From Rhizodiscina lignyota (taxonomy: Eukaryota), in contig ML978124.1 in NCBI GenBank assembly GCA_010015805.1, forward strand, positions 744,001-808,000: a stretch of 64,000 bases of DNA, written 5' to 3'. This document shows positions 1 through 64,000 of the stretch, piece by piece. The notes below the pieces were generated by a model. It saw only the letters and a program-made list of their open reading frames with translations, did not search any database and had not been told where the DNA came from. A program made the position numbers and the translations under genes. Each line of letters opens with the position of its first letter. Within the stretch, counting starts at the first letter, position 1.

Positions 1-12
1 ATCCTCGCAATC

Positions 13-616
13 ATGATTCAGCTAAAGGTGCGTACAGCCGAGGGGCTATCACACTGCGCGGCATGTGCATCCTGACGGCGCGTTCTAGACTATGGTCAAC
101 TGCATCGACAACTCCGGCGCTGCAATCGTGGAGTGCATCCAAGTCCTTCGCGCGAAGCGACCGGCAAAAATTGGTACGGTCTATTCTTTCTTTTAGCCGG
201 AGTGTGACAGCTCACATTATCCCATTGCTGTGATGGTAGCTGTCACTCCGCCATCCCCCTCAAGGCAAATCGTTTATCGAAGCCCCCAGCTAATCCTCGT
301 CACAGGCGACCGCATCGTCGTAGTCGTCCAAAAACAGCGCAACTTCGGCGCTGAAGCCTCTAAGCATGCCGGATCATCAGTCAGCGCCGGTAACAAAGTT
401 CGTCGCGGTGACATTCGGCACGCAGTAGTCGTCCGGACGGCCAAGGAATACCAGAGACCCGATGGAAGCGTGGTCAAGTTCGATGACAATGCGTGCGTGC
501 TGGTCAACAAGGCAGGCGAACCGATTGGGACAAGAGTCAGTGGGATAGTGGGAGCAGAACTGCGCAAAAGAGGCATTTGGGGGAAGATTCTGAGTTTAGC
601 CCCGATGCATATATAA
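13..616 (+). CDS. MRPL38: Mitochondrial large ribosomal subunit protein uL14m (3 exons: 13-27, 89-173, 306-616)
   Basis: Spliced product [22 protein letters not shown]...GDRIVVVVQ...AVVVRT...[20 protein letters not shown]...KILSLAP carries uL14 signature motifs; GT-AG introns with branch points. Confidence 0.95.
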
Positions 617-962
617 TAGGGCCGTCCTTCACGCAGCGAGTGATATAGGCGCGGAAGGCATTGCATTCTGAGCAGGCATTTCAAGGCGTTTAAAAGATGG
701 CACTTGGAATCGGATCGCAGTGGTTCGCATTTGACGGTGTTGTTATTGTACAATAAAGAAAAGACATGTGCATTTGCCCGTCCTCCACCTCCATTTTTGT
801 AAAAGGAAAATCGCACCTTGAAAGCCGTCGACACATAAAGTCATCAAAAGCCAAAGTTCCGCACAGAAAGGAAAGAAAAGAATCTCAGCGCCATTCGCTA
901 TGCAATCGTGTGATCGAGTCGCCGTCGCGTCGAAATCGTAGCTTCGAAGTGGCAGGTGAAAC

Positions 963-1996
963 CTATTGCCACACATGTCCACAAGAAGTGCAGACAAAAT
1001 AGAGTTTCTGACGCAGTGTTACTGTCGCAGATCCCAAAAGTCGTAAAAGTAAGGAAACAAACCATTCCTGTCTCTGCTGTTCGCTGCTGAGACTGGAAAA
1101 AGACGGCATCGTGCTCCTGGCAGGAAGGACATCGAATGTTTTGTCGGGGAAGCTGTGCAAACACGATTAGTCAGCTCTGAGCTTCACAATGAAGGGAAAC
1201 TCAGCGCTGAAAGCGTGGAATTTGAAAGAGCCAAAGCAAGTGTTGTGTTGTCCGTGACTCAAGCCGTAGGCTTGTCGTTGGGCTGATCGGTAGATTCGGC
1301 TTCGACCATCTCCTCTTCCTCGTCACAGTCGTCATAGTTGTCATCTTCACCGTAGTCCAAGTGGGCATCTTCACCGTAGTCCAAGTGGGCATATCCAAGG
1401 GTGCTGGCAACGTAGTCATCCGTCGTCTGCGCCTCGCCCATCTCAATGTCCTCGTCCTCGACTTCCAAGAAGCAGCCATAGTCGGTAGGCGCCTCTCCAC
1501 ACTTCTCGCAGAAGATCAATTCGCCGCACATTGTGCAGACGTCCGGAACACGCGACGGGGGAGAAGGAGAGCGGGCGAGCTCGGAGGAGGTGGCGGCAGA
1601 TTCGGCCATGGGCGACGCGGCAGGGTCCAGAAGCTCAAGCTGGGAAAGATGCGAAGAGGTTTCATGAACGGGTATACCAACCGTTGGGTCTTGTCCAATG
1701 TCCTGAGTGATGCCGGCAGTCGCTCCAACAGCGTTGGACATTTGGTTGCGGTAAACACAAGAGCTAGGAGCCACTTCGTCCCAGCGACAGGTGCGGCATT
1801 CGAATCGAAGCTCGTTGGTGTCACGGTTCTCCTTTGGATAGAGCAAGTTGGAACTGCGAGAGAAGTAACTATCTTTGACACGCGACTGTTTAGTTAGTTA
1901 AGAGTCAAGTGCAACCTACCATTCGCGACAGAAGCGGAACGTGATCTTCTTTGGCTGTTCCACAGCAGCGTCGGAGGGCGCTGGCGACGCAGACAT
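963..1996 (-). CDS. RPB9: RNA polymerase II subunit Rpb9 (4 exons: 1996-1920, 1853-1682, 1152-1063, 1007-963)
   Basis: Spliced product ITFRFCRECSNLLYPKE...CRTC...QDIGQDPT|LPRQNIRCPSCQEHDAVFFQSQQRTAETGM|KLYFVCTSCGHVWQ has both Rpb9 zinc ribbons. Confidence 0.95.
1342..1392. repeat. Perfect 24-bp tandem duplication inside RPB9 intron 2
   Basis: catcttcaccgtagtccaagtggg occurs twice; it reads AHLDYGED x2 in the intron-retained frame. Confidence 0.9.
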
Positions 1997-2179
1997 GGTT
2001 GCGGTTGCAGATGCGAACGTCGTGAGCGAGAGATGTGTGTAGGAAGAGGGGAAGTGCTGTGGATGAGTTGTGTTGACAGCGAGATCGATCGTGAGGTGGA
2101 TTAAAGAAAGTTGGAGAAGGAAGCAGGGTCCAGCCCTCTTTAGAAGTTTAGGCGCGCAGGCGGCAGCCGCGCCCCACCA

Positions 2180-2193
2180 GCTTCGCGCGAAGC
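2180..2193. promoter_or_regulatory. Perfect 14-bp palindrome in the RPB9/ESS1 divergent intergenic region
   Basis: gcttcgcgcgaagc is self-complementary and lies near the middle of the ~440-bp gap; its function is inferred only. Confidence 0.35.
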
Positions 2194-2435
2194 GGCGCTA
2201 GTGGTGTTGTTTGTTGATTGGCTCGCTTCACCCGGTGAAAGAGGTTGGAGCTCACCTCCAACCGTCATAAGGCCCCATCACGCGTGCGCTCGCTCGTTCA
2301 CCAAGCAACCGTCACTGTAATTCACTTGGCCACTGCCGCGTCGTCACCACTCTTCCTCGCTGGCAGACAGTATCTCTGCCAGCAACACCCTCTCTTCGCT
2401 CAAAGTCAAGTTCTCCGGAGAGTTGCACGAGCGCC

Positions 2436-3226
2436 ATGGTTCGTATTCAGCTTCACCGTGCAACCGCTGTGTTTTGCTAATAATCTATTTCTATTGGGAA
2501 CAGTCTGTTGCAGAGTCTGGCCTCCCTCCAGGCTGGGAAGTGCGCCACTCGAACTCGAAGAACCTTCCTTATTACTTCCACCCCGACAGCAAAGAATCGC
2601 GTTGGGAGCCTCCAGATGGCTCTGATCCGGACAAGCTCAAGATCTACATGGCCAACTACCACAGCTCATCGGGTATCAACCGTGCTCCTGTAGATGGTCG
2701 CGAGGGCAAGATCCGTTGCGCGCATCTTCTCGTCAAGCACCGCGAGAGCCGCCGACCAGCAAGCTGGAGAGAGGCGAAAATCACACGCCAGAAGCAGGAG
2801 GCTATGAGCATCATTCTTGGTCATGAACAACGTATTAGGAGTGGAGAGACGAGCCTTGGTGATCTTGCTGTGTCAGAAAGCGACTGCAGCAGTGCGAGGA
2901 AACGTGGAGATCTGTACGTGCAGCGAGCGACTACCGTCTGAGAGAATATGTCGAGACCAATGGACAGAAGTAGCTGACGAGCAATGTTTCTACAGGGGCT
3001 TCTTCGGCAAAGGCGACATGCAGAAGGAATTCGAGGATGCAGCATTCGCGTTGCAGCCTGGAGAAGTGAGCCATGTCGTCGAGACAGCTTCTGGCCTGCA
3101 TTTGATTGAGAGGTATGTGCAGTTGCACAAGTCCGTTCGCCCTGCACGACGCAGCTCAGCAACGCCTCCAGCTTCTACGCAGTCTGAGCAGACACCAACT
3201 AACTATGCGTATATAGGCTCGAGTGA
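2436..3226 (+). CDS. ESS1: Parvulin-type peptidyl-prolyl isomerase Ess1/Pin1 (WW + PPIase; exons 2436-2438, 2504-2913, 2996-3112, 3217-3226)
   Basis: WW domain [20 protein letters not shown]...SRWEPP; rotamase motifs [56 protein letters not shown]. Confidence 0.95.
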
Positions 3227-4388
3227 GGCCACAAAGCATCTTCCTTCAATACCGAAAACGAATGAAGCTTCACTTTAGCCCACGCTTGTTGCAGAAGGAT
3301 CCTGAGCATATGAAAGGACATCGACTAAAAAACCGGTGGCAGTGACGTTGTAGATGATGAGAAAATGAAGGTTCATACGAATGCAATTCGTTCCGGTATT
3401 TAGCTCCGTATTGGCATCTCATACGATTGCATACTGCAGCAGATACAAGCTTTCTCAATCTCTAGCTGAACTAATGGCAGACGAGGTGGAGCGAGCGCGA
3501 CATGGCTAACTCGTGTGTTCATTGCACCAAAATTGGATCTTCAAGTAGCCGTGGATATTGTAAATTTTGACCACCGCGGCAACAACTGTGTGTCATCACA
3601 TCAGAGCAACATCTCCCAGGCAAGTCGCTCAAGATCAAATTTCCAGTTTATAAACTTGGCTGTGGCGAGCTCGACCGGACTTGAATCTCTTCGTCATTGA
3701 TGGACTTTTGTTGAGGTGCTCATCGTGTTTGCTTTTTTCCGCCTGGGTTCGTCCCCGAACCCAGCCCCCTTTTAGAAGTGCAAGCCCGACTTACTCGATT
3801 TGCTTTACCAAATTCCGCGCTTAGGTGATTGCGTAATGCTCTTTCGCGTGTTGTTTTGCGGCAGGAGCGTATCTCAATCGTTGTCTACCTCCGGAATGCA
3901 CTCTCTGACGATCAGGGTCACGAGGCTCTTGTTTCCAAGCTCTACAGGACTTCCAGCCACCAAAAAGTCTTGCTTCAACTGATACCTTGAGCTTCTCCTC
4001 GTCTCCGATTTCACCTTCTCAGCCAAGTAACTCCCTCTGTTTGTCGGCTCCCGCATTTATTTACAGCCGGCATATTCCGTTCCAATCGAGCAGTTCACTT
4101 CTCAAATGCATCCATTCTAGAATCCCATAAACTACTGGAATTCTGTCTCCTTCGTGTCTGAATTGGCTTTTTCTTTCTCCTGCTACCCCTGCGGCTTGTT
4201 CTGCTTTGGTATCGTCTCCACTTCCTCTCTGTATTCAGAGAATATGCACCAGGATTCTTTTGCTCTCTAATTAGATCCGAAGAGTCCTCGCTCCTGATAG
4301 CTGATGCTGGACTTTTACGGACTTTTGCTGAGCAGGCCACTCTAAGACGGGCTCATCGCTATTCGTTCTCTCTTTGCATCTCTGCGAA

Positions 4389-5522
4389 ATGCCATCTCCA
4401 CAACCTCGGTTTTCTGGCGTTGCAACGCGTAGACATCGTCGTGGGCGGTACTCACCCCACCATCCCTCGTCCCCACCAACAGCAGGCCTCGCCACTTACG
4501 GTGGATATCGCACTCCATGTCCTTCGGATGTCGACGCTTTCAGCTACCGTCCAACATGCCTGAAAGACTGGTCCATGCCAGAGACCCAATGGGATGTTCT
4601 CCCCCTTGTTCTTCAAGGCGAAATTGCTAAACTGCAGCATGCGGGAGCAGCGGTGTTGACTGGCTTCTCGAGACTCGAAGAGATGGACTGGCCATTCGGC
4701 TCGCAAGCTGATATCTCCGGCGAAGTTGAAAAATCCACTAGCCAAGAGCACCAGGTTTCCATTCAGGGAGATCTCGACTTGTATTCTGACAGAGTCGCCT
4801 CGCTTCCACTGGATGACATCTCAGTCGCTCGTTTACAAGCTCCACCGCCAAGGTTGACCCGGAAGGATGAAGGGACGAGTTCCTTAGGGAAAGGGATCAG
4901 ATCGTCACTCTCTTCGCTGCAGGACAGACTTGGAGAGGATTCACCACCGGCGTCGCTTAGAACACGAGAGACGTCGTTGAGCCGCCGGCCCTCTAATAAT
5001 CCACCCATGACGGCGCCAGTCTCCCCGAGCTCTCCAATTGATCTATGGTCCCTCAAGCCCGTAAACCGCAACGGTTTCCAAACACATCCTAGTTCACGAG
5101 TTCAATCTCCCTATCTTTCGCCATCGCCTTCGTTCCTCCTTCCGTTGGGATTCCATGTAACGTCCATCCCCCCTCTGACGCCCGGGAGCTCTCGCGCCGC
5201 CTCGCCTACGAAAGACTCCCGACCTGTGCTCGAGCCGCAAACTCCAACATACTACCTTGCAGAGCTCTCCCATCTCCGTTCCGATGCGCTTGTCCGCCTC
5301 CGTCACGCCGTGCGCCGCGTTGACATTGAGTGGGCGGAGATGCAGCGCATCCAGCTCCGCGACTGTGATGTTGGAAGTAAGAGCACCAGCAGCAGCGGCG
5401 GAATGGATCGAGAGGAGTGCCTGGCGTTTGAGCAGTGGTGGGAAGGGAAGAGAGCTCTGGCTGGAGCACTGGAAGAGAAGTGCATCCGGCTTGTGAGTGA
5501 GGTCAGGGAGATTCTGGAGTAG
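4389..5522 (+). CDS. Hypothetical protein with a Ser/Pro-rich middle and predicted helical N- and C-terminal blocks
   Basis: Long single ORF with first ATG at 4389 and protein-like composition; no family recognised with certainty. Confidence 0.75.
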   Translation: MPSPQPRFSGVATRRHRRGRYSPHHPSSPPTAGLATYGGYRTPCPSDVDAFSYRPTCLKDWSMPETQWDVLPLVLQGEIAKLQHAGAAVLTGFSRLEEMDWPFGSQADISGEVEKSTSQEHQVSIQGDLDLYSDRVASLPLDDISVARLQAPPPRLTRKDEGTSSLGKGIRSSLSSLQDRLGEDSPPASLRTRETSLSRRPSNNPPMTAPVSPSSPIDLWSLKPVNRNGFQTHPSSRVQSPYLSPSPSFLLPLGFHVTSIPPLTPGSSRAASPTKDSRPVLEPQTPTYYLAELSHLRSDALVRLRHAVRRVDIEWAEMQRIQLRDCDVGSKSTSSSGGMDREECLAFEQWWEGKRALAGALEEKCIRLVSEVREILE

Positions 5523-6870
5523 GGAGATGTGGATCAAAGCGAAGAGGGTTGACTCCTGGATCGGAGTGTCTTCGCTGGCCGAAGGAATGCCAGCATGTCT
5601 AGTAGAATCACTTCAGAGCAACCTGAATCATAGCGAATTGAGAATGCTAGCTCTTTAATCCTCGAAGTCAACGAGTACACTACAGACATCTCGCATGTCA
5701 GGTTCCTTAGAAGTGCGCGCAGCCATCAATGAACGAATTTGGCGAGGGCGAAGAGATTCCAACCACATTCTCTTTGTTGTTCGAGGTTCGGCTACCACTT
5801 TGCGCTAAACAAACAGGGGTTCAGAATTGCCCAAAGCAGTGTATTTTACAGCCCGATCGGGCCTCCTCGAGATTGCATCACAGGACTGTTTAAGAGGCCT
5901 TCCTCATCTTGAATTATAATGATAGTCAACTGAGTTGGGTGATAGCTTAGTTTTCATCCATGGCAGCCAGTAATTTCTTTAAAACTTGCAGCTGCAAGTC
6001 GAAAAGGAAGCTCATGCGACCCTTTCATAGCTTTTCATGATTAAACTCCCCTAAACCCTCGCAACATTTGGAGTTTGGAGCAAATCTAGACGATTTGGTT
6101 GGCGAACCTGTACAGGTTAGGGGTGTGCTTTTTCCTTACACTGGCGAGAAGGCGAAGACAGGCCGAGGAGACGCCACGCGGCTCAGACAAGAACCAGCCC
6201 CTAACAAATGGCAAATACACGCCTCCTCCGTATCTTGCAAGTTCTTTGCAAGGTCCTCCTTGCATACTGCTCGCGATACGCCTATGCAGCAATTTGGCGC
6301 CTCTCCGGCGGCTGCCTGCAGCTGGGAGCCCCTCCTCAGAACCGTCGGTGCACCGCCCTCCGTCAAAAGGGAACGTTATAAGCAAATCACAATTTTTTGA
6401 ATTAAGTTCGTTGAAGCGGTGCAAACTCAATAAACATATGCTAAACTCCATTGGAACCACCTTTCAGTGATGCCCCTCGCCTTTGTTGAAGAGAAAAACT
6501 CGCGATCCTGCATCCCGTTCAGTTTCATGCAGCTCACCGGTGAACCTCCTCACCCTCGGTGGGTTTTACTGGGCCAGCTGCTAGCCGGCTACCTTAATCA
6601 GGGGGCGCAATGGCTGCATGGCATATGCAGTCGATCTTCACTCAGCCTGCCAGTTTGCCTTCTCATTTGTTGCCTTCCACTCTTCCTAGACGATTGTGCT
6701 GTTGTTCGCCTTTGGTCGCCCATCCTTTGACAGTTCGCATATGTGATCGCTCACATTTGCGCCGCCAACTGGCATTCGGGGTGTGAGAGCGCCATCTGCA
6801 CTTTATGCAGCTCCCCACGGGATACAAGCATGACGGTACTCCGTAGATCCAGCATCTCCAGTAATCACAA

Positions 6871-6987
6871 GTCTCACAAGTGTCTGTCTCGGGAAAACCG
6901 TCGACCCTCATCTACCAAGTTCTTCGTCTCACAGGTGTCTGTCTCGGGAAAACCCTCATTCCTCATCTTGGTACCAGTTCTTCGCCT
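6871..6987. repeat. Degenerate ~55-bp tandem duplication upstream of the 7060 gene
   Basis: gtctcaca(a/g)gtgtctgtctcgggaaaacc at 6871 and 6926, each followed by cctcatct...agttcttcg. Confidence 0.85.
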
Positions 6988-7059
6988 ACAAAAGAGCCTT
7001 CGTTGCTTTACCAAGGCAGCGATTGCGTTGCGTAACAGATCAACCGAACGACACGCACC

Positions 7060-8573
7060 ATGCATCACTCGGACGGCTTCGGCGTGGAAGCTGGCGAGCT
7101 TCAGTTATTCAGTGACAGAGACGCGAGGCAGCAAAAGCTGATCGAACGCAAGGTTTCGACCCGAGATTCGCAGGGCAAGAGTACGATGAGATGTGAGGTG
7201 ACCGGAGTGGCAGAGCGATATATGACGATCAACGTTTATCGCAGACTGCAGCCCAATGAGAGCACGGTGTTGAAGGCAACACTCTCCGCCCGTAATGCCG
7301 AAACGACTTTCAATCGATCTTTTATTCTATTCTGTGAATGGCCACAACAATTTGATGAAGGAAGACCAAGGCTCGCTGATGGGTCTTTCCTACCCGATGG
7401 CCCCATTGAGTACTGCTTCCGCCTTATGCTGGGGCAGCCAGACGACAATTTTCGAAGGGAAGTCAAGCTGAACAAGCATTCTTGTGGCATGTATATAACG
7501 CCCCCTTTTAAGTCGATGTGAGTGCTAATTGTTGCCCAGTTATCTTTTGGGATAACAATGCCAGACAAACACCCTTTGCAAACGAAGGGGACATAATCGA
7601 ATTCGACGAATTTAGACTAACACTACAACCTGTCGCAATTGATGGCATTACTACCCGGGAACTGACGAGTACAAATGAGGTTAACGATATTTTGAGGTGC
7701 TCAAAAGAAATACAGGAGAGAACACAATTGGTCGCTGCAGTGTCAGTCCGCATCTCTATCGTAGTCTGATCCTGTCTGATTTGCTACAGCCATATAAGCG
7801 CCTTCCCCCCGAAAAAGGAGGAAATTGAGCGGAAGGCAAAGAAGCTGTCCGGTGCAGAGGGTAAAGCCTATCATTTTATTTTCCGTATTTGTGATAACAG
7901 TACGTACCATCCAAAGTCGTGGGGCATACTGCTTTCTAATAAAGGAGTAATTATTATAGCAGGTGCGGGCTCATCGAAGCCACGGGCGAAAGGATCTCAG
8001 AGCCGGAGTAGACCGGACAGAGTATCAAAGGTTAGCTCTCGCATTCATCGAGAAGCTAGCCATCCATATGCGGCGAGCAGCCCGTCGTCTGTGTCGCACG
8101 GCGGCCGAGATCTGTCCGAAGCCTATCCGCGAACGCCCTCGTCCCAGAGGACTACAATGCGTACACCGACAAGACGTTCTAAGGGTGCGGCGGGAACCAG
8201 AGTGCAGCGTTTGCCTCAGACACTATCGGAAGACAATAACGACGATGCAAGCTTATACGCTTCCCCTCCTCCTCGAAATCGAGCCGTTCAGGGGCCTCCA
8301 GCCACCGCCTCTCCAGAGGTGGTAGACTTGGCCGACGAAGAGTTTGCTGCCAATGGAGAACAGGAAGCGCAGGCCAAGACAGAGGAAACAACTAATGGCG
8401 AAGCTGACGACATTGAAATCGAACTGCGGAGCATTAGACGCCGAGAAGAGGCGTTACTGAGAAAACGGCAGATTGAGAAGAGGAAGAGAGATGAAGCGGA
8501 TGAGCAGTGCAAAGTAATGCAGGCAGAGCTGCTTGAGCTCAACCGAAGGAGGGAGGTGCTATACATGAAGTAG
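7060..8573 (+). CDS. Hypothetical multi-exon protein with a C-terminal coiled-coil-like acidic/basic tail
   Basis: ORFs 7060-7521, 7518-7769 and 8091-8573 join in frame through introns at about 7518-7564, 7740-7789 and 7861-7962; the second donor is uncertain. Confidence 0.6.
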
Positions 8574-8871
8574 CTCACCCTTCAGCATTCTTGGAGTTAT
8601 TCGCTCTTTCAGCACTCTTTGAGTTACTCATTCCTCAGGCGAAGCTCGGCAAAGAGCTCAGTCAGGGACACATGTCTGTACAAGCCTTGCTTCCATTCTT
8701 CAGCGTTATCAGCTCGATCTGGTTTCAGGTTAGAAGGTCAAAGTAGTTCTGTGAGCTTCAAAGAAAGCCCCAGATGCTCAAACAGCTGGAGGCGCTCGTG
8801 CCAATCTAATCAAACAATATCCAAATATTCTTGTAAATTTTCGTCATATATATACAAACTTTCATTAAAAA

Positions 8872-11800
8872 TTAAATAAATAAGTACGTCCCCAGAATAA
8901 GGCCCAAAGCCAATCGCAATGCAGCCGTGGGGGCTCTCAGCCCTTTAGCATTGTTGCTTGATGATGTTGCAGCAGGAGAGCCTTGAGTCGGCGTCGCACT
9001 TGCACTTGGCCGCTGTGTTGAAGAGGATGGCAGATCTCCGTGTGCTATGCCGCTCATGATGAGGGACGCAATGGCGTCCCCATTCGCCGTACTACTCGGA
9101 GGTAGCGAGAATGTAGAGCCGTCAATGACTACCGTTCGGCTCGAGCCGACTGACAACGTGTGGCCATCAAGAGTCGTCTCCGATCCAGGTTTAATGGTAA
9201 CTGTTCCAATTATCAAATCGCCGAATCCGTCAGTCGTGATCTTGTCAGAACCGATCTGAAGGGCTGTTCCGGTCGCCTCAACAACTTGTCCAGACGAAGG
9301 GATAGCAAAAGTGTGTCCTTGAATTACCACGCTCCCGTCACTGAGAACAGATATTGAGGTCCCATCGATCTGTGTGCCTTCTCCGGGTTTAAGCGTCTTT
9401 GAATTGGCAACCACATCGCCATTTGAACCTGCTGTGATTGGCGTACCGCCAGCCAGTATTGCTCCCGCAGTTACGGCCGCCGGCGTCAGAAAGACTCCAT
9501 TTGAGATAGGAATAGTCTCGTGGCCGACGACGAGTTCACTACTCCCTAGAGAGATTTTAGTTCCGTCTACTGTGAGAGCTGACTCTTGAGATAACGTCAA
9601 CGATCCGCCGACCAAGACTTCACCTGAGTGAGGACCATTGGTGATCGGAACCACATCCTGCGCCCCGAGCGTGATTTTGGACAGTGTACTTTGCGTTTCC
9701 AAGTCGCTGAACGCCACAGTGCTTGTTCCATCGCTTCCAGCTATGATGATGTTGTTGGAAGTCCCGATTGAGATTGTAGTACTCGAACCCAAAGTGAGTC
9801 CTGGCCCGCCAGATGAAATTGTGCTGTGATCGACGACCAAGGTATTCGAACCAACCGGCGTAAGCAATTGTCCTCCGATATTCACTGGACTACGAATGGC
9901 TTCAGCAGGGATTGTGCTACTGACTCCCCCACTCTCCACGACCACGCTTCCGGAGGGATTTACAGAGATTGTAGTTTTTCCAGAGATGACCGCAGGCGCC
10001 TGGCCAGGCGCCGCAGTCAAGCCCGATCCTGCTATCGAGATTCCACCCGATGCGCTGCCAGTGCTGATTGGTATTAAACTCTGGCCACCAACCGAGACTC
10101 CGGTGTTTGTCGCTTGAGGGAGACCAAGCGTGCTAGAACCGACAACCAAGTTCGAAGATCCCACAGAAACTACGACACTGCTGCCACCTTGATTTCCTGC
10201 ATTTGTTCCACCCCCACCTGCCCCAGTTTGTCCAATTGAGATCGTGGCTGGCGGGCCCCCGGGGCTTAAGGTTTGTGAACCGATAACTACACTGTTTCCA
10301 GAAATTGGAGTCGCAGTGACTCCTCCTATTGACGTTATGGCCGCAGGGGTTCCTGAATTGCCTGAGCTAGAACCCCCAGCGTTTTCTGAATCGCCGGGTG
10401 AGCCTGAACTCTCCGAGCCTGGGCTGTTTGACCCCGGAATGTCCGAGCCAGAAGATCCAGAACTGGGTGGCGTTGGGTTTGAGCTGCTCGATGATCCTGG
10501 GGTATCCTTTGAGGCAGAATTGGCGTCACCTCCAGAAGGAATTGGGTTTGAGCCGCTCAATGACCCTGGGGCATTATTCGAACCAGGATTGGCATCATTT
10601 CCAGAAGGAGTTGGGTTTGAACCGCTCGATGGCCCTGGCGCATTATTCGAACTAGAACTGTCCCCATCATTCCCAGAAGGCGTTGGGTTTGAGCCGCTCG
10701 AAGGCCCTGGTGCATTATTGGCAGAGCTCGACCCACCAATGGTTGAAGGAGGCGGAGATGATGAGCCTGGGCCCGAACTTGAGCCTCCACTCCCCCCGCC
10801 GTTGCTGTTTCCTCCACTTCCTTCAACGCTACTAGAAGCAGGCGGAGCTGGGCGCGTGGAAGGTGCCTGACTGGGCCGTGTTGTGCTCTCGGGTTCTGCA
10901 GTAGGTGAGGATGTTGGTGGTGGTGGTGATGATGAGGAGTCGGTGGGAGCTGCAAGAACGCCGGCGCTTTGGAGGGCCGTGGGCGGGTCTCGGACCCCGT
11001 TAAAGAAGGGAATACAAGTAGACCAATCAAAGAGACTCGTCACTTCGGTTGGAAAAGCTAAGAGCGGAACACACGTCGTGTTAAAGATGAACTGTCCACT
11101 TGTTGGAGTGGCTGGACAATTGGCAAGCGACGATAGCGCGAAAGGCTTAGTGGCCGACGTCCTGTATTTGTCAGAATCGTAATTCGCTCATCAGACGCGT
11201 AGTTCTTTGAAATACCCGTCTTCGGTGGCGTTTGGCGGCCTAAAAAGGATGGAGACTTGTCCGGCAGGAAGGGATAGGATAGCCGTAGTTCCGATGGCGT
11301 TTGGGTTTGGATTACAGAGATCGCTTGTATAAATATTGTCAAAAGACCAATACACGCTCGGCGAGAAGAATTCTCTGCCAGAAAGCGAGGTTGACGAGAC
11401 GGGAGGGTTTGGACCCGGTGTAGGCCAGTAGAACAGTCGTACCTATGTATAGAGTAAGCCTAAATCACGAACTTGACGCGAGGCCTCCCAACATTGTCAG
11501 CGTTGATAGTGCACTGCGAGCAACATGGCGGGGAAGCCTAGATATGATAAATTAGCCGTTCGGTCTTACTAATGAGAAAGTATGATTCTTGCCGTAAAAG
11601 AGAACCCATCCGTAAAAGAGGTGGTTTCCGCAGTTGTCTGCAAGGAGCCTCCCGTTAAAGTACTCGTAACTGTAAAGACTTGTGTTGTTTCGGTTGGGGT
11701 GAATGCCACGATGTCTGAAATATACTGGTTGGTACAGACAGAATATAGTGACGTGCTGCCCTGCGAGAAAAAGCTGGAATATTGGAGGCAAGCAGCTTGA

Positions 11801-12351
11801 GCCACCGGCGTATCAGTTAACGAAAAGCAATTGACTGTTCCATTGTTTGGTGTCACGCCAGTTGTTGCGAGGCCTGCAGGGGCAGTAATTGTAGCATTAG
11901 TTGCGGTGAAGCCCGTGGAGAGCGGCGGGTTGACCTGGTTTACAGCAGTGGTGGAATTTGACGGAGCAGAAGCAGGATTCGATATGTTCGATACGCTATT
12001 CGGCTGAATTCCTGACGGGTTTGTCGGGTGTTGGGGTGTATTATCATTCACACTTTGCCGCGTACTAGTCGCCGCCGTTTCTGGCGACAAGCCTGGCATC
12101 GAAGCCGAAGAACGCGAACTTGACGACGAAGAGACGATAGTTTTACTTGAATTGGATATTTGCCGTGGAAAGTGCAGCCTTGGAGCGTCTTGAAAGCCAA
12201 CTATTTGCGGTAAGTAGCATACTCGAATATTTGATTAGACGGGCATCCGCAGCGAGAACACACCTTCATTAGAGCCTTGAACTAGTAGTCCGCCTAGAGA
12301 CAACAGCAGCAAGGTGGCAAGAGCCCTGCAGAACGAGCGTGATAAACTCAT
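8872..12351 (-). CDS. Large secreted Ser/Thr/Gly/Pro-rich, probably GPI-anchored cell-surface (mucin/adhesin-like) protein, about 5 exons
   Basis: Signal peptide MSLSRSFCRALATLLLLSLGGLLVQG at ATG 12351; Cys-containing domain FTASPPCCSQCTINADNVRLFYWP; repeated beta-rich units such as VIGSQTLSPGGP; hydrophobic C-terminus preceded by an SSSNNA omega-like site. Confidence 0.85.
10470..10725 (-). repeat. Intragenic tandem repeat, about 4 units of NNAPGPSSGSNPTPSGND-like peptide
   Basis: Recurring gttgggtttgagccgctcga / cattattcgaac blocks spaced about 60-72 bp apart. Confidence 0.85.
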
Positions 12352-15100
12352 CAGAACCTCCTCAGAGAGGAACTGATCAACGATTGACAAAGATAAAATC
12401 GAAAGAGTATAATCTTGGTCGCATCCTCATAAAAGACAAAGTTTAGAAAAGGAGTGCCAGTTGCCAATATCCCAACGGCCCGCGTATGTATCACAAGCCC
12501 ATGCTGTGGACACGGCTAATCTGTTTCTGGAGAATCGTCGGATCGAAGGTAGAAGAACAGTTTTGCCAAGCCGTGACATGCGCAAGAGTGGTTGCTCTGC
12601 AGAATGCTTTGAGATCATGCGAAGTAAGCGGTACGGATAAATAGCATACGGACCCAGATTGTCAAGACTGACGCCATATCAGAGGTCCGGTTTCACTAGG
12701 GCTGACATAATGCGAGGCTTGCGGCGGAAGACTTTCCAAACTCGACATTGGCCACAGTGAGCCTCGTGGAAGCCGCACGTTTGAGCGCCACGCTTGAAGC
12801 TTGATTTATCCTCGGTGGCTCGTTAAACGGCGTTCCGACTTCCGTCAAGGGAAAGGATTGAGGCTCTCGACTCCTCGAGCGACGGGATGTCACAAATCGA
12901 CACTCATATCCCTGATCAAGATGGACAAGGGACATTAAAGAACACAAATTCAACCATCTGATGATTCTAGTGGCATTAATAAAGCGGCTCCATACCGTGT
13001 CGCGGGCCGCAATTCAAATGACATCCAATTTCAATCTAGGTCAAGACGACAACCGGGTAACTCTAAATGAGGGTCTTCATGGAGATGAATGCGGTCTCAG
13101 TATCGATTTGGCTTCTCTTCTGTTGATCTTGGCTGGACTGACATGCAGATAAGGCAAGGCGAAGAGTGGTTGTGGATGAAACCTGCATGGGAGAATTTGC
13201 AAAAGCGCTTCGAGGAACCCTTCCAGAGATGTCGCAGCTTGTACCAGTATTGGATCTCTTGGAAGTCATACTTGGCAGCTAGACAGACGCCTGATCGGCT
13301 CGCCCCGCCCATGAGTTCTTTTCCGGGAGATGATGAGAAGATGTTGTAGGTGATGCAACGAGTGCGGTGAGAGACGGTAATCCGGAATTAAGTTTAGAGG
13401 CGGCCGATGCACGTCCTATTTTGGCTTAGGGTAATACTAGAAAAGTATGTTAGCCCCCGTTCAGAAATCCAACTGCCAGCGTTACGTTAAGCAGCATGCC
13501 AGCAACTTCCTAAAAGCATTCTGTACTCGGGCTAGACCTGCGCACGAGCTTTGTGCTGCGTATACGCGTCATGAGCTAGCCGCTTGCCGCTTGCCGCGTG
13601 CAATCACAAATGCATATTATTCTAGCTTGTCTGGGTTATTTTCGCACATGATACGTTTCTACGATTCTTATGCATTTACAGAATGACAGATATAGCGAAA
13701 AGCCTACGCTTTGAGCGTCCAAGCACCAATCGCATAAATGAAGCGCTTTAGATATTAAAGGGAGTGAGTGGAGTTAATCGAATTCTCTTATGTACGGTAC
13801 TTGGCAGGCGACGATTCCTTGGCTCTCATATCAAAAGCGGCAAGGATCAACAGGACATGGAATTCAGGGGCAAACGGTCCCACGCGCCGCGGCTTGGATG
13901 GGCAAATTTTCCGCGTAAAATCAAATCCACATCCCTGAAATATCTGGAGTTGGCGAGGACTTTTTGCACTTTTCAATCTTCGTCTGAAGGTTCACAACAA
14001 AAAGGAGCTGGCTGAATATTTCGAATGACAGAGTAGAGCCAATCGCCAACTCATGTTTAGCGAGAGAAATGCCAGCAACCACACTTTACCGAAAACGTGC
14101 AACAATAAAACGATCCCGGAGATACTGACTTCGAAAAGACTGCAAGACGAGAAATCTCGATCCTTGCCTATCCGCACCTACGCACTTTTCCGCCGGAATC
14201 GCACGCGGAATGCGCGGAGCTTGATGCTTTGTTCAAGTCAGGAGGATAGAGATACCTTTGGTAATCGAAGAGCTTCCCCCCCGACAAGCGGCAAAGCTAG
14301 TTTCCACTATCGATGCTCGTCATCACGGATGGCGCAGAGAAGCACCGCTCCTCTGCGTAACGTGTTCCACCAGGCCTTTACGTCCGCCGGGTCTTTGCAG
14401 GCTAACTTAAGGACGCTTCACTTGGCACGTTCTTATTCTAAGGATGCAAAGACCTGGCGGAAGACGCTATTGGAAGGAGAAGATAACCCAAGACAATTTC
14501 CATCACTTTCTGGAGATTTGGAATTGCAGTATATCAACTGGATGGTTCAATATTCTCCAGTTGACCAGACGCGATCCTGGCACCGTTGTATTCATTATTC
14601 AGTGTCGGATCAGTAGGTAAGTTCGTGTCAAAGGCGCTTGTTGGACAATCTGTCCCTCGCGTATGCCATTCATCATCGATTACATGTCCTCTTCCGATTG
14701 CACTCCAAGAGGTTACAGCAGCATAGGAAATCTTTCCAATATGGAACCGGCCTTGGACTCAAAAAGTACCCCAACAAGACCACATTACCAGTCGACAGAT
14801 GGACTACCCACTTACGAGATTTGTCTACACGATAAGGCCCTAATCCAGCAACTACCTTAATGGAAGAAGAATGGTAATGCCGCTTTACTTGCCATGCAAT
14901 TGTGAATCCTCTCGGCTTCGAAGTACTCGATCTCGCAGTTGCTATTACGACCTTCGATGGAGAGGCGCTCGACAAAGGCAAGCTCGGGCTACTCTATATC
15001 AATATGGGCTCAGTGAGATTAGACAAAAGATTCATTGACACTCTCGAGTATATTGAAGAGCAAGACCTATGTTTCCCCGGCCACCCCAAAAAACTATTTA

Positions 15101-16876
15101 TTAAATACCAGGTAAACCCTCCCTCGGAGACGATGGCGGCGCATCCTCAGCCCTCGCATGCATACCCGTCATGTCACCTGGACCTGACATCCGTACATCT
15201 TCCTGTCCTCCACGCGGCGACGGTGGACGAGATCCAACTGGTGGCACAAGGATAGAGATGCCATCGTGTGGTGATGGATAAGCCGACACCCGCTGATCGT
15301 GATTGTCTTGATACGGGCCAGGAGGGAAGCTGGCAAAGCCTGGTGGAGGATGAAATACACCGGGCATTAGCCCAACATCTCTCATCGGCTCTGGTCTGAA
15401 GCTTTCGCCATCGGGTCTAGGTGCTGGCGGTGAAGTATGTCTACCAGGCTCGGGGATGGGCGGGGAGAGTTGAGGAAATGGTTCCTGCTGAGAAAATGGC
15501 TCCTGCTGAGGAGTCGATTCCGGCTGGGTCGGCTGGGGCGGCTGGGGAATCCGTTCCAGTGGAGCAGACGTATTTGGCGGAGGATGGGAGTGTGGGAAGG
15601 GCGGCGAAGGCGTGGCTTGCGGCCGGTCTGGAGCTGTTCATATGAGGACACGTTAGCAACGTCTTCTAGATACGAAAGCGTTATGGATAGAAATATTAAA
15701 TCGCTGTTCGAAGAAGGGAAAGCACAAACTCTAACCAATGGGGTCACTCGCGAAACGAGTCTGCTTACGCCCACCAGGTCTACCGCTCTCTCGAGCATCG
15801 TGCCTCCCGGCACCATTCGCACCGTGCATGAATTCATTATCGGGACCGGGATCATCTTCAAAATAATCTCGTCCTGGGTGGCCTGCGCCCCCTTGCCTGC
15901 CGAAGAAAGGGCCCCGATGATCTAGTCTTCCAGGTCCTGGGCCGTGTTGTTGAGGGAGGTATCTCATATCTTCTTCTGCGTAGCCAGGCATGCCACCTGG
16001 CGGGCGCCCGCCGCTCGCACCTGGTGGTATACCAGTACCAAATCCGCCGCCGAATCCAGGTGGTCCTTGAGGTGGAAAACGAGGACCTGGAGGCATGCCA
16101 CCAGGAGGACCAGGCGGGCCGAAATCGTCGTCCCAGCCGTTTTCACCCGGCCAGCGGTTCTCGAGGTTTCTGACTCGATTATGGAGACCTCCAATATCTT
16201 TTCGTATTCTCCGAATATCTGAATTCCTCTCGTGGCGGGGTGGTCTTCTGGAACTTCGTGGGTGGTGAAAATCGCCTTCGTCATCACCAAAGCCGCCATA
16301 GTCGTTCGAATCACTGCCGTAACCTTCTGCGCTTGATGGATAGCGAGGGGGAGGTCTGCCGCCATCATCATAGCGTCTTGAAGATCCATATCCTCCATTT
16401 GGTCTTGGTCTCCTCTCAAAGTCTTCATCGTCCTCTTCTATGCGGTGTCTGTGTCTTCGACTTCTCCTTCTCGATGAGCTCTCGTGATCTGGATCATCGC
16501 AGTAATAGCCTCCATCGCGCCTCTTCATCCTCACTTCCGGAGTAATCCTAATGTCAATGTCTTCTCCTCCAATCTTTCCTCTCTGCCTGAACTCGAGATC
16601 TTCGTACAAACCGGGGTCGTCACGTGGATCGTATGTTCGGGGCGGAGGAGGGTAGTACCGCTCGGGATACTCTCGACGTGGAGTTGGATAGTTTTGGTCA
16701 AAGCCCAATGGTACAGGCCGAAATATTACACGATCGGTATAAGGGTTGTAGAGCGGTAGGTTGGAGTTTCGAGCCATACTGCGCTCGTTGTTGGTTGGGA
16801 CGAGAGCCAGGGCTGTGTTGGACGGCGAATATGGCGGGGGAAGGTCATGCAGAGTCGTCGAAATTGCTGCGCCCAT
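15101..16876 (-). CDS. Hypothetical low-complexity Pro/Gly/Arg-rich protein (intron 15634-15735)
   Basis: ORF 15731-16876 splices (GTTAGA...GCTAAC...AACAG) in frame into the frame of ORF 15101-15385; N-terminus MGAAIS. Confidence 0.75.
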
Positions 16877-17924
16877 GTTGGAGATTGTTTACTGAAGTAG
16901 TTGTAGAGGAAATGGAGCGGGGTAGGCAATAGAAGCAAATGGGATACAAGGAGTCAAAGAAGCCATACATTCGTCAACGGGATGCGCTCAGCTGAGTCCA
17001 CTTCTTCTCTTCCCACGGTTATTACGCTGAAATCGCGTTCTCGTCGTCAAAGCAAAATCATGTGAAGAGAAGAGGCCAGAAAGAACATATGAAAGCCAAA
17101 GTCATTGAGAAATAGCTCCCAGAGAAGCTTTGCTGCGAAAAACTTGATTGATGCCTTACGATAATTGCCCTGCTTGACGCCTCGCTTGAGGAGAAAAGAG
17201 CAAACGTTGCTACACCGGTCTTATCACACCTTGTACTATTGCATACAAGTGCTGGATTTGTTGTCCTGAGTTGGACGCTGTGCAACGTTGCTTCAGTATC
17301 AGCTGTTTGTTGAGATCTTGTTCTCCGAGGTCAGTACAGCCAAAGCTAAACCTAATTCGGAAGGCCCTGAATATCATCTTGTCACTGGCTGTCTCATCGT
17401 CTGTTCTCATTCATTTGTGCTTGGAGTCATCAGTGTATCCAAGTATCATGAAGTGAGGTCTATTGCCCTCTCAATTGGATCAAATATTTCAGATTGATGA
17501 TACCGGGTAACATTTTTAAGACGTCTAGCGCCTAACATTACTACTTGAAAAGCCACAAAGTCGCAGCGTCGTCGTCATCATCAATTGTCATGAAGTCTTC
17601 ATCATCGCTCGTGGCATCATTCCCCAGACGTTTGCAGTCATGGAAACAAACCAGGATGACTAGAAAGATCATGCCAATGACACGAAGAACAGCCGCAAGA
17701 TGAGAGTCGGAGACAAATTGAAGCAAGGATGTACAAATCCAACGCCGCGAAAGCCCCAATCCGAAAATCCAAAGGGACCAAATAAGCACAATTGAAAGAA
17801 GAGGTCCACGAGGACATGACCGAACAAGCAATCTGGTCTCAGTAATATGGATCATCGCAAGCAACAAACTCTTCTCTTGTCAAACCACCACAAGCACTCT
17901 GCGCACCTGATATCACAGAAACAC

Positions 17925-20900
17925 CTAGAAGATCATCGACCTCGTCTTCTGCCGTCTCTGCGCTTGCCCCATCGCACTCCGCATGTGCGCCGCGTGTCTC
18001 GGGCTCTTGTCAATCGGCATGGGCCTGTCACCTTCATCTTCTTCCTCAACATCAAGCAAACCCGTCTTTCGGTGCATGGTGTCCTCCATCTTTGGTGCAC
18101 TCGACGGCCTCTCCTCCACAGTCTCACCCTTTGCCTTCGGAACCGGCTTCCTGGAGCCCATCATGGTCTTTGCCTCTTTCCTAAGCACCATGTCGGTCCA
18201 GCCTTTGCTCGAGCTGGTGTCGGACTTTCCAACAACGTCGGCCAGCGCCTTCATCCAGCCGGCCTTCTGGTCATTGTTGTCGGCGTAGAAATCGATCGTC
18301 TCGCCGTTTGCGAAGCGGATGCGGAAGCCTTCTTCGACGAACATGTAGCCCTCTTCTTCTTCCGCGAATGCGGATTTACGGCGTGACTTGCCAGTCTTGG
18401 TAGGCGAAGAAGTATCTGGCTGGAGGAGAGAGGAGCGGTCGTCGATGAGCTTGACCGCTTTCGCGAGGTTGATTGTTGCTCGGGGCTGATGGGTAGACTC
18501 ATGGTATGCAGTGAGCTTTGTGCCTTGGAGGCGGAAGAATCGGCGGCGCCAGTACTATACTTCTCGTTAGCAACAATTCTAGGCAAAAGGCGAACAGTAT
18601 GAGACTTACTGGGCAGTCACCACCTTGCTGACTCAAACAGCCCTCCCACTTCTTTCCTGCTGCTTCCCTTACACGCTCCATCTCCCTCACGGCGCCATTC
18701 AAGCTTCGAGGCATGTCATCGTCGGTAGCACCCTTCGGCTTTGGCACATATAGCAGTTGCAATTGCAGCTTGCCGACCTGATAAGGCGGTCTCCTCACGG
18801 CTTCTCCTCCCCTATGACCGCGTTTGCTCCGCATACTCTCAATGACCATGGGGTCGCTCTCTGCCGCCCACTCATTATACGCAGGAACGTCGACTGACAA
18901 CGGACGACCATAGCATGACTCTTCGAAGGACTTGAGCGAGATATACGAGCGAGCGAACGAACCGTCAGGCGCTACTAGATCATGCAGCATGTCCCAAGCA
19001 GTCTGCGCAGTCTTTGGGGCCATCGAAGACGCAGCTGAAGCACGCTTAGCCGCAGCCTCACGCTCCTTCTGCTCTTGTGCAGCGCGCTCACGCTCTTCGG
19101 CTTGTCGGCGTGCCTCGGCTTCTTTGCGCTTCTTCGGAGACATGAGGAGTTGCGAGAAGGAGCTCTTCTTCGCTGTATGTGTCTTCTTTGTAGGGGAACT
19201 GGCAGATGCCGAGGGGCCAGACTTGGGCTTTGCAGGCTGCGGTGGAGGAGTGAGCTTCGTCTGCAGAGTGAGCTGGAATTCGAGGTCATTCAAAACGACA
19301 AGTTCAAACTCTTGGCCAATAGGTGCTGCACGATTCAATTCGAGCCAAGACGTAGTAACGCAGTGCAGGCCATTGTCGAGAGTGAGCTGGAAGTTGGTGC
19401 GTTCGGTCTTGGGGAGAGGCAGATCGAGGTCCTTTACACCAATGACTTTCACAAAGAGCCTCCCACGCTCGGCACCCTCATCGTAGTCTGCTTCTTCATA
19501 GCTGTCACGTGAAGCTGTCTCCTCCGCAAGGGGACCGCTGACGCTGCTTTCCTGGCCTGGCAGTGGGGGTACAGGGCCAGTTGCTGGAACAGTCTTGCGA
19601 GAGCCAGATGCAGTGCGAATGCTCTTGCGTCTGACCTTCCCATTCCATGGTTCAGTTGTCAAGAACTTGTTCCCGGCGCTAGACTTCCGAGGCGAGGGAC
19701 CGGCACTCCGTGTGCCGCGCACTGGTGCTTCGTGCTTCATCTCCGGCGAGGCAGGCACTTTCTCATCCGAGAAGTCTCTCGCGCGCGCAACAACAACCTT
19801 TGTGTTTTGACGCATCAAATATCCCTTCTTCTGCGCCTCAATCACTCGGTCAAATTCCTGGGTCAATTCCAAGCTAAGGCCACCGAGTTCTTCACGGCCA
19901 AAGCTAATGCCGTCGATGGTGATCTTCTCGAGAGAGGACTTGCGAAAAGGCTCCTCTTCGTCTTCAGCATCGACTTGAGACTCAGCCTGTGCGATGCCGA
20001 TGGAAGAGCGTCTGCGTGGGCTCTTGGCTGGGACAGGAGGCACTTGTGGCATGTCCTCGCCGGAAACGCGACGGCGCTGAGCAGCCATTGCGCCGGCATC
20101 AGCATGGGTGAGGGATGGACGAGCCTTGAGCTGAGAACCAGGCGCTTTGATGGTTGATGATTGCTCTGGGATAAATGGAGATTCGTGTTCTTCTGGCTCA
20201 ATTGTAGAAGGATTGTGGATGACCGAGCCTGGACTGCCTGGTGCCGGCTCCTCTGCGATCTCTTCATCAGATGCGCTCGATGTGGAGTTCTTGAGATCGG
20301 AAAGAGGAGTTGATGGTCGCTGGAGAAAGTCATGCACAGCCTCAAGCTTTGGCATAGCGTCTATTGGATTCGGAGGAGCTGGGCGCTCTGAAGGGGCCGT
20401 ATCCTCTTGCGACATGTAGCTCTGGAGTCCCATCTTGAAATCTCCGTCGTCAAGAAGGCTGTCAAACTCAGGCAAACTGCTGCGCCCAGAGTCACCACCG
20501 TTCTCTTTAGCGCGCTCAAGGAGTGGAGAACGTGCTTTCGAGATGTTGAATTCATCGGCTTTTGGGGTGGGTGGGCCTTCATCCTCAGTGGTGCTATTAG
20601 AGTTAACACCCTTCTTAACGTGGTCTGAGCCATCACTCCCGCGACGAATGACCGAGCCTTCGCGATCGTGGAGGTCCATGCGAGATGGGGAACGTTCCGG
20701 GCTGTACAAGTCTGGAATAGAATACACGTCGACTTCACTCTCCTCATCTTCCTGCTTGATGCGCATTTCGGTTTGCGCATTCTCATGCGGATTCTCATCG
20801 AAATTGCTGGAAGCTTCGCGGGAGGGGATAGGAACATCAGGATCAAGAGTGGCAAGGTCAAAGTCTCCATAGCCACTGCCATCATAAAGATTGTCCTTCT

Positions 20901-22586
20901 CGTCATCGTCATCATCATCAGCCCTCATCTTCCGGAGGATCGATTCTCGAGAGATGTGTGGGACCTCGATCTCTCCCTTTTCTGGTTCAGCAGTTTCATC
21001 CTCATGGACCTGAATACCCATGCCATGGTCTCTGACGTGTGCCTTTTGCAGCCTTGCAGCACGTGCCGCGCGAACTTCATTCGGTGGAGATTCCGCATTA
21101 GAATCTTGCATACCCATAAGGCGAAACCTGTCTTCAAGAGATAAGGAAGAGCGGTCCTTCATGTTGAGAATTTCAGCCTTGGAGACAGTAGCGGGTCCTG
21201 GAGGAGAAGGAAGCGACCGCGGATTGCTGCTTGCGCGTTCCGCAGTGGCAGACAGGCGTGGAGCACGCGACTGTTGCATACCAGGTATTGGAGGAAGGGG
21301 ACGATCTGTGTCTGATGTCGCTGATTCGGATCGGAAAGAGGTTAGGCGGACTACGCTAGCCTTGGCTGATGGCGAAGGGCTACCATTCGGACCATCGAAA
21401 GGATCTTCGAAAGTTTGAACCAGGCCATTGTTAGCGTTTTCCGGGCTCATGTAACGCCAGTCCTCAGGCAAGACTACTGGAGTCTTTGCAGTATCCTCCA
21501 GGCTCTCATCGAAACTGTCCTCGCGCCCACCGTGATGCTCATTGTACTCCTCTGAATCATAGTCTGAATCTTCGTAACTGCCCTCGCGAGATCCAGATGC
21601 AACAGACGATGGGTCTGGTGTCACCATCTCATATTCATTAACTTGTGGCGGACCATTGTCAAATGTGACGCTCTTAGCTTGACGACGGAGAGGACGTGGG
21701 GTGGATGTGCGGACCTCGGAGTCGCCCTCTGAGAAGGTAGAGTTGTCAGCGTCGAATTTTGAAGCATTACTCGTGCGACCAGTGCTGGATATGGAGCCTC
21801 TTGATGGGCTTGATTGTTCCGATTTTGCTGGAGAAGAGCTGTTGAGAAGAGGAATCTTGCTCTGGCTCTGGCCTCGGCGGTGTCCCCGAAACTCAGGGTT
21901 GTTCTTCCGCATACCCTCTAATCCTTCGCCGTTGAAAGCGTTGCCTTGCACCTGGACGGTGAGAGGACGGCCCGTCGCAAGCGGACGCTCAAGTTGAAGC
22001 TGTGGCGATGCTGGATCGTACTCGTTCTTCTGTTCGCGAGCAAACATGCTGCTGTTCTTGACACGTGAAGCCTTCTTCAGCTTTTCAATTGAGGAACGGC
22101 GCTGCGGCGACGCAGTGATTTCGGGATCATAGGCATTCTCAGAGGATGGGATGAATCGAGATGGCGATGTTGGGTCCCGGCCCTGCCAGAAGGCACGCGG
22201 CGACCCTGCAGAATTGGTGCTCGTATTCCAAGGTGACGAATCAAAGGGCGAGGGCTCGCGCTTGAACATCATTTGCTGCGTGCAAAGCTTAGCATTGCTA
22301 TATTTGATGGTGCGATGGAATGTGGAGTTGGTGCGACGTACCTTGGTCGCTTGATTATAACTTGGGGAATTCCGCCTGCGCTCCATCGGGCTAATTTCGC
22401 TCAGTGGACGATGGTTGCTAGAGCTCATTTTGGTAGGTGATGAAGACGGGTTGTTCTTATTAATGCGGAGAGGCTGCACCTTCGCGTCCACGTTAGCCTT
22501 GTTGCTCTTGTTTACAATTCATTATCACCTGACGGCGAGATGCGCCAGGCGAACAGTCGGCAACAACTTACAGCTTCAGAAGGCAT
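17925..22586 (-). CDS. BUD4: Anillin-related bud-site selection/septation protein Bud4 (anillin-homology region + C-terminal PH domain)
   Basis: Motifs KSVTFD, EFDRVIEAQKKGYLMRQNTKVVVA, GRLFVKVIGVKDLDLPLP, TLDNGLHCVTT, EGCLSQQGGDCPYWRRRFF, GFRIRFANGETIDFYAD; first exon MPSEA at 22586-22572. Confidence 0.93.
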
Positions 22587-23064
22587 GGCGCCTCTCTCCA
22601 AATTGACAAAGTAAATGGTGTTTATCAATTATACAGTGGAATGTCGCACGTGGAGCGAGGAATGCGCGCTTTCCGCCGACGAGCTGGCCGCAGAATGAGC
22701 GACGACTCTTTTGACGGTGGGATAGAGAGAGTGATTCGAAGCGAACGTACAGGCTGCAGTTCAAGCTCCACGAAAGAAATGGAGAGCAGTAAAGCGATGC
22801 GTAGTGTACCAGCTCAGCAGCACTGATATCAAAGCTATTGGCGATGAGGCGAAGGGTTGTGCTGGCTTAAGAGCGCGATGTTATTCCCCGCCGCGCTAGC
22901 CTGCGTTGCCCAGCAACAGCCGTGCCACCAGAAAACCTGAAACTGGGAAGGAGCACGCGACGCACAAGCCACATGCGCCACACGCACCAGCCACACCGCA
23001 CTTTTTGCACCTCGACGTAAGGACTTCTGCTCTCGGTGCTGCCATTCCTCTCTCCACGTGTACG

Positions 23065-24912
23065 ATGCTACGCGCCACTCCCAGCCTGTGTCTCTTCTGC
23101 GAGGTCCGATCAGTACTCCACCCTAAATCCTCACCGTGGCTGCAGTCTCGACAATATGCTTCCAAACAGCTGCAGCGGCGCAAGCCAGCGCGTCTGGAGC
23201 TGTCCAGGAGAGTCGCCGAAGCTCCTCCCAAGCTCTCGTCTAGAGGAAAGCCGATCCAGAAACGAACCGGTAGTCCATTTGCGGCTATGAACCGCACGCG
23301 AGTGAACATTCGAGAGTCAAGGCCGTCGCCGCCGCCTGGCTCAGAGAAGAGACGAAAGCCTCCTGGAAGAGGCATTGAGCGAAAGGAGAAGCGGCAAGAT
23401 GGAGATTTCAGGGCGCTGAAGATGCAACGGGCGCTGTCTAATGTATCATACCAACGCCGCAGCTCCATCAAAGAGGAAATTAATCACATACAATCCTTCG
23501 AGCAATTCCCACTTCTACCAGTTGTCCAGGAGTCGATTTCGACGCAGGCGCTGAAAGGCATGGAGGACGCTGAACCGACTCCTATACAACGAGTCGCTAT
23601 TCCTGCGCTCCTTGGTACAGACAATGTGGGAAAGAGGACCAGGAAGCGTCGCGATGGTATGGAACAGTTCCTGCTGGCAGCAGAGACCGGCTCTGGCAAG
23701 ACGCTCGCCTACCTCCTCCCAATCATTGACGCGATCAAACATGCTGAAGCCCGAGAGGCCGAACAAGCAAAAGCAGAGGAAGACAACGCGAAGCGAAAGA
23801 AGGAGGAAAGGAAGGCAGGACAATTGTTCGAGCTCGATCCGGGAGAAGACGCCTTTGACAGTTCTGGCCGTCCTCGCGCGATCATTTTGGTCCCTACTGC
23901 AGAGCTAGTTGCGCAAGTTACAACTCTCGCAAAGGCACTCTGCCACAAAATCAAATTCCGTGTCTCTGGCATCAGCTCATCTATCAGTCCGACCGTAATC
24001 AAGAGTCGTCTGTTCGCACAAGCTAGCATTGACATGCTAGTCTCAACACCCCACCTCCTAGCCAGTATAGCTGATGCGGAACCAAGAGTCCTCTCACGAG
24101 TGTCTCATCTTGTCATTGACGAAGCCGATAGTCTATTTGATCGCAGTTTCGCAAAAGAGACCACTCCAATTATCGACAGATCCACCCCAACTTTGAAGCA
24201 GCTTATCCTTTGCTCTGCAACCATCCCTAGAAGCCTCGACAACTACCTCCGCACTCGCTTTCCGGACATCCGCCGTCTTGTGACACCAAACCTTCACGCT
24301 ATCCCCCGTCGTGTCCAGCTCGGCGTCGTTGAGGTTGATAAAGAACCTTACCGGGGCAACAAGTCTCTGGCTTGTGCAGACACCATCTGGACGATTGGAA
24401 AGAGTGCTGCGGAGCATGGCACAGGTCCCGATAAGGAGAACGTGGATACAAAGCGCATCATTGTCTTTGTAAACGAGCGCGACACAGCAAAGGAGGTCTC
24501 TGAATATCTTGTCTCGAAAGGCATCGACGCTATAGCTCTGAGCAGAGCTGTCGACAATGTTGAAAAGCAGGCCGAGGCGCTTGCAGACTTCACTGGGGCT
24601 GCATTGCCTACAACGTCACCGGGGCCGACTTCTGTTCCTCTATCAACAAAAGGTAGAGTTGCTCGCTCTCTTCCAAATACGAAAGTCCTTGTGGCAACAG
24701 ACCTGGGTTCTCGGGGTATCGACACAACCGCTGTGCGCCATGTTATCCTCTACGACGTGCCTCATACTACTATCGACTTTATCCATCGTCTCGGCCGCAC
24801 AGGTCGTATGGGCCGTCGTGGGCGCGGAATTGTTCTTGTGGGCAAGGGAGATAGACGAGATGTTGTGAAGGAGGTCAGAGAGGGAATGTTCATGGGCAAG
24901 GCATTGATATAG
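23065..24912 (+). CDS. MRH4: Mitochondrial DEAD-box RNA helicase Mrh4
   Basis: Motifs PTPIQ, AAETGSGKT, PTAEL, DEAD, SAT, TDLGSRGID, HRLGRTGR; Arg-rich presequence-like N-terminus; C-terminus EVREGMFMGKALI. Confidence 0.88.
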   Translation: MLRATPSLCLFCEVRSVLHPKSSPWLQSRQYASKQLQRRKPARLELSRRVAEAPPKLSSRGKPIQKRTGSPFAAMNRTRVNIRESRPSPPPGSEKRRKPPGRGIERKEKRQDGDFRALKMQRALSNVSYQRRSSIKEEINHIQSFEQFPLLPVVQESISTQALKGMEDAEPTPIQRVAIPALLGTDNVGKRTRKRRDGMEQFLLAAETGSGKTLAYLLPIIDAIKHAEAREAEQAKAEEDNAKRKKEERKAGQLFELDPGEDAFDSSGRPRAIILVPTAELVAQVTTLAKALCHKIKFRVSGISSSISPTVIKSRLFAQASIDMLVSTPHLLASIADAEPRVLSRVSHLVIDEADSLFDRSFAKETTPIIDRSTPTLKQLILCSATIPRSLDNYLRTRFPDIRRLVTPNLHAIPRRVQLGVVEVDKEPYRGNKSLACADTIWTIGKSAAEHGTGPDKENVDTKRIIVFVNERDTAKEVSEYLVSKGIDAIALSRAVDNVEKQAEALADFTGAALPTTSPGPTSVPLSTKGRVARSLPNTKVLVATDLGSRGIDTTAVRHVILYDVPHTTIDFIHRLGRTGRMGRRGRGIVLVGKGDRRDVVKEVREGMFMGKALI

Positions 24913-25470
24913 AAACTCTCGTGCAATGAATCTCAACTACACTCCCCCATTTATTTTGACTTGTTTCGTTAGATGACAGCGCTCAGGTTCCGCAGCGGGC
25001 TCGTTTTCACCCTTTTCCGTAGTTAGCGTCGCTTTCGACGTCTACCACCACTTTAAAATCCACCCGCTCAAGTACTATTGCTAACACGCCGCAAGTTCAA
25101 GCAACAGGAGAACAAGCGCTTCCACGACTCATAGACCCGACAATAAGAAAACATATTCTTTAACATGGATAGCGATATCGTACCACAGGGAGGCCCTGCA
25201 CTGACAGAATGGAACCCATTTTTTCAACACCAATTTCTTCACGATTGCGCATGGACTCTACAATGGGCTGAAAGTCGATTATTTTATTCTCCGTAATTTT
25301 TCCTATTCAGTGTCATTGAGTTTTGCTTAAATCTATTCATGAGTTATGTCGTTATTTGTGCTTGCCTATTGTACTTCCCAGCCATTGTGCACGTCCCTTC
25401 GAAATGGTCCCATTGAGTTTCGCAACAATAGCTTTCAGAAGAGCGTCCATTTTTTGAACTATTACTTCCA

Positions 25471-26403
25471 ATGTCAAACGTAGAAAGTTTCCTGAACCAG
25501 AAATACATCAAACTAATCACCCGAAAAACCAAACTTCTCAAAATGGTACATCCTTCATCACACGTGGTAGCTGCTCTCGTGAACCACTCCGCTGCTGGAT
25601 GCTGCCAGGACATCGTACCAAAAGAGCTACACTTCTTCGGCGATGATGAGACCCTAATCAATTGGTCTGACCTGCCGCCATATCCGCCGTACCCAGGACC
25701 AAGTTGGCACCCGCCCTTTCGACACCTCTGTACGAACAAGCCGTGGAGCGGAGCCTCCGCACAGCCGATTCAAGTCTGTCAGAATCTAGTTGAGCGCCCA
25801 ACTGGAGCCTCCGCATGCAACAAGTATGTGTGCAACGAATGCAACGAGAGGAATAGGAGCAACTACTCCAGGATATATGAGTCTCTTCTGCTCGGAGCGT
25901 GCACGAAATGCATCAAAGATGCCAAGAAGGCCCACAAAGCAGGCAAACTCACTATCAACGGTTCACACATGTGCTACTGCCCGAGGGCAGTGCCAAATGT
26001 CGTGTGCGAGGAGTGCGTCAACCGACACGCCGCCTTCTTCAACAGCAGCAACGGGCCCATCGCCGAAATCATCCAGGAAGAGCACGACCGCAGGCTTCAC
26101 CTGGAATTTCGAAAGCCGCGAAAGGTGAACTTGATGCGAAGGACCAGGAATCCACCGCGGCCGAAACATCTTCACGAACTCCCACCGCCGGACGTGCTTC
26201 CACCAGGCTGGGTCAAGGGCCGGACATGGGAGAGCGGAGGCACGGTTGTACCAGAAATCCCACGGTGCATCGACGGTCGTGTGGCGAATCACCGCAGAGC
26301 CCGCAAAAACGGCGCCGCAGATGTTCGAATCTGCATCCGCTGCTCTGGATTCGTTGTGCGAAACGGAAACCCGCACCCTCTTCTTCCCACGCCAGAAAAG
26401 TAG
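25471..26403 (+). CDS. Cys-rich hypothetical protein with multiple CxxC pairs; true start uncertain
   Basis: 310-aa ORF containing CNEC, CTKC, CYC, CEEC and CIRC; no family recognised. Confidence 0.6.
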   Translation: MSNVESFLNQKYIKLITRKTKLLKMVHPSSHVVAALVNHSAAGCCQDIVPKELHFFGDDETLINWSDLPPYPPYPGPSWHPPFRHLCTNKPWSGASAQPIQVCQNLVERPTGASACNKYVCNECNERNRSNYSRIYESLLLGACTKCIKDAKKAHKAGKLTINGSHMCYCPRAVPNVVCEECVNRHAAFFNSSNGPIAEIIQEEHDRRLHLEFRKPRKVNLMRRTRNPPRPKHLHELPPPDVLPPGWVKGRTWESGGTVVPEIPRCIDGRVANHRRARKNGAADVRICIRCSGFVVRNGNPHPLLPTPEK

Positions 26404-26431
26404 TGTTAGGCGGGCTTTGTGCACTTTTGGG

Positions 26432-26522
26432 GGCGGCATTGTACTTGTTGGCAAGGACTACAGACGAGACGTTTTGATGAAGGAGGTTGGAGGGGATGTT
26501 TATGGGCAAGGCACTGATATAA
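26432..26522 (+). pseudogene. Frameshifted relic of the last ~30 codons of MRH4
   Basis: Reads [29 protein letters not shown] against MRH4 [29 protein letters not shown] (24823-24912). Confidence 0.9.
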
Positions 26523-27242
26523 GAATTGTTCAAGGGGCAGATGGAACATGTAACTACTTCTGGGTCTTTCTTTGTTGCTTTTCTTTTGCGCTTCTGGTCG
26601 GGTTGTTTTTATTTGGAGTTTCGAATACAAAAGTTTTTTCTCGTCAAGTTTAGTTGCACATGAACTGCAATAGACATATTTCTTCTGGATTTTCTCACGA
26701 ATGAATCCCATCCACAGTCTTCCAAGGTCCAAACATATTGTCTCAAGCACTCAACAAGTGGAGACCTAGAGCTGCTCTAATCAAATTGACAAAAAGAGAG
26801 AGGGAGGGAGTGAGATCTAAGAGGGAAGGCGAAGATGCTAATATACACTATATGATATGACCGGCGCCGTCAACGCCAAGAGGCGCTCCGCGGGAGATAT
26901 AAACAACTCTGACGCATTGAATGGTTTCTATATCGCTGCCCAGTTCCAGCTGCTTCCTACAAGGCTACAACTGAGCTCCGTAAGGGCTCTAATGCCGTAT
27001 CCGCAGCAACATTTCAACTCAAATACAGCTGTTTGTCACTCAAGTTCTCAACCTCCACATCGAACTGCCTCACTTCACTCAAAATCCTTCTCCGCGAAGA
27101 AACCATACTTGAACACTTTCAACTTCGCACCTCGAATACCTCGAATACCTCAACCCTTCATGCGCATAAGACAGAAGCTTCAGCCTCTACTCTTTCTTTA
27201 CCAATACCTCCCTTCCTGAACACCATCAAACCTGACGACGCC

Positions 27243-28255
27243 ATGGTTTGCCTCGAGAACGGTCTCTCAGCCTCTTTGGCACCGTACAGCACGAAGTCGT
27301 TCTGGCACGGCGCTAAGGAGTACCGAACAGAAGAAGACGATTCCGCCTCCTGGACCTTAAGGCGCTACGTGCAGCCATTCCCATATGATAGGTTCACGAT
27401 TGATGTCGGCATCGCAGAATCTTTCAACTATTACAATGCCGACGCCCTTCGATACACAATTTCAATTGGAGAGGAACAAAATCACATAATGGAATGGATC
27501 GAATGGAAACGAGAGAGAAAAAGCTTACCTGTACACCGATACATACGATGTATCAAGGAGCATCGACGAGGGGAACCAAAAGGCTGGTACTTAAGACCAA
27601 AGAGGAAAAGCCGACAGCCACATTGCCAGTACTCCATGGAGAAGTTCAGACCGAGCTCCGTCTTCAAAATTGTAGTCTACATTGAGCGCGTAGTCGCAAA
27701 GGTCGGGCTGAGAATCATGGATTGTAGAAGTATCCATGATTTCGATCCGATTGTAGGAGAATGGGGCTGCCGATATAAGTTGGAGATTAAATTCACTTCA
27801 AGTATGAATCCCTAGTGCGTAGCTCCTAAGAATACAACTAACCAGGGATCCCAGATCCACTTGTTCACGAGGCTGAACCTCGTTTTCGGCAATACTCATC
27901 CGTGAGTTGGAAGGGCTTAGACTCCGATGACGAAGGCGCGAATCATGCTCTGACAGACACGAATAATGGAAGGCGACACGGCATTCTAGCTCCACAAGGA
28001 ACGCAGACGAATACAGCGCATGAAACTGCCGAAACGAAGACAAACTACACTGGTCAAGAAGAACCCATTGGCGCACCGAAAACCTTTGTTGACTTAACTG
28101 AATTGGAGGATGAGCCAGTTATCAAGCGGGAGAAACGTGATAGGTCTGAGTATGAGGATGGGGAAGACGATGAAGAATGTCTGAAACTGATGATTCAGCA
28201 AACGGATCTCAAGATGAAGCTCAGACGCCTGCAGTTGGCAAAGGCCCGAAAGTAG
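27243..28255 (+). CDS. Hypothetical protein, probable paralog of the 29113 gene (intron 27802-27845)
   Basis: Starts MVCLENGL; splices in frame to ORF 27902-28255; ends DDEECLKLMIQQTDLKMKLRRLQLAKARK. Confidence 0.7.
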
Positions 28256-29112
28256 AAAAGCGTCTGATTTAATGATACACGAACAGAGCCGGAGTTGGAA
28301 TATCGAATTTGCATACGATGGGGTCTCAACCATTATCGAGCCATCTGGTGTTGGGAAGGGAGTTCAAATAGCTTCTACATAAACATCCTACTCTTTTGGT
28401 GTATTTCAACGTTCCCTTCTTGATCCTCCAAGACTCCTCTCCAAACCCGTCAGGTCTCCAAGCCCACCTCCCTTCCGTACATTTACAGACTTCATTCAAC
28501 TCCGTGCCAGTGTGCCCTTTAACTAGCCTTCAACTAACAGTCTTATGACTTCACTTTCGACACTGACTATTCTCGATCTATAAGGTCTACAACGTCTAAT
28601 TCCCTGACCCTCTTAAAATCGTATCAACAAAGCACCTCAGATTCCAATTGACCTCTTGAAAATTTACTTCATCTCATATCTCCTCCTTTATCTTACATCC
28701 TCTTCATCCCATAACTTCTTCCTTCATCCCATAACCTCTTCATCCCACCATTTACCTCTCATAATCATATATCAAGCGTTCACAGCTTTGCAACGTCACC
28801 CCAGCATCTCACCTACACAACTACTTTATTCTCATAAACTTCGAAGTATAAAGCTCGACAACTTTCTACTCAAGTAACACTTCGCAGCTCAACTCGGCGA
28901 AACCGCACCGCAAACTAGGCGCAAGTTCAAGCGTCCTGCAACTCGGCACAGCAGAAGACTTACGGCCAGTGCTACTAAACTTTGCCATTTCACTCAGATA
29001 CTTCAGTAGACAATCATCCAAAGAGTAAATCCTTCAAACTCACTTCCTCAAATTTCTTTCTACCTACGACATCGGTCGAGAAGATGAAGCACAGAGCCGC
29101 AAGACAGGTATC

Positions 29113-30849
29113 ATGGTACGCCTTGAAAATGGTCTCGAGCTCTACCTTCTGCCCTCATCTGGGGGTGGAGACACCGATTATTGGAAGGATTGGAAGAATC
29201 AAAAGCAACACAAGGGTGCTTCAAAGTCCGACAAATTGACCTTTGCGTCATGTCGGACTGAATCCGTTCCAGAGAACCGCTTCCGATTGGTGATCCGTGT
29301 TGGCGAAGAGTTCAAGTATAACAATGCAGAGGGCCTCTGCATAGACGTGTCAGTCGGCATGCACAACCAACGAGCACTATCGTGGTACGAGCCAAAACCA
29401 ACGAGCCTGCCAGTACGCTACGTCGTGGAGTGTGCATCGCACAAATTGAAACCCGAATCTGCATCGAGAACACTCACTATAAAATACGCTCCCGCAAAGA
29501 TCGCGTATGCTGAGGCCACCGGACACGAGACTCCCCGGCTGTTTGAATCCAAAATCTCGGTTTCTTTGAGGCCAGCGAACGCAAGAAGAGCCGTTAATGG
29601 GAAGCCAAAGGATGAAGGTGTCGAATATACATTAGAACTTAGACTCTGTTCGACCGGTAAGACCTCAGCTATAGATCCTGGAAAACGTGCTAACCAATGT
29701 TCAGCTATTTTCCAAAAGCTTGGCCCTTCTGGAATTATCTCAAACTCTGCTCGGAAGCATCCGAATGCGCAGTCGGATACCAAAGAAAATGCCAAAAAGT
29801 CGGTCAGGCGCACCGCGAAGCCCACAGGGCTGCAGGTGAAGCAGTCTACGGAGACTCTCCCCGCCAAAAGAGCAGAGGATACGCTCACACGAGCCACGTT
29901 CCAACCCATGCTGTCTGCACCTCCAGTTGACTGTCTCCGTGGGGAGCGCTACACGATCTCGGGTACCTTTATACCCGGGATATATGAGACAATCGTGGCG
30001 CTCGTTAAGCATTATGGGGGTATCTTCGTCCCTCAGTCAGAGCTCCCGAGCGATCATGTCATTGTTGAAACGAAGGCGTCCACGACGAGAGTTGGGAAGG
30101 CACAGAAAGGTGGTGCGACGGCCGTTACTCCAATGATATTGTGTAGGAATATCCAAAGGCTTCTAAAGAATAAAACTGCGGAGGGAAAGAAAGATGGACA
30201 GGGTGCTGTGGTCAATAACGAATCTTGCGACGATGATTCCGCAGACCAAGCAGCGCAATCCAACAGGAAGAGACGACCGTTGTCTTCTTCACCGGAGCCG
30301 AGCCCATCGAGCAAGCGTCGAAAGGGTAGCGACAATGAGAAATCTTCTGCCCCTGTTAATCAGACAAGCGGCAACGCCGCGGCTGGGTCCACAAACGCAG
30401 CACCTCCATCCAGCCTCAGCAATGGAAAGGAGACAGGGACGAGCTCAGATATGCCCCCATCGACTAGTGCGATAGATAGTCTCAAGATCAAGCTTGAGAG
30501 TATCGGACGACTGTGTACGGACGTTCCTGTCCTCCATACGACAGCCACCCAAACCCCGGAAGGCTCAAAAAACAGGCCTATAAATTTGGATTTGGGCAAT
30601 GGAGTGGAAGACAAGGAACCAGAAAATCCAGTGAAAAGCGTCACAGAGGCTTCAAGTGCCTTCAACGTGGGACCCAACATTTTCAAGAGGGAAAAAGTTA
30701 CCCAGCATCAGACGAAAGACACAAGTGGAGGTAGTGCAACTTCAAGGGAGGATGAACTGGACGAAGAAGACCTAGAGTTGCAGCTGGAGGAGGTGAGGTT
30801 GAGGATGAAGTTGAGAAAGCTGCGTAAGGCAAAAGGACATATCAATTAG
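29113..30849 (+). CDS. Hypothetical protein with a degenerate BRCT-like domain and acidic/basic C-terminal helix
   Basis: 578-aa ORF starting MVRLENGL; DCLRGERYTISG...ALVKHYGG resembles a BRCT domain; ends DEEDLELQLEEVRLRMKLRKLRKAK. Confidence 0.8.
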   Translation: MVRLENGLELYLLPSSGGGDTDYWKDWKNQKQHKGASKSDKLTFASCRTESVPENRFRLVIRVGEEFKYNNAEGLCIDVSVGMHNQRALSWYEPKPTSLPVRYVVECASHKLKPESASRTLTIKYAPAKIAYAEATGHETPRLFESKISVSLRPANARRAVNGKPKDEGVEYTLELRLCSTGKTSAIDPGKRANQCSAIFQKLGPSGIISNSARKHPNAQSDTKENAKKSVRRTAKPTGLQVKQSTETLPAKRAEDTLTRATFQPMLSAPPVDCLRGERYTISGTFIPGIYETIVALVKHYGGIFVPQSELPSDHVIVETKASTTRVGKAQKGGATAVTPMILCRNIQRLLKNKTAEGKKDGQGAVVNNESCDDDSADQAAQSNRKRRPLSSSPEPSPSSKRRKGSDNEKSSAPVNQTSGNAAAGSTNAAPPSSLSNGKETGTSSDMPPSTSAIDSLKIKLESIGRLCTDVPVLHTTATQTPEGSKNRPINLDLGNGVEDKEPENPVKSVTEASSAFNVGPNIFKREKVTQHQTKDTSGGSATSREDELDEEDLELQLEEVRLRMKLRKLRKAKGHIN

Positions 30850-31260
30850 GAGTTGAGGCTGTGATGGAATGACAAAAGTATCGGGATGAATTTGATGGCT
30901 GATTTTTGGTGTCAAAGGGGAGTTCAGTCTTTCAAGGGGCACTGGATCGGTATGAACTAACGAGTCACGACGGGGAAATGGAAATCTTAGGAGGGAAACG
31001 AAATCTTCGGGAATAAGGGATAATTCACTTCAGTATCAAAAGCACTACTGTATCAAATCTCAAATATCACAATTACCCAATGGAGCGGAAGGAAGTAACG
31101 GACCGTGCCAAGCCGCGACACAATTCCCCGAATCTCACCAGCCGACCTCAACGCGATAGCGTCGGCACCGTGAAAATGTCTTCAGGCCCATCTAACGTCT
31201 CTAACGTCCTCAATTGCCTCATTCGTCGCCCCTTGCAGATCCTCGAAGCCGGATAGCAAA

Positions 31261-32151
31261 ATGCCAACTCCGCCGCGCGTGAGCTTCTTCACGAAGGGCG
31301 AGCGCCTCCCTCACAGCACTTCCTACATCATCGTGAACCAGAATTACGTTCAATACGTTCCTCCGCGCTCTAACGCCTCAACCGATGCGACTCCCCTGCT
31401 CTTCATACACGGCGGTGGACTGACGGGCGCCAATTGGGAGTCAACGCCCGACCGACGGCCTGGATGGGCGGTTCGCGCTTCCGAATCCGGCAGACATGTA
31501 TACATCATGGATGGCGTGGATAGCGGGCGGTCGCAACGTGCGCCTGATGAAATAAGACCGGGTCCTGTGGAGCATCGCGGCGCATTGGAGATGTGGGATC
31601 GATTTCGGTTTGGAAGAGCCGAAGACTTCGAAGCGAGAAAGGTTTTCCCCGACTCTGTCTTCCTAGCTAGCCATTTGGATGAGCTGGTAGCCTGCCAGGC
31701 TGCGAGAAGGAGGATCGTGGATGATATCGAGACCAGCGGAATTATCAATGTCATAAAAGAGCTTGCAGTGGGTGGGAAGATTGATGTCGTCTGCCACAGT
31801 CACGGCGCCAAAATGCTGACTGACCCTCATTGCATGAAGGAAGTAGGACCGTATGTGAGAAAAGCTATATTGGTAGAACCGGGTACAACCGCGACGTCAG
31901 AAAACGGCAAATCATTTGTGGAGGGCATGAAGTGTTTGGTCGTTTGGGGCGACTATGTGGCTGACCATCCTGCATGGGTACCGATCGTAAAGATCTTCGA
32001 TCAAGCGCCTGTCCCTGCAGTTGAGATCATGCATCTCCCAGAGGTGGGACTAAAGGGCAACTCGCACTTCCCGATGAGCGACGCGAACAGTGACGAAGTT
32101 TGGCAGAAACTACTGGATTGGCTAGATGCTAAGTCCCGACCATCTCTCTAG
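31261..32151 (+). CDS. Alpha/beta-fold hydrolase (esterase-like), intronless
   Basis: Oxyanion region LFIHGGGLTG, ESTPDRRPGWA, nucleophile elbow HSHG, VVWGD and GNSHFPM catalytic His region. Confidence 0.88.
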   Translation: MPTPPRVSFFTKGERLPHSTSYIIVNQNYVQYVPPRSNASTDATPLLFIHGGGLTGANWESTPDRRPGWAVRASESGRHVYIMDGVDSGRSQRAPDEIRPGPVEHRGALEMWDRFRFGRAEDFEARKVFPDSVFLASHLDELVACQAARRRIVDDIETSGIINVIKELAVGGKIDVVCHSHGAKMLTDPHCMKEVGPYVRKAILVEPGTTATSENGKSFVEGMKCLVVWGDYVADHPAWVPIVKIFDQAPVPAVEIMHLPEVGLKGNSHFPMSDANSDEVWQKLLDWLDAKSRPSL

Positions 32152-32207
32152 CAGTAGGTCGCTGAAAATCTACAAAGTTCATAAATCGTTTCTTATCGTC
32201 ACCGCTT

Positions 32208-33045
32208 TCATAAGCTGGAATCCTTTTCCTGCTCTGCTTCGGCGTCTCTGTGACTTAGAGTCGCCTCCCAAGGATTGTAATCCTCAAAAGTGCCATCCGT
32301 TTCTTCCGTGATGGCGTGGAGCGGCGTGCTTGACGTGCTCAACAATAATGGCGATGGAAGAGATGCCACTCTACTCCGAAGCAGCGACTCTGAATTACCT
32401 GGACTCATTGGCGGGGTGGGAAAGGACACAGCCCTTGTTCTCCTGTGTCTTCGGCAGGCCTTGTCGAAACCTGCCTCGTGCATGAACAACGAGGAGCGCA
32501 GAGATTCCGGGACATCCACGTCGCATTGTGTTGGCGTTATGGTTTGCGGTGTGGGAAACACCCACGAATGCGCAATCATACTGATTTTGCCGTTTTCGTC
32601 TTTCACTAATTACCATCAGCGCTGATCGTTTCAGTATGGCATCAGACTCACCTTGCTCGTAAAAGTCCTTCTCGACGTATTCTTCACCTCCGACGCTTAT
32701 TCTGAAGCATATCCGTCCAACAGGGGTACGATCGTATAGCATGGTGAAGAGAAACTTTCCGTTTGATTGCTGGCCGCAGTACAGCATCGGCCTATCCTCC
32801 CACTGGGGGCGTGTGCATTCGGACCTGATGACAACAGGCTTGTCGCCATCCTCGAGCTCTATGGACACGTGCGCCGAGCCGACCTCTTGAGTTGTCGAAC
32901 TCACGCTGCTTCGAGACGAACTCAGGCTACTTCTAGCCGAAAGAGAAGTCTGAGAGGATGAGGGTGATGAGGAAGAGGAAGAAGAAGAGGATGGAAAGGA
33001 AGGAATGCGAAGGCGTGGTGCCCGTGGAGTAGTGTTGGAGCTCAT
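32208..33045 (-). CDS. Hypothetical Ser-rich protein, possibly with a degenerate CBM48/AMPK-like glycogen-binding fold (intron 32606-32651)
   Basis: ORF 32395-33045 splices via GTGAGT...TAG into ORF 32208-32606 in frame (EQ|VKDENGK). Confidence 0.65.
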
Positions 33046-34067
33046 ATTGCTGAATATGTTGTTACACGAAGGTAAGAAGGGTATGTAAATGAATGGGCCA
33101 GGCCAACCTGAGCAGCAGTGTCGAAGGGAGAGTGTAGCACAAGGACTGGCGATGTGCGAAATCGTTGAGAGGACATATGTTTAGCCAGAAACGTGCGAGG
33201 ATGTGCGGAGGAGCCAAATGCAACAGCGTGTAGCTGTAGCTGCTGATCCCCAACGTGCCCTCCAACGATTTTTCGCCAGTTTCGGATTTTCGACCATTGA
33301 AGTCGATGATGAAGTTTGATGACGATATCAGTGGTGGGATGGTAGATGGGCTGGACCATGGCGATGGTCCCAAGGAAGTGGTTCGAGTGGTTGTGTACCG
33401 TACTTCATTTGCTACTCATTCCACACGACTCACCGTCCAATGGCTGCTGACGGAGCGCAACTAGCTGTTTCGCATCGGAAATCGCTCTGCGCACCTAGTA
33501 ATGTATATGACGACGTTGTTTCATAGCTCTCTGTAGCTGTCGTGATGGAAAGCGCGAGGCAGCGTCTGTGGGAGAGCTTCTGAATGCTTGGGACCGGACC
33601 GAGTAGCCCACCTTCCGCCGCGGGAACAGCCGGCTCCCCAATGAGGGATAGTTTAGCGATGGTCCATAGCGTTGCCTGACTTTCTGGCAATTCAGCAAGA
33701 CTTTCCGAGCTGGAAAGGGACCAAGATCTACTATTCCCGATACAGCGCGGCGTGGTGTCGCGGGGAGGACATGTCAAAGCAGGTCTGAATCACATGCCAA
33801 GGACTTGTGTAACGTCTCCCCCATATTGAGCCTTTAGAACATTCACACTTTTGTTGTATACACAATTGGGAACAAGGACGACAAAGAAACCCATCGCTCG
33901 CCGTGGTATTAAATGCAGTAAGATCTCGGAATGTCCCTTCTCCCCTGTAACATATATAGGAAAGACAAGATGATCTCTCGCCGCGGCGGCCCAAACCGCG
34001 CCGCTCCAGACAGTAAAGGAGTTCATCATTCGTTTCGAAAGCCAGTCATCCAGAGCGGAAGAGAGGT

Positions 34068-35989
34068 TTACGTTGGACTGTACTTGCTAAGGCTGCGGAT
34101 CTTCGCGCCATAGATGTAGAACAACACTGCAACCGGAAACAGTGCCGCGCAAAGGAATCCGAGAAGTGACGATGCCCAGGGCACGCCCAAGTTGTGATAC
34201 CTGCCATGAAATTAGCAAATCTTCAAGATATTGGCGAGAATTCAAAGCTCACATTGCCGTGGCGAACATTGGAAAGCCAGCACCGATACCACTTCGAATG
34301 AATGTGTTCGCAGCCACCGCACTGTTGGCGTTCATCTTGTACACATCGATGATGTAGTTCAATCCTTGCAAGAAAATCATGAGAACGCCCATTCCAATCG
34401 GTATTCCGGCGAGCACCTGAGGAACCCATGTGATATGCGGGCTGCTCGTCCAGGCGAACCAGAACATGCCGGCAGGGAATATGAGACCACCAATGATCAT
34501 CGGAATGAGTCTCTCCTCAGGAACGACTTGGCCTGTCTCCCTCAGAATGCGAGCGAAGCGAGTCTTTGTGATATAGGAGGTGACGGCGCCTCCGAGGATG
34601 ACACCGATGCTGATGGAGAGCAGTGGGAGGGATCCAACGCCCAGGTTCCAGCCGCGCATCTCTTGGAAAGCGATGGGATACGCCTCGAAGAACAGATAGA
34701 CGATGCCGTAGATCAAGCCCATATAGATGGTAATAAGAAGTAGAATAGGTTCCAGAATCAACATGCTAAACGGCCGTAGTAGATATCGCACGACGATGCT
34801 CTGAAGGTTTATTTGCGTTTCATCGGCTTTAGCGTGGATTGCCCAGTTCTTCGTTTCGTAGCGAAGCTTCTTTGCTCGCTGCTGTAGAATCACAGGGCCA
34901 TATGTCTCGGGTATGATGAAGTAGGCACATATGCCTAGGAAGGAAGCCATGATTATGGTGATGTATGCAGTCCAGCGCCAACCAAGGTAGCTCATCGTAA
35001 TGAAACCACCAACCTAAATGCATATTAGCGATTTGACTTCTTGATGATGACCAAATACTTACAATGGGCCCTAGAATGGGACCTACAAAGGTAGCCGAAG
35101 CGAAAACGCAGATGGCTACTCCACGGTCCACCGGATTCCAGAAATCTGCGAGAGCGCCACTGCGAGAAATCAGTTCTCGATCAAATAGTGGCATGTACGA
35201 AAGTATAACTCACCCAACAATTGCCAATGGTGCAGAGCCGAACGTGCCACTGAAAAATCTGCAGAGCATGATTGTCTCGATGTTTTGTGCTACCGCGACA
35301 GGTATTTGGAAAATGATGAAGATTGTAAAGCCAATGAAGAGCGGGGTCTTTCGCCCATACAACTCGGAAAATGGTCCAAACGCAAGGGGACCAAATGAAA
35401 AGCCCTAGTTGGATTAGCGTTTATTAATTTGCCGACGGACAGGTCCCTACCAAGACGAAGAGTGATGTCGCAAGAACCATGACCAGGGGCGACACATGAA
35501 ACTTTTGCGCTGTTGGACCCGTTGCTGCAGAGAAAACACTACTTGCAAATGTGACACAGCAAGTAATTGCACCCATTGCCATCGTAATTGCCATTTTCTT
35601 TCCTGTTGACCAATTCATAGGGTTACCCTAATTATCATCAGCCAGTGAGCCATATGTGGCCATTAGAACGTACATACGGGGTCATCTGGTCCGTCCCACT
35701 CAATAAGATTTGGATCCTTCGCACCATTTTGAGCGATTTTGCCGTAGTTGGGTATCCTTTGCTTCTCGACGTCCATGTCTCGGTTGAAGCCTGACGGAGC
35801 TGGTGGGGCCTCTCGTGGGTTCTCAAACGATCGATCTTTCTCGAAGTCGTCCTTACTGCCGGTGGTCTTCTTATCGTCTTCTGAAAAGCTTCGCATGCTG
35901 TCAACGGAGGGGTTGGCAACTACAGTCCTACTCGTCATATGGCTTTCCCTCGACGCATTGTCAGGTGGCGAGGCTGCTGGACCGAGCAT
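34068..35989 (-). CDS. MFS transporter, DHA1 (drug:H+ antiporter/polyamine-type) family, multi-exon
   Basis: WDGPDDP..NP.NWS, GPFSELYGRK, LGWRWT, PETYGPVILQQRAKKLR, PEERLIPMIIG, YIIDVY..ANSAVAANTFIRS. Confidence 0.93.
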
Positions 35990-37084
35990 CTTTAAGGAGG
36001 AAGCCGTTGTAGCTAAGAAAGGAAAGTGCAAATGACAAGACTGAGTTTGATCTTTCTCTATTGGAGTACGGAATATAGAAAGCACTGAGAGGCGAGATAT
36101 GGCGAATATCAATACATATACCACCCTATTACGTAGGCTCAGCTCAACGCAAAGATCACAATCGATAGGCAGAAATGGCATTCTGGGCGGACTCGAATTT
36201 GGAAGGTGACGACATTTGCCAGTATTCGGACCCTGTTGAGCACCGCATCCGCAGGAGTGGGAGTGCTAAGCACACGAAGAGTGGGCACGAGGGAGCTTGT
36301 TTGCACGTCGTACATAGAGGCAGGTCCCGTGTAGCCTGTCAGAAAGGCACAATGAGGTATCCGCTCGCGTCGAACCCGGTCATCTGCCGTTGTCAAGCAA
36401 CAGCGGAGTCCGTTAGCTGCCTGCATGATAAAGCTTGTCTCAACCTTGATGCTGATCGAAGCGCATGTTGCTATGAGCCTCTGCTTCTGTTGATTACTGC
36501 AGTACTTTCGCCGTCAGAGCTGCGAGATCTGCAGATATTGCTTTTATATCGCTCGGTCTCGATCTCTGCAGAAGGCCGAATGACCTTCGGGGGCTTTCAG
36601 GGTCCGACATGGGCGATGAGCCTCCAAGCGAGGCTCTACAGCTAAAATCCCAGTATATGACATTTTCGAAAAGGATGCTATGTCATTTGATATCGGTGCC
36701 GAACTCGTATTCAGACCCTTCTGGCGTCAGTGAGGGTCAAGGTGCATTGATTGAGGGTCTGGCAGGGCTGGGAGCTCGATCAGAGCCGTCGGGCGAAGTA
36801 TTTTTCCGCGAGAATGACGTTTTAACGTCACCTTTCTATCGTCGGCCCCGATCGACCCCAAGTGACATCGAAATCAGCAAATTATGGGATTTGGATCATT
36901 TAGGGGAAGGTGCTGCATGTCTAACTAGTGCCAGGTCAACCTGGTGGAAACAGAAACGCGACTTTCTGCCAAGTCTTGACCGCAATCACCGATGGACTGC
37001 AATAGACCGACTCTTTCAGAGCTTCAACCCACATCGACTCTCACAGAAATTGGGAGAATTCCAGATGGCACCTAGTCCGCCTTC

Positions 37085-38440
37085 TTATACAACTTTTTCG
37101 TCCACGAAACTCGCGATGGTGTCCTCAGAATAACCCAGCTCCGTCAGAACATCAGAAGTATGTTGGCCAAGAGATGGAGCCGGCGCCTTTGTCCCAAATT
37201 CGGAACCGCTGAACTTGACCGGTGTACCAATCATCTTGAGCTTCCCACCATCTATCAAATCGCTGTCGACCGTATCGACCATCTTTCGCGGCTCTATCTG
37301 CGGGTGCTTGAATACTCTTTCAATACTGTTCACTGAACCGTAGGCGAGTCCGCTTCCACTCAGAATCTCGCACCACTCGTCAGTCGTCTTCTCCCGCATA
37401 ATCGCGTTCATGACCTCATCCATCGCAGCTCGGTTTTCAACTCGCTTCGGGTTGCTTGAAAAACGTTCGTCCTCAAGCAGGTCTGGCCGATTAATCCTTT
37501 CGGTCAAGGTCCGAAACTGTCTCTCATTGTTCGCTCCCATGGTGAGCCAACCGTCTTTCGTCTCGAAGGTATTATAGGGCACGATGCTTGGATGAGCAGC
37601 ACCCCACCTCTGCCCCTCGATGCCTGCATTCAGCCAGTTCAACCCCACGTTTATTAACAGCGAAACCTGCGTTTCAAATAGTGATGCATCGATCTTCTGA
37701 CCGCGTCCCGTCTGATCGCGCTCTCTTAGCGCGGCCATGATAGCTCCGTGCGTGTACAGGCCAGTAGACATGTCTGTCATACCAAGGCCAGGACGAACAG
37801 GACCCCGACCAGGCTCGCCGGTGATATGCATAAGACCACCTTCTGCTGCTGCAATAGCATCGTATCCGGCCCTTTTGGCGTACGGCCCGGTAGATCCATA
37901 ACCGCAGATTGACGCATAAATGAGCGAGGGATTGATTTCGCTAAGCTTCTCGTACCCTACACCCAATTCATCCGCCTTACCAGGAAGAAAGTTCTCTACA
38001 ACGACGTCCGCTGATTTCGCGAGGTCATACAATATTTTCCTTGCCTTTTCCTTCTTGAGATCCAGTGTCAACGAGCGCTTGTTCCGATTGACACTACAGA
38101 AGTAGAAAGACATTGGCGATGTGGATTTCCATATCTTTTCTTCGGCTCTTGTTTTCCAATGCCTTGTGTCATCTCCCAGGCCAGGTTGTTCGACTTTGAT
38201 AACGTCGGCGCCATAGTCGGCGAGAATTTGAGTGCAGAATGGACCAGCTAGGATGCGTGAGAGATCTAGCACGCGCAGTCCTGCTAGCGGCCCCTTTTTC
38301 AAGTCTCTGTCTTGTGAAGTAGATAATAATCGAAATGAATTAAAGATGTGGGGGTGTTGCGGAAATTGTTGTGATCGGAGGGATGATCCAGACCATGCCC
38401 GCCAGGTCAACCTGCATGGAGCTGCAGCAGCTTTCAACAT
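37085..38440 (-). CDS. Family III (CaiB/BaiF) CoA-transferase, SUGCT-like, with presequence-like N-terminus
   Basis: GPLAGLRVLDLSRILAGPFCTQILADYGADVIKVE, GDDTR, NRNKRS, DVVVENF, GYDAIAAAEGGLM, PSLGQHT. Confidence 0.95.
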   Translation of the reverse strand: MLKAAAAPCRLTWRAWSGSSLRSQQFPQHPHIFNSFRLLSTSQDRDLKKGPLAGLRVLDLSRILAGPFCTQILADYGADVIKVEQPGLGDDTRHWKTRAEEKIWKSTSPMSFYFCSVNRNKRSLTLDLKKEKARKILYDLAKSADVVVENFLPGKADELGVGYEKLSEINPSLIYASICGYGSTGPYAKRAGYDAIAAAEGGLMHITGEPGRGPVRPGLGMTDMSTGLYTHGAIMAALRERDQTGRGQKIDASLFETQVSLLINVGLNWLNAGIEGQRWGAAHPSIVPYNTFETKDGWLTMGANNERQFRTLTERINRPDLLEDERFSSNPKRVENRAAMDEVMNAIMREKTTDEWCEILSGSGLAYGSVNSIERVFKHPQIEPRKMVDTVDSDLIDGGKLKMIGTPVKFSGSEFGTKAPAPSLGQHTSDVLTELGYSEDTIASFVDEKVV

Positions 38441-38669
38441 CTTCCCAAGCTCTTAGCTCTACACAAACGTCCCGTTCTTTAAGACATAGATCTAATAATA
38501 ATGCTCAAAAATGAAGAAGTGAAGACCAAGATCTTAGTTTCCGCGGAATCATCGCGATCGGTAATTCTCGGCCAAACCCCGCATGGAACGAAGCTAGCCG
38601 GCCCTTTTTCGAGCATTCTTTATTTTGCGTGTGCCAGACAACTGTGATGATGAAAATGATTGTTCCAAT

Positions 38670-40031
38670 ATGTTTGCAAGGATTTCGAGACTGATATGCA
38701 CAAGATCTAGCTCTATTATCTCAACTCGACAGCCTACTTTTCGCCATTTAAAGGCTCTTCCGACAATACAACAGCGGGCGAACCATGGCATAGCTCAAGA
38801 ATACCTTCCATCTGGTCAGCCAGACTTTACAGAATCTCAACGGACGGTGCGCGAGGCTATTTCAAAAATCTGCGAGAGTTTTCCAGACGAGTACTGGCTA
38901 TCATGCGATGAGGCGAAGCGATGGCCATCCGAGTTCACGGACGCAATTGCAAAGGATGGATGGTTAGGTATATGCATGCCGTCTGAATATGGAGGATCCG
39001 AGCTCGGAATTGCCGATGTATGTAGGAATTCGAACCTCCTAAGCTTTCGTTAACATTCCTTCTAGGCTACGACAATGCTCCAAACAATCGCCGAGTCTGG
39101 CGCTGGATTCACAGGCACATCTGCAATTCATATGAACATCTTCGGCCTCGCCCCCGTTGTCAAATACGGCACTCAGGAGCAAAAGGAACGTTTCCTCCCT
39201 CCCTTAATTCAAGGCAAGGACCGTGCCTGTTTTGCAGTCACAGAGCCCAATACCGGCCTCGACACGCTCAAACTCCAGTCATTGGCCACCAAAAACGCTG
39301 ATGGCTCCTACACCCTCAAGGGCTCAAAGATCTGGACTTCGACCGCCCAGCGCGCGAACAAGGTCCTCATAATCGCGCGCACAACTCCCTTGGACCAAGT
39401 CACCAAACCATCCCAAGGCCTCTCACTCTTCTACACAGACATCGACAGGAGTGCCGTCGACGTCAAAGAGATCCCGAAAATGGGCCGCGGCGCCGTCGAC
39501 ACCAATTCCTTGCACTTCGAGGCGTGGCAGGTCCCTGAGCGCGATCGCATTGGGCCTGAGGGATCAGGCTTCAAATCCATCTTGCACGGTATGAACGCCG
39601 AGCGCATCTTGTTGTCCGGAGAAGCAATCGGGCTCGGATTCGCTGCTCTCCGCCGCGCCACCCGATACGCGAATGAGCGACATGTGTTCGGGCGGCCGAT
39701 TGGCAAGAACCAGGGCATCCAACACCCGCTCGCCGAGTCGTGGGTTGAGTTGGAGGCGGCTCGATTGATGATCTACCAGGCGGCGAGAATGTACGACGGT
39801 GGTATGGAGACGGGTGAGTATGCGAATGCGGCGAAGTACGCAGCTGGAGAGGCGGCATGGAGGGCGTGCGAGCGAGCCGTGATGGCTCATGGTGGGATGG
39901 GGTATGCGAAAGAGTATCATGTCGAGCGGTATCTGAGAGAGGTGCTGATTCCAAGACTCGCGCCTGTATCGAAGGAGATGTGCTTGAACTATATTGGAGA
40001 GAGGGTATTGGGATTACCAAAATCGTACTGA
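38670..40031 (+). CDS. Acyl-CoA dehydrogenase (intron 39018-39065) with presequence-like N-terminus
   Basis: GWLGICMPSEYGGSELG, FAVTEPNTGLD, LKGSKIWTS, MNAERI, RHVFGRPIGKNQGIQH, HGGMGYAKEYHVERYLRE. Confidence 0.95.
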
Positions 40032-40102
40032 GGATATATTCTTCCTGTCATGGTTTGGCGACATATCTCTCAATGTATGAATATATATCTCTTGCGCATA
40101 TC

Positions 40103-40883
40103 TTATAGCTCTTTCTTCGTGTCCGCGCCCACCTTCATCTCTGTCTTGCCATCCTCCCGGCCTTTGGCCTTTGCTTTCTCCACTCTCGATTGCTGGACCA
40201 GTATCCATACCGCCCAACTCGCTTCTGCGACCATCTTTATGACCGCCGCACAGGCAATGCCCCATACTTGTATGCTGATGCTCCCGCGCGGGGCGCGAGG
40301 GAACGAGAGCAGCCATTCGACGTACCACGGCGCCCAGCCCGCCGGTACCCAGAAGAGTGGGGAGCGCGAGTAGTAGTATTGTGGGAAGAGGCGCAGGAAA
40401 GTGGTCAGGAGGAAACGAATAGTGCTGCATGTGGTGTTGAACGATGACTTGCTGCTCTGTAGGCTCGAGGCTAGTATTGCGACGATAAGTTTATGCTCGT
40501 AATCGTAATCCGTATAAGGTGTAGATCTAGCCCAGGGTAAAAGACATACTTGCTTTGTCATGTTCCGCAGCCGCCTTGTCATGCTGCCGTCTCAGCTTCG
40601 CCCATTTGGAGAACTCGTCTTGCGCAGACGTGGCGTTCAGTTCACGCTGAAGGCGCACAACCTCACGTCTCAACTGCGTTGCTTGGGCGAATGATTTCGA
40701 ATGTGAGGAAAACGGAGATTTGTTATATAGCATCCATAGCTATTTATGTATCAGTCAAAGTGTCCGTTGGTCTCAGAATAGGACAGTTGGAAAACGTACC
40801 AGCTCATTCAATGTAGATGCGCCAACGGTATTTAGAACGTGCAGGAAGAGCTGCAGGACGAATACCCCGAGGAGGAGCGACAT
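40103..40883 (-). CDS. GET1: Guided entry of tail-anchored proteins factor Get1 (multi-exon)
   Basis: MSLLLGVFVLQLFLHVLNTVGASTLNEL, ELNATSAQDEFSKWAKLRRQHDK, PLFWVPAGWAPWYVEWLLSFPRAPRGSISIQVW. Confidence 0.93.
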
Positions 40884-41099
40884 GGTGATAGCAAAGGTTC
40901 GGCAACTTTGAACAATGCCAGTTTCGAAATGTTCCGGCCGAAGTCAAGACAGATATTGGATTGTGTATGGTGATGGGTTTCAACCTTAGGCCTTGGCGTG
41001 TGGAAGCTTTTGGGCAGTGACCTCATCCCTTCATTCGCGAACCTCACCTTACGCAGCAACCGGCATCCAAACTGCCTGAGACCTAGAAAATGCATAGCA

Positions 41100-42378
41100 A
41101 TGCCCGATGTACCGAAAATCCCGTCAACCTCGCCTTACAAGGTCCTATCCGATGTCTTCGAGAAGAACAAAGATAGTATCCTTGAAATAGAGGTGCTGGG
41201 CTCAGAAGTCCCTCTGCCTGAAGGACAGCTGATTCTTCAAGATGGACTTTGTGTCGGCATCCCCAAGAAAGTCCTTGCCAAAGCCTTTGTCGAGGCCAGG
41301 GCAATATTCATGACGAGAAACCATGAGAGGGTAGAAAATGTAAGATTTCGTCTGTTAGTTTGCAAATTTTAAGTCGTTCATACAATATGTCCAAACTCCG
41401 TCTTACTTCTGATATATATCTTGTCCTGAGACTTTCTTGGTCATCTAAATTTTTTATCTTTCTCCGCATAACGTTTCTCGATGACAGGAAGCTATACTAG
41501 CCGCCACAAAAGTGATCCTCCTCTTCGATCCCGAATATCTCACCGCGTCGAACTATCGCAAAGAGCGCTTCGCCGTATGCGCAGGGAGACTCGGGGAGCT
41601 TACAGAGCGCCGAGAAACGGTCAACTCCTGTCGCGACACCGAAATGGTGGACCAGGAGCTGATGCTGGAAATGAACTTCCTCGACTCAATCCTCACCTCA
41701 CCGTTACATCGCCAAACGAAATCGCCCACTCTGTGGTATCACCGCTTTTGGATTGTTTCGAGCACGATCCTCCCACTGCACTCTACCACTTTGTTGGGCA
41801 CAGGTTCGCGGCCTGACTTTCACGAGACGAAAAAGAGGCGTGATCTTCAGCAGATGAAAGACTTACTGGAGAGGGAGATGGCCGTCGTTTTCAAAGCAGC
41901 GGAACGACACCCGCATAACTACTACGCATGGCAGTACCTCCGACGCCTGCTTGAAGTGTTCACGGACGAGGAACTTCCCGAATACTTCGCTACGCAGAAG
42001 TTCAATGTCAGCCTTAAGATCCGCAGCGAACTTCCCATTGCAGTGCTGTCTTGGTGTCTGGCAAACCCAAGCGACGCATCTGGCTGGTCCTTCCTGACAT
42101 ACTTCGTATACAGCCGGTGGCTTGCTCCAACCCCTGAAAAGACGGACGAAATCATCTTGCATGTGATGCAATTCATAATGAATGTCCGATGGATGGGAGA
42201 AGCAGTATGGACCTTTCTAAAGCTGGCCCCGCGGCAGTCCACTGAGCGGTTTCGAGATGCGATTCTAGAGTTTGGGAGAGCCGTACAACAATTCGAGAGT
42301 TCCAGGCACGTAGAAAAGGCCATTGCATGGATGGAAAAGGACCATAGCGACGTTCAAATGTCTAGCGCCGCACTGTAG
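41100..42378 (+). CDS. Protein prenyltransferase alpha-subunit repeat protein (PTAR1/Ecm9-like; intron 41340-41487)
   Basis: ILEIEVL, LLFDPEYLTASNYRK, LTSPLHRQTKSPTLWYHR, AAERHPHNYYAWQYLR, NPSDASGWSFL. Confidence 0.85.
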
Positions 42379-42557
42379 CTGGAAGCCTCGAACTCACTCG
42401 GTGGCAGCGCCGGATATCCGCATCGTCCAGAGCCGATAACGTAGAAGAGGAGTAAACGAATATCAAGATGCCATTGAATTTCAACGCGCCTTCAAATGCT
42501 CAAGACACAAACGCCTAGTTCCATGCAATGCAGCCATATCCACATCATACTCTCCAA

Positions 42558-43668
42558 TCAAGCCACCGCACCACCCCTCAAACCCCCCAAAATCCCCGCC
42601 GCAATCTCCCCCGCCCTCCTCTCCACGCCCATCAAATCCATCGTGCCAGCCGCCTTCTGCAGCCCCGCCACCACCTCGGCATCATCGCCCACCTCGGCCA
42701 TCACCATTGCTTCCTGCGTCCAGTAATACTCCAGCCGCTCCCGCAGCCCCTTGTCTCGCATCACCGCGTTCCGCAGCGCCCCCAGCGCCCCCAGCTTCTG
42801 GCTGTGCGCCTCCACCACCCGCGTGATGTCCTCGACGCGCTCTGACGGCGCGGCGTGCGGGGAGACGAATGCGCGCCGCGTCGCGGAGAGGTATATCACC
42901 CCCGAGAAGCAAAGGTCTGCGGCTGCGAGCGCGACGTAGCGGATCGTCCGCGCGGTCCAGAAGAAATGCGATATGTCAAGCCGCGTTGTGGCGCTCACGT
43001 TCGCGGTGTAGTCCCATCTTCCTACCACCGCAGCTTCCACGACCGCGAGCCCCGCGCCCAGCATCGCAGCCTGCGAGCGCCATCTCGCAGCGTCCGGACC
43101 GGCGACGAGCTCCGACGTGCACAAGCCAAGAATAATGAGGTGCACGAGATGCGGGATCAGCATCGCAGGCAGCGCATACAGGAAGAAGCTCCTCGGCGTA
43201 TCGGTCGCGCAGAAGGGACAGTTCGCCAGCGGATCCGGGCCGAATTGAAAGTACAGCAGCCGCCCATCTCTTGTCTGGAACCTATCCTTCAGCGCCAGGT
43301 CTGCGTCTGTGAGGCCATTCTCGCCCCGCAGAGCCTTCAGCCGCGCGAAGACGACGTCGGTGGAGGTCTGGATGCGGGACTGCGTGAGGGTGAAGATGTT
43401 CTCTGGCGCGAAGGTGGGCAGGGAGAGAACTAGGAAGATGAGGGTGGAGAGGAAGAGGATGTTGAGGGCGCGCTGGGCGGAGGGGGGAAGAGGGCGGATG
43501 CGAGAGGAGCGGGAGGAGGCGCGGAAGGAGCGGTAGAAGGATAGGACGAGGCCGATGAGCTTGGGGAGGAGAAGAGGACCCAGGGTGTAGATGAGGCTGT
43601 ATTTGAGGTGTTAGCTTATGCCTTAAAGAGAGAGGGGCTTGGAGACTTTTGTACCCTTTCCACTCCAT
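42558..43668 (-). CDS. Conserved fungal membrane protein of unknown function (one short intron after MEWKG)
   Basis: Spliced frame LGPLLLPKL...PENIFTLTQSRIQT...LLYFQFGPDPLANCPFC continues into ORF 42558-43163; hydrophobic segments present. Confidence 0.8.
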
Positions 43669-44246
43669 GGTGGAGCGAGAGATATTATGGTTGCAATGTT
43701 GTGATATGAAATGTAGATGTGGAGGTTGACGATGAGAACAGTTAAGCTTTAACGCTTCGTAGGGCTGACCTTCACCCCTGATCCTTGCAAGCAGCCACTG
43801 CCAAGCGGAGCTCCGACCGCCGCTTCTAAGCTATAAATTTTCAGACGTCATCTCTTCAACACACAAACCGACAGATCGTAAGAATTTGCATCAACGAACA
43901 TATATTGAATGTTCAATCGTGAATCATTATACTGTCATTGGCGCTATCGAAGACTCGGCGATCTTAACCCCACGGTCACGAGTTCAAATTGACCGCCTAG
44001 AGCAAAGCCCATTAGGGCGTTCGGGAACAAGCCAAAATCGTCCCGTATCTCGCTCGTGTTACAGTATCTGAGCTTCGGCATTGAGGATGCTGCGTCAATT
44101 TGTCGAGAAACATACCAGACCAGAAAGAGATAGTTGTGAGAGGGGATGGAAGTACGTGTAGTTAATGGGTATTCGTGTATCATGTCTATCGTGTCTATTA
44201 CAGAGACTAGTACCGCAAGATTACTTTTGAGTGTGAGAAAATCCAA

Positions 44247-45919
44247 TTAAGCGCTATACTGCCGCTCAATCTCCCTCCACTTCTTCTCCCGCTCCTTCTG
44301 TTCATCTGCTGCCTTCCTCACCATTTCCTCCCTCTTGCGAACAGCTTCCTCTCCGATGCCCTTCACTCCCTTCACGCGCTGTCGTTCTTCGTACATCATC
44401 CTCCCCTTCAGGATACGGTCCACTATCTCACCAGCATTGATGTGTTTGTACTCGTGGGGAGGGAGCTCGTGGTAGATGCCCAGTTGCTTGGCCTCGTCGT
44501 ACGGATTGTAGGTGGTGGGCATGAAGGTAGTCGGGCCGTGGTAGATGGCAGCTGGTATTCCATACGGCAGAGATTTCAGAAAAGAGGTTGTTAGTGAGAG
44601 GGGCGAGTTGAACAACAATGCGTGTATGTACTACAAGCAACGTCAGGCCTACTTCGAGGGACGAGAGGGTAGAAGGGTGAATTGCTTACAGCGCATTGTA
44701 ACACACACAGTCCACGCTCGAAGATGTTCATGATAGGGTAGTTGATTCCTTTCCAGTAGTTCACCGTCTCATCGTCGTGCACACCAGCGATGACAAAGAC
44801 CGGACCGTAGTCCTCGCCGGTCTCCTTGATGCGCTTCTCTTTCGCAGCATCTTCATACCATCCTTTCTTCCTCCCCTTCTCCTCCTCTGTCTTGAGCACC
44901 GACTTCAAAAATTCGATGTGTCCTGTCGAAAATAGATCCCACCCACCATCGACAAACACCACCCGCTGGTCTGGTCGAGGCGGGTTTCCCTCTACCATTT
45001 TTGCAATTGACCCCTTCGCTTCTGGCAGTTTTTGAAGGTTCCCACCATTTCTGGCTGCACTTGCGCTGCTCCTCCTTCTTGGCATTGGAGGATGCTGCTT
45101 TCCCTTGTCCGCCTTCCACACCCACACTTCCGGACCGGGCTTGAGTCCGCTCTCATCACTTGCATACTCTCTGATCCGCTCCTTCATGTCCACGCCTTTG
45201 CCTCTCCTTTCTTGCTCACCTCCGTCACCCTCCTCGCCATCGAGCACCGCCTCTAAATTGCGGATGTGATGCGTCTTTGTGCACAGCAGCATCCTGCCCA
45301 CCAAGTCCGTTGTGCTGATGCCCGGTGTTCTCTTCACCACCTTAAACCTTCCTGCGTCCTTCACGAAGCGATAACAATCGTTTCCGTCTGCATCGCTGGT
45401 GATGTCGTCACCGTGGACGACGTACTTGCAGCCATAGTGGGATATCCACGGAAGCGATGTGACGTATGGCGCATCCGGGATGGACTGGGTAGTCCAACGG
45501 CATGCATCCACTGCGGCGCAGCGCTCACGGAGTGTCATGACCGTTGGGCCTTTATTCTCGAGGATGGCAGCATCGGAATGTATGCCGACGAGGAGAGTGG
45601 TGCCGAGACGGCGAGCCTGGAGGCAGGCTCCTGCATGGCCTGGGCGAAGGTGCGACTGTTAGTGCTGGCCCTTAACTTCAAGCACATGGACTGTCCAGGA
45701 GCATACCATGGTGGCTAAAGTCGAAGCAGCCATCGATCCATATGCGATCATCGGATACTGGCACATCTTCCTGCGGGTCGACGGGCCATTGTCCAGGCCT
45801 GGGGATCAAGTTACCCAGCTCATCCTTGGGGCAGAACACGGTCAGCTCTTGCTCCCAGGAATTTTCCGAGCGCATAGCGTGGAGAATGTTCAACGTACTC
45901 TTGCGTCACCTGCAGCCAT
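44247..45919 (-). CDS. ECT1: Ethanolamine-phosphate cytidylyltransferase (two CT domains, 4 exons)
   Basis: RIWIDGCFDFSHHGHAGA, NKGPTVMTL.ER, VVHGDD, VKRTPGISTTDLVGRMLL; second domain VDGGWDLFSTGHIEFL, KGINYPIMNIFERGLCVLQC. Confidence 0.93.
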
Positions 45920-46517
45920 TTTTCGATTGGGTCAAATTCAGTGTGGGATTGGTGCGCGAGTGGCGAATGTCACCTCATTTCGAAGGCGGTCGGGACAGAG
46001 TTGGCAATCACGGCGAAGGCAGGTGCGAAGTCGATGGCAGAGGAAGTCGCAGTTGGAGCTCTTACCGCTTGTTCGTGGCACGGTGGCCTGGTGACATGCG
46101 CGTCGCACGTGGGGCTACGAGGCGCCTTCAGGTTGGTGGGGAAGCTGGACCCTGCCGTGCCTCGCTGCAGCAAAGCGAGCCGAGCTCAGGGGCAGCGCCT
46201 GCCTCGCCGCCAGCAGAGTCGTACCACCTGTCAAGTGCTGCCAGGCGCTTCTCGTGCGTCCTACGAGCGCGACATACAGACGTCGGCGATATACAGCACA
46301 GCTCACAATGACTCGCAGGGCGAGACGATGATCGGCTCTCAACCACGAAAATTCTCCGACGCCTGGAAGGGGATCCCGGCGGTCGAGCGCAGGCCCGTCA
46401 AACCATCGCTTCAGACCCCTGAACTCCCTTGCTGCCGTCCTCTCCCCTCCGTCCCGTCCTGCGTGTCCAATCTTAACGTGTCAGAAGAGAGCAGGAGCTG
46501 TCTTCCCTGCGCCGGGC

Positions 46518-48175
46518 ATGCCGACCACTTCGCACTCATCCTCTGCCCAAGCCACGCCTTCGACTTCATATGGAGCAGGAGGCCTCTTCGCCCGCAAGTC
46601 CTCTCTCTTCACCAGCGGCAGGAACAAGGCCGACGCCCACCTCCCGCTCACCTCTCCTCCTCACGCGAGCAGCAACCTCGCGCCTGCTCCGCTTCTGACG
46701 CACCAGAGGGACAAGAGCAGCAGCAGTCGTGAAATCTCGCCGACCCGGAGGAAGACCACGTCGAGCCGCCACAGTCTCTCCTCCTCCGTCACTGACTTTG
46801 GCGCTACCATACGACGCTCTGCTTCGTTACGATCCACCTCAGCGCGCTCACCTTCATCCACGACGCTCGCGCTCCCTGGGCCAGGCGCCACTGACGGGAC
46901 TCTATCACCTCCACTCTCAAATCCGGCCGCCAAGTCCACCCTCTCGCTCACCTCCTTTGCCCGGCGCAAAAAGTCCATCGAGAGCGTCAAGTCCCTCAAG
47001 CTCTCCCAGAGCCTGTCCGCCCCGCCAGACGGATCGTTCCCGGCGCTCGACAAATCTGGCATGGCAATGACTGCGTCGATGACCTCAGTCCAGTACCGCC
47101 AGATACCGCAGAGACCATCTGGGACGTCGCATTCGAATGTCGGCTTTGGCGAGAGCAAGGGCGGAGGTATGTCAGGCTCAGCACCACTCGTGCCAGCTTT
47201 ACCAGCTGGCGCGGCAGCGGCGGCGGGGATACAGAATCCAAATGTCACATTTAATCACATCCAGGATACGGCGGCAAAGCGCATCAATACGCTGGACTAC
47301 CTCCGAAAAGCGTGCGTGACCTTGTTCGTGCTTTTCGCTTTTGCTTCTTCTCCCTGGCATCAATCAAGTACGTTACTAATTTAACTGAAAACAGACACGA
47401 AGGGCGCATATACTGGTTTAATACCCTCCTCTTCACCTCGGCCGACCTCCGGCGTCTCCCCTCCTTTGAACCGCGCAAGCTCGCCCGCAGAGCAACAAAC
47501 TATCTCCTCCTAGGCTTCTCCCTCCCGCAGATCCTCGACCTGAACTCCCAAACCCCACTAGAGTTTCTCCGCGCGCTCAACGCCCTCTTCGCAGAGTTCG
47601 AAACGTACCAATCCCTCCACCCTTCAGACGGCAGCAACAGCGGCAGTCTCTCGCGAGCACGCATCCCCAACATGTTCAAGCGCGGCATGCAAGCCGCCGC
47701 CGGGAGCAGCAAGAGCAGGCGAGCGAGTTCAGCGACAGACATTGGCTTCACGCCTCCCGGCGACGTGCCTGAGCCCACAAGCGCGGTATCAAGCCAGCCA
47801 CCCATGGGCTTCCCGCCACCTGTGAGCTCGACGACAATCCCGTCTGCGGACCCGGCGTTCAGCGCGGAGACGCACCTCCCTAGCGAGAGTTATAGTCTGC
47901 TGGTGACGCCGAGTCTGCCGTTCGATCCGGATTTCGCGGAGACGTTTGCTACGCTGTGCGATGTGCTGATCGATGTGTATCGCGGCATCGTGGAGCTCGT
48001 GAATGTGCCGGAGAAGGTGGGCCCGGGGATCGGCGAGCTGTTCACCAAGGCCGACGCAAGAGTGCGGAAGATACTCGTCGCGGGCATCGTCAGGGAGTTC
48101 GAAGACGTCACGAGGACAGGGGTGAAGCAGGAGGTTGGTGGCGTGGGGAGGGTTGTCTTGGGCGGACTGATGTGA
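46518..48175 (+). CDS. Conserved fungal hypothetical protein (intron about 47311-47395)
   Basis: KRINTLDYLRKA|HEGRIYWFNT...LVTPSLPFDPDFAETFATLCDVLIDVY joins in frame after splicing. Confidence 0.85.
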
Positions 48176-48760
48176 GGCAATATATCTATGCTCATTTTTT
48201 CGTATGTCTGAGGGGAGTCCCATGATAGCATTTAGATGGGGTTGGGGCGATGACTCTTGCATTTGTTCCTGGGTGGTCTTGCATCAGCGCATGGCATTCG
48301 CATGGTGTTTGGGGAGCTCTTGTGTTGTGTGCTTTTCTGGGAACGGGGCTGCTGGAGCTGCCTTCGAGCGAGTTTCTTGGATTGGGGATGGTTGCTGAGC
48401 GTCATATGTCTGCTATTTAGTCGCACGGTTGTCTACCTAGTAAAGGAACGTGGGTGACAGAACAGCTGAGCCCAATGGAAGTTGAAATGGTCCAGCAAAC
48501 ACAAGTTTTGCTCTTCCGCTCAGGCGAGAGCATCGTCGAAAGCTCTGTTTTATATAGCGTGACCGATGTTTATTAAGAGCGTACAGCTTTAATAAACCCG
48601 ATTTGCCTCTATCATAGTCCCTGTGCACTTCAACCGATCCATATATTACAGCTTTGGGTCAACCCTTTCGACATTCCCGATAGTCGCTCTCCCATGACGG
48701 CCCAGCATCGATGTGATTAGCTTAGGACTCTCCGAAGCGAAGCAACCATAAGCCTAAAGC

Positions 48761-49220
48761 CTAGAAACTACAAACTAAGAGCAGAGCTTTTTGGTCCTGC
48801 TCCATCTGCTCTTCATCCTGACCTGTTGGATCTTCAATTCGTGCTTGGGCGCCTTCCTCTGCTACTTTCTGCTTGTAGTATCTGTCACAGACTGCAGCTC
48901 TCGTTGCTTCTCTTGCTTCCAGAACCTGATTGTACTCCTCAGCTAGCTGCACTTCCCTCCAGAACATCGCGGTCAATCTCTGTGGTGGAGAGATCATACA
49001 GGCGGCCGTCGTAGTTGAACAAATGCCGTCTGTCCGTGCTACTGCTGGCCTGCTCAGAAGGCTCAGAAGTGATGTCCTCGATTGAAGGAAGATCGTGTAG
49101 AATCTCGCTTCGAAAAGGATCAGGCAACGACTCGAGAACCTCACGGTCGAGCCCTGATGCGGAAAGATCGTACAATCGCCCATTGCACCTGAAAAGACTT
49201 CCGGCCGGGGTATTTGACAT
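48761..49220 (-). pseudogene. Small ORF or frameshifted gene with two UBM-like repeats
   Basis: GRLYDLSASGLDREVLESLPDPFRSEIL and GRLYDLSTTEIDRDVLE; the protein-like continuation REVQLAEEYNQVLEARE lies in another frame. Confidence 0.45.
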
Positions 49221-49261
49221 GTTTCCTGGTCGCGACTGTCCACGCAGTAATAAAACAAGGT

Positions 49262-49366
49262 GAAAGGCGAGAAAGTAAGAAGGCGAAAGGCGAGGAAGTA
49301 AGACGGTGGAAGGCAAGAGAGTAAGAGGATAAGAAGGCAAGAGAGTAAGAGGATAAGAAGGCGAGA
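49262..49366. repeat. Purine-rich tract with a perfect 24-bp tandem duplication
   Basis: gaaggcaagagagtaagaggataa occurs twice at 49309-49356, with degenerate aaggcga...gtaaga units upstream. Confidence 0.85.
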
Positions 49367-49604
49367 TGAGGTTGTGAGGTTGCCGTGCATGCATTTCGGG
49401 AAGCGTCGAAGCGTCGCTGCTTCCGTCTTAAACGGACAGGAGCGAACTACATATATAGTGTGCGGCAAAGTCATTGATCCCAGGGCTCGAAGGCCCACCC
49501 ATCCTGTTCATGCGAGAACGCTTTCTCGCGCCTAGGATATGCGCCTTATGAACCCAACCCATGGTATCAATGCCGATCACAAAGGAAAAAAGGCTCCCAT
49601 ACCT

Positions 49605-51370
49605 TCAGGCAATCTTCCTCTTCTTCTTTCCAGTCACCTCAACCGCCATCCCCATATCCTCATCCTCATCCTCATCCTCATCATCTTCAATAACTCTCTT
49701 CCCCTTCCCCTTCCTCCTCGCCTCCGGACTTCTACTTGCACTCGCTCCACCATTCGCCGGCGCGTCCCTCACCACTCTCTTCTTTCTCCTCTCAAACACC
49801 TCCAACCTCTCTAAATACTCCTGCAACTGTCCCTCCACTGCCTCCGCGACCTTCGGGCCGCGTTCTTCCAAGTCCAGCTGGATCAGCTGATCTGCGTTCT
49901 TGATGTAGATTCGGTGCTTGACGTACAGCCGCCAGAACCAGAACATCCTGTCCTCCTTCATCGAACTCTTCTCTCTTCTGATGAGCCTGTTTGTGCTCCT
50001 GTTTCCTGGGGGGATGGAAGAGAGGAGTTGTATTTCGACCAGGCGGGCAAACTGGCGCGGGGAGATTTTACTCTTGTGCTGCAGTTTGTCGAGGAGGTCC
50101 TGGTCGACGAGGTAATCGATTGGGACGTCTGCGTCTGGTGCTAGGAGTTCGGAGGGTACGTCGGCCTTCATCGTCAGCAACGCGAACTCGGGCATTGTCT
50201 GGAGGTATGCGAGGTCTTGGTAGTCTCGGAGCGCGTCAAATTCCTCGTTCGGATCCTCCACTGTGATTTCGTAGACCCATTTGTCTGCGCGGAACATGTC
50301 TATCATCGTATCGTAGAGTGCTGAGCCATGTGAGGCGCCCTGGTATGGAGGAAGAATGATGAATTGAGATATGCGCTCTCGGCTTGGCGCGCCGAGCGAT
50401 GTGCATGTGGTATTCTCTCCGTCCAATTCCAAATTCAGCTTAGCGTCTTCTGGTGGTGGCGTCGTTTGGCGTGGGCCAGGCGCTTCTATGAGTGGCTGCT
50501 TAACATGGTAGTTACCATCTTCGTCGGGATTCTCCTCGAAGTCAAGTTCAGATTCAGGTGGCGGCGAAGGTACCCGCTCGCCCATAGCAGTTCGAACGGT
50601 GCGGTCTGGAAAGACCCATAATCGGTAAGATGTACTGAATCCAGCTAGCGTGTAGTCCGTAGAGACTTTGTCCTTTGCGACTCTAACTTCGTAGAGCAGG
50701 AATAACTTCCAGCGTGATAATGACCAGTCCGGATCGTCCAGATAGTGGCATGGTGTACCCCCCTCAATGAGTAACGGAACGAGAATGCGCATATTCCGTA
50801 ATATGTCTCGCGCCGCTTCATCGAGGAGTGTTGAGCACCAAATTTGGAATCGTTTTCCATCGCGATGGTACTCTTTAACGAGTTCACCAGATGGACTCCA
50901 GCTCTTGTTCGTACTCGAGGCGCCATTCTGGGCCGGTGCTTCAAACGCGCCTAGAAATAATGTCAGCTATTTATCGCATTCCGAGCAAGCATAAGCTCTA
51001 AAACCTACTCTCAGGCAGAAACTCCTTCAGCATGCCCTCGACATCCATAGCCTCCGTCTCCCCGATTGCTTTAAATTTGCTATCATAGGTGAACTTGACC
51101 GACGGTTTGAGGTCATATGCGCGGAACTTCAGGTCAATTTGCGGATTTTCGTAGCCAATAATGGCCTCGTCGTTGCCGAAGATTGGGTATGTGAAGCTAG
51201 GATTGAAGGATTCTGGGAAGATGTCCTTGCCGTTGCGGGTGAGATTGATGTAGAATGCGTCATTTGAATTGGTGAGGTCTACGCAGGACGTCAGCTATCA
51301 CATAAAATATTGAGGACATGGCGTTTGTCTCACATTTCTCGATCATGGAAGGGTCCAGTTCATCGGCCAT
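49605..51370 (-). CDS. HAT1: Histone acetyltransferase type B catalytic subunit Hat1 (3 exons)
   Basis: FNPSFTYPIFGNDEAIIGYENPQIDL.FRAYDLKP, PLLIEGGT, RERISQFIILPPYQGASHG, EITVEDPNEEFDALRD. Confidence 0.95.
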
Positions 51371-51571
51371 GTTGAGCTTCGAGCGCGTTCGGAGGCGCTA
51401 CCCTGCCGGATGTGCTTTTGCTGCGTAGGATTTGATGCCAGGGATGGGGTTTCAAGCTTTGAAAGCGAAAAGTATGTGTTTCTGGCGGTGAAAGGGGAAG
51501 CGGAGGAGGAGAGGAAGAGAAGTGAGCAGCGTAAGTGTAGTTGCGCCGCAAGTCGCGCTTGTATAGCGTTC

Positions 51572-51577
51572 ACGCGT
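51572..51577. promoter_or_regulatory. MCB-like element (ACGCGT) in the HAT1/ZIP divergent promoter
   Basis: ACGCGT about 200 bp upstream of the HAT1 ATG with a second CGCG nearby; a 6-mer is weak evidence. Confidence 0.3.
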
Positions 51578-51849
51578 CGCAAAGGTAATTCCGGAGATCT
51601 CCCGGCGATTCTGCAGGGATTCAGGGATGGACTTGACGAATTGTGTCAAGAAGTCCTGAAAGCCGCGCAGGCAAGCATATGTCCACTTCCACAACCCATT
51701 CCTTCGTTAACTTCTACCGGAATAATAACCGGACTATGGCGTCGACTCCAATGGAGAAATGCTGTATGACGCCTTGAACGGTCTCACGAGTCCACCGTCG
51801 CATCGCAGAACTCTAGGCGCAGCCGCGATATTCCCCCCCTTCGGCGACC

Positions 51850-53330
51850 ATGTGGGACGGTTTCTTTCTCCTGCTCGTTCTGAGCACTGTAATGGCTCTG
51901 GCGTAAGTAAAGGTAGCTTCAGAAATTACCATAATTCATAAAATCAATCTCCATATATGCTTCATCAAGGCTCCTGCTAACTGCTAAACTACAGCTCTTT
52001 CTTGGCTGGCATGCTCCCTCTGTCCCTTAGCCTCTCTTCGCGTCAACTCCGTCTGATCACTGCAATTGGCACCGGAGTGCTCGTTGGAACATCTCTCATA
52101 GTCATCATACCAGAAGGAGTCGAGACGCTGTACTCCGCTAGCAATGCTGGGGTACATACAGACTTTAACATCAAGACTGCACAAATCGAGCCTGTCGTAG
52201 TCAAAGGCGGAGCAGGTGTTGCACAACTGCACAGACTACATACAGTCGACCAAATAGGTGGCATAAATCTTGGTGAACGAGAGATTCCATCCGTCAAAGT
52301 CCACTCGCCGCGCTCTCCTTCTCCGAAAGACGAGCTGGATGAAGCACCTCCAACAGAAATTAAGCCTCCAGACGAGGACGAAGATGAAGGTCCCGACGCA
52401 CCGTCCATACCCGAGCATACGCACAAAGAACCACCCGAACCTCACGCGTACATCGGCCTCGCCCTAATCCTCGGCTTCATCCTCATGTACCTCATCGATG
52501 TCCTCCCCACTACCTCAGCGCAATTCCTCCTCTCACGGCGCCGCCCTTCCCGTCCCTTACACATCTCCCTGTCCTCCCTCCACCGCGGCGTCCACGATGC
52601 ATCCCTCTCCTCCCCAAGCGCTTCACCCGCGCTCGCGCCCGCCGACATGGCCGATAACGACCCATCAGCACCACAAACGAGCCCGCCTACAACAACGCTC
52701 GGGCTCGTAATCCACGCTATCGCCGACGGCATCGCACTCGGCGCCTCCACCGCCAGCGCATCGTCCAACCCCAATGGCGCGTCGCAGAACCTAGGCATCG
52801 TCGTCTTTCTCGCGCTGATGCTGCACAAGGCGCCCGCGGCGTTCGGCCTCACCGCCGTGCTCCTGAAACAAGGCCTCAGCACGCGCGCCGCGCGCGCTCA
52901 CCTCATAATCTTCGCGTTAGCGGCGCCCGTGGGGGCGTTTGCGACGTGGGTGTCAGTGAACCTCTTAGGCGCGACACACCTCTTAGGGAAGGGGGTAGAC
53001 GAGCAGGGCGTGGATCGTGGGGCGTGGTGGACAGGAGTTGTGCTGATATTTAGCGGCGGGACGTTCTTGTATGTTGCGATGCATAGTATGCAATCGGCTT
53101 CGGGCGAGGCACATGAGCATGGAGGAGGTGGAAGAGGGCATGCGCGGAGGGTGAGCGAGTTGGAAGGTGGGACGAATGGGTATTTAGGGAATCCGTATGC
53201 AGGTCCCGTGGACTACGGTACTGGTGTGGGCAGGAGGAAAGAAGAGGTGAATAGCGGGTTGACGGAGACGGTGGCTATGGTTGTTGGCATGGTTCTACCG
53301 TTGGTCGTTCAGATGGGCCACGTGCATTGA
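51850..53330 (+). CDS. ATX2: ZIP-family metal transporter, ZIP9/Atx2-like (intron after exon 1)
   Basis: MWDGFFLLLVLSTVMAL, GTGVLVGTSLIVIIPEGVE, TTLGLVIHAIADGIALG, MLHKAPAAFGL, FSGGTFLYVAMH. Confidence 0.9.
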
Positions 53331-53698
53331 ATGAGCTGGTCTTGTATCTGGCTACATTTATTCGTTTTGCGGTTGAGCACAGTTACTTTCTGAGCGCAAA
53401 GCGTGTTATAGGGTATTTGAGCGCTTCACTTAAGCGGGGTTTCAGGCGCGAGTGGTGTAAGATAGACTAGGCATGTATGAAATGGGAATGAATATAGAGA
53501 AAATTTGGGTTTGGTATCAATTAGACAATTTGATTGGGATTTTCTGCGCCGCTCCAGCCCTACCATCTCCGAAGAACCATGGGATGAATACAACTTGCTA
53601 CCAAAAGGGAAAAGCAAGACGCTAGCTAGATGTACAAAGAAACAAGACGTCCCCTGAACCCGAAATAGTCCAACACAACTGACCCTTTACTGAATTCT

Positions 53699-55253
53699 CT
53701 ACGTCCTGGCAGGTGGCTCGACGGTCTGCTTAGGGATGTCGGCCAGTGAATAGTAGAAGTTCTCCTCCGGCACTCTTCCCCTCATGTACGGCGGTTCGCT
53801 TCCCCTAACATAGATATCCTCAAACAGAACCTGCGGCGTCGGTTCTGGAGGTTCCATAGCCTCCGCCTCGGCGACCTCTTTGTCCACATCCGACCTAGCC
53901 TCCTTATCAATGCCCTTCAACTCCTCTTCGCTCGTAACACCCCAGTCCAGCAATTTCTGCTTCAGGCCTGCAATCGGGTCGTTGGTGGAGCGCATGCGCT
54001 GGATTTCCTCACGCGTGCGGTACGTCGTACCGGGGTCGGACATGGAGTGGCCACCGTAGCGGTAGGTGACGTACTCGTAAACCAGGGGACCTTTGTTCGC
54101 GAGGCAGTATTCCCTGCCGAATTGCACGGCAGCTTTGACGGCAAGAACGTCCATGCCGTTGATCTTCAGACCAGGGATGTATTGGCCGCGCTTGTAGTAA
54201 TCGGTGAGGGCGGAGGAGCGGGAGGCGGAGGTACCCATGCCGTATTTGTTGTCTAAAGGCAGTTGTTAGCACTGTCGTTGAATAGAGTCGTATTACGCTG
54301 GTAGACATACTCTCACAGCCGAAGATGATAGGCAAGTTCCACAGCTTGGCCATGTTGAACGCCTCAAAAACTTGCCCCTGGTTGCTCGCGCCATCACCGT
54401 ACAGGGCTAGCGTGACATTCTCCTTGCCTTCATAATGATTCGCAAACGCAATGCCCGCACCCACTGGCACCTGCGCGCCAACGATACCATTGCCGCCGTA
54501 GAAGCCAGTTGCGAACATGTGCATGGAACCACCCTTGCCGAAAGCAATACCTTCTCGGCGGCCGAGCAGCTCACCGATGATCGACTTGACGGTGCCGCCG
54601 CGCATCAGGGCAAAGCCGTGGCAGCGGTATGCGGTAATGAGATGGTCGGACTTTGTGATCGCGTGCTCGATGCCCGTGGCTACAGCTTCCTGACCGGTGG
54701 AGAGATGGCAGAAACCGCGTATCTTCTTCTCTTTGTATAGACGATCGGCGGCCATTTCCATGCGTCTACGTCCGTCTAGTTAGCATTCAAATGATAATGT
54801 TCAATGGCTTGCTGCAGACATTGTCTGCGGTGGAGAGCACAGAAACTGAGCGGTGATAGGAATAACATACCGAATGGCAACCATATCGTAATACATCTGT
54901 TTCAGCTCCTTCTTCGTGGTCTGCATTGTGTATGGAGGGGGGTCTAGCTCGTAGGTCTCGAAAGACTCGTCTGATAACTTGACGTCGAAGGGCTGGTCGT
55001 CGGCCTGCGGAGTTCCATGTTAGCTCTCCGCCATCAATCGCAGCACATGTACATCTCCAATTGGCCCTTGCCCGCCATAGGAAAAGTTTCTCATGAGGTC
55101 ACTCACATCAGGAACGCTCTCCCTGTCCGCATGGCTGCTTGCTGCATCCGTGGTGACGGCTCGTCTTGTAGCTATTGAGCTCCGTGCTGGCGCGGAGAAT
55201 GCATTGCAGCGGAGTGGCTGCGTGAAGCCTCTCCTCAATGATCTTGACAGCAT
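53699..55253 (-). CDS. PDA1: Pyruvate dehydrogenase E1 alpha subunit, mitochondrial (4 exons)
   Basis: [63 protein letters not shown]. Confidence 0.98.
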
Positions 55254-55818
55254 CCTCGAAGCTCGATTAGAGGTTCGATGAGGAGCAAATGACGTGAGAA
55301 GGAGTAGAATAGATGATGGGAGAAGTCGGAGGTAAAAATTTGGCGTTGAGAGGTTGAGCTCGCCAAAAATGGGGGTTTATTCGGGAAGCTTGGACAAGTC
55401 CGACGTAGGGCTGAACTTACTAAGCACCGCTCTGCACACCAGACATGCATGCATACCAGACCAGACATGTCCGGAAAATACATGTAGGTCAAGAATTTGT
55501 AGAGGCCGCAGTGTCTTAATATTTAAAAAATTCCAAGCTGAGAAAATATGCATTGAGCAGGGATTGGCTGCATTCATTCGCTGTCGGCGAGCGACTATGG
55601 TATACTATGGAGGAGGCTTTCTGCCATTGCGTGGGCCATGCGCATTTGCTAATGCCCATATAGCAAAGTGTAGAAACCCACTCTTCTGGCTCATCTCGAT
55701 TTGGAAAGTGTAATATGCTTCTTTTCAAGAGTCGTCGATCCTTCTCTGTGCGCATCTCACCCCCTTGTGCGCGACTGTCCCTGGCTTATCGACCGTATTG
55801 TTCCATCACTCTTGCCCA

Positions 55819-57333
55819 TCACTCATCCGTAAGGTCGAGCACTTCAGTCTTCAAGTTCGGCCCCTGTAATTCAGGACCGAGCCCCTCCTCATCTCGCCAT
55901 ACTATCATAGCCCTGGTATCATTCTCACTCAGGCCATCGTCCAGCTCCTTCCAGTCCTCAGTGGTGAGAGCCCCAATGGGAATGTGTGCATTGCCATTGG
56001 GCCCCAAGTTAGGATTCGCTTGGACATTCATCTTTGTGGCCTCCGAGTCGAATTTCTCTTCTGGTTCCGGAGGAGTCTCTATCATGAGAACGACGCATTT
56101 GTTCTTTATGCCCGCCAGCTCTCCCCTGACTTGGTACTGCGTGCCTCTCGCCCACACTCTTATGGGGGTACCGTACGTCTTGTAGTACCACTCTAATTCC
56201 TCCATGCCCTTCTCTCCACGCTTCATAGACTCTCGAAGAATGCGAAGCGGTCGCGTGACCACAGCACGGAGGACATGATCAACTTCCTCCGTGGTAAAGA
56301 CGCGGCCGGACTTGTTCTTGTTGGTCCGCTCGCGAGCAAATTCCTCGGCATTGACTTTGCGCATTATGTAGTTAGACAACGCAACGTAGTCAGGGCCTGT
56401 CCACTTCGTCCAGTGAAACGGCTTTGTGCTGAAAATAGACGGATCATGATGCGGGTGGCCATCTGGATGGATAACAGCACGACGATCGATCAGCTTGTCT
56501 GGCTGCGGATCGAGAACATCGCCCGGAAGAGTAGGAGGGGCTCTGAAAGGCTTCGATGGAGTCGATGATAGTGTAATGGGAGGCGGTATGACAAAGCCCG
56601 CAGTACTGAATTTGCGATCTGGAGCGTTCACCTCCTGCTCTTGCTCGTCGATATCCAAGTTACAAGCGGTGTTGTCGTCGACATCGCTCTTGACACTGTT
56701 CTTCAAAGTGTGGTCAGACTTCTGGCGCTTAAAGGCGAATCCGGCCGGTAAGCGTGATGGCGAGGCGGGTCGGACCCGTTTGATGGGAGCAGCCTTGTTA
56801 CTAGATTTGTTCGTCTGAGGAGGAGTGGGGAGTACGTTGGGCTTAACCGGCTTTTGAGGAGTGATCGGATGCTTTGGAAGGATCTTCTTCTCCGGCTTTT
56901 CAGATACTCGTGTGAGGTCGACTATTTCCAAGTCCGGTTGGCCATCGAAGATTGTGCTTATTCCCGCGAGGGAAGGTTGGTACGTTGGGGCGGCAGAGAT
57001 GAGAGACTCGGATCTGAGTTTTGCACCTTCTTCCTCTGAATCTCATTAGAACTTTTCGGCTGTTAGAACAGAGGCGAAATGGCTCTTACCGTGTTCCTTA
57101 GGGAAACTAGAAGCAGGGTCTGAAACCGTGAAGCTCGTGTCCTCTCTGGTTTCGATGTATTCCTGCCAAGCACGTAATCTGGATTGGATAGAAGTGGGAG
57201 CAGGCGACAGTACCAGGCCCTTCTGGGTGCTCTTCCACTGTGGAGTTGTAGGTAACTTCTCGTCCTCCTCCCCTTGTGTTAAGTCAACAATTGACCGTCC
57301 ACCAGAATCACCACCATTGCTCCTCTCCGTCAT
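55819..57333 (-). CDS. Hypothetical protein with several VDLT-type motifs (intron about 57037-57090)
   Basis: ORF 57046-57333 splices (GTAAGA...TCTAAT...TTCAG) in frame to ORF 55819-56931. Confidence 0.75.
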
Positions 57334-59365
57334 CCTGCTATCTTCACAGGAAAGAACAGGAAAGAACAGCAGACTTCAATGAAGTTAGGGCGTAATATTG
57401 CGTGCGAAAGTGAAAGGTGTTGAAGTGGAGAGGAACAGTGTCAATGATTGCGAAGAGAACATTTGAATGCAAAAGAAAAGTGTCAAGTTTAGCTGCCTCG
57501 GGGTGGCTGGTCAGGCAACAACACGAGATATGAAAAGCTAAATATGAGTATTCTTCTATTCAAGCAGGGGGTGGTAATCCACCCTTCACATCTAACACCA
57601 TGCCTCAATAAGGGTTTCCAAAACTGACTCATCCTCTATCCCACATAGCACGGGAGACCTTTAACACTCATCAAGACCAATAGGTAATGTGAAGGAGGCC
57701 ATTTCCGAGTGTATCGAAGAATTCTCAGAGCGTAGGGAAGACTCGTGACGCCATAACCCGCCGGTATATCAGCCACATTCTACGCACGAAGTAGAACAGC
57801 CGCTGATAGCCCTAAATCTCCAGGGCTAGTCGTGTTTCAAAAGACAGATTTACTATGATCTTCAAATTCTCTTTCAGAGGGCTATCGTCCCGAATCTTCT
57901 GTCGAGGCTCAGAGTTGGCTGCTGACTTGATTCAAGTCATTCAATCCGCGGGGATTGAGCCCGGATGTAGGATGACAGCGTTCTCATTTTGTCTTTCTCT
58001 TTTAGAAAACGTGTTTAGGACTAAAGATAATCGGCTTTGGAGATTCGACTCCGCCTCATGAGTTTCTCTGAAGGGGACGTGCATGAGACGAGTCTCCAGA
58101 GCTTCTCGAATACAGCTAACGTCAAGGACGAACATCCATTTATCGAAGATTGTCGGCATCATGCTTGTTTGGACTCTGGGAAGCAAATGTTGAGGTTTTA
58201 GCAAACTAATAGGTGAGGCCGCTGTTCGCAGGCCGCACTTCCAGTGAAGGTCTCATACGCCCATGCGAGTCGATTTTTCTCGATTTGCTCGACACCACAC
58301 CAACTAGTTTCGTTCGGGGCGTCCATTGGTTCCGTTCTCAGATCCATGCAATATTATTGTGTGGAAGACAGGATACAAGTCAGGAGTTGCGAAGTGAAGT
58401 GAAGTGAAAGGGGTCACTTCGGCGGAAAATGATTTTTGCGGATTTTTCTGCGCAGGGCACTTCACTCGATCTTCAAGTGTCCATATTCTTTGCCTGGTTT
58501 CCTTGACCAACTCAAAATTATCGAGTACCCTCTATTATGAACTGTCGGCGTAATATCGCAGTGTGGTGGGCTAGATACGCCCAGTTCGGCGTGTATGGAA
58601 TCGCCTGCGTTGATTCCCTAGTGATATTCAGTGTCTATCACCTAATGCAGTTACTCAAAGAGAAGGAGTCTCCTGCGATGCTAGAACTGTGTTCTAACAG
58701 TGCTCGCAATTCCCTATGTACCTTCGTCGCATAGAGCACGGCCTGCGTTTGAGCATAAGCAATTCCGGGTCCAATTCCTCTATTCACATCGCGTACATGC
58801 TATCTAAGTATTGATATACATTTAACAGGAGCCTATTCAAGCGTAGTGTGCTACGTGTCTAAGCATCAAGCCCGCTAAGTAAGGCCTCTCTATCACTATC
58901 GTGCTCCTTATAGCTAAGTATCGAGCTTCTTCAGCTGTCACGCACACTATATTATTCCACTAGTCTTTGTTTTATAGCACTGTATTTAATGGCGGCACAA
59001 CGTATCTTTGAGTATCAATTTGGCGCTGGCAGAAGCGTCTTTTCAACCTTGCCCGCAAGTTGCAATCTTTTGCGATACTGACATGGCCTTTCTCCAGCAC
59101 ACATTCTAGGTTCTTATATCATGCCATACGCTCAAGACGCGACATACCCGCGAACTGCAAATCCAGATATATCGACCACCGGCACGACTCCGGAAGTCCC
59201 AGAATCGCTTGAGTCTCAGTTACTAAAGGACCCTCTCTCGCGAAATGGTAGTGCGTCTTGAAATCTGGCCGACAGCTCCGCGCGTACATCCTTTGCCATA
59301 TCCTCCGCAAATATCATGTAGCGCTCTTTGCCTACTGTTCGCCTATTAGTGCAAACTTTTTATCG

Positions 59366-59560
59366 TGTGTTTGTATGACGTTGGTATTAATAGTGTTCGT
59401 ATATAACCCTCGCATGTGACTGCACAATAAAGTTTCTTCAGTCACCAACACCTATTCTCTTGTCACAAGCTCTGTGTTTGTATGACGTAGGTATTAGTGG
59501 ACTTGGTATATATAAACCTCGCCTCTGCCCACACAACGAACTTCCTTTCAATCACCAACA
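59366..59560. repeat. Degenerate ~107-bp-period duplication containing TGACGT and a TATA-like box
   Basis: tgtgtttgtatgacgt.ggtatta...tatataa.cctcgc...cacaa...tca.tcaccaaca starts at both 59366 and 59473. Confidence 0.8.
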
Positions 59561-59758
59561 TCTCACACACCGTAAGCCTCGCACTATATACCTGCGACCA
59601 CATCCATTTGATGACTTACCCCTATATCAGATTCTATTCTCAAGTCCCTTCAAAACACCAAAAGCTCCTCGGCCAACATGTTCTCTTTCCACGACCGCCA
59701 GAACCCGCGCAGACGCGCACCCTCGAACACCGGTCGTCCTACGGACCTGACCGTCAAG

Positions 59759-60656
59759 ATGGAGAAGATGGAGGAGGACGAGGAATTCATGAGTGCTGCC
59801 CCTCCCTACCCCAGGGGACGTCAATATCTTGGCCCTCCAGCAGGCCAGATGCACCCTGATCAAGCCTGTAAGTCGTGCTCGTTCTCAGGTTCGGACACAT
59901 ACACAAGCTCATGCCGCATGCAGACGCACCCGCCAGCCCAGATCCACTTGCCAACAACTCGGGCGAAGAGCCCAGTGCCTACAGCAAGCAGTGGACCTGC
60001 CCATTCTGGGCCATGGGCAGATGCGAGAAGTCGGCCGAAGTGTGCCCCATGGCGCACTACAGCACCGGCGTGCGCGTGCGCCTTTTCGACTTCGAAGGTA
60101 AATCAAACTCCAACCATGTGTAGGAATCATATTACGCAAACCAGGCGACAATACCGCAAACACGGCGGGAGGCTTCGCCCCCGCAGCACCAACACCACCC
60201 GCGGGCATTCGCCCACACACTCATGGTATACATACCGCTCGCTCTTACATGCAACCCACTAACACAACCGCAGATGCCTTGATGGCGAAAGAGGCAATCA
60301 TCTTCCGTCGCGAAGGCACTGTCCGCAGCGCAGAAGACAGCTGCCTGCATGTCGTCACCCGCGCCCGCAAGCTCCTCGACGACTTCGACCAACTCGTCGC
60401 TGAACTCTCGACAGACGCGCAGAACACCCTGCGTATGCTGAATGGACGCCGCGATCAAGTTCTGAACGTGCTCCACAGCCAGGAGAGCGAGGGCAGCGGA
60501 GAGGCAGGCAACATGTTGCTGAACGCAACAGACGCCATGGTGGGAGGCTTGACGGCGCTGGAGGAGAAGACCGAGGAGGTGGACAAGAGCATCTTGGGGA
60601 AGCTGAGGAAGGAGATAGGGGAGCTTCAAAAGCTGGTCGCTGCGACCCAAAAGTGA
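59759..60656 (+). CDS. Small CCCH zinc-finger protein with C-terminal coiled coil (4 exons)
   Basis: Exons join in frame via GT-AG introns; CPFWAMGRCEKSAEVCPMAH is C-x7-C-x6-C-x3-H. Confidence 0.7.
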
Positions 60657-60892
60657 GACGTGCGCCAACTGGAGTGTGAATGCACATATGGTGGTGAAGG
60701 GGACGTAGAGAAGTTAAACACAAAGCAATGCAAAGGCAATACGGGAGTTGTAACACGCTCGAGCAGTGTTTTGATTTAGCCAAACACACCATCATCACGT
60801 GGCAAGCGATGATGGAAGAATGGATTTCTTTGGGCTTCAACTTGTGCTTTCGCAGTTTGCTCTCCGAATAACAGTGATATCTGGCGTTTAGA

Positions 60893-62585
60893 TCATCCAA
60901 GGAACCTTCTAACAGCGCCACCTACCCCCTCTAGGTCTAACAAGAATGTATCATGCCCGAAAAGGCTCTTGTCCTCTCCCAGCTCTACATGCGTCACTTG
61001 CCGATTCCCAACTGCTTTCAGAGTATCCGCTACTTCTCTCTGCTGCCATGACGGGAACAAGATGTCACTTGCTACTCCAAGAACCAACGTGGGCGTATTG
61101 ACGAGTGGTGAAAGACCACCAACCAAGTCTGCAGGTGGATATTCACTCTCGGCTGGAGAGGTAGGCGTATCCATGGATTCTAGAGAAGTGCTCTCCTCCT
61201 GCTCCTCGTACGGCTTGTCGGGCAGAATTAGATTGCAATGATCTTGTGCTGTTTGCTCGACCTGGCCCCGACTTTCTCTGAATGCTTGGAGCTTCGATTG
61301 GTTATTTCTCCTGACTTCGGTGATGTTCTTGCGATGCTCCGCGCCCAGGTCAAACAGATCCATCGCTTTGCTAACGTATAGCAGGCTGTTCGCATCATAT
61401 TCGAGACAAAACTTTTCTCCCGCGTGATCCAAATAAGTTTCGATGAGGAAATCCGGGCACAATGCTGGTGGCTTGGACGAATCGGCACGCCGCCTGCCAA
61501 ACCGCTGTTCCCACTCCGGTCCGGATCGATATGTGACGGTAGCAATTTCTCGAGCCAGCTTCATTCCAGAATGCGGAGGAATTCCGTCGTAATAGAAGCC
61601 GCGCCGCCAATTAGGGTCTGTCATTAATACTGCGATCGTTCGTCAGCCAACCCTGTGTATTAAGTTTCTCATTCCACTGCATACCTTGTCGTTGGGTGTG
61701 TCTCATTGCAATGCTATACGGATGGCTCCTCGCACACCCAGATATGCTCACAACTCTTCCTACTCTGTCCGGATAGAGCACTCCCGCCGCCAGACTTTGC
61801 ATTCCGCCCATACTCGCTCCAACGCTCGCGAACAGTTTTTGGATACCAAGCGAGTCGAGCAACCGAAACTGTGCCCGAACCATGTCTTCCATCGTCAATA
61901 TGGGAAACCTCGTCGCATATCTCTCGCCATTGGCTGGGTCAACGGACGAAGGGCCGGTTGATCCAAAGCAGCCTCCAATTACGTTCGTACATATGATGAA
62001 GTATTTATTCGTGTCTAACGCTCCACCGGGCCCTATAAACTTCTCCCACCATCCTTTTTGAGGATTTTCAGGAGTGCTGTGTGCGTGGGAGGAAGCGGAC
62101 AAGCCAGTGTGGAGGAGGATCGCATTGCTACGCTCGGCGTTCAATGTTCCCCATGCTTCGTATGCAACATCATACGAAGGGAGAATACCGCCCCAATCGA
62201 GGAGAAGAGGGTCCGAAGAACGGAATGTGAGATGTTTTCCGGATGTATACGAAGGCTCAGGGCCAGATAATGATCTTCGGGAGAGAGATGCGGAGCGCGA
62301 CTCTACAGCGTCGAGGCATGGAAAGGATAGCGCGGGATTCGTCGAATCCACAGGAGGTTGTGATGGTTCATATTCCACAGCAGCTGCCGCTGCTTGCGCA
62401 TTCCGCGGTGTCTGCTGATGTATTCGTCTCGCCGCTTGGGATGACTTTCGTCTGATGGGGCGGCCGGCGGAGGACGGCGAAGCGATGGTGAAGGGAGCGG
62501 CGGCGGGGCGGGAGTTCTTGGAGGTGGAGCGGACGCATTGCCATGCAGGCCGTAGTATGGGCCCAATCGTCCGTGAGGCGCTCAT
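60893..62585 (-). CDS. cysA: Serine O-succinyl/acetyltransferase of the homoserine O-acetyltransferase (MetX) family, cysA/cys2 type, presequence-like N-terminus (one intron about 61634-61685)
   Basis: [80 protein letters not shown]. Confidence 0.88.
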
Positions 62586-64000
62586 TTTGAAGGCTATAAC
62601 TGGGGTTAAGGTTATTGCATGGTGGTAGGAAATATATGTATCGTGATTGAGGTCGCCGAAGATGACAATTACCCCACGCCGCTTCTAATCAGTGCGTTGA
62701 AAGGCCAATGCACAGCGGCGGGATTGCGTGATTGATGTCCGCTCCACCCTTTTCAACTCTCGGCGGAAGTCAAAGAACAGAGGATTCAATATCAACCCAT
62801 ATATACAACAGACACTTCAAACCATATATTTAATTATACTGGGATCGTACTTCTCAGCGATCACGAGATAGAGCACGCTGCCTGTTTGATCTCCTTGTTC
62901 ATGTCCCACGACGTTGAATCAGTCGACTGTTTTCCATAAAAGGGAATAACTAGGGCGTCTATGTAAGGCGTACTTGTCATATCAACTATCCTGCCATGTC
63001 CCGTGCGAGCCTGAGGAAGAGGGATCTGCAGCGGTTGAACGATTCGGCAACATTGCGTTTGAAAGTCCCAGGCCCTTGCGCAAAGCCTGTGACAGGCGAT
63101 CCTGAGCTGGTTGTTGCTGTACTTTCTCTACCATAACGAGCATCCCGCACAAGGCCATAGCCACTGTGGATATGATCTCCGTTGTGGGAGACTTGACGCC
63201 TCCCATTTACAGTACAATATCCCATAACATCTTGACGGGGCAAGCGTCGCAAGCCTACAAAGCATCACGATGCCGCACGTCAAGAAGTTCCACTTCTCTA
63301 AGCTCGTCGAGTGCTGCTATTGCGCCCATTGATACCTGCTAATTGCATGTGGTAAGTATTGTTTAAGCTCTATGATAAAAGTGTATCGAAACTCGTGGAG
63401 ATTTCCATTTGTGTGAGACCACGGTGGTCGCATAGACCACGACCAAAAAAGGTGCGAATGTCTGAACACGAGGGTTCAGAGACTCAGTGGCTATATATAC
63501 TCTGTCAATCCTAACAAAAGGATTGCAAAGCGTATTTATCCCATTTGTACAGACGCAGGGGTAGGCATGGTGTACGTTGGGGACATCGGCAGCCGTCGCT
63601 GCTTGTGGTTGTCCATTGGGCCCAAGAACTCTAGAACGAGGTCGAAGTGTCGTTCAATAGCTCCGCTGGGTAGTTGGCCAGCCAATGGCCCTCCGCCTCT
63701 CCCTATAAGTGTCAAGGGGCTGCGAATAAGCACCGGTACAGTCGTGTTGCTGTGTGATTCCGGTGCAGAGAAGTAGTCGCTACTTGAACGCTTCTCTGAC
63801 AACGCATTTGAACGCCGCGGGAGTCTCCACGCGAAGCTTGCGACTTGGAGTGGACTTTGAAATCCACGTGAAGAAGACTATACACAGTCCTATCGTTTCA
63901 TATATCGCAGATCGAGCAGGCAATCGTGCTGATTGGCCATAGCAGATATGACAAGTGTACTGGATGGTTGACTGGGCGTAGTGTTGCTCCAGCGAATTGA

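What the first reader, a model, noticed from the sequence alone, without database searches (positions are those of the whole stretch)
1153..1681. RPB9 intron 2 is dual-coding: an in-frame alternative zinc-binding and acidic C-terminus for a Pol II subunit
Seen in sequence: intron 2 is 529 nt, whereas other introns here are about 45-150 nt. It starts exactly at the inter-domain linker (QDPT|) and stays open in the RPB9 frame for 140 codons to a TGA at 1259-1261. That frame encodes a Ser/Pro linker, a compact CTMC-GELIF-CEKC (CxxC-x5-CxxC) motif and a very acidic tail. The one visible duplication inside it is 24 bp and preserves frame. Established: Rpb9 has an N-terminal ribbon and a TFIIS-like C-terminal ribbon linked to start-site selection and fidelity. 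Inference: intron retention or intronic polyadenylation would swap the C-ribbon for a different 4-Cys module, giving a variant Pol II subunit. Alternatively it could act as an autoregulatory poison isoform. I have an unverified recollection of similar DPTVG...CxxC tails in predicted Rpb9 proteins of other filamentous ascomycetes.
Basis: partly seen in the sequence, partly recalled or inferred. Interest (0 to 1): 0.85.

Follow-up and report, generated by a model that had tools for sequence, protein, structure and literature searches.

The report
Conserved coding intron in fungal RPB9
The long second intron of the gene for RNA polymerase II subunit Rpb9 in this fungus carries an in-frame coding stretch, conserved in many other filamentous ascomycetes, that would replace the subunit's usual C-terminal zinc ribbon with a small four-cysteine knuckle and an acidic tail, but whether this form is actually made was not testable here.

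Summary
RPB9 lies on the minus strand (963-1996). Intron 2 (1153-1681, 529 nt) stays open in the RPB9 frame for 140 codons to TGA 1259-1261. That happens in about 0.4% of composition-matched random sequences.

It is not a chance frame. A search with the 140-residue tail alone found the same module in 15 other predicted proteins, 13 of them visibly continuing in frame from Rpb9 exon 2. A profile search gave 86 hits, and 73 carry CxxC-x5-CxxC after the DPT exon end. They include Dothideomycetes of several orders, an Arthoniomycete and two Hypocreales.

A metagenome locus with the same gene neighbours has the same layout, with intact C-ribbon exons downstream. The 33-codon core evolves like a real exon: dN/dS 0.17 against 0.14 for exon 2.

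The tail has no Pfam, PDB, Atlas or fold match, and I found no paper on it.

Best reading: a conserved alternative Rpb9 C-terminus made by retaining intron 2. No RNA or peptide data could be reached, so expression and function are inferred.

The parts
1920..1996 (-). RPB9 exon 1 (ATG 1996-1994), carrying the first CxxC of the N-terminal ribbon up to the split Cys codon
   Evidence: Sequence and translation. The spliced N-terminus equals the public 223-aa model P0002.
1854..1919 (-). Intron 1, 66 nt, GTAGGT...CAG, 42% GC
1682..1853 (-). RPB9 exon 2: rest of the Zn1 ribbon and the linker, ending ...QDPT (phase 0)
   Evidence: Pfam Zn_ribbon_RPB9, E 4e-5; translation
1153..1681 (-). Intron 2 of the canonical splice, 529 nt; donor GTTGGT at 1681-1676, CTGAC branch-like site at 1174-1170, AG at 1154-1153
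   Evidence: The same donor GTTGGT occurs in L001 and GTGGGT in L002/L003.
1550..1681 (-). Tail residues 1-44: the donor-encoded Val-Gly, then a Ser/Pro/Ala-rich spacer. Length is variable between species (6-59 residues).
   Evidence: dN/dS is about 1 and codon-usage support is equivocal.
1448..1549 (-). Conserved core, tail residues 45-78: four-Cys knuckle CxxC-x5-CxxC (Cys codons at 1537-1535, 1528-1526, 1510-1508, 1501-1499) followed by a G-C-F-L-E-V-E-D type stretch
   Evidence: Invariant or near-invariant columns in A1. dN/dS 0.17, with third-position identity of only 0.52. AF2 pLDDT 73-85 and 76-81.
1262..1447 (-). Acidic, predicted disordered distal tail, residues 79-140, containing the in-frame 24-nt tandem duplication at 1341-1388
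   Evidence: Best codon-usage score of the three tail segments, +0.42 bits per codon in frame 0. Relatives have 26% D+E and 5% K+R in this zone. pLDDT is at or below 60.
1259..1261 (-). TGA stop of the read-through frame, 106 nt before the 3' splice site and 196 nt before the exon 3/exon 4 junction
1063..1152 (-). RPB9 exon 3: first part of the TFIIS-type C-terminal ribbon (LPR...CxxC...)
   Evidence: Pfam Zn_ribbon_TFIIS, 33.5 bits, E 3.7e-8
1008..1062 (-). Intron 3, 55 nt
963..1007 (-). RPB9 exon 4: second CxxC of the C-terminal ribbon and TAG stop (965-963)
   Evidence: Same ending as the canonical 126-aa model P0094.

Best explanation
Intron 2 of RPB9 is dual-purpose. When it is spliced out, the gene makes the ordinary 127-aa Rpb9: Zn1 ribbon, linker and TFIIS-type Zn2 ribbon.

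When the intron is kept, or the transcript ends inside it, translation runs straight on from exon 2 through the donor, whose GTTGGT is read as Val-Gly. The product is a 223-aa protein. It keeps Zn1 and the linker, the parts that hold Rpb9 on the polymerase. In place of Zn2 it carries a variable spacer, a small four-cysteine knuckle (probably binding one zinc) and an acidic disordered tail.

Shown here:
- The coding frame is under protein-level purifying selection.
- It is tied in frame to exon 2.
- It is conserved in many Pezizomycotina.
- It coexists with intact canonical exons 3 and 4.

Inferred:
- The non-consensus donor (GTKGGT in the four DNA copies seen) lets part of the transcripts escape splicing.
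- The product is made and sits in Pol II as a Zn2-less ninth subunit with altered properties. Candidates are start-site choice, TFIIS response and fidelity, the functions assigned to Zn2 in yeast from recalled knowledge.
For: 1. Unbiased search with the tail alone, HMMER against 1.84 billion representatives. It returned 19 hits at E<=1e-3. Sixteen are Rpb9-linked: the window's own model plus 15 others (sequences read). Fourteen of the 16, the window's model and 13 others, visibly continue in frame from exon 2 sequence (...TQD..DPT). The remaining two start at a Met inside the tail, so they are uninformative. If frames were random (p=1/3), 14 or more of 16 has probability 1.2e-5. This is a rough figure because the sequences are related.

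2. In the 16-sequence alignment A1, the columns C135, G136, I139, C141, C144 and E156 are invariant. C132, T133, E138, G145, L155 and V157 are at or above 90%.

3. The profile search gave 86 hits at E<=1e-5, and 73 have the complete CxxC-x5-CxxC. One more, P0073, is an ORF that ends inside the motif. None of the 73 also has the LPR..CxxC C-ribbon.

4. Spacer length takes 35 different values between 6 and 59 residues, always in frame. The frame stays open for 8-111 codons after the core (median 46), against a random median of 14-18.

5. Named carriers include Rhizodiscina, Trichodelitschia, Coniosporium, Verruconis, Lophium, Microthyrium and five Pleosporales. There is also a Chrysothrix (Arthoniomycetes), plus Fusarium albosuccineum and Drechmeria coniospora (Hypocreales).

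6. DNA level. Locus L001, on a 128-kb metagenome contig, has the same neighbours: a WW/rotamase gene upstream and a mitochondrial-type L14 gene downstream. It has intron 2 at the same phase-0 DPT site, donor GTTGGT, 68 in-frame codons with the knuckle, a stop, 115 further nt, and then intact exons 3 and 4.

7. Codon analysis. For the core, window against L001: dN/dS 0.17 (exon 2: 0.14), with identity at codon positions 1/2/3 of 0.79/0.82/0.52. For L002 against L003, the core has 3 synonymous and 0 nonsynonymous differences.

8. Within the window, composition and codon usage are exon-like in frame 0.

9. AF2 gives the knuckle pLDDT 76-85, while the spacer and tail are at or below 60 and the Zn1 ribbon is at 93-95.

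10. Passages of PMC9638876 report that in yeast Rpb9, Zn1 plus linker alone restores ATG1 transcription and autophagy, and that Zn2 is dispensable for that function. A Zn2-less Rpb9 can therefore be functional.
Against: - No transcript, ribosome or peptide evidence. The only public run that holds this DNA is genomic.
- The public gene models with the tail may come from ab initio predictors that prefer a long open frame over a 529-nt intron.
- Ascertainment. Protein databases only show species in which the frame is open, so the share of Pezizomycotina lacking it is unknown.
- One read-through ORF, P0086, has no knuckle.
- No named hit is from Eurotiomycetes or Leotiomycetes.
- The spacer and distal tail give dN/dS of about 1. 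Alignment there is unreliable and dS is saturated, so only about 34 codons are demonstrably constrained.
- A retained-intron mRNA would have its stop 196 nt upstream of the exon 3/4 junction and could be an NMD target. This is inference.
- Zinc binding and Pol II association are untested.
- The AF2 model is only moderately confident and shows no regular secondary structure.
Confidence: 0.72

Rival explanations
1. Regulated unproductive splicing. Intron 2 retention mainly serves to lower Rpb9 output (autoregulation, NMD-coupled). The encoded peptide is a by-product or a dominant-negative 'poison' form.
For: The donor is non-consensus (GTTGGT or GTGGGT). The read-through stop lies 196 nt upstream of a downstream exon junction. 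The intron is about ten times the length of its neighbours.
Against: Regulation at RNA level would conserve nucleotides, not amino acids. Here third codon positions are nearly free (identity 0.36-0.52) while positions 1 and 2 are kept, and the four Cys are kept through synonymous TGC/TGT changes. The frame is kept open for a median of 46 codons beyond the core. A poison form that must still bind zinc or a partner would be a variant of the main explanation.
Confidence: 0.12
2. Internal cassette. The knuckle belongs to a longer exon 2, and a donor downstream of the core joins it to exon 3. One protein then carries Zn1, the knuckle and Zn2.
For: The distal tail evolves fast, as non-coding sequence might.
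Against: None of the 73 knuckle-bearing database proteins also has the C-ribbon, and no longer fused form was found. In L001 no codon between the core and the stop starts with GT, so there is no phase-0 donor compatible with exon 3. In the window the only phase-0 GT codons give poor donors (read). The distal tail has the best codon-usage score in the window and a consistent acidic composition in relatives.
Confidence: 0.05
3. Independent nested gene. A small zinc-knuckle protein is expressed from its own start inside the intron.
For: Two database ORFs, P0005 and P0007, begin at a Met inside the tail.
Against: Many relatives have only 6-10 residues between DPT and the first Cys, with no Met. 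The frame is tied to exon 2 in 14 of 16 tail-only hits. The Met inside the knuckle lies after the first Cys.
Confidence: 0.04
4. Chance open frame or decaying relic, propagated as an annotation artefact.
For: No expression data. Ab initio predictors favour long ORFs.
Against: Chance probability is about 0.004 in this species alone. The motif is conserved in 73 of 86 profile hits from at least three classes. Core dN/dS is 0.17.
Confidence: 0.03

Closest known systems
Canonical Rpb9 / POLR2I (Zn1 ribbon, linker, TFIIS-type Zn2 ribbon)
   Same: Same gene, same exons 1-2, and the same phase-0 intron position after DPT. The canonical exons 3-4 are intact both here and in L001.
   Different: The alternative product lacks Zn2 altogether. 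It ends in a module with no Pfam, PDB, Atlas or fold match.
Engineered yeast Rpb9 truncations keeping Zn1 plus linker (PMC9638876, passages read)
   Same: Zn1 plus linker without Zn2 is the N-terminal architecture of the isoform proposed here. The paper reports that such truncations retain ATG1-transcription and autophagy function.
   Different: Those are laboratory constructs of 52 residues. The form here would be natural, and it adds a conserved knuckle and an acidic tail.
Coding retained introns in fungi, for example S. cerevisiae PTC7 (recalled, not checked in any call)
   Same: An intron kept in frame without stops, conserved between species, so that spliced and unspliced mRNAs give two proteins.
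   Different: In PTC7 the intron adds an internal segment and the downstream exons are still read. Here the intron brings its own stop and replaces a whole domain.
Alternative ninth subunits of plant polymerases (NRPB9a/b, NRPD9/NRPE9; recalled. PMC10533338 was seen only as a search listing.)
   Same: The idea that a polymerase can be diversified through variants of the Rpb9-type subunit.
   Different: The plant variants are paralogous genes with both ribbons. Here a single gene would give two C-termini by splicing choice.
Short double-CxxC zinc knuckles or zinc ribbons such as Pfam zinc_ribbon_2 (consensus recalled)
   Same: Two CxxC(G) pairs close together, with a hydrophobic residue before the second pair.
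   Different: Only 5 residues separate the pairs, and no Pfam family matches at E<=1. Zinc binding is untested.

Membership tests
Rpb9 / RNA polymerase M-15 kDa subunit family | N-terminal zinc ribbon (PF02150), CxxC...CxxC | tested here: met
   Exon 2 alone scores E 4e-5 and 23.9 bits. That is just under the 25.2 cut-off because the first CxxC spans the exon 1/2 junction. PF02150 is precomputed on the identical 223-aa model. AF2 pLDDT for this ribbon is 93-95.
Rpb9 / RNA polymerase M-15 kDa subunit family | C-terminal TFIIS-type zinc ribbon (PF01096) | tested here: met
   Met for the canonical splice: exon 3 scores 33.5 bits against a cut-off of 21, and exon 4 supplies the second CxxC. The read-through isoform lacks this feature by construction, so that isoform is an Rpb9 N-terminal half and not a full family member.
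Known zinc-ribbon or zinc-knuckle families (Pfam), for the new tail | Significant profile match of the CxxC-x5-CxxC region | tested here: not met
Protein-coding retained intron (two proteins from one gene) | Intron in frame with the upstream exon and open through the functional segment | tested here: met
Protein-coding retained intron (two proteins from one gene) | Peptide-level purifying selection across species | tested here: met
   Core dN/dS 0.17, with position 3 free. Invariant Cys columns. This holds for the core only. The spacer and distal tail are inconclusive.
Protein-coding retained intron (two proteins from one gene) | Retained-intron mRNA and its protein detected | not testable with these tools
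   No RNA holder was listed, and the single run is genomic DNA.
NMD-coupled unproductive splicing | Premature stop upstream of a spliced junction, conservation at RNA rather than peptide level, transcript stabilised without NMD | tested here: inconclusive
   The stop lies 196 nt upstream of the exon 3/4 junction, so the first feature is met. Conservation is at peptide level, which goes against the second. NMD sensitivity is not testable.

The most novel reading that the evidence does not exclude
Filamentous ascomycetes make two forms of RNA polymerase II from one RPB9 gene. A splicing choice at a deliberately weak donor swaps the TFIIS-like Zn2 ribbon for a zinc knuckle with an acidic tail. 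The result is a polymerase subpopulation with different start-site, pausing or fidelity behaviour, or a different set of bound factors. The switch would date back at least to the common ancestor of Dothideomycetes and Sordariomycetes.
Probability: 0.3. Interest if true: 0.88.

Novelty: new variant of a known kind. Interest (0 to 1): 0.72.

Why it matters
Rpb9 is a core Pol II subunit, and its two ribbons have separable roles. A natural, conserved isoform that keeps the anchoring half and replaces the regulatory half would be a built-in way to diversify Pol II in a very large fungal group. That group includes many plant pathogens, lichens and industrial species.

It also flags an annotation problem. 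In at least 13 named fungal records, plus one filed under a plant name, the only public 'Rpb9' model is the tail form without the TFIIS-type ribbon. Comparative studies would then score these species as lacking a complete Rpb9.

The module itself is an unclassified small Cys4 domain found only in this context.

Tried and rejected
- RNA evidence. The look-up of sequencing runs listed no RNA holder. The one run, X1, laid as a single 107-kb contig identical to the window, so it is genomic and may be the source of this DNA. Nothing can be said on expression.
- Own genome. It is not held, so a second RPB9 copy in this species could not be sought.
- Repeat or transposon origin. blastn and tblastn of the intron and tail against the 64-kb window gave only the self-hit.
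- Other contexts of the knuckle. No protein of 392-2000 aa matched residues 118-170. The three long hits (P0009, P0018, P0019; 5-11 short stretches each) have no knuckle. I take them for low-complexity matches. Their sequences were only screened by the motif regex, not read.
- More DNA copies. The metagenome scan gave only 3 loci. The first attempt, with a 16-sequence alignment, was too diverse for the tool. The prokaryote genome scan gave one 14-residue chance match in a Dehalococcoidia MAG, L004, which I discarded.
- Metatranscriptome argument. I considered using non-NCBI ORFs with a spliced exon 1/2 junction (P0052, P0056, P0058) as evidence for processed transcripts that keep intron 2. I rejected this because P0056 lies on a 12-kb contig, so those species may simply lack intron 1.
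- Complex prediction was not used. No partner of suitable size was available and I make no binding claim.
- Literature. Five searches found nothing on a retained-intron or alternative Rpb9 isoform: Rpb9 + intron retention + fungi; Rpb9 + alternative splicing + zinc ribbon; Rpb9 + intron + Pezizomycotina; Rpb9 + isoform + filamentous; intron retention + conserved + Pezizomycotina + RNA polymerase II subunit. Subscription journals and supplements were not covered.
- Earlier findings of this scan. Three look-ups, by sequence, by words and by place, were all empty.

Full report
**1. What is in the sequence**

The region holds an RPB9 gene on the minus strand, in four exons:
- exon 1, 1996-1920
- exon 2, 1853-1682
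- exon 3, 1152-1063
- exon 4, 1007-963

Spliced canonically, it gives a 127-aa protein. Exon 2 matches Pfam Zn_ribbon_RPB9 and exon 3 matches Zn_ribbon_TFIIS.

Introns 1 and 3 are 66 and 55 nt. Intron 2 (1681-1153) is 529 nt. It begins in phase 0 right after ...QDPT with the donor GTTGGT.

Reading on in frame gives 140 codons before TGA at 1259-1261. These encode a Ser/Pro/Ala-rich spacer, a CxxC-x5-CxxC motif and a very acidic tail. The tail contains an in-frame 24-nt tandem duplication.

**2. Is it chance?**

In 20,000 first-order Markov sequences per model, a 140-codon open run from the donor has frequency 0.0012-0.0039, and the median open run is 14-18 codons.

The open part is 58% GC. Introns 1 and 3 are 42-44% and the last 109 nt of intron 2 are 47%. 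The open part is G-rich at codon position 1 and 66% GC at position 3.

I trained a codon-usage log-odds on 19 long ORFs elsewhere in the window. It favours frame 0 for the tail (+0.25 bits per codon, against -0.09 and -0.72). The distal acidic part scores highest (+0.42) and the spacer is equivocal.

The stretch has no other copy in the window.

**3. Identity of the locus**

The read-through product is 100% identical to a public 223-aa model named 'hypothetical protein NA57DRAFT_54537 [Rhizodiscina lignyota]'. That species is a Dothideomycete of the order Aulographales. The public annotation therefore already uses the read-through frame and omits the TFIIS-type ribbon.

Passages of PMC7082219 describe the Dothideomycetes genome set as annotated with the JGI pipeline. 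I could not see which evidence supports this particular model.

**4. Conservation, tail-only search**

I ran a full HMMER search of 1.84 billion representatives with only the 140 tail residues. It returned 19 proteins at E<=1e-3.

Sixteen are Rpb9-linked: the window's own model and 15 others (sequences read). All 16 carry the same core. Fourteen of the 16 run in frame from recognisable exon 2 sequence through DPT into the tail. Two (P0005, P0007) begin at a Met inside the tail and are uninformative. With a random frame (p=1/3), 14 or more of 16 has probability 1.2e-5. This is a rough figure, since the sequences are related.

In the 16-sequence alignment, three Cys, a Gly, an Ile and a Glu are invariant. 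The first Cys, plus Thr, Glu, Gly, Leu and Val columns, are at or above 90%.

The other three hits are long proteins with many short matched stretches and no knuckle. I take them for low-complexity matches without having read them.

**5. Conservation, profile search**

A profile of those sequences found 86 proteins at E<=1e-5. They break down as follows:
- 73 have the complete CxxC-x5-CxxC.
- One more, P0073, is an ORF that stops inside the motif.
- One, P0086, reads through the donor without any knuckle.
- 11 are canonical-type Rpb9 with LPR or LAR after the junction or with the PF01096 ribbon.

None of the 73 has both the knuckle and the C-ribbon. No longer fused form was found.

Among the 73:
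- The distance from DPT to the first Cys takes 35 different values from 6 to 59 residues.
- The frame stays open for 8-111 codons after the core, median 46.
- That zone is 26% Asp+Glu and 5% Lys+Arg.

The four invariant Cys in the 76-row alignment A4 are partly by construction, because I picked its rows with the motif regex.

Named carriers are:
- Rhizodiscina, Trichodelitschia, Coniosporium, Verruconis, Lophium and Microthyrium
- Clohesyomyces, Lojkania, Lophiotrema, Westerdykella and Polyplosphaeria
- a Chrysothrix MAG (Arthoniomycetes)
- a record filed under Carpinus fangiana
- Fusarium albosuccineum and Drechmeria coniospora (Hypocreales), which carry a more divergent form

No named hit comes from Eurotiomycetes or Leotiomycetes. 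Given how hits are found, this is not evidence of absence.

**6. DNA of relatives**

The metagenome scan gave three loci.

L001 lies on a 128-kb contig and has the same neighbours as the window: a WW/rotamase (Ess1-type) gene upstream and a mitochondrial-type L14 gene downstream. Its RPB9 has the following layout:
- intron 1
- exon 2 ending in DPT
- donor GTTGGT
- 68 in-frame codons containing the knuckle
- a TAA stop
- 115 further nt with a CTAAC branch-like site
- intact exons 3 and 4

Its intron 2 is 322 nt.

L002 and L003 are two close relatives of each other with the same arrangement up to their contig ends, and donor GTGGGT.

So the module sits inside the canonical intron of an otherwise complete RPB9 gene in at least two distant taxa. 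It is not a truncated paralogue.

**7. Selection**

For the 33 aligned core codons, window against L001:
- dN/dS is 0.17, against 0.14 for exon 2.
- Identity at codon positions 1/2/3 is 0.79/0.82/0.52, against 0.72/0.75/0.40 for exon 2.
- Cys and Gly codons differ synonymously (TGC/TGT, GGC/GGA).

L002 against L003 has 3 synonymous and no nonsynonymous differences in the core.

The spacer and distal tail give ratios near 1. Their alignment is poor and synonymous sites are saturated in most pairs, so nothing firm follows for them beyond the preserved frame and composition.

**8. Structure and family**

The tail has no match in any library searched:
- no Pfam family at E<=1
- no meaningful PDB sequence match
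- no Atlas hit

AF2 with the alignment gives pLDDT 73-85 for the knuckle region and at or below 63 elsewhere in the tail-only model. In the full-length model the Zn1 ribbon is at 93-95 and the knuckle at 76-81, and the remainder is mostly at or below 60.

The picture is a folded Zn1 ribbon, a flexible linker, a tiny Cys4 knuckle and a disordered acidic tail.

**9. Mechanism**

*Shown:* a peptide-constrained frame, tied to exon 2, inside a canonical intron, in many species.

*Inferred:*
- The isoform arises when intron 2 is not removed or the transcript ends within it.
- The two residues after DPT mirror the donor hexamer: VG 56, VR 8, VC 3, VS 2, AS 2, DN 1 of 72. Most carriers therefore have GTNGGN rather than the GTRAGT-type consensus. 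That consensus is recalled, not measured here. Such a donor could favour partial retention.
- Zn1 and the linker are kept, so the product should still dock on Pol II. Passages of PMC9638876 report that yeast Zn1 plus linker alone restores ATG1 transcription and autophagy, while Zn2 is dispensable for that role.
- What the knuckle and acidic tail do is unknown. My preferred guess is that they change factor binding or the Zn2-linked properties of Pol II.

*Caveat:* the read-through stop lies 196 nt upstream of the exon 3/4 junction. A fully retained but otherwise spliced mRNA might therefore be an NMD target unless it ends inside the intron.

**10. Rivals**

- Regulated unproductive splicing. 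This is plausible as an additional role, but it does not explain the peptide-level constraint.
- An internal cassette joined to exon 3. There is no compatible donor in L001 and no database protein carries both modules.
- A nested gene with its own start. There is no conserved Met, and spacers can be as short as 6 residues.
- Chance or relic. This is excluded by the conservation.

**11. Novelty**

Gene models containing the tail are public but unremarked. Five literature searches found no description of an alternative Rpb9 C-terminus or a coding RPB9 intron. The library lacks most subscription papers.

I class it as a new variant of a known kind: a coding retained intron giving an alternative domain, on a core polymerase subunit, with a previously unclassified Cys4 module. 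Expression is the missing piece.

Noticed in passing
window 963-1996 (-): The public 223-aa model for this gene omits exons 3-4, and so omits the TFIIS-type ribbon. No canonical Rpb9 of this species appeared among the 86 profile hits, whereas canonical models of Glonium stellatum and Aulographum hederae did. The same tail-only model is the listed Rpb9 in at least a dozen other annotated fungi.
   Followed up: partly
window 89-616 (+), 2321-3278 (+); L001 1649-2380 (-), 3693-4201 (-): The gene order Ess1-type WW/rotamase gene, then RPB9, then mitochondrial-type ribosomal protein L14 gene is shared between the window and the metagenome contig L001.
   Followed up: partly
window 1226-1897 (+): A 223-codon open frame runs antisense to exon 2 and the tail. 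Its Val/Leu/Phe-rich translation looks like the mirror image of the acidic sense codons, not like a gene.
   Followed up: no
proteins P0084, P0087, P0097: Hypocreales-type Rpb9 read-through models (Fusarium albosuccineum, Drechmeria coniospora and one unnamed) keep the four-Cys spacing and an acidic tail. They lack the L-E-V-x-D stretch that follows the knuckle in Dothideomycetes. This suggests an old module that has diverged.
   Followed up: partly
protein P0065: A record filed under the tree Carpinus fangiana carries a fungal-type Rpb9 with the knuckle tail and an odd long N-terminus. It is possibly fungal DNA in a plant assembly.
   Followed up: no
window 1317-1388: Besides the two near-identical 24-nt copies (1341-1364 and 1365-1388), a third, weaker copy (67-71% identity) lies at 1317-1340. 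The acidic tail therefore seems to have grown by in-frame tandem duplication.
   Followed up: no
window 1153-1258; L001 3163-3277: The non-coding remainder of intron 2 after the tail's stop is of similar length in both taxa (106 and 115 nt), although the coding parts differ two-fold (140 against 68 codons). Whether it holds 3'-end signals is unknown.
   Followed up: no
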